Below are positions 1 to 64,000 of a DNA stretch of 64,000 nucleotides, piece by piece. Source of the DNA: Heptranchias perlo (lineage: Eukaryota). A program made the position numbers and the translations under genes. The notes below the pieces were generated by a model that saw nothing but the letters and a program-made list of their open reading frames with translations, searched no databases and was not told the origin of the DNA. The first letter of the stretch is position 1, and every line of letters starts with the position of its first letter. The stretch lies in contig NC_090348.1 in the NCBI RefSeq assembly GCF_035084215.1, forward strand, positions 35,898,001-35,962,000, given 5' to 3'.

Positions 1-160
1 AGGATGGTCTTAAAGGAGGAGGGAGGGAATTGCAGAGCTTAGGGCCTACACAGCTGAAGGTACAGCCGCCAATGAAGGGAGTGAAGGGATTTTGGGACAC
101 AGAAGTACCTAAACTCTCCCATCACGGCATCTGAACATAGTGGAAATAACCACAGTTCAC

Positions 161-365
161 TCATAGAATGATACAGCACAGCAGGAGGCTATGCGGCCCA
201 TTGTGCCCGTGCCAGCCCTTTGAAAGAGCTATCCAATTAATCCCAGTCCCCTGCCCTTTCCCCACAACCCTGCAAATGTTTCCCCTTCAAGTATTTATCC
301 AGTTCCCTTCTGAAAGTTATTACTGAATCTGCTTCCACCGCCCTTTCAGGCAATGCGTTCCAGAC
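161..365 (-). mobile_element. CR1 3' fragment (an L2 fragment lies at about 1-110)
   Basis: tcatagaatgatacagcacagcaggaggc, reverse-complement CR1 tail. Confidence 0.7.
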
Positions 366-434
366 CGCTTATCCTGTGCAATAAGCACTAAAAGCGCGCT
401 GCAGGAACCATACATGGGGGGGGGTGTCACTCAC

Positions 435-508
435 CTCTTAATGGTGTACTTCTTAAAGAGCGGGTACCACACCGACAACTGACACCTCAGTACCTGCTCC
501 TTCTTCAT
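435..508 (-). CDS. CDC123: CDC123 coding exon 1 (gene continues beyond the left edge of the window)
   Basis: Reverse complement reads ATG..MKKEQVLRCQLSVWYPLFKKYTIK+AG followed by donor gtgagt; resembles the CDC123 N-terminus (MKKEHVLHCQFSAWYP); head-to-head with NUDT5 as in human. Confidence 0.92.
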
Positions 509-860
509 TCTCACTGACGCAGCTCAACTTCCCTCCGTCGGAAGTGTCCGGCTCTCAAACCATTCCCCCCAGTCCGCGTGAGAGGATGGGTGGGGGAGGC
601 AGAAAAACGCCTCACCGCCGGAGAACGAGGCATCGTCGCCAGTGAAAAGTTCCGAGGTGTCTTGTATTTTATTCTTTTCGATCATTCTTACTGTATCCTC
701 TCAGTTATTGATACAGTACCAGTTTATATTTAGTTTTTAAAAATCACGTTTTTTTATTTAATAAAATAGAGGGGATTCAAATAATTTGACGATTTTTTTT
801 ATATGCCGGGTCATCAACGGCAGAGCCAAAAGAAAAAGCGCGAGTGGCAGGTATGCAGTG
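509..860. promoter_or_regulatory. CpG-enriched bidirectional promoter and probable non-coding first exon of NUDT5
   Basis: Local CpG enrichment between divergent CDC123 and NUDT5; ETS-type CGGAAGTG at 539-546; candidate + strand donor CAG|gtatgc at 850/851. Confidence 0.6.
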
Positions 861-3604
861 GGACAGGCTGTGTGTGAAATTTTAATTTAATTTTTAAATC
901 GTTAATCATTATTTTTTTTACAATGTCTAGCGCTGTTATTACGGGAGGAGGGGGAATAGTTTCACTTCTTGTTAATTTCACGGAAATCTCCCCTTCAAGT
1001 TCCTTAAGGCTTAGTTTGACGTAAGAGAAGAAGTGACGGTTTAAGGGAGAATTGATTTATTATTATAATTATTAATCGCAAATTATTTAAATTATAGATC
1101 AGTTTTCTCTACCTTGTTAATTTTATTGTCATTGTGGATGTTGGATCTGTATAATGCATTCAGTTAATATATACATATTCTCTAGAGGAAAAATAAACCC
1201 CTAGGTGTGTTCAATTAGTCTTTTGTGTCAGACTTGCCTTTTGTTCAGATTGTTTTTATGGTATTTAAATTCTCTATTTTCTTTTCAATCGCACTCAATT
1301 CAATTTTTGCTTAAACTTCAGTGTTTTAAAGACTGTCATTTTTGGCCTTAGAATTCTATTTAATAATATTCATATTATCACATCAAAAAACTTCAAACTG
1401 TGAAGTGCAGTGCCTCTTATCCAGCCATGAACATCTGGCAAATAGCAATAAGATGTATGATTAATCAATCTTTCTATGGTGTTGTTTGGTTGAGGGAGGA
1501 ATGTTGGCCAGGAATGTGGGAAAATGCCCTGCTCTTTGAAGAGTGCCCTAGGATCTTTGACATTCATGAGGACAGGTAGAGGGTACTTTGGTTCATTGTA
1601 TCATTGAAGTGATGGCACGTTGTCAGACAATGCAGTTTTGTGCTAAAATGTCAGCCTAGTTTCTAAACTCAAACCTCAGTGTAGGGCCCAATCTTACAAT
1701 GTTCTGATTGTGAAACAAGAACTGAGCCAAGGAGACACACAAATAAATATGTTCTTCATTACTTTGAGGCTTGGCTTCTCTAATTTTCCCCTCGCTGGAC
1801 TTTTCCATGTAAGCCTTTCGACCTCAATCTTCCACATATTACAACTCATCCCGAACTCCACAATCCATTCCCTCATCCACAGAAAGTCACATGGCTGTCG
1901 ACCATTGGCTCACCATGCCCTAGCAAATTGGCTTCAAGATATTCATCCTTGACCAAGATTTTTAAATCCCTTCATGTCACATCTTAGTAATCTTCTCCAG
2001 CCTCCTCTTGTGTGCACCTTTTGCTCTTTGCCCCCACTCCATTATTAGTGGCCACTCTTTCAGTGACTTTGCTCCTGTCTTCTAGAATTCCCTCCCCTTT
2101 ATCCCACCATCAAAAACCTTCTCAGAACTTTTCCATTTGACCATACCTTTATTCTCCCACCTACCTTCTCCATTTTACTTATTTCTCCTACTTGGCATCT
2201 ACTGGTTTCACTCCTCAATGTAAAGTGTTTCCTGTAGGTGAGAGCACCATAGAAATACAAAGTGTAGTTTTTAAGAGTACGCATACAATCCAGCTTTACA
2301 AGACATTTATCACATCTAAGTAACTGTTGTATCTTGTATCACTCCTCTCCATTTTATATTTAGATATGCTAATATTTTCCTGTTCTCTTGATGACTAATG
2401 CTGTTTCATGGTTTCGGGGGTGCAGACCACCCTCCTTGTAGCATTTCTTCACGTCTGAGTTCAGATAATGAGTGTCAACAGGCTAATCAACCAAGAGGGG
2501 CATTGGAGATGAGGCTAAACCTGTCTTCACCTGATAGCCATAGATGCATACTTTCCATTGAGTTGTGGAGGGAGGATTTCCCCCTTTCCCTTAGTGAATA
2601 ATTGTAGATTCTCATTACTGCCTTTGCTGAGATTCCTTCTCATGAGTGCAAATGCAACCCCTGCTGAAAAGAAAGTGTATGTACGTGAATGTCAAGCCTT
2701 CTGACACTCCCTGTCTAAGCTCTCATCTAAAGCTTAGCCACTTGAGCAAGAAACCAGATGGCTGCTAGTGCCTGTGGAACCATGATGTACTTGCCTTCAT
2801 GTAAAATAAGCATCACACTGATTCATTAAAGGGTAGTCTTTATTATGCTCGAATTCTAACAACAAAAATAAGGTCTAATATCAAAAGTAAGAATGTAAAG
2901 CCATATGTGATGGAAATCAAAAAAAGATTCTGTTTCAGCTACTGAGTGAACCTTTACCCCTTATTTATTGTCATAAATGTTTAGAAAGAAAATCTGGGTT
3001 TAGCATGTGGATCATATTTTAATGGGTATGTAAAGCTGATGAGTTTGAATCTTTTTAGTATTAAGTATGACCACCAACTGCAACAATGGTGCTTAAGTTT
3101 ACTTGAACTTACCTGCTTCAACTTGGATGAGTTAGTCTTTTCTGTTTTGAGGTGTGCGATGATTCATCAATTGACAACACAGTTTTCTGTCATTTTGGGT
3201 GAAAATCTGAGGATGTTACTGTCCAGCTAGCCCCACTTGAATAGTGTTGCTGATTGATTATATGGATTTTTGTTAATGGCTTTAATAAAGCCCACAACTC
3301 AAACTGCCTGCTTTCTGAGCTGGAGGAGGTTTGGAGGCGAGAGTAGAGACTGATCTGGAGATATCTTTTAATGTTTATTTTCTGTGACATTTGTGAATTC
3401 TTTGATGCTGACGAACATTACTCTTTTCTGTTTACTTTGTAGATTGAGAAAACTTTGGGGAGAAAACTGAGCCTTTACGGTGTAAAAAGCTCTGGTTCAA
3501 ACTCCATAAAAAGAGCAATAGGTCACTAATTCTGAGTCCATTTGGTTTGCTTTCATTGTGCAAATAGCAAAGTTAAATATCAACTTCAGGAACCATCAGC
3601 AAAC

Positions 3605-3649
3605 ATGGATCCAAATAATTCTTCTAACCAAACAATCATCAAAGAAGAG
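3605..3649 (+). CDS. NUDT5: NUDT5 (ADP-sugar pyrophosphatase) first coding exon, MDPNNSSNQTIIKEE
   Basis: aacATGG Kozak context; ends IIKEE|gtaac in phase 0, like human IISEE; joins next exon in frame. Confidence 0.8.
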
Positions 3650-4384
3650 GTAACAATGTGTTAAAATTGCATTGTACTCTAATCTTATACGTAATTAGTG
3701 GGTTAAAGCTGCATGCAAAAAGAAAGAAAAATTTGTGTGTGGTAGTAAGTTTTGTTCTTTTTCTTTGCAACAGAACTACAATTCCAGTCTTCTCAGTTAA
3801 CATGTAAGTCCTTGCACAATTCAACAAAGTTGACACCATACCTATCTGAGATTTTATTTGTTGAGAAACCTTGGAGATGGGGCCAGGCCCCGTAGTGCAG
3901 GACACCATAAGGATGGCAGAATAAGTCAAGAAATAGTGACTAGGCGATGGTCTGCTGGGGTTTTTTAAAATATGTAGATTCTATGAAAATGAAGACTGAA
4001 GGAGATAAGGCCGTAAAGAATGAGTTAGGGCACTTTTTTGCATTGACACTTCTTTACTTTAGATAGTGGGAAAACAGCATCTGTGCTCTGGTTGCCTGGT
4101 TTTATATCGTTACAACTGGCTCCTTTATTCCAAAAGCAAAATTGTAGACCCACAAAATTGTGAGTCTACAATTCAGCCATCAGGATAAGGGAGCTATGTT
4201 TTGTAATATTAAAGCAGGGAGCCAACTTGTGATGCCACTCTCCTGCAATCCAAATTAAACAAGCACCAATGTAAAAGTACCTTTTAAAGTTCTGATAACT
4301 TGATGTGATTGGCAGTTAATTGAGGAACTTAATTTTTTTCTTTCTCTTGACAGAGTTGTCGTTTTGTGCACCCTTGGGTGAAAG

Positions 4385-4820
4385 TTAGAAAGTAAGAAAG
4401 ACTCATGAGGTCCCAAAGTGCTGTACAACCAATGAAGTACTTTTGAAGTGTAGTCACTGTTGTAATATAGGAAAGATGGCAGCCAATTTGCACACACCAA
4501 GGTCCCATAAACAGCAATGAGATAATGACAAGATAATCTGCTTGTGTTGTAGGTTGAGGGATAAACATTGGCCAAGACACTGGGAAGAACTCACCTGCTC
4601 TTCTTCAAATAGTCCCATGGAATCTTTAGCGTTCACCTGAGAGGGCAGACGGGGCCTCGGTTTAATGTCTGATCCGAAAAATGGCACCTCCGACAGTGCA
4701 GCACTCCCTCAGTAACTGCACTGAAGTGTCAGCCTAGATTTTGTTCTCAAGTCTCTGGAATGGGGCTTGAACCCACAACTTTCTGACTCAAAGGCGAGAG
4801 TGCTACCACTGAGCCACAGC
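4385..4820 (-). mobile_element. tRNA-derived DeuSINE (SacSINE1/AmnSINE1-like); further partial copies near 1440-1740, 9925-10035, 16370-16630(+), 23020-23165, 56640-56910, 60300-60590, 61160-61275
   Basis: A box TGGCTCAGTGG, B box GGTTCAAGCCC; Deu-domain-like gagggagtgctgcactgtcggaggtgcc. Confidence 0.75.
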
Positions 4821-5419
4821 ACAGAAAAATATTTGGAGAGACAAACCGACCAGTAACCTGTGTCTGAAAGAAAGAGAAGAAATTGAAATTTGTGATGATG
4901 TGTAAGCTACTAAGAATATATTGGGTTTCATTTGATGCTGTGTTTCTGTTTAAATTCTATTTGGAGTAATATATTGCAATGCTTGGTGGTGTTACAGGAC
5001 TTCCTAAAGATATTTGTCATAATATGACTTAAACATTTCAGAGTAATTTGCCCTACCTTGCCCAAGTGGTCATTATTATTCATGTGTAAGCCTGGACGGT
5101 GGGCATCAGCATAGCATTCAATTGCATAGGCATCACCCCCCGAGAATGATCCTTTCCTTACCTGACATTCATGGTCATGCAATTCTAACAGGGACACTAG
5201 CTGTGTTTTTTTTCTCCCCTACTTAACTGAGAAGCACTGAGGCCAAGTTTAGCACTCCTGCCACTGCCCCAGGTGAAATCAGTTAACTGCACAGACCAGG
5301 GATCAACCTGGGCTCTTCCTGAACTCTAGGGCTCAGCTATTTGCTGGATAAAGTCAGTGAGCCATCAGTGGAGCTGTATTAATTTTGTTATGTTGAATAT
5401 TCTATTAATTCATTTCTAG

Positions 5420-5487
5420 GTACTGGCAAAAGGCAAATGGGCTCAACTTTTACAGACAACCTACGTAGATCCTACTGGCAAAACCAG
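5420..5487 (+). CDS. NUDT5: NUDT5 coding exon 2, VLAKGKWAQLLQTTYVDPTGKTR
   Basis: tag|...|gtacag, 68 nt; GKW..TTY.DPTGKTR motif. Confidence 0.95.
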
Positions 5488-5859
5488 GTACAGACTTACA
5501 CAGTGAAAAATCCAATTTTCTTGAGCTATTCCGCCACCACTTAGTAAAGAATTTTACTAGCTACCGGATGAAATATCTCATCCTACAGGATCGGGATCTT
5601 GATGGGAGGGTTAAAAACAATATGGCTGGGAAGGAAATGTAGCAAAATTATGTTGTAGAAACACTTGTTGGAAAACCCATTAACCGTAGGATAATTCATA
5701 GCATCTGAACGGGAGCTCTGCACTCCTATAGCCACACGGCTCAGAGCATAACATCATTTCCTAGTAATCTGTAAGATCATAGGTGGTACGGATGTAATTT
5801 GCATAAAAGGAGCACATTCAAGAATCCTTCTATTATATTTTTATCCTATCTGTAACCTA

Positions 5860-6172
5860 TTCCAGTGCTACAACCCTTCCCCCAAGAACTCTCCATTCCT
5901 CCGACTCTGACCTTGTGGATCCCCCCTCTTCACCCCACCATTGGTGGCCATGCCTTCAGCCATCTAGACCCATGCTCTGGAATTCCTAAATCTCCCTTCT
6001 TTCCATCTCACTCTCTTCATTTAAGGCCTCCTTAAAGCCCACCTCTTTGACCAAGCTTCTGGTCACCCCTCCTAATATGTGGCATGGCATCCTCTTTTGT
6101 TTGATTATGCCTCAGTGAAGCACCTTGGGAGATTTTTCTATGTTAAAGGTGCGATATAAATGCAAGTTGTTA
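5860..6172 (+). mobile_element. L2 3' end
   Basis: Ends gttaaaggtgcgatataaatgcaagttgtt. Confidence 0.7.
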
Positions 6173-6207
6173 TTTTAGTAGTGTTTTTTTTTATTTTGTT
6201 AAAACAG

Positions 6208-6260
6208 GGTTTGGGAAACAGTGAAAAGAACAACCAGAAAACAAAATAGTAAATCTGATG
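6208..6260 (+). CDS. NUDT5: NUDT5 coding exon 3, VWETVKRTTRKQNSKSD
   Basis: cag|...|gtaagt, 53 nt; WE.VKRTTRK motif. Confidence 0.95.
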
Positions 6261-7475
6261 GTAAGTTAGCAAGTAAAATTCTCAGAACTTTATTGCCCAT
6301 GTCTATTTTTTGCTCTGTTCCTGCTTTTCCTGTGAGAATGCAATTTGGCCATCGTCAAAAATATTCTGCTCGGTGATTGGTTACACTTGGAGAGTAAATC
6401 GTTCGTGAAGGCCCAAACTGGCTCTGAAGTGGAGTGAGAGTCAGTGCTTCATTACACTTTGTTATGGTGTCAGGTTGAGTGCTGACACCAGATTCAGGTT
6501 GCATTTACACTAACGCTACAGATGCGATAGTATTGGCTCTAAAGTTGCTGCACCCAGAAAAAAACATATGTATCAAGCATTTCCATGTCAGTTTTGACAT
6601 GTATCTGGTTAAATGCAGAGATAGTGTGGTCTGGTAACTCTAGTTACAGTATTGGAGTGCCATTCAGCGATCCAAATGTTTAATTTCAATGTCTGGCTAT
6701 TTGAATTTGGCTATGTACTGTGGGTGAGTTTTGCTGGTACTCAGCCACACCATCCAATGAAATGACTCGCTGGTAGAATCTGACTTGAGGAACAAAAAAA
6801 AAGTCACCTGGAGCCCTATCTTATCTCACTAAGAATCTTTCTTCTTTGGCCAGCATGGAGAAATTATAGATTGACCTTTTCCCCCTGGTTGAAGGAGGAC
6901 TGCATGGAGATGTAATTGCAACAAAAACCTGAATACTAAAGTGAATTGAACATCCTAGCTACATTATCCCAAGTGCTGTTATTACCCACTGCAACAATAC
7001 AAAGGTTTCCACTCCAAGGTTAACCCTTGGAATCTTTATTTGTGACACTGATTTAATAGCCTGTTGAGTATTGAGGAGATTACACATATTGCTGTATCTA
7101 CCAAACCCCTTCCCTGTTCCCATGTTCAAACTGCAATTTCGGAGCTAACAGCAGGTGAAAACTTGACTGCTGCCTGTTTTTCCTCATCTGTTTAAGAGCA
7201 GCTACTGTTGGATGTACCCTTGAAAATAAAAATAGTTGTCTGAACAGCTATCGGTCTTGTGTTATTGATGATCCAAGGAGGTTAATCTCCATTAAATCTA
7301 TCCCAGATTTAATTTAAAAATCTATTAGTTTGAGAAAATCAATACCTGTAGTTAGCTTACAAGGCACTGGATTGACCATATATTAGTGCATCTGCCAGTC
7401 TTCCAAATGTAGTAACCTCAGTTTGTAACTTTGAAAGCCAGAATTTTAATATATCTTTCTTTTGCTGATGTTTAG

Positions 7476-7583
7476 GAGTAGCTGTACTAGCCGTGCTAAA
7501 AAAAACTCTGCATTATGACTGTTTGATCATGGTGAAACAATTCAGGCCACCTATGGGTTGCTACTGCCTGGAACTTCCAGCAG
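7476..7583 (+). CDS. NUDT5: NUDT5 coding exon 4, [36 protein letters not shown]
   Basis: tag|...|gtgat, 108 nt; KQFRPPMG motif. Confidence 0.96.
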
Positions 7584-8594
7584 GTGATGTAGTAGGTGTT
7601 TACTTGCATGTATTAAGATAATGTTCTTTTTAACAACAATGGCTGGGAGAGGGGTGTGGGAATACGACTCATGTCACAAATATAGTAATGTTTTTCCAAA
7701 TTTCCTGCTAATTTTTATTGTCTTTCCAATAAGGAGTGGAAGCTTTCCTTTTTCTTGTATTCTGCCTTTTATTTCCAAGTTTTGTTCACTCCTTTTCCAG
7801 CATGGATAATGGATGAGCGCCACATAGTTCCCACAGTTTCTGATGCAAGTTCCATGCTACAAAGTAGCCAGAAATACAGTGCACATAAATTAAGCAGAAT
7901 TGATGGAGGTGAAAATTGCCCTAATTTGACATTCTTGCTTAGAAACTAAAGAGCCGGCACAGATACGTTGGACTGAATGACCTCTTCTGTGCTATAAACA
8001 ATGATTCTAAAGGTCATGGGATTGCATGAGTTAGAAAATGTCATGCTGATTTATTGGAAGGTGCTTATTTGAGATTGGAATAGAGTTGGCATTGCTCTGC
8101 ATCTGATTGCAGTGCCTGATGTTAACACTCGGTGCCTGCAATGGGAAAGTGTTCTTCATGAGCACTGACATTCTTCACCTGGGACATAAAAAGTAATGTG
8201 AAAGATGACTTGTTGGGGGTGGGGGGAACCTGACATTTATCATTCACTGTGCTGTTTTAGAAGGTTGACGTCCAGTGTGAGATGGTCAGTAGATTTTTTT
8301 TTGAAGGAGAATTGATTCCAGTTTTGTATTAAATGGTACGAGAATTCCAAATTGGTCCTCCTCAGAAACCATAAAAGCTTTGGTAATTTTAGTTTTAAAA
8401 ATCTCAGGAATAAGTCAGTATGAATGGAACACCACATCAGCATGATGTATTTGATATAATTGATCAATTTTATAATATTTCATAGGGAATTAAGATATTT
8501 GGCAACATTACAGGACAGTGTTTGCGTTATGTTTGGTTAAACCATATGCACTGTTTAGGGGTTATAATTGTGTGTTCATATGTTTTACTCTCAG

Positions 8595-8690
8595 GTCTCA
8601 TAGATGATGGTGAAACTGCTGAAGTTGCTGCTTTACGAGAGCTTTTGGAAGAAACTGGATACAAAGGGGAGATCAGTGGAACATCTCCAG
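8595..8690 (+). CDS. NUDT5: NUDT5 coding exon 5 containing the Nudix box
   Basis: cag|...|gtttg, 96 nt; [23 protein letters not shown] fits GX5EX7REUXEEXGU. Confidence 0.97.
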
Positions 8691-8736
8691 GTTTGAAATC
8701 AGAAGTGACTTTTAGATGTACAATGAATTCAATAGA

Positions 8737-9085
8737 AACATAGAAAATTTACGGCACAGAAGGAGGCCATATGGCCTATCATGTCCGTGCTGGTTGAGAA
8801 AGAGCTACCCAGCCTAATCCTACTTTCCAGTACTTGGTCCATAGCCTTGTAGGTTATGGCATATCCAAGTACTTTTTAAATGTGATGAGGGTTTCTGCCT
8901 CTACCACCCTTTCAGGTAGTGAGTTCCAGACCCCTACCATCCTCTGGGTCAAAAAATCTTTCCTCAGCTCCTCTTTAATCCTTCTACCAATTACTTTAAA
9001 TTTATGCCCCTGGTTATTGACCTCTCTGCTAAGGGAAATAGATCCTTCCTGTCCACTCTATCTAGGCCCTTCATAATTTTATACA
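8737..9085 (-). mobile_element. CR1 3' fragment
   Basis: aacatagaaaatttacggcacagaaggaggcc, reverse-complement CR1 tail. Confidence 0.75.
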
Positions 9086-9773
9086 CCTGAATTAATGCCT
9101 CCCAATCTCACCTATTTTTCATTGGGTTGCAGCCCTGTTGTCCTTTCTGAATGGAGTAAAAATTAGATGAAAAAGTTTCCAAAGATTATTACATTTTAAC
9201 TAAGTATGTTACAAAGAATTTTTTCAGTGACTTTTTGAAGCATAATGGAGAGGGAGTACATCAGTCTTTTTAAAAGGGAACATGACAAGTTCTTGCAAGG
9301 AAGATACTTCCCAATTATAGAGGGTATGTTTCTCTTTAATTATGATTAGGAGTAGTTCTGAGCTGCTGCCAACTCCTGGAGCTTGCTAGATTGTCGTAAG
9401 CAGTCAGAGAGGAATTTCTCAATCTTTTTCCTGGAATTGGTCACAGTTTTTTTTCTCTTTGATGTACGTGTTTGCACCATGTCTGGATAAGATGGGCCTG
9501 ATAGTCTTTCCTCGCCCTTTTTGTAAGCAAATGAGCACTCTTGTGAAAAAACACTTGAAGCCTGCCCCTTAGGCTTACCTGGCCCAATATTGTGTTCTAT
9601 GATGCAGTTGGGATAGTGAGAAGTGTACCTTGCACCCTGCACATTCAGTAGGCAATTTTCAGTGCATTCAGAATGTACCTGTAAAAGAACTTTACATGGC
9701 TACACCATGTTAGGAAATTACATTTGAATTTCCGCAATTTTTAATGCAACTGTTGAATAATCTTTTCTTTCAG

Positions 9774-9875
9774 CTGTGTGTCTGGACCCTGGATTGACCA
9801 ACTGTACAATGCAGTATGTAACTGTTAATATTAATGGAGATGATTCAGAAAACCTCAAACCGAAACAGAGGCTGG
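9774..9875 (+). CDS. NUDT5: NUDT5 coding exon 6, [34 protein letters not shown]
   Basis: cag|...|gtaagt, 102 nt. Confidence 0.96.
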
Positions 9876-10323
9876 GTAAGTGGATAAGTGCTTATGGTTG
9901 TGTGACAGCTACAATTTTTAGTGTTGCTGCAGTACTCCCTCAGTACTGCACTGATGTGTTAGTCTAGATTGTGTATTCAACTCCTGGTGTGGGGCTTGAA
10001 CCCACAACCTTCTGACTCAGAGGCAAGAGTGCTAGAAACGTCCACTTGGCTCAGTTAATAACATTTTCAAAACAGTTGAAGTGAAGAAAAAAATCAGTGT
10101 GTAAGAAGTGAAACCAATGTATGAACACTCAAGCCTAAATTATTCTGTGTCCGTCTGAGGAATCCTATTTGATATAGAATGTCCTATAATGTTTAAAATG
10201 ATTTTGTAGTTATTTAGGTTCCATTGCATCAGGTATTACAGGCATACTAATTGTGTGGTTTGTGTGCTAATGTAAATCTATTAATTTCCACATGGATTAA
10301 TTAGAGCTCTTCTCACCTTTCAG

Positions 10324-10332
10324 ATGATGGAG
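10324..10332 (+). CDS. NUDT5: NUDT5 9-nt microexon (D-D-G)
   Basis: Pyrimidine tract ctcttctcacctttcag|ATGATGGAG|gtacgt; phase 1-1; gives DDGE, matching human GDGE. Confidence 0.88.
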
Positions 10333-10482
10333 GTACGTTTTCATTTACGATTACATACTTGGATGCCTGGCTTGGTTAAGTATGGATATAGGCTATCTCA
10401 TTCTTATTATGTTTGATTATTGTGATATATCAGATTGTTGCACAGTACATTATCTTCTGATTGAGACTTTTTATCTTCTCAG

Positions 10483-10536
10483 AATTTGTTGAAGTTATTT
10501 TAATTCCTATGAATGAACTTCGTAAGAAAATTGATG
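10483..10536 (+). CDS. NUDT5: NUDT5 coding exon 8, EFVEVILIPMNELRKKID
   Basis: cag|...|gtaaga, 54 nt. Confidence 0.95.
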
Positions 10537-11034
10537 GTAAGACCACTATATTCTTGTTCCTGTAATGTTAAGATTAGAATTTTTGGTTTATAACAAAATG
10601 TGAACAGGTGACCTGAGTAGTTTTTAACATTTTGCTTTTAGTAGCTACAACCATTTCCATATCTTGGCCAGTGTAACAACAAGAGCTGTTTTGTGCTAAA
10701 GGCAGATAAATGCTGTTGGCATGTGATTTTTGAATGCAATCATGTGCTATCACAATAACTGAGAACATCTCAGTGCAGCCACATTGCTATTTTTTCCCAA
10801 TTTTTGAAAAAAAATTATAAAAGCTGATAATGTCATCACACTTTTTACAGAACCCAAATGTTTTGCATTGGAATATTTACCCCAATTTGGATGATCATGT
10901 ATAAAAGTTAGAATGATAGCTGGGGGGGGGATGCTATTTCTCAACATGGTGAATTTGGGTCTCTGCCGTGCCCTTGTAGGATGATGCCAAACACTGATCA
11001 TAAGTGAGTAAGTTATGCTTCAGACCCCATATGA

Positions 11035-11523
11035 AGCACTGAAACCTCAGGAAGGATATAGTGGCCTTGATGAGGGTACAACGCAGATTCACCAGAATGT
11101 TACCAGGGATTAAAGGATTAAATCATGAGGACAGGTTGCATAAATCATATTCCCTTGAGTTTAGAAGTTTGAGGGGTAATCTAATTGAGGTCTTCAAAAT
11201 GATAAAAGGATTCAATAGGGGAGATACAGAGAAACTATTTCCTCAGGTGGGGGAGTCTTCAACGAGGAATTAATCTTAAAATTAGAGCCAGGCCATTTAG
11301 GAGTGAAATCAGGAAACATTTTTTCACACAAAAGGTAGTGTGGATGCTGGGTCAATTGAAATTTTCAAGACTCAGGTCAATAGATTTTTGTTAGGCGAAG
11401 GTATCAAGGGATATGGAGCACAAGTTGGTATTTGGAGTTGAGGTACAGATCAGCCATGACCTAATTGAATGGCGGAAGAGGCTTCATGGGCTGAATGGCC
11501 TACACCTCTTCCTATCTTCCTAT
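11035..11523 (+). mobile_element. CR1 3' fragment
   Basis: RVQRRFTRMLPG..LRGNLIEVFK. Confidence 0.8.
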
Positions 11524-12226
11524 TGTCCTATGATCCACCCTCAGAGAGAGAGAGAGAGTTACCTTCTAGTGGCTTGTTTTACAGGGGCTTTGACAGAAGC
11601 TTGGAATCAGGTGGTCTAAAGGGGACAAAATGGAGGGGTAAATATGTATCCAGGCAAAAAGGCGACACTCCTGCATGTGGAAATATAAAAGGGTCAGTGA
11701 AGTGCCACTTTTTCATGCAGACTTATGAATTGCCACTAGATCCCTTGCCTCTTGCAGTGTTGGACATATTTGCAGTGTTGAACATACTTGCATTTTTATG
11801 GAACAAGTAACATTTCTGTCTCAAAATACTGTCATCTCTGCTCATTGTGTTGGAGCAAGGATCTTTATTTTAGATATATATGAAAAATAATGATGCAATA
11901 TGCATAGATGTAGTAGCCAAGTGCCTCTTCCATATAAGAGATTAATTTGAAATACCGTAAAGCAATGTGAATTTTCAAACTAAATGCAAATAAGTGTGAA
12001 TGGCTAATTGAGTACAAAGTTTTAGATGCTTCTGAACTTGTATTACTACTTACTACAAGAAGTATTACCTTAAACAGTGGGCTTTTGTATGTAAATTTTT
12101 GCAGAAAACATATTGATGGCAGTCAGTAAAATCACGATATAGAATTCGAGTTATAATCAGTCACTCGCATTCCATTATTGGTATAAAAAACTTTTCACAA
12201 ACATGGACTGAATATTTATTTTCTAG

Positions 12227-12336
12227 AAATGCTCCAAAAGGAAAATATTGTGGTGGATGCTCGAGTTTACATCTATGCAATGGGTTTGACACATGCGACT
12301 TCAAAGCCCGACATGTTACCTGTATTGAAGGCATAA
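12227..12336 (+). CDS. NUDT5: NUDT5 last coding exon, EMLQKENIVVDARVYIYAMGLTHATSKPDMLPVLKA*
   Basis: tag| acceptor, VDARVY motif, TAA at 12334-12336; total CDS 645 nt = 214 aa. Confidence 0.95.
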
Positions 12337-15300
12337 AGATCCCCTCATCTGCAATTAAAGCTCAAGATGCAGAGGAAACCTATAAAGGAAAAAACACTCT
12401 GTGTATGGAAATATTTGATCCTAATTTTGTATTCTGCCCTTGTACTAAAGAACAAAGGACCGTTTTTCTAGAATGTAATAACATTGATAAAATTAACTAG
12501 TTTTAAGAAGCCAGGTTTGCTGAAGTGCCTTATTCACAAAACAAATATATCTACAATATAATGTTTACATCACATAGCATTATTTCATCCTTTCTTTTAA
12601 AACTTATAACTATTCATTTAAAGTCTGGAAGGGTTACAGTGTACACAGATTTGGCAATTAAAATATATCTGTTTTTAAAAAATAAACCTCTCCCTCGTGC
12701 AGATATAAAACCTAACTTTCAAATTTTTGCCTCTGATACAGAAAGTTGCTTGTGGGTCAGATGATAAGTGTCATTACAGATCAGGGTGAGTTGGCAGAAA
12801 GATAATAGAAACTCCTTTTTATAATATCAACAAGGCTCTTGATTTTCTGTTTTCATGGGGAAAAAAATTGTGGAATGTAATCCAAAATACTGGTGAAAAT
12901 TCTGGAATCCCATGAAATGGAATTTGACTGATGCTGTCACCTTAAACCAGTGGCCTTGAAACTCTCAAATTATGTCACCCTTAAGTAGAATTATTTTTGG
13001 TCAGCTGGGTATCCAACATATGCAGAAACTCATTACTATGCTTTAGGATCTCCAAATCAAGCTACTCAGAAAACCACAGGATAGAGTTTCTGTTTGCCCA
13101 ATATGGAGTGCGCACTCTCTTCACGTAGGGACATGTCACACTTACTCAAGCTTCCCATTGTTGGCCAGCCAAAACCACTGTGCCATTAGGATATTGGCTT
13201 GAGGGTTAGCTGGAGCCAGTTAGGAAGGATCACAGTCCCCAGTGACAGGTTTACCCCTCCAGGTCCCATTAATGAGTTAGTCTGAAAGTTCAGCGCCTTG
13301 AAGCATACCACACCTGCCTATCTCAAATATTTGGATTACTGAGTCTTTCACAGAGGGTGGACTTCATTCTAACATTCAATTGTCAAATGCAATGTCATCC
13401 TGGAACCATCTGAACCCAAAGAGACCTTGCGTATCCCTCCCCCCACCCCCCCCCCCCCCCCCACCACTTCCCCAGGAGAATAGTCATTAGTTGGTTGTCA
13501 GGCAACTGGTAAGCATGGGTTTCAGCCCTCACCAGGTGGACAGCTGGCACAAGGAGTTTCTCACAGGTGGCATGGTGAGCAACACAACTCACCATAAAAT
13601 GTGAGTGCTTTGTCATGACCCTCCTAACAACATGGACATGCAACATCCACCATCAAATGGTAGTTGCACCACCTTGAGGTGTAGCGCTTTAACATCATCT
13701 GTTTGCTTAACTGCAACTGAGTTACAGTAGGTACCAAACCCTGGATATAGTGCTAGAAACAGGGCAAACATCCATTAATCAATTTTTGCTGTTGCTAAAT
13801 GAGAAAATTCCATTTGGGTTGCTAGTGCCCCTTACATACTGTTGGGTCCACAGAATTTTGTTTAGCATTATGCAATTAACTAAATGAGGTAAGAAAAGTA
13901 ATGCATTGAACATAGAACATACAGTAAATAGTGTTGTAATGTTTCAGAACAGAACACACTGCCATAGCGTTGGATTTAATAATGAATTCCAGTTCTCTTG
14001 ACCAATGTTTTTGTTAAAGAAATCAAATTTTTACAGATTTTGGTGCAGGTGGTAATGTCTTACTTTTGCTATTATGTGTATCTGCTGTAAACTCCTGATG
14101 AAAGTTGTTCAGTTATTGCAGAAATACATTCCTTCAGAATTAATGACTTAAGAGTTGTGATTAGCAAGATGCTAGTAATTTTGGATTGCACAAATAAATG
14201 CTATCCTTCCTAATTATCTCCTCTCAAAATTTTTGGATAAATGAGTGAGCCAAATGTAACATGAATAGCATGAGGCTTTTTATCACCATATGATTTTAGC
14301 ATATATAAAGTGAGTAAATCTGTTGTATGTGATATTGTGCTTTAACTTTTTTACAAAAGTCCACACGTCATAGGTTGGCAGTTGGTGCAACAGGGTTTCT
14401 TGTTTGTAAAAGTGATTAAACCCATTGGAAGCACTGAACAATGTGGCACATCTAAAACTCAATGTGGTTGAAATCACATCGCACAAGAATATAATTATAT
14501 ATAATGCTGTCTGATATTAACTTTTGTATGACATTCTTCTGTCTATTTTAATAAAGGCATTAACCTGTTTAAGATAAAGTCAATGCCTTTGTTAAATTAG
14601 CACAGCACAATGTTAATCTATATGTTTCTGTAAACTAGACCTGTTGAAAAAGTGTGTGTAGCTAAGGTTCTTTTTAGAAGATCTGCAAGCTTTCCCAAAA
14701 TCTTATGGCTTTTGTTAATGGTTTTTCATGCCTCTGATATGATGGAAATAGTGTTGTGTGGCCTGTAGCATCTTTTGTTGTGCCCTCTTCATTATACAAT
14801 TAAAAATATAAATCTATTTGTATGTCCTAAATAAAAATTAAAATGCTGTGGGTTGATAATTTTAACACTAACAAAAGAGCTGGTTGCTAGTATTAAAAGC
14901 AGTTCTCCTTGTACAGCATAGGTTTAACAGGAAAGTGAAGCTTTAAAACCATTAGAGTAAAAGCACCAATGAATCTAATTACTCAGGCAGACTGAGTCAG
15001 ACAGCAGTTATTGAATTGTTACATGCAAGACAGGATGTTAATTTAACACTAATGTACTAAATTAATCAAAATAGAAGACAGAAAGCAGTCTAATTGTAGC
15101 ATCCACAAACTTGACAGAAAAATTATGGAAATGAGGAATAGGCACATAAATGGAAGATGAGACTGTACATGAGTGAGAGGGTCTATGGGCCCTGAATGTC
15201 TCACCTAAGTCTAATGGAGGAATAGTGTCTGAAGTAGTTGGGGCACTCTGGGGAGGTACTGACAGAGGGTACATGATACAGTATCATCACTGACTCCAAC

Positions 15301-17427
15301 TGGTCTGCTTGTGACTTTGAAAATCATTGCAACCATCAATGTTCTTGCTACAGGGTCATTCAAAATACATTGATGGATTTGTTTGTGGCTGCCATATTCA
15401 TACTGCATTTAAGAGGGCAATTGACTGATGCACTGATCTAGAAAGCTGAAAGGCTCATGTTCAACAGAATTGTAAAAGAAGATATGTAAAGAGAGAGCAA
15501 TGGTTTGTGCTATTGCTGGCTTCCGTAGAGCACTGTATGTAGTAAGCTGCACATACACATAGGTAAGAGCACCACTGGTCAATCTAATGGTTTATGTCAA
15601 CTGCAAGTCCTTCCATTTTTCAATATGTGAATATGATCTGTGAACGCACTGATGAATCCTCCACATAAATGCCCAATTATCAAGGTCACAAAATTCTTTT
15701 AGCCTCAGCCAGTAGTTATTTCAACAAGATAACAGACTGCATGACTGCTGCTAGGGAATTGTTAGCATGATTTTGATGCCTTTAGGGGGGGGGGAAAAGA
15801 GCAATTTGCAGTATGTGCTTATCAAAATGTGAATATTGTGTTCTGCTGCATACTTTGTAACATGACCTCACAAAAGGGCAGAAACCTTAAAATCAATGAG
15901 GAAAGGATGTAGGCCAAATCTTGTTGGGAGGTTCTGCAGATCTCCTATGAATGCATACCCAAGAGGTTTATGCCAACTATTATCCAGAATTGGTGTGGGC
16001 ACTGGTCCTTAACTACAAAGCAAATTGCCTGTCATAAACTTTGAAATTCCTATGTTTGAGTACCTGGCAGATTACTTTCTTACTTCAATCTTTGCCATAA
16101 TCTATTTTCCATAAAAGGGTGCCAACCTCTGATGATGCTGCACAATTTTAAACAAAGGGATGCATTCATTGTTTGCTATTGATATTTCAGATTACATTTT
16201 GTGTGCACCTACTGTGTATAATTGTATTTTATACATGAAACTCAAGCTTCTGTATGCCTCTTATGGTAGCTTTACCACTGATGGGAGGTATTGCTTTTAA
16301 CTGATTATCTATTTTGGTGCAAGAGCATGACAGATTAGTAACATTCCCTGGGGCAATAGAGTGACAACTTGGGTCAGTTGATCAGCATTCAACTAGAATG
16401 CTGGAGTCAGACAGTTATGGGGTCAAACCCCATTTTAGTACAATCCAGGATGACACTTAGAGCAAGACTTCCTCAGTACTTTACCTGTCAGAAGTGCTTC
16501 CCTTTGGATGAGATTAAAATGGGGGCCTATTGGTCTTTGTGCAAAATAGCTTCTACATTTGATATTTTTTGAGGTGTAGAAACTGTGTCACTTTAAGACA
16601 CTTTGATAAGGTGCTATATAAATGCAACTACAGTAGTGATTACGGTACTGCACAATCAACCCAGAGGCTGTGTTCAAATCACACCATGGCAATCTGAAAA
16701 TAAATTCAATTAAGTCTGGTTATTTTTGGGCTTGCACCAGGAAAAATAACAATGAAAGCTGCTTGATTGTAAAAGCCCAACTGGTTCATGAATGTCCTTC
16801 GGAGAAGGGGACTTACCATCTGTTTGCTTTGGTCACTCCAGTCTATACTGTGCTTGCCTCTTAATGCCCATAAGACAACCAAGGAGAAGTAATAAATGTT
16901 GCGTTGTCAGCATGATCCACAACCCAGAAACAAATATAAAAACAATTTCTATGTAATGTCAAGATCAGGAACTCACCATGTTGAAGGGGGAATAGAAGAA
17001 AAAAAAATCATGCACCCTACAGAGCAGAAAGTCTAAGTTTCAATCCCTTTAGAGCAGTTTGCTCAGGACAGTAATCAACCTTGGGTGGGAGGGGAAAAAA
17101 AATCCAGCTACCTATCTAATGACCTTTGGAAAGTGGATGTCACGGAAGCAAAAGATTGGGTTTAGTGTGATGCCTCCTATAGTTGAATATCTTGCTAGCA
17201 TTCAGTGTCCAGGCTCACGTTAAAAAAATGACTTCTGATATGCAATAATGGCACCCAAAGAACTACCCCAACCAAATTTAGGAGAGAAAGCGAGGAAATT
17301 CAAGTAAAATAAATGTTGGATTTTATTCAGTGGTCTAAATCATATCTAGTATAGGTTATGTTGGAATGCTTGATTTTGAAGTAATACAAAAAAAGTGAAC
17401 TGACATAGGTAGTGTAATACAGAAATA

Positions 17428-17433
17428 TTTATT
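17428..17433 (-). terminator. Candidate SEC61A2 polyadenylation signal AATAAA
   Basis: tttatt on + strand about 840 nt past the stop; alternatives at 17596 and 17322. Confidence 0.4.
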
Positions 17434-18272
17434 AAACTTTTCCTAACTCAAAAGGCAGTATTGTCTTCAACTTTGCTGAGATGATTAAAAAGCACCAACT
17501 TACAATAAGATTACCACAGCTGTCTCAGTATCCCATAGTGCACACCTCTTAATACATCTTTAACAGTAAGTTCTGCCTGTTCAGGCACAAATACATTTAT
17601 TTAATAATTTGACTTTTCACCTTTACATTACCATGTAAATACATAATAAATAAAACAAACTGTAGTATACATGGTCTCCATACAAACCCACATTCACAGG
17701 GACTAATGCTTATATGACTGAGTTTGGCACAGATTAGCTGCCAGATACAGGACTGAAATGATTTGGGCCTGTGATCTAGGCATAAGCACTGAATAACTAA
17801 CTATTAGGCAGTTTCAGAAGGCCACTCAAGTATACATTTGAAAAAAACACTGGATTGTATGATGCATTCAAATGAAGAAAAAAATCACTTTTACATGTAA
17901 AACACATTAAGCATCAATGATTTCCTATAGCAGCTTGAAATTCATAATTTAAACTCATCCAAGTTTTAAATTTAAATGAAAAGTCTCAATGTAAATTGGC
18001 ATGCTTGTTGAATACATTTGTAAAGCAGGTAGTGTGGTCAAAATGCTTTGGAAAGCACTGCTTTTTGGCACTGACGATTCTAAAAAGCCCAAGAGTGATA
18101 AAGGGTTAAGGCAGCTAGAAGTATGCTGCACACAAGCAGAGTTTGGGGCCTAGGATGAGGGGGAAGAAAACATTTAAGTGGATAAGCAAAAAAAAACTCC
18201 CTTTACACAGAAATGGTGTACAAAGTAAGAAAGATTTCCCTTTTCCATAAATAAACTTCAGAGTTTAGCAAT

Positions 18273-18491
<219 letters not shown>

Positions 18492-18848
18492 CTAATATCA
18501 GCTGTATGTTTCAAATAGAAATGCTGCCTAATCATTAAGATTTGATTCACTAGTGTACATGGCTTGTAATTATTAAATACTTATGAACTCTGATATATTG
18601 TGACAACAGGTAGAAACATTTGCATTTCTGCTTGAAATCTTAACTCAGTAATTGTGATGCTTAGAATAGCTTACTAAAAATTGGGCCATTTCTTTCATTC
18701 TCAAAGATTTTTAGATCCCAAATTGAATCATACTTTACATAAAACATTCTAATAAATATAGAGAATACATCAGCCAATTAAAGAGGTTGATCAGCATTGC
18801 ATTAACAATTATCAAGTCAATAAAAGGCTACTTGTGCTGTTAAGTATT

Positions 18849-19063
18849 AGCCCTAACTTTGAGGCAGGTTGAATGGGCAATTAATATGCAAATCCAGCAA
18901 GTTCTCAAAGTAACTGTGGTTGAGGGAGAGCTGCAGTTTGTGCGAGGCAAACGGCAGCAAATTATACAGCTTCACAACTCACGGCATATCTTCTCTTCTG
19001 AACTTGCTGGCCGATTTGTGCATTAATAGCATGCGCCGTTATTTTTCCAGGAAGATTTGGCCC
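18849..19063. mobile_element. Hairpin MITE, probably Harbinger-derived
   Basis: Internal inverted repeats (ccagcaagttc / gaacttgctgg); ends AGCCCTAAC..GATTTGGCCC; ATT on both flanks. Confidence 0.6.
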
Positions 19064-19668
19064 ATTATGTCAGCAACTAATTACTTGTATATGAATGGAT
19101 AACCAAGGATGCGTAGCAGCAACATGCAGTCCTGGATTTCTTTACTGGTGTCTCCAGAGGTGGACATACCAGGCCAACAACCTCAGAGGATTTGTTTAAT
19201 GTCAGACAAGTCTAGTTTGAGAGATGCAATTTATGAATCAGTCGTTAACTACAGAAGTCATCAGTTAGTGTTTGATAAATAAATCTTAACAGGGCTAAAA
19301 TTAATGGGTGGTGGATGTCCAAAGATGAATATCTCCAAAAACGGGAATACATGAGTATATACAATTACTTTAATATTATTGTAGTTATGAGCCAACAGAT
19401 TTCTCTCACTCTTTTTAGGTTCTGGCACACAAAAGTAGGTCCCAGGTCACAAATATGTTGTTTTCGAAGTTATCATACATAAAGGCTTCTGTGCTCATAG
19501 TGAAGGATAACAAAACTAAAAGAATTGAATCCCAATGACAGCATCAGTTATGATACTGAAACTCCCACACTTCTCCCCAAAAATACATTACCCTGACAAC
19601 ATGTTTAAACTTCAGTCGTTATCATTTAGTTATGACCGTACAAATTCATAAGATTTCCACCCTGGTTA

Positions 19669-19827
<159 letters not shown>

Positions 19828-20248
19828 TTAGTGTTACAAAAGGCTTCTTGCAGGCAGCCAACAGCAGACTGCAGACTAGGCAGAGTCGGTTTCCTCTGGT
19901 ATCTCCTTTGCTGAAGGCAGGACTTGCTGTTCTCTGCCACCCTTCCGAACTTCTTTCACACCACCCTCAGCTTAGAGGGCTTGTCATTCTCAGACCTTCC
20001 CTAATACTGATTTCACGATGGCACTTCGGAGACATTCACATCATCTCGCCTGGTGGAAGAAACTTCTCAGCACCTTTCTGATGGTGTACAGCATTAGTAT
20101 CTCAGAGTACCAAGATATTTTGGTACTGCCTCAAAGTCTGAAATTTAAAACTACAACACCACATTACATTTTCTAAAAATCACTGTTAAAGAGCTTGATA
20201 CTACTGTAGCAGCCAGTAAATAAAACTCTGTTGAAGCGCCTGCCTGCG

Positions 20249-20365
20249 ATGGGGGTGAAGGTGAGTACCTTCGGCATAGTCTTCGACAGCGAAGGGGTGA
20301 GCAGCTACTCGAGCGGCGACGCGGTGTCGGGGCAAGTGCTGCTGGAGGTGAGCAACGAGCGGAGG
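20249..20365 (+). pseudogene. Truncated 5' fragment of an alpha-arrestin (ARRDC3/ARRDC4-like) gene
   Basis: MGVKVSTFGIVFDSEGVSSYSSGDAVSGQVLLEVSNERR resembles the arrestin-N start (ARRDC3 YSSGDTVSGRVNLEV; ARRDC4 YSSGETVAGHVLLE); similarity ends after 39 codons. Confidence 0.75.
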
Positions 20366-20739
20366 TCGGCAGCGAAGGGTTGCACCCGCATCAATTGGAG
20401 CGGCAACCACACTAATGGAACTACAGTTCACTTGAATAATGCCAAACAGGCTGCATTCGCACACTGGAGCATTTCCAACCAGCACAGTCTCTCCTCGGCA
20501 ACAAGCCGCAGCAGTTCACACCAGGTCCAGGTGTCCAGAAAGGCGACGTGCAGCAGTTTTCCACTTCCCACCCGTGAAAAGCCTGAGCTGCCTAACAGTC
20601 TCTCTCTCTCTCACCCCCAACTCACCTGCCCCCACAGTAACACGCCCCGAAGGGAGCCCGGGGAGCGTGAGCACGGGTAAACCAGGAGCCGTACAAGAGG
20701 ACCTCTGCTCTACACAACATATGGAATGGGGACCACACA

Positions 20740-22741
20740 CTGAATTGGCAGCTCCACCAAAACTCGAGTGACAGGAAACAAGCCTATAGGCAACTGAAGG
20801 CAGAGATGCAACAAAGAACCCATGACCTAAACAGATGGTGGGTGGAAAGAGCGCAGGAGACTCAGCAACTCGCCGACAACCACGGTGTGCGCGGCTTCTT
20901 CAGCGCAATTAAAACCATCTATGGTCCGAGTACCCAGGGACCTACCCCACTCAGAGCCAAAAATGGAGAGGCGCTCATCAAAGACAGAGAGGCAGTCAAC
21001 GCCCGCTGGAAAGAGCACTTCGAGGACCTCCTCAACCAAGACACAGTCCTCGACGCAAGTGCCCTTGACACCATCCCACAACACGCTACCCGCCACCATC
21101 TCAGCACAACCCCAGCCTACTGTTCGGTCAAAAAAGCCATTCGACAGCTGAAAAACAAAGCCCTTGGCACAGATGGAATCCCCGCTGAAGTACTAAAATA
21201 CAGCGGAGAGGCACTCGACACGAATACACGACCTTATCACCCTTGTCTGGAAGGAAGAGAGCATGCCGGGAGATCTCAGACGCTGTAATTGTGACCATCT
21301 TCAAGAAAGGAGATGGGTCCGACTGCGGGAATTAGAGGGATTTACCTACTGTCCACCACGAGAAAGGTCATCGCGAGAATCCTCCTCATGCCTCCTTCTG
21401 GTGGCCAAAGAGCTCCTCCCTGAGTCTCAATGTGGCTTCCGCCAGTCAAGAGGCACAATGGACGTGATCTTTGGCGCGCGACAAGTCCAGGAAAAGTGCA
21501 GGAAGCAGCATCAACCTCCATACATGGCCGCCTTGGATCTCGCAAAGGCCTTCGACTCTGTCAACCGTGAGGGATTGTGGAGCATCCTCAAATTCGGCTG
21601 CCCGCAGAAATTCGTCACCATTCTCTGCCTGCTCCACAATGACATTCAAGCAGTGATCATCACCGATGGATCCACCACAGACCCAATACAAGTGCAAACT
21701 GGGGCCAAGCAGGGCTGCGGCATCACACCAACTCTCTTCTCCACCTTCCTCGCTGCAACACTCCAACCCCATCACCATCACCATAAAGCTCCCTGCCGGA
21801 GTGGAGCTAACCTACAGGACAAGCGGGAAACTGTTCAACCTTCGATGCCTCCAGGCAAGAACCAAGACCACCCCAACTTCTGTCATCGAGCTGCAATATG
21901 CAGACGACACCTGCATGTGCGCACACTCGGAGGCTGAGCTACAAACCATCGTCAACGCATTCACCGAGGCGTATGAGAGAATGGGCCTCAGGCTAAATAT
22001 CCGGAAAACAAAGGTCCTCTACCAGCCCGCTCCTGCTACACAATACTGTCCCCGACAATCAAGATCCATGGTGCGCCTCTGGACAGCGTGGATCATTTCC
22101 CATACCTCGGGAGCCTCCTCTTGGCGCAAGCAGACATTGACGATGAAATTCAACATCGACTCCAATGCGCCAGTGTAGCCTTCGGACACCTGAGGAACAG
22201 AGTGTTCAAAAACCAAGACCTCAAATCCAGCACCAAGCTCATGGTCTACAGAGCAGCCGTGGTCCCCGCCCTCCTGTACGCATCAGAAACATGGGCAATG
22301 TACAGCAGACACCTAAAATCCCTGGAGAGATATCACCAACATTGCCTCCGCAAAATCCTGCAAATCTATTGGCAGGATAGGTGTACCCAACGTGAGTGTT
22401 CTCTCCCAAGCTAACATCCCCAGTATCGAGGCACCGGTCATGCTCAACCAGCTGCAATGGGCGGGCCACATTGTCCGCATGCCCGACTCAAGATTCCCTA
22501 AACAAGTGCTCTACTCCGAGCTCCGCAATGGCAGGCGATCACTAGGAGGGCAAAGGAAACGCTATAAAGCGGAAAGATCGTGCAGAATCCAGAGCGTCTC
22601 ACCCACCCGCCTTATTAAACGCTACCTGCCCCACCCGTGGCAGAGACTGCAGCTCCAGGATTGGACTATTCAACCTCTGCAGAACCCACCCTCCTGGAGT
22701 GGAAGCAAGTCATCCTTGATCCTGAGGGACTGCCAAAGAAG
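20740..22741 (+). mobile_element. 5'-truncated RTE-clade LINE with frameshifted RT
   Basis: Peptides RWKEHFEDLLN, LPESQCGFR, DLAKAFDSV, QYADD, FPYLGS, WAGHIVRM..R.PKQVLYSEL; short 3' UTR ending in AAGAAG. Confidence 0.92.
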
Positions 22742-23195
22742 ACTGTAGCACTAATCCATTAGACTGCGACCAGTACACTTAAAGGCTAGTGGAAGCACAA
22801 GTGAATACTCCTAAAAAGGACACTCAACATGGGATCTTTTAAATACTCTTCACAAATAGTCTACAGAATAGTAACGAAGTACAATTTTAGTTGATAATTT
22901 CATTATGGATGTATACATTTTCAATTTGGGAGTCCTTCGACCCATTTGATTTCCTCCTTACAGAATAGCATTCCTCAGTCTTCCCATTATAAATTTTTAA
23001 TTTCCATTTGAACAGGCAAACAGGACCTCTATTTAACATCTCATGCAAAAGATGACATTTCTGATAATGCAGCACTACCTCAACATTGTATTAGAGCATT
23101 AGCCTAGATTGTGTGTTCAAGTCCTGCTGTGGGCTCAAACCCATAACCTGACCCCGAGTGCCACGAACAAAGCAAAGTTGACAATCACTACTTAC

Positions 23196-23387
23196 ATCCT
23201 TAGCAGAAGAACCAGAAACATCAATCCAAGTCTTGGAGAAGAAAGCACATGATCCCAGCATAAAGATGATGTAAACAGTGACATGGATGGGATCATCAAA
23301 CACAGCACTGATAGATTCCGGAGGGGAAAGGTAATAGCAGAGCCCACCGACTGGGTATGACCGAGCTGGGCCACCTCCACTCACATC
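23196..23387 (-). CDS. SEC61A2: SEC61A2 exon 10, [15 protein letters not shown]...SGSSAKD
   Basis: tag|...|gtaagt, 192 nt. Confidence 0.97.
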
Positions 23388-24074
23388 CTAGAAGTGACAA
23401 TCAAATATCTGAAGTGAATAGCTTCAAAACTATAAGAACACACACAATAAAAGCAGGCAGGAAAAAATATAAGTTTTTAAAAGCCTGGAGTCTGATCATT
23501 TAAAAAAATTAACAAATTTGAATTTTGTTAAGTAATCATGAGGCTAGCAAGTGTTGATGCATAAATTAGGGGCTTAGGCATAGAGTAAAGCAATGCTGAA
23601 GGTTCCGGAACCGAGAGCGTGACAGTGTGATTTGCTACCCGAGTACTGCAATTTTGCAATAAAAAGTTCCAGAAGCAGTGAAAATGCCTGAGCAATAACA
23701 AATCACTTGGCATAGTGATTGCAATAATGCCAGCAAGAAGAACTGTCAAGTAATAGCTTTAACCCAGGATGCTTCAATGATGCACATTACTAAGCCTATC
23801 AGTAACATTAAGCGAGTCTTGTAATGTGAACAGCACTTTTAATGATGTGTGAAGGTTGGGGGAAGGGGGGCAGGGAGGAGAAAGGAAGTTGATTTTGTTT
23901 TTAAAAGAGTAAACTTTTTTTTAAAAAATGGATCCACCTAATGAAACGCTCAAAATGAAGATAATGATGTGGGGTGTTTTAGATAACTGTGCTAATGAGC
24001 TCAACTGTAAAATTGATCTTCACAACCAGCAACATTACAACTAAAACAAACATTCATAACAAATGGGTACTTAC

Positions 24075-24272
24075 AGCCCATTGACCCAGCAGGTTGACTA
24101 GAAAGTTGCCACTGAAGCGTACAGACAACATCTGGGAGATAACATACAAGTTGGATACAAGAGCAGACTGAAGAATGATGGGGATGTTGGATGTATAGAA
24201 CAGCTTAATGGGATAGCTGCTGTATTGTCCACGGTAACGAGCCGACTTGATGGGCAGGTCCACACGGAATCC
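24075..24272 (-). CDS. SEC61A2: SEC61A2 exon 9, GFRVDLPIK...[11 protein letters not shown]
   Basis: cag|...|gtaagt, 198 nt; [18 protein letters not shown] is alpha-2 diagnostic. Confidence 0.97.
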
Positions 24273-24329
24273 CTGTCAAAAAAAAATGTAGCTTTTTTTC
24301 CCGACAGATTTGGCTTCTTTTGAACTTTA

Positions 24330-24575
<246 letters not shown>

Positions 24576-24629
24576 TCATTAGCTGAGTTCTAAAAAGTGC
24601 TTGGCATGATTTTGTAATGCTTAAGCTAT

Positions 24630-28529
<3,900 letters not shown>

Positions 28530-28703
28530 CTAGGATAACAGATTACTAACAAAGTAATTTGTGCAGACGATCATTGATCTATCCAGCCTACCCCTCTAAT
28601 TATCCCCTTTCATGTAAGATATCTTTATCAGTTATAACTTTTAATAACCACAAATTCTTTCAGATACCAGGATTTTGTCTATTTTCTTTTTGAAATTCCT
28701 TAC

Positions 28704-29603
28704 AAAGATGGGAGGGAAAGTAGAGAGTGAGGAGGACATAAAAAACCTACAAGGGGATATAGACAGGCTGGGTGAGTGGGCGGAGATTTGACAGATGCAA
28801 TATTGGAAAATGTGAAGTTATGCACTTTGGCAGGAAAAATCGGAGAGCAAGTTATTATCTTAATGGCGAGAAACTGGAAAGTACTGCAGTACAAAGGGAT
28901 CTGGGAAAATCAAAAAGTTAGTTTGCAGGTGCAGCAGGTGATCAAGAAGGCCAACGGAATGTTGGCTTTTATTGCTAGGGGGATAGAATATAAAAACAGG
29001 GAGGTATTGCTGCAGTTATATAAGGTATTGGTGAGACCGCACCTGGAATACTGCATACAGTTTTGGTGTCCATACTTAAGAAAAGACATACTTGCTCTCG
29101 AGGCAGTACAAAGAAGGTTCACTCGGTTAATCCCGGGGATGAGGGGGCGGGCATGAGGAGAGGTTGAGTAGATTGGGACTCTACTCATTGGAGTTCAGAA
29201 GAATGAGAGGCGATCTTATTGAAACATATAAGATTGTGAAGGGGCTTGATCGGGTGGATGCGGTAAGGATGTTCCCAAGGATGGGTGAAACTAGAACTAG
29301 GGGGCATAATCTTAGAATAAGGGGCTGCTCTTTCAAAACTGAGATGAGGAGAAACTTCTTCACTCAGAGGGTAGTAGGTCTGTGGAATTTGCTGCCCCAG
29401 GAAGCTGTGGAAGCTACATCATTAAATAAATTTAAAACAGAAATAGATAGTTTCCTAGAGGTAAAGGGAATTAGGGGTTACGGGGAGCGGGCAGGAAATT
29501 GGACATGAATTTAGATTTGAGGTTAGGATCAGATCAGCCATGATCTTATTGAATGGCGGAGCAGGCTCGAGGGGCCGATTGGCCTGCTCCTAGTTCTTAT
29601 GTT
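28704..29603 (+). mobile_element. 5'-truncated CR1 LINE
   Basis: [33 protein letters not shown]; ttcttatg tail. Confidence 0.92.
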
Positions 29604-30990
29604 TTTGTTTTTAAAAAAACCTGCAACTTTAAAATAACATTTGCATAATTTAATATGGTACCAAAAAACCTAAAGGAAGCAATGAGAGAAAAAGAGATGT
29701 TCTGGAGCATCCATTTAACCAATACTGGTTACCACCGCTAGAGAAAGTTCTGAAAGGTGTATACGGGTGGGAAGAAGATAAAAGTGGTCTGTCCAGGTTC
29801 TGCATAAGGACCTACAGTAAAATCTGGTAAAAGCTGCATTGATCGACAAGCCATTTCCTACATTTAGGGGATATTTCTCATTCTCACCTTAGATTACATT
29901 GGAATACTCAAGTGAAATTTGTATTTTGGTTTCTCATCTTCGCACAAATCCACATCCACACTTAAATCATAATAATTTAGGCAAGTCCATGAGTTTTTCA
30001 TAAATGTAATATAGTGCTTGGAAACAAAGAAAACCAAAAAAAGTTATCTTAAAATACCATTTTGTGAAAATATGCCTTAACGGCAGAAAATGTCAATTTT
30101 CCTATCATTTAATTATGTAATAGACTGACACCCATTGTGAAACTGTACCTTTCTCAATACACCCTTGACTTTTGTTTTAAAAGATCCTCATCTTCTGCAT
30201 GTTCGATATAATAAGGCATTTTCAAATTACAAAGAATACATCTGTGTGCAAGGGAAAAGACAGCAGCAGGAACAAATAGCTCATGTTTTATTACACAAAA
30301 CAATGTGTGACCAGGTCATGAAATATGACTCATGTTGGTTAAAGTTGCATTGAGCAGCATCATAACAAATATGCTCATATTTTTGTTCATTATTTTAACA
30401 AAAGGTGTCAACCTTCACTAAATAAACAGATTGATGCCTTTGTTAAAAGAGCAGGCAAAACAATTTCCTAGGGATGTTTTAATGCATTTGTTACTGATGG
30501 TGCACAACGTAATTTCAACCTAAGTGGGGGGGGGGACCAGTGGCGACGGTGATCACTGCTTGCTTGCTTCAAATTGGTCCAAATCCAATTACAGACTGCA
30601 GTCATGTTTAGCTTTCATCTATCTAACTGTTCTAAGAGTGCACCTGGCAGATATGCAACATTTATCATCATTGGATTCCCTCTTCATCTTATTGCAATTA
30701 GCATTTAACAAATTGCGCTGTCCACAAATGGCCGTGCGTTTTTGTGCCAATGATGTGCTTAAATACAAACATGTGACTCCAGTGATACATCAAAAGGCCT
30801 TGGGTTTGCAACGGTCTCATTGCGATCATAAAAAAGTTAGTAGCAGAGGGGTACAGTATGTCAGGTTTGTAGTCTGACAGTAGGTAGAATCTCTGAATGT
30901 TAAGCAGCTCACCAAGGCTGTCCGTGTCACCTACTGTCAGCTGATAGCTGACCAGGCTGATTTACTTGATGCTCTAACAAGAAAAATCTA

Positions 30991-31059
30991 TGATGTGGAG
31001 ATGCCAGTGATGGACTGGGGTTGACAATTGTAAACAATTTTACAACATTGGAGTTGTAA
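30991..31059. mobile_element. 69-bp sister copy of the Penelope-like insert
   Basis: Same start as 27624; exact 12-bp TSD aagaaaaatcta at 30979-30990 and 31060-31071. Confidence 0.8.
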
Positions 31060-31407
31060 AAGAAAAATCTAGAGAGTGTGCAAAAAATTGGGCTGAGTTA
31101 CTTTCCTCTGACTGGGAATTCTTGGGTTAACTAACCAAATTGCTGAAAGGAACCAAAATGTGTATTAAAAGGGGATAGACGACAAACATTTAGAGCAAGA
31201 AGCTCCCCTCCATCAGGAATAGGCGATAAAGATGTTTACGAGTCCACATTACTGACAGGCTGCTTTGTCCACTAACAACATATCAGAAATTCACACACAC
31301 ACCACACATGATTTTCCAACCCTGTCAGCGGGAGAGGTTCCCTGCCAGCTATGTACTCCCATAAAATGACCCTTTAGTATAGGTTATGTGTAGCCTGAAG
31401 CACTCAC

Positions 31408-31517
31408 CTGTATAATGATGAGTAGACAAATGCCAGCCCCCATCTCTGCCGGATCTCCATACATGCCAGTCATTACATATACAATAGCCTGACCAATGGT
31501 GATAATCATCCCAAACA
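31408..31517 (-). CDS. SEC61A2: SEC61A2 exon 6, [37 protein letters not shown]
   Basis: cag|...|gtgagt, 110 nt. Confidence 0.97.
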
Positions 31518-31887
31518 CTGCAGAAAAAAGGCAAACATTCAAAATCAGCTACTCCAAAACTATACTCCAATGCCCATTATAATGGAAAATCACATTGCTT
31601 AAAAGCAAAGGGGAAAAAAGTGAGGTGGGGGGGGGGGGGGGAATCCAGCTTAGTAACACAAAATTACTGTCAAATTTTATATTGGTATTTTGAATACCTT
31701 ACATCAATTTTTCAAAATCATTTACATATGCTATATTTTGCTTCCAGATTCTTTTGAAAGCTCATCATATTGAAGTTTCTATAAATTATGCCTCAAAAGC
31801 CAAAAAAGTGCTGGGAACATCTCATTTGTAATTAAAAATTCTTTCAAGAAACTCAAATATACAATGCTTTTTAAATTGAGTGAAAGA

Positions 31888-32905
31888 ACAACTTGCATTT
31901 AAAGAGCACTTTTAATGTAGAAATAAAAAAGTCCCAAAGTGCTTCACAAAATTGTAAGTAAAAATTGAAAACTGAGCCCATGGAGATATTGGGAGGGAGG
32001 ACCAAAATCTTAGTCAGAGGTAGCTTTTAAAGAGGAGAGGGAGGTGGAAGGGTTTAGGAAAGGAATCCCAGAGCAGGGCCAAGGCAGCTAAGATTGCCAT
32101 CGGTAGCATGGGACAAAGGGATGGGGGATGCACAAGAGGCCAGAATCAGAGGAATGGAGAGCTTGAGCGATGTTGTAGAGCTGGAGGAGGTTACAGAGAT
32201 AGGGAGCAGTGAGACCATGAAGGGATTTAAACATAAGGATAAGAATTTTAAATTTGTAACGATGATGGCCCGGGAGCCAATGTAAGTCATCGAGGACAGG
32301 GGTAATTGGTAAACAGGGCTTGGTATGGAAAATACAGGCAGCAGAATTTTGGATGAACTGAAGTTTATGGGGAGTGGAGGATGGGAGGCCAGCCGGGAGA
32401 GCATTGGAATAGTTGATTCTGAAGGTGACAAAGGCATGGATGATGGTTTCAGCAGCAGATGGACTGAGGTGGGATGAAAGCTGGCAGTCTTTGTGATTGA
32501 GAGGAGATGGGATTGGAAATTCAGGATGTCAAGCTTGAAAACAGTCTGGTTCAGTCTGAGTCAGGTGGCAAGGACAATGGCTTTGGTCTTACCAATGTTA
32601 GATGAGATGCATTTTCCTCCAGCCTAAGACCGGATGTTGGGCAAGTAGTATGACAGAGGTAGTTGAGAGTCGAAGTGTTGGAGAGGTAGAACTACGTGTC
32701 ATCAGCACACATGTTGCAGCTGATCCCGTCTGCAGGTGATATCAAGAGTAGCATGTAAACGAGGAAGAGGAGTGGCCAAGGATAGATCCTAGAAGGACTT
32801 GAGGTTAACAGTGCAGGGGCAAGAGAAGGTATTGCTCGAGATACTCTGGCGATGATCAGATAGGCAAGAGTAGAACCAAGTAAGGGTAGTCCCACTGAGC
32901 TGGAC
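31888..32905 (-). mobile_element. L2-clade LINE 3' remnant
   Basis: Reverse-complement tail ..aaatgcaagttgt; similar to the copies at 37330 and 54390; degraded YADD-like peptide. Confidence 0.75.
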
Positions 32906-33206
32906 AACTGAAACATTAACCAATTTTTGACTTTCATCTGTCGTGAATATCCAGCATTTTTTGTTTTTATCAACAGAATCTCCATGTCATTGCTCATAGG
33001 CAGTTTCAGGTGTGGTGCACAGTTAGTGACATTTTGTTTATAATCTGGCTGAAGCCTTTATAGGCAGGACTCTAAATAGGCAAATCCCAGTATTTGTAAC
33101 TACTTAGAAATTGGTCAGAGGGCAGTTGTAACCACTTGAAAATTTCAAGCTCCGATGGATAACTATTTTTCAAAAAAAATTGTTTCAGATTTCCTCTCTA
33201 TAGTTA

Positions 33207-33488
<282 letters not shown>

Positions 33489-33757
33489 TCACAGTTTGAA
33501 ATGCAGTGAAAAGCAGCTTCAATGTGAACTTAAAGCAATTTTGTTTAAGTAGTTCATCAATTTATACAGTACTACCAGTTACTTAAAGATAACTCTCGGT
33601 ACAAACATTCAATTGTATCTGCTCACGACGCAGGGCCTCCACTAACATGCTTCCTCTGTTTATAAATTCTGATGCTGTTCCCTCAACCAACACCAAGAAC
33701 AGATTAACTGGTCATTCAATCATTTTTGCGTATATAATAGTGACTGCACTTCATAAC

Positions 33758-36480
33758 TGTGCTAGGTATGACTCCAGCAACTGGAGAGTTTTCCCCGATT
33801 CCCATGACTTCAATTTTACTAGGGCGCCTTGGTGCCACACTCGGTCAAATACTGCCTTGATGTCAAGGGCAGTCACTCTCACCTCACCTCTGCAATTCAG
33901 CTCTTTCGTCCATGTTTGGACCAAGGCTGTAATGAGGTCTGGAGCCGAGTGGTCCTGGCGGAACCCAAACTGAGCATCGGTGAGCAGGTTATTGGTGAGT
34001 AAGTGCCGCTTGAGAGCACTGTCGACGACACCTTCCATCACTTTGCTGATGAGTGAGAGTAGACTGATGGGACGGTAATTGGCCAGATTGGATTTGTCCT
34101 GCTTTTTGTGGACAGGACATACCTGGGCAATTTTCCACATTGTCAGGTCGATGCCAGTGTTGCAGCTGTACTGGAACAGCTTGGCTAGAGGCGCAGCTAG
34201 TTCTGGAGCACAAGTCTTCAGCACTACAGCCGGGATGTTGTCAGGGCCCATAATCTTCGCTGTATCCAGTGCACTCAGCCATTTCTTGATATCACGTGGA
34301 GTGAATCGAATTGGCTGAAGACTGGCGGGGATATCGGGAGGAGGCTGAGATGGATCATCCACTCGGCACTTCTGGCTGAAGATGGTTGCAAACGCTTCAG
34401 CCTTGTCTTTTGCACTCACGTGCTGGACTCCGCCATCATTGAGGATGGGGATGTTTGCAGAGCCTCCTCCTCCCATTAGTTGTTTAATTGTCCACCACCA
34501 TTTACGACTGGATGTGGTAGGACTGCAGAGCTTTGATCTGATCCACTGGTTGTGGAATTGCTTAGCTCTGTCTATAGCATGTTGCTTCCGCTGTTTAGCA
34601 TGCATGTAGTCCTGAGTTGTAGTTTCACCAGGTTGGCACCTAATTTTTGGTACGCCTGGTGCTTCTCCTGGCATGCTCTTCTACACTCCTCATTGAACCA
34701 GGGTTGATCCCCTGGCTTGTTGGTAATGGTAGAGTGAGGAATATGCTGGGCCATGAGGTTACAGATTGTGCGGGAATACAATTCTGCTGCTGCTAATGGC
34801 CCACAGCATCTCGTGGATGCCCAGTTTTGAGCTGCTAGATCTGTTCTGAATCTATCCCATTTAGCATAGTGGTAGTACCACACAACACGTTGGATGGTAT
34901 CCTCAGTGTGAAGACGGGACTTCGTCTCCACGAGGACTGTGCGGTGGTCGCTCCTACCAATACGGTCATGGACAGATGCATTTGCGACAGGTAGATTGGT
35001 GAGGATGAGGTCAAGTAAGTTTTTCCCCTCACGTTAGTTCGCTCACCACCTGCCGCAGGCCCAGTCTAGCAGCTATGTCCTTCAGGACCCGGCCAGCTCG
35101 ATCAGTAGTAGTGCTACCGAGCCACTCTTGGTGATGGACATTGAAGTCCCCCACCCAGAGTACATTCTGTGCCCTTGCGACCCTCAGTGCTTCTTCCAAG
35201 TGGTGTTCAACATGGAGGAGGACTGATTCATCAGCTTAGGGAGGGCGGTAGGTGGTAATCAGCAGGAGGTTACCTTGCCCATGTTTGACCTGATGCCATG
35301 AGATTTCATGGGGTCCAGAGTCAATGTTGAGGACTCCCAGGGCCACTCCCTCCTGACTGTATATCACTGTACCGCCACCTCTGGTCAGTCTGTCCTGCCG
35401 GTGGGACAGGACATACTCAGGGATGGAGTCATACCTAGCACAAAGGAAGATGGTAGTGGTTGTTGGAGGCCAATCATCTCAGCCCCAGGACATTGCTGCA
35501 GGAGTTCCTCAGGGCAGTGTCCTCGGCCCAACCATCTTCAGCTGCTTCATCAATGACCTTCCCTCCATCATAAGGTCAGAAATGGGGATGTTCGCTGATG
35601 ATTGCACAGTGTTCAGTTCCATTCGCAACCACTCAGATAATGAAGCAGTCCGAGCCCACATGCAGCAAGACCTGGACAACATCCAAGCTTGGGCTGATAA
35701 GTGGCAAGTAACATTCGCGCCAGACAAGTGCCAGGCAATGACCATCTCCAACAAGAGAGTCTAAACACCTCCCCTTGACATTCAACGGCATTACCATCGC
35801 CGAATCCCCCACCATCAACATCCTTGGGGTCAGCATTGACCAGAAACTTAACTGGACCAGCCATATAAATACTGTGGCTACAAGAGCAGGTCAGAGGCTG
35901 GGTATTCTGCGGCGAGTGACTCACCTCCTGACTCCCCAAAGCCTTTCCACCATCTATAAAGGCACAAATCAAGAGTGAGATGGAATACTCTCCACTTGCT
36001 TGGATGAGTGCAGCTCCAACAACACTCAAGAAGCTCGACACCATCCCGCTTGAATGGCACCCCATCCACCACCTTAAACATTCACTCCCTTCACCACCGG
36101 CGCACCATGGCTGCAGTGTGTACCATCTAAAAGATGCACTGCAGCAACTCGCCAAGGCTTCTTTGACAGCACCTCCCAAACCCGCGACCTCTACCACCTA
36201 GAAGGACAAGAGCAGCAGGCGCATGGGAACAACACCACCTGCACGTTCCCCTCCAAGTCACACACCATCCCGACTTGGAAATATATCGCCGTTCCTTCAT
36301 CGTCGCTGGGTCAAAATCCTGGAACTCCCTTCCTAACAGCACTGTGGGAGAAGCCTTGATCACACGGACTGCAGCGGTTCAAGAAGGTGGCTCACAACTA
36401 CCTTCTCAAGGGCAATTAAGGATGGGCAATAAATGCTGACCTCGCCAGCGATGCCCACATCCCATGAACGAATAAAAAAA
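33758..36480. mobile_element. CR1/L2-group LINE with inverted 5' part (33758-35423 minus; 35424-36480 plus)
   Basis: Minus: endonuclease and RT N-half (NYRPISLLS, AQFGFR, LDIKAVFDRVWH); plus: GVPQGSVLGP, FADD, AATAAA and A-tail. Confidence 0.92.
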
Positions 36481-36708
36481 TGTGTTCTTTGGGATATTAT
36501 TGAGACACGTAATAAGGGGCTTTATAAAATAAGTTCTTTCTTTTGCTGAAATACCTCAGGAAAAGGAAGGTTTAATTTCTTGGCTAATATTTGGCAGTGC
36601 ATAAAGAAAGGCTCAAGAGTATGATGTGTAAACTTTCTCTGGAGTATTGCTTCAACAGGAACTTAACAAATTACTGTTTGTAACAAGCCATACATGAAAC
36701 CTGTTCTA

Positions 36709-36798
<90 letters not shown>

Positions 36799-36868
36799 CT
36801 ACAAACAACAATGAGATGTTAGTATGCTTCAAGTATCACTCGTATTTGAGAACCTACTTGAGTTTTTA

Positions 36869-36958
<90 letters not shown>

Positions 36959-37329
36959 CTATGGAATAAATAGATACATTAAAACTAAATGTTTTTCAAT
37001 AATCCAGCTAAAACAGGAAGTTCTCTATAAATGCCAGTTTTGTACATTCACTTAATATGCAGCAGTTACTTAAACTGGGTAATTAAAATGAGATGCAGCG
37101 AAAAGGAAGTTGTGTTCTGTATCAACATCCATAAGAAACATTTACACAAATTTCCCCAGAATAAGTCACTTTGAAATCAAACAAGTACGTCCTCCTTGTT
37201 TTTTAAAAAAATCAAAATGTACATTTGCACAATTTAATGTCTGGTTACTGCAATAATAAAATATGCAACACCTACTTGACAAAATTGGTGGGACTTGCAG
37301 ATAACAGGGCTAAAAAAGACAGGAGCATA

Positions 37330-38470
37330 ACAACTACTTGCATTTATATCGCACCTTTAACGTAGGAAAACATCAAGGCGCATGACAGGAGCGTAATCAG
37401 ACAAAAATTGACACCGAGCCAAAGAAGGAGCTATTAGGATGGGTGACTAAAAGTTTGGTTAAAGAGGTAGGTTTAAGGGGGGGTTCTTAAAGGAGGCGAG
37501 AAAGGTAGAGAGGTTTAGGGAGGGAATTCCAGAGCTTAGGTCCTAAATGGCTGAAAGCATGGCAGGCAATGGTGGGGCAAAGAAAGTGGAGGATGCACAA
37601 GAGGCCAGAGTTGGTGGAAGAGTGTAGGGCTAGAGGAAGGCACAGAGATAGGGAGGGGAGAGACCATGGAGGGCTTTGAACACGAGGATGAGAACTTTTA
37701 AAATCAAGGCATTGGTGGACCCAAAGCTTATTAGAGTTGCGGCAGAGATGAGCATGGATTTGGGAAGACGACAACATGTTCAAGCACATTAAAGAGTAAA
37801 GGGAGGTTGGAGATGGGGTGGTAGGTTGCAAGGACAGAGGGGTCAAGGTGTTTTTTTTTTTGAGGAGGAGGGTGTGATGACAGCAGAATTGAAAGGGGAC
37901 AGTACCTGAGGAGAGAGGAACCACTCTTAATATCAACTAGCATGGGGCCAGGAAGAGAAGTTGGATAGTCAGCAGTTTAGTAGGAATAGGGTTAAGAGAC
38001 TAGGAAATGGGTCGCATGGACAAGATGAGCTTGCAGAGAGCTGGAGGAAGAGATAGAAGAGAAACTAGGAGAAAGATGCAAGTTCAGGGTAGGGCACAGG
38101 GGAACCTTGGCTGGAGGGCAAGGGGAAGGGAGGGATGCGGCAAAGGCAGCTAAACGGGTAGTCTCACTCCTCGTGCAAAGAGTCCACGAGCTCCTCGCAC
38201 TTCTTGTTGGAGGTAAAGATGGAGTGGGAAGGGAAGAGGGGTTTAAGGAATACAGCTGGCAGTGGAGAAAAGAATCCGGTGGTTATCTTTGCATTTCAGG
38301 ATAATCCTGGAGTAGTGAGCAGTTATGGCAGAAGAGCAGGGCCTGAAAGTGCTTGATGTTGTACAGCCAGATCTGGCAATGAAAGACTAAACCAGCTGTG
38401 TGCCATATACGTTCATGTCTGCGCTCCTTGGACTCAAGGGAGCGAAGATGGGGGCCGTACCATGGGGAAC
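37330..38470 (-). mobile_element. L2-clade LINE remnant with internal deletion
   Basis: L2 tail; peptides LDPSVLATYHPISNLP and AFSHLGPKLWNSLPK. Confidence 0.8.
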
Positions 38471-40857
38471 AACCAGAGTGGGAGAGTGCAAGGGTTTTAC
38501 CTACCATCATATAATACGCAATCTACTTATTCTGCTGTTAAATTTGTAGCTGTGTGCAACTTGGTCTATCTCTTTTAGGCCAATTAATGTGCTGTGCTCA
38601 GGTCAATCAGATGTTCAACTGGCTTTTAAAAAAAATTCTATGGCTAATTCAGGCTATAGATCAGAACCTTGGCTTTGTTTATGGGAAGATCAACTAGGAA
38701 CCTACAGATATGTTCCTGCAGAGTTCTTCTGTACATTGCAAATGGCTGTCTTTGTTCCCTTATACTTTTTACAAAAAAAATGCGTGACAAAAATTTTCAT
38801 TAGTCAGTTTGTGACATTTAAAGTATGCTGGACTTCCGTGCTAGCATGAAGTTTTCATAATATTTAATTAAGCTTCACCTTCCCCTCCCCTTTTTAAGTG
38901 ACTCCTGAAATCAATTCCAGTATGAATTATCCAGTAGTTCAAATTAAGCACTTTAAATAACACAACACAATCAATTTGAATTAAGCAACTTCAAATGAAA
39001 AAGGAGTAAACTACAGCAGTGTTTTCTGTGCCTTCCTCAGTCAACTGGAGGCTAATCTGATTATCTGCCAAGACTGGTAATTTAGAAGTCAGACAGAATT
39101 TTTTTTTTTAAAAACACTTTCTAAGTGTGACATAAATTTACACATGTAACAGTAACCGGCACAAAACAATTCTAGACACAGTAGACAGACAAAGATATCC
39201 AATAGCCACCCTTCTAAATAAGAGTTTTAATTTTTAATATAAAGGAACACTCCAAAGAACTGCACAGAGATCAGCAAACTAGACCCCAGTGCTGATCTCT
39301 GGCAATTTCTACATTAAAGTTTAGCCACTGACCCATTTATCACGTAATCTGCAGTTTTTAAGAATTCCTCTCGTTGCCAGCATTGATCCGAGGCTCCTCC
39401 GCCTTCTGTAGCAGATTTTAGTAGTACTAGACACAGTAGCAGTGTTCTAATTTCTATGGATAGATATTTATGCAATTTTAATTGAATATTTTTGGTACAA
39501 GCAAAAATCAGGTCAGGAAGATAATAGCAAGAGGAATTATGAAAGTTCTGACTTGTATTAGAAACAGGTCAGTAGCTAACAATATTAATGTAAGGAAGCT
39601 GGGAATGATAGCTAGTGAGTGATTTCTGAATCTCTCAATATTATTTTATATTGACGTGAACAAATGAATGCCATGGAACAGGATTTTGACAGACTTGATA
39701 AATTCAGTATCACACATAGACCAAGCAGATATGCTTGACATAAATAAGTCTAAAATTAGATAGGCAAGAAGAAAAAAACATCACCTCTATTATAGTAGCG
39801 ATGTAAAAACATGAATGTAGCTTTTGGCTACATATTAATTGCTAGGCATTTGTTCCAATGACACCCTGCCAACACACAGGATCATGTCCAACATGAGCAC
39901 TGAAGTCACTATGACTTTATTATTGCACAAATTATGGCCCTAGAGCATTGCGATAAACATAAAGGCACAAGTTAACCACTTCCTCTTAGGAAAGGTCTCG
40001 CTTGCTGACAACAGTTTTTTCCAATTGCAAACCATGCAGCTCCAAAAGCACTTGGTAATCTCCTCCCTTTCCAGGGGAAAAAGTATATCCTGTTTCAATC
40101 TTATTTCTAATTGAATAGTAATGTCCTCCCTGTTTGGTGCAGTCTGTTGCAAACTTCAAATGCTGCATTTAAAGAACTTATACTATGTGGTCTTCATTAC
40201 AGAACTGTATGTCTGAAGATTGGGGGACAGTTAAATTCTTGATCACCAGCACTATTCAAAAGATCATAGCAGACTCAGCACATCATCCCTTGGGACATAC
40301 CAATGCAGATGGTTCTTCGATATCAATATTTTCTGGCTATTTATATTTTTGAGCTGGATTTACTTCTCCACCAATGTATACCATTACCAGGTCAAAAGCT
40401 AAGCAGGCAACCTACTTCCAAAAATGACCCCACTACTGTCCCAAACTTCAGGGGTGATGGCTGGCTCAGCATCTTCCCCCAAAGGCACATGCAAGATGAA
40501 GAACCTCTGGTGACTCAATAGGGAAAGAGACCATTGTGCCGGTTTTTGCTGATAAAGAGAAATTAATGCTGACTTGCATTACCCTATTTTCTGTCCCCTC
40601 ACTGCCTCAAAACAGATAGCAGGGTAGCCAAGTTTGTGTTCAGAGGCTCTATGGCACACAAAATAGATACTGATGAGAAAGTACAGTGGGCCAATTCCAG
40701 CTCACCATCCAGAAAAAAAAATTCTTGAAAATGATAGTGAGGAACCAACAGCATAGATCTGGTTAAAGGAGATTAGAACACAGTATCCAGCAACATTTAC
40801 AAAGAAGTATGGGCAAAGTGTAAAAGTAAAAAGAATATGAATTAAAATTACATTTAC

Positions 40858-40925
40858 CTTTCTTTCTGGCTTTTGGATTTCAGGTAGAACAGCACAAAAT
40901 GGCTTGATGACTTCTAAAAATTTAA
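40858..40925 (-). CDS. SEC61A2: SEC61A2 exon 2, IKFLEVIKPFCAVLPEIQKPERK
   Basis: cag|...|gtaaat, 68 nt. Confidence 0.97.
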
Positions 40926-42254
40926 CTGTAATAGACAAGAATATTAATTTCAAGCAATCTAATAAAAATTCTGTATCCCATGGGGGTTCCCCCAGCTTGT
41001 AAATGATGCTGCATTTGGGACAATTCTCCCAAGATTTCCCTTCTCTTCCCATTATTGTTAGTAGATTGGCTTTTTTGGTCTGTTTATGTCCAGTATTTCC
41101 CTCAATCCGTGTTGTTTCCAGACAGTGCAAGCTATTTGGTTCTATGATAGCTTTCTGCTCACAATGCTGCAAATGGAACCATTGGGAGAAATGCATTTTT
41201 TTTAAATGTTGGGAGAAAACACTGGAGTTGATGCACAATGTAGCAAATATTAGAAGGACTGATGGAAGCTGTCCCTGTGTGCAAATTGGATTGTGCATTA
41301 AGAAAATCTTATACTGAGCCATAAGGGAGAGCATGGGCTTAGAGTTCAGTTGTGCCGCACTGTACCAGGTGTCTTCATCTGTAGAAACGCATCTACTGAC
41401 AGGAGCTGTTCTTAAACTCAAATCACTGGAAAGGTGGCATTAAACCTTAATTCTCAGGTCAAGAATGTCAGTGTTAAAATAATAAAAAGAACAGGAAGAA
41501 AACAATAAATGAAGTAGGCTGTAAAGTACATATCTCATATGCTATTTTAAAAATACACAAATGGCATTGCCTTAAATGTGTTCAGCCCTTGAGCAAGCCA
41601 CTTCTGAGGACTGGGCCCTCAATCGAAAAATCAATGAGTACTTGATTTAGGCCAGCTGTTTTCAAATTAATTTGATTTTTTTAAATATATGCTGCTATTC
41701 TACAGATGTGATATGAATCTTAAATTATTAAAATGAATACATATACTAGTGGCTTAGTCTGCATTCTTACAAGACAATCATGACTTTGTTCCAAAAGTAA
41801 TTCGTCGGCAATAAAACGGTTTGAGACGTCCTGAGAATATGAAAGGTATTTCGTAAATTCTTTACTTCTTCATACGTGTGAAAACGTTATCAATCATTAA
41901 AACGGATTGAATTAAAACAAGATTCAGGTGGATCCTCCGTCACAATTCAAAACATTAACTATCCCTAATTTTATCTTTCCTACTTGTCTATTCTAATCAC
42001 TAATAAAAGAGCGCGGAGTGAGGAGTGTATTTACTCAGCAGAGATTCACAGTTTTTGGAGTATTAATAGGCTTACTTATGTCTCGTTCAATCAGTTATAG
42101 ATTCTGAAATTAAAGTCAAGGTCTGAGTGAATGCAAGGGAGGGCTGGGTCAATGTATATTTGCCAACCACGGGTGGCAAAAAAAAAAGTGTATAAATAAC
42201 GGTGAATATATTAAAAGTGCAGAATGAGGAGAGGCAAATTCTAAGTATACTCAC

Positions 42255-42261
42255 TGCCCAT
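42255..42261 (-). CDS. SEC61A2: SEC61A2 exon 1 coding part (ATG GGC A)
   Basis: gccATGG Kozak followed by |gtgagt; gives MGIKFLEV, the alpha-2 start. Confidence 0.92.
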
Positions 42262-43280
42262 GGCTGGAACCGTGCGGTGAACGTTGCCCACTCTGCACTA
42301 ATTCAATGCACCTTCTTATTCTGCCTCTATCAGGGGGCCGGCCAGCAGCTCTCCGCCGTCACGTGATCACCTAATATGGACACTTGGGCCGCGTCAACCC
42401 TGGCGACACAACATTGACACTCGGCGTCGGGTCTTTATCATAAATTCGCTCCCTTCAAATATTCCAGTTGCCGTTTAAATATTTCGGAAAACATTTTTTT
42501 TTAAATTTAAAAAAAAAAATCACAAAGGTTAGATTTAATACTTATCGCTGAATGAATTCAAAATTAAGCCGAGGCACCGCCGCCACCTGCCTCCCAGTCC
42601 CTTTAACGCTTCGCCCGTCGCCCGAGACCCAGCCGGCCAGGACGTCAGCGCGCTCCCGCGCGTCACTTCCTGCCTGTCAGCAAACGGTGACACCTCAGAT
42701 TGGCACGCGCCAAAGTTTTGAAATCGGGACTGTTATTTTTGAAGGCGCGGCTTCATGAGCCTCGCGCAGTTTATTTTCCGTTGTTGTTCAAATGGTTTTT
42801 GTGTGGTGAGTTTTTTTTTAATGTAAAGTTAAAGAGGGAACCGTACACTTTTTTTAAAAAAAAAAGTTAAACTACTAACAACAAAATAAATAATTGATTG
42901 AAGGCCGATGTCAATAGCGCGATGCAGGGACGGCTGCGGCGTTTAATGGTCGTTGTGACGGTGTCGGTGACTCGGGTCGGCCGCGTCGTCAACCGTCACT
43001 CCGTATATTTAAATCGAAATAAAATGAGGTAATTTTTTTAATGGAGGATCTTTTCAGCAGAGGTGGGCTCTCGGCGACGCCACGTTGCGGTGGTGCTGGG
43101 AATGCAGGCTCTTTGAAGATGGTGGCGCTCATGAAGCAGAAATGCTCGACCGGCGCCAGCGGCTCAAGAACGACGGGCCTAAAGTGTACTAGAAGCACCG
43201 AATGATCATTGGTGGCGCGGCTCCCAGGAGTTGGCTTAGTTATTAACAAATGCGTTGTCTTCGGCGGCTGCATACGCGTT
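42262..43280. promoter_or_regulatory. CpG-rich promoter region of SEC61A2
   Basis: Dense CpG; CACGTG at 42360-42365, GACGTCA near 42642, composite GCGTCACTTCCTG (ETS-CRE) near 42660, YY1-like AAGATGGTGGCG near 43117. Confidence 0.7.
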
Positions 43281-44771
43281 TTATAATGGATGCATCAAAT
43301 GTGGCATCACTAGGATGTTTAGTTTATCTTTCTTGAAGGAAAAAAAAGCACACGATGAGAATGTTGGGAAATAGGTTCCAATTTCAGCATCAAACACTCC
43401 CAGGCTGCCCATGTATATCAAGGGGCCATGGGGAGTAAGGTTCCTCCTACTCAATAACAGTAACACCTGCAGGACCACTATCATTTTTCTATTTCCCACA
43501 GCAATCAATTTATAGTTCCTTTGGACCACTGCTTGTCCTCTACCCTCCACGATGAAAGGCTAATCTTTCAGCCATTACATCCATGGCAGCTGGTACCCTT
43601 GCTTACTACCTTGCTCCCTGCCTTCAATTATCTAAAAACCTAGCTTTTTGGTTTTAGCTTAGACCTTGCTACCTAAATTTCTTCACTTACCAACTATCCA
43701 CCCTTTCCACTCACAGCACTCAGGTCTTCCTTTACACGAGGAGTACAGCAGTACTGCTGTAAATGAATGTTTGTTGAGCATCAGCCTGGAATTTCCTTCA
43801 GGTGGAGGTAGTCCTAGGGTGATTAACATTGGCATATTTCATACCAAGCATAGGAGCTCTGCAGACACTAAAATCAACTTGACTAACAGCTTGTATTCAC
43901 TTACAGCAGAATCAGTCATCGTAGATTCACTTCCGTTTAGATCTTCATCGACCTGAAGTCTTAAATGTGAATGCTTTTGTCACATTGTAAGCTATTGAGG
44001 GGGTCTGCATTGACAAAGGGAAAGTGTACATGACCAGATGCAAATAGTGTACTTCCTGCACAGTATTCCCTACCAAGTGACTGGTTCCACCAACTGGTAG
44101 CACTAAAGACACAATCTCTTCTGCCCAAAAGCAGTCTGGTAGAAAAGATACACCAGTAAATATTTAATAACAATTGTTAAGAGTGCACTGTTATAGTCTG
44201 TACTTTGCTAACTTCACCCCCACATTACTGTTCATCAATAAAAATAATTCCATTAGGAAAAAAATGTTTTGAGCACTTTTACAGCAATCATATGAGGCTA
44301 CTTGTTACTAACAATTTTATACTTGCCATCAGAAAACAGTGTAGTTACATAAATTAGAACTCAAAAGAACTAAGCAAATGCTTGTGAATTACAGAAGTAC
44401 CATATATGTTCTAAATAAGGTTTACCAACATGAGTCTTCACATTGTTGTAATTTAAACATCTCCCATAATGTAATTTAATGATCAATAATCAAACATTTA
44501 CAATTATTTTAAATCTGGTCTAAAGAGAATGAAAATAAACAACCCATTACAGTATTGAACCAGCTGTGAAGGAGCATTTTCTCTACTCAGAACAAACTAA
44601 CTTCAAAGCCGTATTAGTTTTTTGAACTCAGATCATGGATTGAACTTAGCTGTGGTATTTAAATATGGGTCAGAATTCTGGTATAAAAACAGAAAATGCT
44701 GGAAGAACTGAGCAGATCTGCCTATTTGTGCATAGGACAGATTCTAGCACAGATCTATTCTGATGCAGCGA

Positions 44772-45270
44772 GTCTACAGCACAGAAACAGGCCATTCAGC
44801 CCAGCTGGTCTATGCTCCACATGAGCCTCCTCCCACCCATCTTTATCTAACCCTATCAGCATATCCTTCTATTCCTTTCTCCATCGTGCTTATCTAGCTT
44901 CCCCTTAAACACATCAATGCTATTTGCCTCAACTGCTCCTTGTGGTAGGGCATTCCATGTTCTTACCACTCTTTAGGTAGAGAAGTTTCTCCTGAATTCC
45001 CTATTGGATTTATTAGTGACTATCTTATATTTATGATCTCTAGTTTTGGGTTACCCCACAAGTGGAAGCATTTTCTCTACATCTACCCTATCAAACCCTT
45101 TCAGTATCTTAAAGACCTCTATCAGGTCACCCCTCAGCATTCTCTTTTCTACAGAAAAGAACCCCAGCTTGTTCTGCCTTTCCTGATAAGTATAGCCTCT
45201 CTGTTCTTATATCATCCTGGTGAATCTTTTTTGCACCTTCTCCAATGCCTCTAAATCCCTTTGAAAATAT
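44772..45270 (-). mobile_element. CR1 3' fragment
   Basis: Reverse complement of the CR1 3' end (tacagcacagaaacaggccattcagccc). Confidence 0.75.
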
Positions 45271-45435
45271 GGAGGGTCTCCTAGGACTCCACTTGAAATT
45301 TTAATTTACCCTTTTGCTTTGCAGATGCCGATGGACTTGTTATGTATTCCAATTATTTGCAGTTTTTTCTTTATTCCCATGGTTAGAATTCTGATAGACT
45401 ATTGGGCTCTTACAGGAGAATCACAGTACAGATTT

Positions 45436-46879
45436 CAGCAAATGTAACCCCGCTATTCAAGAAAGGAGGGAAGAGAGAAAACAGGGAACTATAAGCCAGT
45501 TAGCCAGACATCAGTAGTAGGGAAAATGCTAGAATCTATTATTAAGGATATAGTAACGGGGCAGTTAGAAAATCATAATATGTTTAGGCAGAATCAGCAT
45601 GGTTTTATGAAAGGGAAATTGTGTTTGATAAATCTATTAGTTTTTTGAGGATGTAACTAGCAGGGTAGATAAAGGGAACCAGTAGATGTCGTATATTTGG
45701 ATTTTCAAAAGGCATTCAATAAGGTGCCACATAAGAGGTTGTTACACAAGGTTAGGGCTCATGGAATTGGGGGTAATATTAGGGTGGATTGAGGATTGGT
45801 TAACGGACAGAAAAGAGTAGGAATAAATGGGTCATTTTCAGGTTGGCAGGTTGTAACTAGTGGGGTGCCGCAAGGATCAGTGCTTGGGTCTCAGCTGTTT
45901 ACAATCTATATCAGTGACTTAGATGAGGGGACTAAGTGTAATGCATCCAAGTTTGCTGATGATGTAAAGCTAGGTGGGAAAGTAAGCTGTGAGGCGGACG
46001 CAAAGAGGCTGCAATGGGATATAGACAGGGTAAATGAGTGGGTGAGCAGGTGGCAGATGGAGTATAATGTGGGGAAATGTGTGGTTATGCACTTTGGTAG
46101 AAAGAACAGAAAAGGAGAATATTTTTTTAAAAGATGAGCGACTAAGAAATATTGGTAGTCAGGGATTTGGGTGTCCTTATACATGAATCACAAAGTTAAC
46201 ACGCAGGTACAGCCAGCAATTAGGAAGGCAAATGGTATGTTAGCCTTTATTGTAAGGGGATTGGAGTATAAAAGAGTAAGGAGGTCTTGCTGCAATTATA
46301 CAGGGCTTTGGTGAGACCACACCTGGAGTACTGTGTACAGTTTTGGTCTCCTTACCTAAGGAAGGATATACTTGTTTTTAGAGGGGGTGCAACGAAGGTT
46401 CAATTGATTGATTCCTGGGATGAGGGTTGTCCTATGAGGAGAGATTAAGTAGAATGGGCCTGTATTCTCTGAAACTTAGAAGAATGAGAGGTGATCTATT
46501 GAAACATATAAAATTCTTCGAGGGCTTGACATGGTAGATGCTGAGTGGCTGTTTCCCCTGGCTGGAGAGTCTAGAACTAGAGGTCATAGTCTCAAGATAA
46601 GGAGTCGGCCATTTAGGACCGAGATGAGGAAGAATTTCTTCACTGAGGGTTAAGAATCTTTGAAATTCTATACCCCAGAGGGCTGTGGATGCTGAGTCAT
46701 TAAGTATATTCAAGAATGAGATCGATGGATATTTGGACACTAAGGGAATCAAGGAATATGGGGACAGGGCGGGAAAGTGAAGTTCAGATATTGGATCAGC
46801 CATGATCTTATTGAATGGTGGAGCAGGCTCGAGGGGCCGTATGGCCTACTCCTGCTCCTATTTCTTGTGTTCTTATGTT
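45436..46879 (+). mobile_element. 5'-truncated CR1 LINE
   Basis: GVPQGSVLG, KFADD; tail ttcttgtgttcttatgtt. Confidence 0.92.
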
Positions 46880-47765
46880 CAGCTATTACCAGTAGGAGAG
46901 TTTTGTCACTTCGTGGGTGGGGGTGTGGGTGGAGCTATGTCTGTGATGGAGTTGGCATTTCATGGTGTATTTACATTGCACTGTATCGGGCTGTTGTACT
47001 TTTCTTAATGACAGAGGAAGATCCAGACAAGCCAGCAATGACAGAACCACTTACTCCTCTCCGAGCAGGTTGAACTGCTCAGCCCATCAGCAGTCACAAA
47101 ATATAGCTGCTCCCAACAGCATGTCCAATTCTGTTTATATCACTAAACAGAAAACACCCTTGTTTGGTGGTACATCAAGCCCTTTGTGGTGGCAGCAGCA
47201 GCACCAACTTATTTACCTTCACCTTTGGTTGAAATTGCAACATCCAGCAGGATGGTAATGGCAAGCACGTAACTAGAAGACGCTGCTCTTTGAAATGTGG
47301 GGAGTTTTCTGCACAGCATACCTGGTTGATTTGTAGGAGTAGAATAGTGTCACATTGGAAAGGTCGCTTAGTGAACAGTAGAGGAATTTAAAACTCCTTA
47401 GAACCCATGAATTGTTCTATAGCAATAGCCACTCAGTCTGAGAAGATAAGCATAATCTTGCTTTTGTAACTTGAATATGTATGGAACATGCCTAGGAGAT
47501 CTGTTTACAAAAGTCCAGTTCATTTTGAATACCTAGCTCTCAAGTAACTCAGGATTTTAATTATTTTTAACGACAGTAGGTTGGAATACTTTCCATGATT
47601 GTGGAGAGAGATAGGTCAAAGCCCTTTCAAAGACCTCTGCAAAGTAAAATTTGTTTTTGAAGAAGAGTTTTGTTGAATTATAACCTCACAACTATATTAA
47701 TAAGTTGTCAGTCTTCTCCAGCAGTCAGGCATAGCAGAGCACATAAAGGGTTTTCCGAATTCCTT

Positions 47766-47867
47766 TCAGGAGAAGGTTCTGGTGAGGATGTCCTGATTTT
47801 GTTCCTGATGTAAAGTCCCGATGCCAACTGCAGGTGCTGGAAGAGATGGTCTGCTTACCAACTTCAA
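47766..47867 (-). CDS. DHTKD1: DHTKD1 last exon, [33 protein letters not shown]
   Basis: tag| acceptor, 102 nt including TGA; resembles the DHTKD1 C-terminus (PAVGIGT). Confidence 0.95.
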
Positions 47868-48523
47868 CTAGAGACAAATTTAAAAAAAATTAGAAGAGTT
47901 GATTAATTATTTTTTGCAATGAATTAGGAACAATGAGAGGTAATATTGTAACAAATAATTACTGGAAAATAGCAAGTGGACTGGGCTATAAAAATGGTAG
48001 CAGGTTTAAATGGCCAAAATAGCAATTGCATCTAACCTACATCAAGCAATTGAACACCACCAGCGACCAAATATTTTGGTTTGGTAATTAAGTCATTAAA
48101 TGAAGGCTATATCTTTTTCTTCCCTGCATTGGATTGCATTCTGCCCTGGATTATTAATATTTTTAAGATCAAGGGCTCTTAATAAAAGTTTCATGCATGG
48201 CCTCTGCCTATTCCCGGTCAATATTTTACTCCACTGCAACATCACCTGTATGCATGGATCAGCTTCCACATGTATACTGAGGACACCCAGCTATAATTCT
48301 CTGCCATTACTTCAAATCCATGATCATCACTGTGCTGTCTGACCACTTATCGGACATCAAATAGTGGATGAGCCAGATTTTCTTCCAACTTAAGAATGGC
48401 AAGACTAAAGCTACTCTGTTCCTGCCAAAAAAAATTTGCACAGTCCTGATTCCATCTCCTCTGTGGCTGCTGGTTCAGGCTGAATCATAGAAAGGTTACA
48501 GCACGGAAAGAGACCATTCAGCC

Positions 48524-49248
48524 TGTGGAAAACCATAAAGAAATGCCTGACCATATTAACTTTCTACCTAAACCATAAAGAGATACCTGACCACATTAAT
48601 GTAGAAATATGTGAACAGTTACTTGACCATATTAAAAAAAAAGAAATGCATGATGGATATTTGACCAATGTTAACTCCTTGGCTCCCATAATGGGGTAGC
48701 TACAGCACACACACACACAGAAAGACACAATTGTGTAATTATGTTTAAGCCTTGGTATGTTGATAATTAAGTTGGCTGTGCAGGTGCTTGGTACTGTCTG
48801 CCCCCCCCGCCGAGCAGATAAGGGTATTGCTGACTATAAAATATAATGAGAATACAGTTTCTTGAGAGGCCATGTGGCCTTGAGACTGACTTCAGCCCGA
48901 CTGATAACCAGCTTCAGAATTTAGGGAGGATAGTGTTCTCAGGCCTACGAGGTCTAGGTGCCAAAACAGGAATGAGCAATGGATGTCCAGAGGGGGCAGG
49001 CTCACTACTTGATTGACCAACTACCTGAACCAATAAAGAATGTACATGTACGCCCATATTCTATGACAGGTGCATTGCTAATTAAACTGTATAAATGTGA
49101 ACTGTTTCCTTTGTTCAGTGAAGAGGTTATTCTGACCGTTGTTCAGAATACAGCTTCCCTTGTATACAAGTCAATTAAAGTAAAACTTTTCCCTTTGTGA
49201 TACTGGTCTGAGTGTGTTAGTGCATTGGTATAGTGTTAAGTTTCGACA
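48524..49248 (+). mobile_element. Solo LTR (725 bp) nested in a CR1 tail fragment
   Basis: TGTGGAAA...TTTCGACA termini; 4-bp TSD AGCC; TATAAA near 49090 and ATTAAA near 49174. Confidence 0.85.
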
Positions 49249-50473
49249 AGCCCATTGAGTCATGCGCCGGCTCTGCAAGAGCAATCCAGCTAGTCCCACT
49301 CCTGCCCTATCCCCGTAGCCCTGAAAATTTTTTCCTTTCAAGTACTTATCCAGTTTGGCTATCCAACTGGGATCTTAATGAGGTTTTAAATAGATTCACT
49401 ATTACATCTCCACTTTTATAATCTATACCTCTTGCCTTAAGACCAGTATTCAAATTAGCTTTTCTAGTGGCCTTATCCACTTGAGGTGGTGCTGTTGAAT
49501 GAATTGTGAAACCGAGCCCCCAAATTCCTCTGCTTTTCCACATCACCCAGCCTTCTCCCATTCAAAGTATAATTATTACTTTTATCTTTTTTCAACCAAA
49601 ATGTACAACCTCACATTTACTGACATTGAATTACACTTTTCCCCATTCCACCATTTTATCAACCTCCCCTTGTACCTTCCTTTGGTCCTTGGTATTAATT
49701 ACTACGCTTCCAATTTAGTACTGTCTGCAAATTTAGATACCAGACCATGGGAGATCCACTTACATGTAAAAAATCTGGAGTCGGGCATGCACCTTTCACA
49801 TTCCAAAGTGTTAAGAATAATATAAAAAGAGAAAAAGAAAGCCAGCCATTTCATGCTGATTTCTTCTGACCTGGAGCTGGAAATTTACAAACACCTACCA
49901 ATCTGCAATCTCCCCTTATCAACAATTAAGTCCAACTGATCCCTGGATTTACAGCAATTAGACTTGATGGCCTTAAAGGGACAGGACAGTTAAACACAGT
50001 TCCACCTTAGCAGCAGAATAATATACACTGCATTACATGGTATAACGCTCCTGTTGCTAGAGAGCAGCATTTCATCCGACTTACCGTGAGGAACACAATA
50101 GGAGATCAGGCAGTAGAGAAATAAAATGATCTGCAGGTCATCACAAATACTCTACTTCCACAGCCTCTAATACCATAGAATCATGGATGTTTACAAGCTT
50201 ATTGGGCCCGAATTTAGCAGGCCTGCGGGTTCCCAGCGGGTGGTCCTCCGGGAGCGTGGTCAACATGCTCGGCGAAATTAGTGGGTTGCCCACGCGATCG
50301 TAGCAGGAAACCCACTAATAGGAATCAATTACCTGCTCCTCCGGGGTCCATGGCGCTGGCCTGTGCGTCGGTCGGGCTGCGCATGCGCAGTACGATCTGT
50401 CAGCTGGAGGCTCTCTAGTTAAAGGGGCAGTCCTCCACTGACAGATGCTGCAACCAATGAGACAAATTGCAGC

Positions 50474-50718
50474 ATGGAGCAGCCCAGGGGGAAGGCTGCT
50501 CCCAGTTTAATGATGCCTCACCCGAGGTATCATCAGATGGGGTGAGGAGGAGGGGGAGGACACAGATCTTCCCCCCGGCGGGCGGGAGGAAGCGGCCTGC
50601 CTCTGCCACCAAGAAGGCCTGGCGCGAGGTGGCAGAGGGGGTCACCTGCGCCACCAACATATCGCCCACCTGCATACAGTGCAGGAGGCGCTGCAATGAC
50701 CGCAGTAGGTCAGCCGCA
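50474..50718 (+). pseudogene. Harbinger Myb/SANT-like DNA-binding gene exon 1 remnant
   Basis: MEQPRGKAAP/frameshift/FNDAS...KKAWREVAEGV...TCIQCRRRCND, then donor gtgaga; Myb_DNA-bind_5 (NAIF1-like) pattern. Confidence 0.72.
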
Positions 50719-51269
50719 GTGAGAACACGAAGTCTTTCCCCTACACTCCGTCTGCCACAACACTGCCCCCACCCCACATCTCCTTCGGCACCGCCAACAC
50801 TATTCTGTCACATCACCCTTCATACCCACTCACACCCCATCCTCATCTTACCTCCACCCACTCACCTCGCCAGTACTCACCCTGCCACTAACACGCAACC
50901 CACTCCTCATACAATCTCATTGCTCCATCCCATACTCACCCTCTCATGCATCTCCCTCACGGCCAGCCTCACTCAACCTGCCACCACCTGTGCTGCAGCC
51001 ACAGGGCATGCATCACATATGTGCAGTAGGCAGCGTAAGGCAAACGTCTCGTCAGCATGAAGGGGGTGCACAAGGGTGTCTGAGGGTTTGTCATGGGTGT
51101 TACCCATATTGAATTTCAGAGCAACAAACAGCACACATTATATTGACACCACCACTGCCATGTCTCCGCGAATCCTGTCCGTTGTGTCCAATAATGCCCG
51201 CTCCTGGGTATCACTATGAGGACCCACCACTGATGCCACCCATCGTGTTACTGCAGAGTAGGTGCAGGT

Positions 51270-51590
51270 GTATTTGCAGGGCTCGTCCGCGCAGACGACT
51301 GAGAGACATCGGCGGTGTAGCCGGCTGCACCCTGGAAGGATGCGGAGGAGAAGGTGTGGAGGGCAGTGGTGACTTTGCCTGCGACAGGTAAGCAGTTGGT
51401 GCTGGGGCCAGCCAGGAGCAGCTCGGCATGAAAGAGGCTGCAGATCTCCACGACTACATGTCGAGCGAATCTGCGCCTCCCTGTGCACTGCTGCTCGGAG
51501 AGGTCCGGGGAGCTGCGCCTCGGTCTGTGGACCCTGTGGCGAGGGTAGTGCCCTCTGCGATGCGTCTCTCTCTGCGGTAGCCCTCCCTCC
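51270..51590 (-). pseudogene. Harbinger transposase N-terminal remnant (HARBI1-like)
   Basis: HYPRHRVHR..DLSEQQC..RF.RHVVVEICSL..LPVAGKVTTALHTFSSASFQ..ADVSQS; no DDE core visible. Confidence 0.75.
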
Positions 51591-52324
51591 TGCTGTGCAG
51601 GTGGGCGTGCAACAACACCGTGTTGGGGGGATCCACGTCCCTGCGGCGGACGGCGTGGACTGCGAGGCTGGTGGTGCTGGTCATGCTCTTCGTCCTCCGA
51701 GGGTCTCCACACACCACCCAACTGGCAGGTGTTGGTCTGAGGGGTTGTGCAGGGTAGGTGTGTGGTTCCTCGGACTGGGGCTGCGGTTTCGTGTCGGTCT
51801 GTCCTCTGGCTTGGCGGGGGGTGGTGGAGGGCAGGGGTTGCCCTATGTGACGCGGTGGCCTCCTGCGTGGGTGAGGGCTCTCCCCCGTGGAGCGCACCTT
51901 GGCACCTGCCACAGGCTGCTGGCTGCAACACGCCTGGTTGGAGGGAGACTGTTTCCCCCAGTGTGGGAAACTCACTGCCTTGAACCTAAAATCCCACACT
52001 TCCTCTTTTGACAGCTGCTTCAGCTCATTAACTGACCACAACGAGCAAGGTAAGTACTCTCAAGTGGAACCCCGCTGGCTTTAATTGCCTGCGGGATTCC
52101 CACCAGTGGGGCTTGCGCGCGCAGCCCCGCACGTCAGCGCGGTACCCGGAAGTGGCCGGGATTTCGTCGCGATCCGGTCACGTGACCGGAGATCGGGATT
52201 TTCGGGGCCACCCCGCTGGGAACCCGCCGGAAACACGCTCCTAAAATCGAGCCCATTGTGTCAATGCCAGCTGAGTCAGCCGAAATGCAAACTCATTGTC
52301 TGATCTTGAGCTGAGTTTCAAACC

Positions 52325-52930
52325 CCACATCTATCCACCAAGATCACCTATTTCCACCTCCACAATTTCACCCATCACTACCCTTGCATCATTTCCATTG
52401 CTGCCAAAACGCTCATGATCACCTCCATGTTCTGTTTCTCCAATGTTCTCCTTGCCAGCTCCACCTTTCATCATCCAAAACTCTGCCGACCGTATTTTAT
52501 CCCACATTAATTCTAGCTCCTTTATCAAACCCACCCTCAACCAACCTCCAGTGGCTTTTGTCCCCTGACACATTGAGGATTTTTGATTCAATCATTTACA
52601 AGTCCCTCCACAATCTCATCCCTCCTTACATCTGCAACCTCCTCCAGCTCTATGTGCCAGCGCATACTTCTGCTCCAACTTTAGCCTCCTTTGCATTCTC
52701 CCCTTCCTCAATCATTTTTGTTGGCAGAGCCTTCAGCCATCTTAGTCCTACGTGCACCCTCTCTCTCTCTAAACTACTCCACCCACCTTACTACTTCTCT
52801 CCTTCGAAAATGTCTTCAATAACTACCTCTTTGACCTTGCCTTTAGTCGCCTAACTGTTTTCTTTTACTGCATAGCGTCCATTTTTGCCTCTGAAGCATT
52901 AAAGGCACTCAACAAATGCAAGTTGCTGTT
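52325..52930 (+). mobile_element. L2-clade LINE 3' remnant
   Basis: IYKSLHNLIPPYICNLLQ, GRAFSHL; tail aaatgcaagttgctgtt. Confidence 0.75.
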
Positions 52931-53450
52931 GAATGAGAAAAAGCCATTTGATGCACCGACTCATTCTTTCCATTGATCATATCATGGACTATACCTCACC
53001 CATTTAATCTCTACGGGGAAGTTTTGCATCGATACTCCCCGATTTCCAAGATCTAACAAGCAAAACTAGAATATCTACACATCTTCACCGTCCAATCTAA
53101 TCCTTCTGTCCTCCACAGACATCCCTTCCTCATATCCTTCATAACTTATTACTGAGGCTACTTTGAGTTCTTGGATCAACTTAGTCACAGTATGCTGAAA
53201 TATGACTACTAATGCTAACAGAGGTGACCTTTGAAATTTTGCGAAGAAACCACATAGCAGATCCTTAAGTACAATATACCAACTATACAGTAACTGGATC
53301 CATATTCATGTGAACTGACCACTTAAGTTCTAGAACTGTCCTTCCAACATAAATAGAACAGATAAGACTTTAAAATATGACTTATTGAGGTCAAAAGAAG
53401 TTACTTAACAAAAACATTTGAGCATTACTTGGATGTATATGGTAGCTTAC

Positions 53451-53536
53451 CTTGCATCCTAACTGTTTTTCAAACCTGGGAGATACATAAAACCATGGGC
53501 CCATATTCTGTGGTTCTTCTTGACTCCATACAAAGT
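53451..53536 (-). CDS. DHTKD1: DHTKD1 exon, [29 protein letters not shown]
   Basis: cag|...|gtaagc, 86 nt; [10 protein letters not shown] motif of 2-oxoacid dehydrogenase E1. Confidence 0.96.
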
Positions 53537-53734
53537 CTGAAAAATAATTTTCTAATTTAGTATCCAAAACATAGGTAAAGGCTCCCCCCGAGGCAGTTTG
53601 GCTGCTGCGTTTACTAACATACTGCGTACTTCAAAGTAATTCATTGTACATTAAGTGCTTTGAGATAAAGTGTTACATAAATGCAATTTTTTTTCAGTGC
53701 ATAAATACTTTGACGAATGTGGAACTTAACCATA

Positions 53735-54075
53735 CAGATTAGGATAATTCCCATGTTTGATCCTAAGTCTGCACTGCATGCATTGATCTTAGCCAGGATG
53801 GCAGTAGCAGTGCTAAATTTGGCCTCAACATCTCTAGCTTAGGGAGAAAAGAAAACAAAAAAAATCATCCATGGTTTCCTCTCCTGATCATTACCATTAC
53901 CAGTGTTCCTTGCTGGAAAGTGTGAATAGGAGCAGGTTCAGCTATGGTGCCTCCACAAATAGCCTGCTGATACTCACTGTCGAGGCTCAGGTATGTGGCT
54001 CATGACATGTAAGCTCAGCCTTTTGAACGAGATCCCGAAGGGCAGCCAGTACCCATGGAACAATATCCTACATTA
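53735..54075 (+). repeat. Old interspersed SINE-like family; related copies near 2410-2800, 5215-5375(-), 17030-17290, 59680-59840
   Basis: Recurring motifs (ggcagtag.agtgctaaa.ttggcctca; ca.tgtc.aggctca; cccatggaac) seen by eye; family name uncertain. Confidence 0.45.
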
Positions 54076-54208
54076 AGCAGCAGGACAGGGTTAATAGAGT
54101 TTTGAAGCACATGTATATTAAGTTTAGCTTAATTCTGGTGTTGTACTGCTTGCTTATGCTGTAGGTTTTCAAAAAAACAATAACCAATGTTTCAGTGAAT
54201 TTGTGTTA

Positions 54209-55068
54209 TAACTTGCATTTATATAGCACCTTTTGAGGTAGGAAAATGTCCCAAGGTGCTTCATAAGAGTGTAATCAGAAAAAACTGATAAAGCCATAGA
54301 AGGAAATATAAGGAGTGAGTTGTCAGAAAACACAAGAAAAAAAATCAGGGGTGCAAAACAGCCATGGGCCCGTTGAAGCTAATGCCTCAACAACTTGCAT
54401 TTGTACTGCGTCTTTAATGTAGGGAAATGTCCCAAGGTGCATCACAGAAGCATAACCAGACAAAAATCAACACCAAGTCGAAGAAGGAGATATTAGGAAG
54501 AGTGACTAAAAGCTTGGTCAAATAGGTAGTTTATAAGGAGTGTGTTAAAGGAGGAGACAGAGGCAGAGAGGTTTAGGGAGAGAATTCCAGAGCTTAGGGC
54601 TTAGATGGCTGAAGGCACGGCCTCCAATGGTGGAGCAAATGGAGCGGGGGAACGCAGAGTTCTTGGAGTGCTGGTTACAAATGTAGGGAGGGGCAAAGCC
54701 ATGAAGAGATTTGAACACTAGGACGAGAATTTTGAATTTGTGGCATTCGTGGACCGGGAACTAATGTAGGTCAGCGAGCATAGGGGTGATGGGTGAGCGA
54801 GACTTGGTGTGCGTTAAAATATGGGCAGCAGAGTTTTGGATGAGCTCAAGTTTATGGAAGGTGGAAGATGTGAGGCCGGCCAGAAAAGCATTGGAATAGT
54901 CGAGTCTGGAGATAACAAAAGCATGGATGAGGGTTTCAGCCGCAGTTGGGCTGAGGCAGAAGCAGCAATGGGCGATGTTAGAGATGGAAGTAGGTGGTCT
55001 TTGTGATGGAAAGAATATCAGATTGGAAGCTCAGCTCAGAGTCAGATAGGATGCCGAGGTTGCAAACA
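54209..55068 (-). mobile_element. Two tandem L2 3' remnants (about 54209-54320 and 54390-55068)
   Basis: Both begin aacttgcattt (reverse-complement L2 tail) and align by eye with the 37330 copy. Confidence 0.75.
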
Positions 55069-55540
55069 AGATCTGTAAATGGAAATCAAGCATGTGGCAA
55101 CTGTACAACTTCTAAAGAACCCCCAAAATTCAGGTACGGTGACTGCAGAAATGCAGTAGAATACAATACACAAGAAATTTTGTAATGTTTAAGAATAAAT
55201 GTTGCAAGCTTGTTAGTGCAGTCAATAAAATTTCTAGATTGCAGATAGTCCCTCCACAGGCAAGTAGCTCATCAATACTCATTGCCAGGCTTACATGTGA
55301 AGAATGGCCAAAATGGTAAGGCATTGAAGGGCTGCTGGCAACCCACATTGTGTCATTATTTTCAGGGGAAAAAAAAAGGATGTATTAATAGGGTTACACC
55401 AACTGAAAAAGAAGAAATTAAGGTCACAGAAAAGCAAAAATTCTCCGAGTTTTCTGAATCTGCCTGGTTTACATTACATATTCACAATTTCTTTTCAATA
55501 GGTTTCAAGGCTAATGTGGTAATTGCTAAGCAGCCCTGAC

Positions 55541-55710
55541 CTTTTGCATTTTTATATTTATCCATTTGCTGCTGAAGTGCTTCCAGTGGGAAGGGGCAGA
55601 GCTCTTCTATCCTGATGAGTGCTGTGTTCTGTGCAGCTTCCCCTGAAGACTCTCTGTGTTTAACCAGAGTGTAATAGTGTTTTCCAGAACATACCACCAC
55701 TCGGGTCACA
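55541..55710 (-). CDS. DHTKD1: DHTKD1 exon, [13 protein letters not shown]...RIEELCPFP...KYKNAK
   Basis: cag|...|gtcagg, 170 nt. Confidence 0.96.
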
Positions 55711-57986
55711 CTGAAAGAAAAAATATTTAAAAAACAAAGCAATTAAAAGATTATTGAGGAATGTGGTACCATTGTATCGTAAAAATATTTGATTGATCAT
55801 TTCTGTTTAACAGACAATGTACTAAATAATGAAACTGAGAATCAAAATGTTTTTAGATAAATACTAGAATTGGTGATCTTCAATGAGTTCAGAATTCTGT
55901 TATTTATATAAAAAAAAATTCAAAAATTTTATTTGAATTATGACATCAAACCTCACTTTAACCTGCAGAAATAAAAAGGCAACTGTTACACTAAGATTGT
56001 TCATTAAAGCAATTATTGGAGAGAACATTCTGGTTTGTAAAATGTGCACAGTAGAAATTGATACTGAAAGAACTGAATAATACAAGGGTACATTCACTTT
56101 AAGGCAGTGAAAATTGAATTGCCTTGGTTACTGAGTTAGCAGCACAGTTGTCTAAACTGTTTAATTTCCACCCTCTTCCCCCATTTCCAATGTAATATGT
56201 CCTGTGAATGATCCAGGCCTCTGCCGATCCAGCTGTGAGCTAACTGCAGAAAAGGTAGGCAACACCAGCCTTAGTATATACGCTTCAGATTTTGCCTCAT
56301 ATCCCTCTGTTCCTGGGAGTTCTGCTGGGCAAATATAGACATTAGCAATGCAAAGAAAGGTGTGCTGAAAAGAGGAAATTAAGGTAGATTGCCACGTCAT
56401 ATACATTTGATCAAACATGCTGTACCATAGACCACACAAACTGCTGAATACTTTGCCTAGAGATTTGCAATAGCCAGCAACCAGTCTTTTAATTTAAAGG
56501 GGGAAAAATGAAATTCAAAGACCATATTTTAATATTTTTCCTAAGCAAATCAAAAGCCAGACGAATTATCAAGAGTGTATCCATCTGAATTACCACATTG
56601 TCCCAAAGGTAAAAAGAGGAAAAGATGTGGCTTTATAGAATTCCTTATTGCATTTGAAATTACTTCATATACAATGAATTACACTGAAGTGTAGTGACTA
56701 TTACAATGTAGACAAATGCAACAGTCATTTTGTGCATAGCAAGACAGTTATAAGATGAGTGTTTTTTGTGGTGTTAGTTGAGGGAAGAGTGTTGGTCAGG
56801 AAACAATGATTCCTACTCTTCTTTGAATAGTACAATGGGGTCTTTCATGTCCACCTGAACAGTCAGACAAGGATCTGGTTTGGCAATTCATCTAAAGGAT
56901 GGCACTTCAAACATTCCATAAAGCAAAAGATTTGTATCTGTATAGATGCGTCAGTCTGGTTACATTTTACACTAAGGCTACTTTTCTGAGGTAGTTTAGG
57001 AGCAGGGATTTTTCAGATCATGAATGGAATATAGAACTGTGGTCATGAATCCCAATTTATGATGTTGTTGGATTGGAACTTCATGATGACACCAAAGGAG
57101 GAATTCAAAAATATCTGCTCTCAGGCTATTTTCATTATTTACAAATTGAGGCGAAGGGTCAAGGCTTAAGTGCAGGACACCAGCAAGGTTGAAAAGAGGA
57201 GAGATGAGGAGGTAAATCATGTAGTTATTGGGTGACATCAAGCTTGAGTTTTAAAAGTCTAACTTGTAGAAAGACTGAGTGAGGTAGGGAATTCTACAGT
57301 GTTGAGGTCCTGGTAAAGAATGAGTTAGTGGGAAATAGTGCAATGAGACTTGATTTCAAGTGGTTTTAAAAGCCTAAAAGACAGGAAACAAAATAAATAT
57401 GAGTCATCTGTCGACATATTTACTATTTGGTAATTCAGATGAATACACAACTCCTTGAATGATGCAGGTAACGTTAATTCTATGACTTTATATGTAGATA
57501 TACACAAGGATATAAATTCACTCGCATTTGCACTTGAAAATGCATCCAATACCTTTGGTCATTTAAGTCATTAAAACCAACAAGCAGATACTAAACAAGT
57601 AGGAACATACATTGAAATGCCTATAAAGCTGTTAAGACATTTTGCTTTTCCATCAACAATTCTTCACATTACATATGGCTATAAGTGCCATCAACTTATG
57701 GGAAAAGTTATAAAAGTGCATCTCCTGCAGTGCTGTCACTAGGCTTATTTAGCCAACTGGTATAATACATTCATTATAGGAAGGGGGAAGAAATGCAGCT
57801 GCTTGAAAATATAACATACCCCCCATTATATTTTACTGCGATCCCAGTGACAACAGTTGTATATTCCACCCAATACTTGTAGAACTAATTTCAACAGTTT
57901 ATGCTAAACAGTCACAGAAAAGGTTCTTGCTTTTTAAAAAATTATTAAAGAGTTTTGTGACCATTTTGGAAAGAGAAAAAAATTAC

Positions 57987-58069
57987 TTTTTAGGATCCAC
58001 TGATGAATCCCCTATGACGGGTTTAAATGTGGTTCCAGGTGCCATCTCATCCAACCTGGAGACTGCAGC
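57987..58069 (-). CDS. DHTKD1: DHTKD1 exon, [27 protein letters not shown]
   Basis: aag|...|gtaatt, 83 nt; phases fit both neighbours. Confidence 0.94.
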
Positions 58070-58323
58070 CTTCAGAAAGAAAGAATACAAGTTAGGGTTC
58101 AGAAATATTAGATATTACATGAAAATTGTTCTGTATTACAATCTACAGGTCTTCATCAAGTCAAGTCACATGAAATAACTATTAAAACTATCACATTAAT
58201 TATTGACTAAATATATAATGTGTTAGTTAAAGGTCATACATACATACATACTGTCGTTGGCCTCAATACAAGCTAAACCTATTTTTCTGCATGGCGCCTT
58301 GTATGAATTTATTTATATATAGT

Positions 58324-59139
58324 TGTAAGAATATTGGAAAGGGAAGAATCTTTTTCTTAATGCTATTAACCATCATGCTCTGCAGGCTGTGCTGCCTATT
58401 TTGCGGAGTATGTGGCTTATTTTGCTGAATTGTAAACTGTTAACCTTTGACTAGTGACTGACCTTTGGTCACCCTCATTATGAGGCAAGGCAGCTATGTG
58501 GTAAAAGATGAACAATGACCCAAAAAGCAGAACAATAATCCAAAGATAGGATAAGACCAGGACCATAACAAGATAGCTAGACGAGTGTAGTCAGAAAAAC
58601 TGGCCACCTTGAAAAAACAACCTTGCAAAGGGTCTTGCAGTTAAATGAGTAATGTTAAAACAAGCTGACCTCAAATTATTTGAAAAACAATTTTGTTAAT
58701 CCAAAAGGGTCTTATGAATGTTGTTCCATATAAGGTAAGGGGTTCCTGCCATGGGGACATAAAAACCCAACGTCTTTTGCGCTCAGGACAGAGGAATCAG
58801 CGAAGGCTACCCAACTGTTGAAGAACACTTAACTGTCTGAAGATGATAACGCAGTTAAAAGAACACCTGACTATCAGAAGACTACCTCACTGTCAGAAAA
58901 CTTGGAATGACCACGTCGCCAACTTAATTACGACCTCTGCTCAGAGATCAAACGGGGTAATATTGTTTTGATATTTGTTGTCCAATATTTGATACCTTTA
59001 CACGTTTGATCTGATTATTAATAAATGAGACATTGATTACCATTTGGCATCACGTCCCATTCTGTTACATAGTCTAATATTTATACCACTGCCTGGGAAC
59101 TAAGTTTTTTTTCCATATTCATAATTGGGTGTTTTAACA
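58324..59139 (+). mobile_element. Possible solo LTR
   Basis: TGTAAGAA...TTTTAACA termini, TATA-like ATAAAA near 58759, AATAAA near 59020, short internal repeats; no matching TSD found. Confidence 0.4.
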
Positions 59140-59884
59140 AAAGAGATAACAAAGCTTCTTCAATGTAACTTTAGAATGGAGAAGATACAAAAGTTTCATC
59201 TAAGGTTATGAGATAGTGAGGCTAAGGATAGAGCCATCAAAAATAGGAGTTAGCAGCTGTTGGTAAGACTTGCACAAGACATGAAAAAAAGTGTCATTGA
59301 AATATTGGGAGAAATAAATCATCTAATTGAAAGTCAAAGAGAAGATCAAGAAGTAGTGACTAAGCCATTAGAGAATTAGTAGAATAGTATGAGAATTAGA
59401 AGCTGTGAGCACAGAGGGTATTTGATTTGAAGAAAGTGGATTAATGTAGAATGGAATAATCAGCAAAAAGTGGATAGGATTGGATAATGAGTGGAGGAGA
59501 TCAATATGAAGGAGGAATGGACTGTCTGAACTCTGAGGAACCCCTTTGCCCCCTCTCCCATGTTCCCCAATCTCAATCTTCCCTCTCCCACCTCCTTCAT
59601 CCCTCTCCCTCCCATACCTCTTCCCCCATCTCTCCCTCCTCCCCCGCTATAACTGGCAATAGTACTTCTGTATCAAAAAAGAACTGACAGCAATTCCCAT
59701 TCTTAACCAAAGTTAGGCCCACCCTTAATTACTGGAAATGCACATAAATGAGGACGGCATTTGGCTCAGCACATGATGAATTACCACTTGGATGGCTAGA
59801 AACCATATCCCAGCAAAGAATCAATGCCACCAGGTGAGGAAGGGAGAAAATAGGTAAGAGAAGGAAAAAGTGGTATAGTACTGA

Positions 59885-60236
59885 TTTTTTTTTCTCTTAG
59901 GATATGGGCATTTCTGGCAAAGCTGCATTTATTGCCCATCCGTAGTTGCTCTGAAAAAGTGGTGGGCTATTTTTAGCAATTACTTTTACTGACTTACTAG
60001 GCCACTTTGGAGGGCATTAAGAATCAACCACTGAGTGGACAGGAGTCACGTATAGGCCAGATCTGAAGAATACTAGTGAACTAGTTGGGTTTTCACAACA
60101 ATCCAGCAGCTTACATGGTCATTTTTTCTGGTGCCAATCCAGATTTTTTGTATTCAATTTCACTACTTGCTCTGCTGGAATTTGAACTCGTGACCTTTGA
60201 TTTGCTAGTTCAGTATCATAACCACTGGACTACCGA
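59885..60236 (-). mobile_element. tRNA-derived SINE with LINE-derived tail; second copy at about 16632-16942 (+)
   Basis: A box TAGTCCAGTGG, B box GAGTTCAAATT; tail ggatgggcaataaatgc shared with the LINE ending at 36480. Confidence 0.7.
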
Positions 60237-60864
60237 ACCCATTAAACTTGTATGGATGTGACAGGAAGACTACAAAGGCAAATGAGATACTGTCATATTT
60301 CAGAAAAATGCCTTTCACATCCTCAAGATGCTACCAAATGCTTCACCGCCAATGAATAACTTTTGAAGTGTAGTCATTTGTTTTATAAGCAAACATGGCA
60401 GTCACTTTGTGCACAGCATGGTCCCACATCAGCAAATTAGATAAATGACCAGTGAATTCATTTTTTGCACTGTTGATTGAAGGATGCAGATTGACCTGGA
60501 CATTGGAAGAACTCCCTCATCAAACAGTCTACCCAAACAGTCAAATGGAACCTATGTTTAACATCTCTTTCAAAAGACAGCACCTTCGACAATACATCAC
60601 TCAAGGTACTGGTACCAGTACCAAAAGCTTCAGCCCCAAACTACTCTCATGGGTAAATATAGCCTATGAGGGAATTACAAATACATAATTTTATTCAGTG
60701 TGTTTCCAAAAACATCTCAGCTACAGAGTTTGTGGTTTGCTTCTCATAGATTTGAACAAAGAACACTACAATTGAAAATGTTTACAGAACAAACTTCGTA
60801 AATACACGGTACTAATAATGTTCAGTGCATCTGTGATCACATCAGAAGTGTTACATGTACTCAC

Positions 60865-61029
60865 TGGGAGACGCAGCAGCATTTTAGGAGAAGCTACAAT
60901 AAGGGGTTTCCGAAAGTTTCTAATCATCTGCCGGCGCAGTAAGTGGAAGTACTGTGCTGGGGTAGTCGGATGTACAACGAACATATTTACATTATCTCCA
61001 TCAACACCTTCTTCCTTGCTGTCGCACAT
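60865..61029 (-). CDS. DHTKD1: DHTKD1 exon, [12 protein letters not shown]...[14 protein letters not shown]...KMLLRLP
   Basis: cag|...|gtgagt, 165 nt. Confidence 0.97.
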
Positions 61030-61271
61030 CTGTTAGAAAAAAGAAAGTTATATACAAAAAGTTACGTTGTGATAGTTCTCCACGATGCTGCTCTTTGGAA
61101 GCTGTGCATCCACCTACAGTTTTAAAAAAAATTGCCTGTCTGCTAAAAGAAAAAGAAAGAACTTGGCCTTATAAAAAGGACCTCAAGGCGTCCCAAAGCG
61201 CATTACAGCCAATGAAGTACTTTTGAAGTGTCATCACTGTTGCAATGTAGGAAATGTGGCAGCCAACTTGT

Positions 61272-61625
61272 GCGTTCAATTTTGAGCACCGCACCTCAGG
61301 AAGAATATATTGGCCTTGGAGGGGGTGCGATGCAGATTCACCAGAATGATACCAGGGCTTAGAGGGTTAAATTACGTGGAGAGGTTGCATAAACTTGGCT
61401 TGTATTCCATTGAGTATAGAAGATTGAGGGGTGATCTGATGTTAAAAGCCTGTGGCTGCAAGGGCAATTGGAGTTATCAAGACTGTGATAGATTTTTGTC
61501 AGGTAAGGGTAACAACAGATATGGAGCAAAGGTGGGTAAATGGAACTGAGGTGCAGATCAGCCATGATCTAACTGAATGGCCGAGCAGGCTCGAGGGGCT
61601 GAATGGCCTATTCCTGTTCCTATTA
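61272..61625 (+). mobile_element. CR1 3' fragment
   Basis: ALEGVRCRFTRMIPG..RRLRGDL and CR1 tail. Confidence 0.8.
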
Positions 61626-61669
61626 TGAACCAACTATATTTTCCCTTCTTTAAAATCAATTAATTATGG

Positions 61670-61990
61670 GAGCCTCTATTCTATTAGGCTGGTAGTCAGG
61701 TATTTTGGTCAGTTGGGTGCCAGACTTGGAGTTAAATCTTAGCAAGGTTCACAGCTTTTCATCCTTCAAAGTTGGATAAAATAAGTACCATGCCTTAGGA
61801 TGTGAATAGGAAACAGACTGCCAGAGACTATAACCAGTGATTCCTACACTGTTGGGATATCTCTTGGCTGTTCAGCAGTTGACAGTTCATGCCTAATGGA
61901 GACCAATCCATGGATAATCTCCCACTGTGCTTGGATAACACGTCTAATGAAAAATGTGTGCTTGGTTTGTGTATTGATCCAGGTTCTATT
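61670..61990 (+). repeat. Possible MetaSINE-like ancient SINE
   Basis: cagcttttcatccttcaaagttggataaaataagtacca resembles the conserved Meta-domain core as I recall it. Confidence 0.4.
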
Positions 61991-62051
61991 TTAATACTGG
62001 ATTTAAAGAGTAGTTAGGATACATTACGGCGCAGGTGAAAGGATGACTTAC

Positions 62052-62158
62052 CTGCAGGAAACGTTCTAAATGACAGGATGAGTGTTCAGGGCCTGCACCA
62101 TCGTATCCATGGGGTAAGAGGATAACCATCCCACTTTGCAACAGCCACTTTGCCTCAC
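62052..62158 (-). CDS. DHTKD1: DHTKD1 exon, [36 protein letters not shown]
   Basis: tag|...|gtaagt, 107 nt; [14 protein letters not shown] motif. Confidence 0.97.
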
Positions 62159-63260
62159 CTACCAAAAACATAGCATTTAATAGGGACACAAAGTCAGACT
62201 CTTTCAATAGATTTTCAACCAAGACTAATAATTACCACTCTCCCAAGCATATTCTTGGAAGTTGCATACACGGACTGATTTTCACATTCACCCCATTAAA
62301 CTAGTCAACTCAACAGATAGGGAAACTATCAATAAGTAGCATCTTAAAAAAAAAGTTCGTAATTTTCTTCTGATCTGGATAACTTGGCCCTTTCCCCCAG
62401 GGAGCAGCCAGGAATTTACAAACCGTAATCTAAAGACAAACCTCCAATAGCAATTAGCCTCTAATAGTCTCAAAATCTCTCTATTTACAACAATTGGACT
62501 TTGTGGACATAAAAAGGGACAGGCTGGACTAAACACAGCTCCCCCCTCATAGCAAACAGCTTTCCTTGAGGCAGTCACCTATCAGGAAAGGACTATTAAT
62601 ATGTAAACGGCCTGCTTGATAGAATACGATTTAGTACATTATTACATGGTATTGGTATAACCCAATCATTATAAAAGCACATCCTCTGGCTTTGCCATAG
62701 GAGATATGCAAATATAACTTAAATTTAGTTGATTACCTGACAGTTTCCTCATAGACAACATTTTAAAAATTGTGATGCTCGCTTCCTACAGTTGTCCTTT
62801 CTGCTTATTTCCCACTCTAATTTCCTGTCTGTCTTCCATTTTCTCGCTCTTTCTTCCTCTCTGACTCTTACACATTTTTGCTCAGTCATCTCTGTATTTG
62901 TCTCCAATTGTTTCTTGATCTCTTTCCCCAGTTTCTGCACGACTCTCCTTCCTCCGCCTCCTCTCTCTTTTGTTCATCTCCCAATTTTTCAGTATACCTC
63001 CGACACATGTTCTAGTATTGATTTAGTCAATTAGGTCAAAGATGGGAACTGGGAGTGGACAGGGGGAGGCAGGCAGCAGGTTATCAAAGTCATCCAAGAA
63101 CTATTGCAACACATGTGGACGAAAGAAAAACTCAGGGCTGAGACTAGGAAATGATCAACAGGCCATTCAAATCTATCCAGAACATGCCATGCATACACTG
63201 CTCTGCAGTGAAAATATCCTTACAATCTGACCAATTAATCTGGCAAGATACTTTGTTTTA

Positions 63261-63443
<183 letters not shown>

Positions 63444-64000
63444 TTATTTCTTTTTGTACATATTATTACTACCTTTATATTTTCAACATTTTTTTTTAAA
63501 AAGGAGTTGATGTTAAAATTTTAGTAGGACAACATGCATTTTCTTCACTAATATGATTAATGTTAAGCTGTGGAGGTGATTTCTTGCAGAGAATGGGGTA
63601 CAAAAAGAATGGATACAGCACTGGTCACTTCTCCAGTGCCGACCAGTTATTTAAGATCAGCACAGGTGTAAGAAGCCTTTCTTTCAGGGAACAAAATAAA
63701 GCATTTTTTTCTCCACTTGTTAGTTAGAGTACCCTCCCCTTCCCCTCTCCATATTGTACTTTTTGCCAACAATTTTAAACCACTGCCTGCAATACACTTA
63801 CTACCTCAGCACGTTGTTTAAAATCACAGTTTAATAAAGTGGCAACAATTCTTAATTTCTTTTGAAACAAAAAAAGTTAATATAAAATACTACAGTAGTT
63901 ACCATAAAAGTTATGTTGGCGGGGAGGGAGGGGAGAGTTATTTTGTTCTTAAGATTGTTGTCTGAAATGTAACTTTTTTTCACCAATTTGCACTTCAGAT

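What the first reader, a model, noticed from the sequence alone, without database searches (positions are those of the whole stretch)
20203..22750. Chimeric retro-insertion: ARRDC gene 5' end fused to an RTE LINE within one TSD
Seen: the 9-bp direct repeat actgtagca (20203-20211, 22742-22750) brackets about 37 nt of leader, 39 stop-free codons of an alpha-arrestin N-terminus (20249-20365), about 375 bp of unassigned DNA and a 5'-truncated RTE ending in AAGAAG. It lies antisense in SEC61A2 intron 10. Established: LINE RT can switch templates to cellular RNAs, mostly described for L1. Inference: RTE-mediated capture of a host transcript 5' end, either by template switching or from a read-through transcript of an RTE at the ARRDC locus. 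The + ORF continues from 20249 to 20680, so a chimeric peptide is formally possible.
Basis: partly seen in the sequence, partly recalled or inferred. Interest (0 to 1): 0.7.

Follow-up and report, generated by a model that had tools for sequence, protein, structure and literature searches.

The report
Shark LINE with stolen, edited leader
This is one partly flipped copy of a shark jumping gene whose front end is stitched from pieces of host genes, including a backwards piece of the ARRDC4 gene found in 20 copies, and four of those copies carry one-strand A-to-G changes concentrated in that piece, likely RNA editing that happened when the element's RNA paired with the host's own message and was then written back into the genome.

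Summary
The TSD, arrestin piece, RTE-type body and antisense position in SEC61A2 intron 10 are real. The one-off template-switch reading is wrong. The piece is ARRDC4 exon 1 and occurs in 20 element copies; in 14 it lies antisense in the 5' leader of a ~4.1-kb LINE, three times inside the copy's own TSD. That leader also holds MGAT2 upstream sequence and a CpG/AT-array piece from upstream of an MRPL17-like gene. The window copy is 5'-inverted (likely twin priming), which turns the ARRDC4 piece to the sense side; such inversions occur in 3 of 40 copies picked by their 3' end. The 143-codon frame is incidental. Four of the 20 copies show A-to-G excess in the ARRDC4-antisense part (25/39, 11/20, 5/23, 5/29 versus about 1.3% elsewhere), with 5'-G depletion and no self-duplex: likely ADAR editing of a duplex with host ARRDC4 mRNA, fixed by retrotransposition. 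Promoter function, capture route and pairing partner are inferred. Closest known: SVA_F1/pt_SVA_D6, L1 5'UTR replacement, L1 twin priming. This scan noted ADAR-edited shark retrocopies before in other genomes (unreviewed).

The parts
20203..20211 (+). Left target-site duplication; six of its letters (TGTAGC) also stand in the element's antisense strand at the point where the inverted part begins
20212..20408 (+). ARRDC4 exon 1 piece (part of the 5' UTR plus about 53 codons, 15-nt deletion); antisense in uninverted family members, sense here through inversion
   Evidence: 84% to parent L007 = G000:C37:19075985-19076197
20249..20680 (+). Incidental open frame of 143 codons starting at the ARRDC4 ATG
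   Evidence: not conserved among copies
20428..20612 (-). Piece of the MGAT2 CpG island, 180-350 nt upstream of the MGAT2 ATG; sense to MGAT2 on the element's own strand
   Evidence: 84% to L012 = G000:C10:55395978-55396147; MGAT2 E 2e-162
20613..20671 (-). 5'-most family leader (CT-rich stretch and start of a GC-rich minisatellite), shared with copies L002 and L005
20672..20739 (.). 68-nt filler at the inversion junction, origin unknown
   Evidence: only self-matches in the genome and among held loci
20740..22742 (+). Sense body of the LINE (family positions 1966-4133): decayed RT, 155-nt deletion at 22567/22568, AAG-repeat tail
   Evidence: 3.4% non-CpG divergence from the family majority
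22742..22750 (+). Right target-site duplication
19719..19795 (-). Host SEC61A2-like exon 11 (approximate bounds)
23194..23387 (-). Host SEC61A2-like exon 10 (approximate bounds)

Best explanation
The insert is a dead, 5'-inverted copy of an RTE-type LINE family whose 5' leader is a mosaic of host-gene 5' ends with ARRDC4 exon 1 in antisense, likely flipped here by twin priming, and the family's RNA likely paired with host ARRDC4 mRNA and was edited by ADAR before being copied back into DNA. Steps: (1, shown) the leader reads, on the element's strand, minisatellite - MGAT2 upstream piece (sense) - ARRDC4 exon 1 (antisense, 228 nt, 95% to the parent) - CpG piece and AT-array from upstream of an MRPL17-like gene - GC repeats - endonuclease/RT frame. 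(2, inferred) the pieces were added one after another at the 5' end during insertion, the antisense ones most likely by the same second-strand priming that inverts copies today; each new chimera became a source element, probably transcribed from the captured CpG-island pieces. (3, shown) at least 20 copies with the ARRDC4 piece spread in a star-like burst, about 3% non-CpG divergence. (4, structure shown, chemistry inferred) at this site the first nick primed at the AAG tail and copied to position 1966, the second primed inside the ARRDC4 piece and copied the leader backwards, and the two cDNAs were joined through 68 extra bases. (5, pattern shown, enzyme and partner inferred) the antisense piece formed a long duplex with ARRDC4 mRNA in germ cells or early embryos, ADAR deaminated it, and four edited RNAs were retrotransposed independently.
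For: 22 genome matches to 20212-20700: 2 host parents and 20 element copies. Shared upstream flank is the reverse strand of the LINE's 5' end. TSDs enclose antisense ARRDC4 plus tail in L026 (10 bp), L031 (10 bp), L033 (12 bp). Parents: ARRDC4, MGAT2, C45 CpG island and AT array near Ribosomal_L17 exons; all three are CpG islands, o/e 0.75-1.03. Inversions: 6 of the 20 ARRDC4 copies, 7 of 24 other 5'-reaching loci, 3 of 40 copies picked by their 3' end, those three each with an 11-bp TSD; L058/L138 inverts at 2696/2703 with a 12-bp TSD. The MRPL17-side pieces are not colinear with their parent on either strand, which itself needs an inversion. A-to-G in the ARRDC4 part versus the rest of the same copy: L031 25/39 vs 9/460, L080 11/20 vs 14/649, L032 5/23 vs 12/968, L030 5/29 vs 11/898 (p 6e-25, 2e-12, 2e-5, 7e-5); pooled over 20 copies A>G 52/620 against T>C 10/608. 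In 42 copies scanned, 100-nt windows with 5 or more A>G occur only in that part, in 3 copies. Edited fraction by 5' neighbour: T 7/10, A 9/20, C 24/54, G 6/26, G depleted p 0.02 one-sided, the ADAR pattern of PMC4365171 (passages). L030, L031 and L032 share 1-3 body mutations per pair (0.6-1.9 per kb, median of 809 pairs 0.86) yet share edited sites. No long inverted repeat inside three copies; predicted duplex with the parent exon -490 kcal/mol versus -98 self-fold. ARRDC4 transcript-like contigs span the whole captured piece in 4 of 4 probable RNA runs of one sample.
Against: 16 of 20 copies, the window copy among them (1/31), show no editing. 3'-G enrichment is not significant (17/35 vs 29/75, p 0.22), and the 5'-G test on L031 alone is not either (p 0.24). 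L031 and L080 each have 2/37 A>G in the AT-rich part beyond the ARRDC4 boundary. No TSD was found for inverted copies L028, L056, L075, L076, and none could be tested for L036, L080. The window's 5' microhomology is offset by 3 bases and its deleted middle (positions 347-1965) is long. L080 was not tested for kinship with the other edited copies in the printed pairs. Clade was not tested by a tree with named references. Counts are lower bounds: 40 of 167 and 40 of 315 candidates were scored. Promoter activity has no direct support.
Confidence: 0.8

Rival explanations
1. One-off template switch at this site: the LINE's RT jumped from its own RNA to ARRDC4 mRNA.
For: One TSD encloses both parts; RTE-type template switching to U6 is described (PMC4476161, passages); the 68-nt filler is unique.
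Against: The window shares the ARRDC4|MGAT2 junction with five other copies and shares differences from the parent with the family; in 14 of 20 copies the piece is antisense in the leader.
Confidence: 0.03
2. Same family anatomy, but the leader grew by ordinary 5' transduction: a source element sat inside the ARRDC4 5' UTR in antisense (and later in the MGAT2 island), was read from the island's own promoter activity, and that allele has since been lost.
For: All three main pieces come from CpG islands; the 5' ends of uninverted copies scatter through the ARRDC4 part (10 of 14 between positions 150 and 251), as dispersed start sites would give; no intron junction proves an mRNA template.
Against: No element at ARRDC4, MGAT2 or the C45 locus in the stretches read; the C45 pieces are not colinear with the parent; a 48-nt piece of an AG/GT-bounded exon-like stretch on C30 heads two copies.
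Confidence: 0.3
3. The A-to-G clusters are ADAR marks but the partner was not ARRDC4 mRNA: it was an opposite-strand transcript of an inverted copy, or a cis hairpin in the locus of a lost source element.
For: Inverted copies with the piece in the other orientation exist (6 of 20); slight A>G excess in the AT-rich part of two copies; cis duplexes are the usual ADAR substrate (PMC4365171, passages).
Against: Editing drops at the ARRDC4 boundary in all four copies although most inverted copies include the AT-rich part too; the four copies lie on four contigs and three tested pairs are not sisters.
Confidence: 0.15
4. The A-to-G clusters are not editing: RT misincorporation, biased gene conversion or alignment error.
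For: No enzyme was tested.
Against: One strand, one substitution type, one segment, four copies; parent and majority both have A at these sites, which fixes the direction.
Confidence: 0.05
5. The insert makes a functional chimeric arrestin peptide.
For: 143 open codons from the native ATG.
Against: Frame length varies from 14 to 183 codons among 17 copies; 6 non-synonymous to 1 synonymous change; no promoter known on that strand.
Confidence: 0.02

Closest known systems
SVA_F1 (MAST2 exon 1) and chimpanzee pt_SVA_D6 (STK40 exon 1); PMC6139936, passages read
   Same: A retroposon subfamily amplifies after taking a GC-rich first exon of a host gene at its 5' end; further 5' pieces are added; the exon can act as promoter (shown for SVA_F1 per that paper).
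   Different: SVAs are non-autonomous and took the exon in sense by splicing; here an autonomous LINE carries it in antisense, ends inside the exon, and stacks pieces of at least three genes.
5'UTR replacement in mammalian L1; PMC3600994, passages read
   Same: A LINE lineage acquires non-homologous 5' leaders with tandem repeats.
   Different: That paper describes the new leaders as coming from unknown sources or older L1 families; here the donors are identifiable single-copy host loci at up to 95-97% identity.
Twin priming / 5' inversion of L1; PMC2912911 and PMC4245944, passages read
   Same: Inverted 5' part, sense 3' part, one TSD, short microhomology at the 5' junction.
   Different: PMC4245944 saw inversions almost only with human L1 in human cells (one Nimb-2 insert excepted); here they are common in an RTE-type LINE of a shark (3 of 40).
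Inverted snRNA/L1 chimeras made by twin priming on a second RNA, and U6/RTE template-switch chimeras; PMC4476161, section 6 and passages read
   Same: A host RNA ends up antisense at the 5' end of a LINE inside one TSD.
   Different: Those are single dead-end inserts of snRNA with L1, and that paper says non-L1 clades form chimeras only by template switching; here mRNA-gene pieces became a heritable leader.
ADAR hyper-editing of long dsRNA; PMC4365171 and PMC5224506, passages read
   Same: Dense one-strand A-to-G change with G depleted 5' of the site.
   Different: Seen here in genomic DNA copies, and bounded by complementarity to a host mRNA; PMC5224506 found no editing in more than 2.5 kb of L1 RNA.

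Membership tests
RTE-clade LINE | Single ORF of about 1,000-1,100 aa with AP endonuclease then RT (PMC1291365, passages) | tested here: met
   Majority line gives 530 + 560 aa in one frame with one stop; Exo_endo_phos and RVT_1 in real copies; best relatives are mostly 1,050-1,100-aa EN+RT proteins at 40-54%
RTE-clade LINE | Short 3' UTR ending in short A-rich tandem repeats | tested here: met
   AAG-repeat tails in most copies
RTE-clade LINE | TSD peak at 10-12 bp (PMC4245944, passage) | tested here: met
   Clear TSDs of 8-14 bp, many 9-12; none found in a sizeable share of copies
RTE-clade LINE | Groups with named RTE elements in an RT tree | not tested
   No hit carried an RTE name; no named references were on hand
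Twin-primed 5'-inverted insertion | Inverted 5' segment of the same element plus sense 3' segment within one TSD | tested here: met
   Window: -q43-346, +q1966-4133, 9-bp TSD
Twin-primed 5'-inverted insertion | Microhomology between target end and element at the 5' junction | tested here: inconclusive
   6 shared letters with a 3-base offset in the window; 2-4 letters in L035, L037, L058, L131; extra bases in L079, L120; no chance model run
Twin-primed 5'-inverted insertion | Microhomology at the inversion junction | tested here: not met
   68 unique bases instead
De novo template-switch chimera (U6/L1 type) | Host RNA in sense, joined once, junction unique to the insert | tested here: not met
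   Piece is antisense in the family and its junctions recur
SVA_F1-type exon capture | Exon acquired in sense by splicing, ending at the exon's 3' end | tested here: not met
   Piece ends at +175, before the donor at +262, and is antisense
SVA_F1-type exon capture | Captured exon drives transcription | not testable with these tools
   Needs reporter or CAGE data
ADAR hyper-edited RNA | Clustered, one-strand A-to-G change | tested here: met
ADAR hyper-edited RNA | G depleted 5' of edited sites | tested here: met
   6/26 vs 40/84, p 0.02 one-sided, four copies pooled
ADAR hyper-edited RNA | G enriched 3' of edited sites | tested here: inconclusive
   17/35 vs 29/75, p 0.22
ADAR hyper-edited RNA | A long double-stranded partner covering the edited stretch | tested here: inconclusive
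   No self-duplex; ARRDC4 exon 1 is 95% complementary over exactly that stretch and appears transcribed; pairing in cells not shown

The most novel reading that the evidence does not exclude
An autonomous LINE built its promoter and leader by repeatedly capturing host CpG-island 5' ends through twin priming, and one capture turned every full-length element RNA into a natural antisense RNA of ARRDC4, so that host mRNA and ADAR marked (and probably restrained) the element in trans in the germ line, leaving edited copies in the genome as a heritable record of an intermolecular RNA duplex.
Probability: 0.45. Interest if true: 0.85.

Novelty: new variant of a known kind. Interest (0 to 1): 0.7.

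Why it matters
Where LINEs get new 5' leaders is an old question; here the donors are still in the genome and can be tested piece by piece for promoter activity. The edited copies would show that ADAR acts on a duplex between two different RNAs in the germ line and that the marks can be inherited through retrotransposition, with the segment boundary as a built-in control. The family also extends frequent 5' inversion beyond L1. For annotation, it explains some 20 false ARRDC4 exon-1 fragments in this genome.

Tried and rejected
Repeat finder did not list the TSD among its 20 largest families. Origin of the 68-nt filler: DNA search and a 25-nt pattern with 2 mismatches found only the window. 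Parent of the GC repeats: of 39 matches, the two unexplained ones fetched were further inverted copies; no parent found. The 5' minisatellite gave only low-complexity matches and a local array in L021. The apparent 10-bp TSD of L022 was dropped: the same letters belong to a C30 piece shared with L024. A second, alternative leader was sought among 31 uninverted copies; only the known variants and one shared flank (L055/L066, different break points) appeared; 3 of the 40 matches were not fetched. A search with the edited copy found no new locus beyond one search's set. No RNA holder is on record; no contig of the four probable RNA runs bridged a mosaic junction or covered the MGAT2 piece, which is no evidence either way. 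Two runs of other organisms hold the LINE body but gave no cover over 20305-20667; no conclusion drawn. No empty allele was seen in the joints shown (370 rows hidden). Orthologous sites could not be checked: no relatives are held. Gene identity of the C30 exon-like stretch: no Pfam hit in 5 frames tried. Kojima and Okada 2009 is not held; only its title was seen. No supplements were opened; copy tables in supplements of PMC6139936 and PMC4476161 could bear on the comparison. Literature searches that found no report of this family, of a host-derived RTE leader, or of ADAR-edited LINE copies bounded by a host mRNA: (open-access library only).

Full report
Observation. The 9-bp repeat stands at 20203-20211 and 22742-22750 and only there in the window. 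Between the copies lie a GC-rich 5' block and a decayed RT body ending in AAG repeats. SEC61A-type exons lie on the minus strand on both sides (names and numbers from recalled motifs), and a contig of a probable RNA run joins them across the insert. DNA contigs of one run bridge the left end, the inner junction and the right end without differences; that run may be the assembly's own sample.

The arrestin piece is a family feature. Searching the genome with 20212-20700 gave 22 matches. One is the parent exon on C37, with a GT donor, Arrestin_N E 4.9e-9, and 100% identity to an ARRDC4-like protein named for Heptranchias perlo. One is the CpG island 180-350 nt upstream of MGAT2. The other 20, the window included, are element copies. 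Their shared flank is not the parent's but the reverse strand of the LINE's 5' end. In 14 of 20 the ARRDC4 piece is antisense at the front of an uninverted element; L026, L027, L030, L032 and L033 are near full length, and L026, L031 and L033 have 10-12-bp TSDs around the whole. A majority line of 13 copies is 4,133 nt with one long frame from about position 892; real copies carry endonuclease and RT domains. Architecture, tail and TSD length fit the RTE clade as described in PMC1291365 and PMC4245944 (passages); no tree with named references was built.

The leader is a mosaic. On the element's strand: minisatellite; MGAT2 piece in sense (97% over 69 nt); ARRDC4 exon 1 in antisense (positions 134-360, 94.7%); a 44-nt CpG piece and an AT-rich unit from C45, about 1.8 kb upstream of an exon with a Ribosomal_L17 match; GC repeats of unknown origin. 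The three donors are CpG islands. The ARRDC4 and C45 alignments overlap by 2 nt at their junction. The C45 pieces are in an order that neither strand of the parent gives. Variants exist: L022 and L024 begin with 48 nt of an AG/GT-bounded stretch on C30; L026 and L034 share another short head. Copies differ from the majority by 2.5-4.3% at non-CpG sites and share few mutations, a star-like burst.

This copy is inverted. It reads TSD, leader positions 346 back to the 5' end, 68 unique bases, positions 1966-4133, TSD. Six TSD letters recur in the element at the start of the inverted part, offset by three bases. Inversion is common: 6 of the 20 ARRDC4 copies, 7 of 24 other loci that reach the 5' region, and 3 of 40 copies picked by a 3' probe, each with an 11-bp TSD (L106 could not be read to its 5' end; 40 of 315 candidates scored). 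TSDs were found for the window, L035, L037, L058/L138, L079, L120 and L131, doubtful for L077 and L078, absent for L028, L056, L075 and L076. This is the twin-priming layout (PMC2912911, passages), which PMC4245944 saw almost only with L1 in human cells (passages). PMC4476161 shows that second-strand priming on another RNA leaves it antisense at a LINE's 5' end (section 6); I infer the same route, or sense capture followed by inversion, for the antisense pieces. Insertion into the donor islands with read-through remains a real rival.

The open frame is incidental: 14-183 codons among 17 copies, 6 non-synonymous to 1 synonymous change in the window's 39 codons.

Editing fossils. Four of the 20 copies have A-to-G excess on the element's strand within the ARRDC4 part: L031 25/39, L080 11/20, L032 5/23, L030 5/29, against 9/460, 14/649, 12/968 and 11/898 in the rest of the same copies. 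T-to-C is not raised. Among 42 copies, windows of 100 nt with 5 or more A-to-G occur only there (3 copies); windows with 4 occur once there, once in the ORF of L027, and once as T-to-C in L042. G is depleted 5' of changed sites (p 0.02); 3' G is not significantly enriched. The parent has A at these sites. The three tested pairs among L030, L031 and L032 are not sisters, yet sites 325-340 recur. Three copies show no long inverted repeat, while the parent exon gives a predicted duplex of -490 kcal/mol, and ARRDC4 transcript-like contigs span the piece and run on at both ends in 4 of 4 probable RNA runs of one sample. Against: 16 copies are unedited, and two edited copies have 2/37 changes in the AT-rich part. 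ADAR and the partner are inferred. PMC5224506 reports no editing in L1 RNA (passages).

Comparison and verdict. The nearest known cases are SVA_F1 and pt_SVA_D6 (PMC6139936, passages), L1 leader replacement from partly unknown sources (PMC3600994, passages) and L1 twin priming. It fails the tests for a de novo template-switch chimera and for splice capture. Ten searches of the open library found no report of this combination. Unreviewed notes of this scan describe ADAR-like edited retrocopies in other shark genomes and led me to three papers; a look-up by sequence found nothing. Each part has a precedent; their union in an autonomous LINE with traceable donors and segment-bounded editing is a new variant, and it is directly testable. 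Interest 0.7.

Noticed in passing
L031 (G000:C11:16.493 Mb), L080 (C14:537 kb), L032, L030: A-to-G hyper-mutation concentrated in the ARRDC4-antisense part; became a main result.
   Followed up: yes
L080, about 400 nt between the inverted and sense parts: A GC-rich minisatellite at the inversion junction that resembles an expanded, edited stretch of the ARRDC4 piece.
   Followed up: no
L021/L083, G000:C22:42413500-42417400: The leader's 5' minisatellite has grown into an array of more than 3.5 kb in one copy.
   Followed up: partly
L040:4159-5249 (G000:C45:11.85 Mb): AT-rich array of about 85-nt units in both orientations between a CpG island and an MRPL17-like coding exon; could fold back if transcribed.
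   Followed up: partly
Family positions 150-251: 10 of 14 uninverted copies with the ARRDC4 piece end inside it, three at position 150: dispersed start sites or RT stalling on the duplex.
   Followed up: partly
L021:3126-3272 and 3173-3175: Contigs of probable RNA runs join family position about 3126 to another sequence and 3272 to the element's 3' tip, and one has 61 letters inserted: a likely short non-autonomous derivative.
   Followed up: no
L042:3703-4161: A 27-nt unit tandemly repeated about 17 times inside the ORF of one copy.
   Followed up: no
window 20740-22742 in runs X10, X11: The same LINE body is abundant in two other organisms at 85% identity or more; vertical or horizontal spread not examined.
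   Followed up: no
window 19768-20308: Contigs of three probable RNA runs cross the left junction, most simply unspliced SEC61A2 transcript, which would carry the ARRDC4 piece in antisense.
   Followed up: partly
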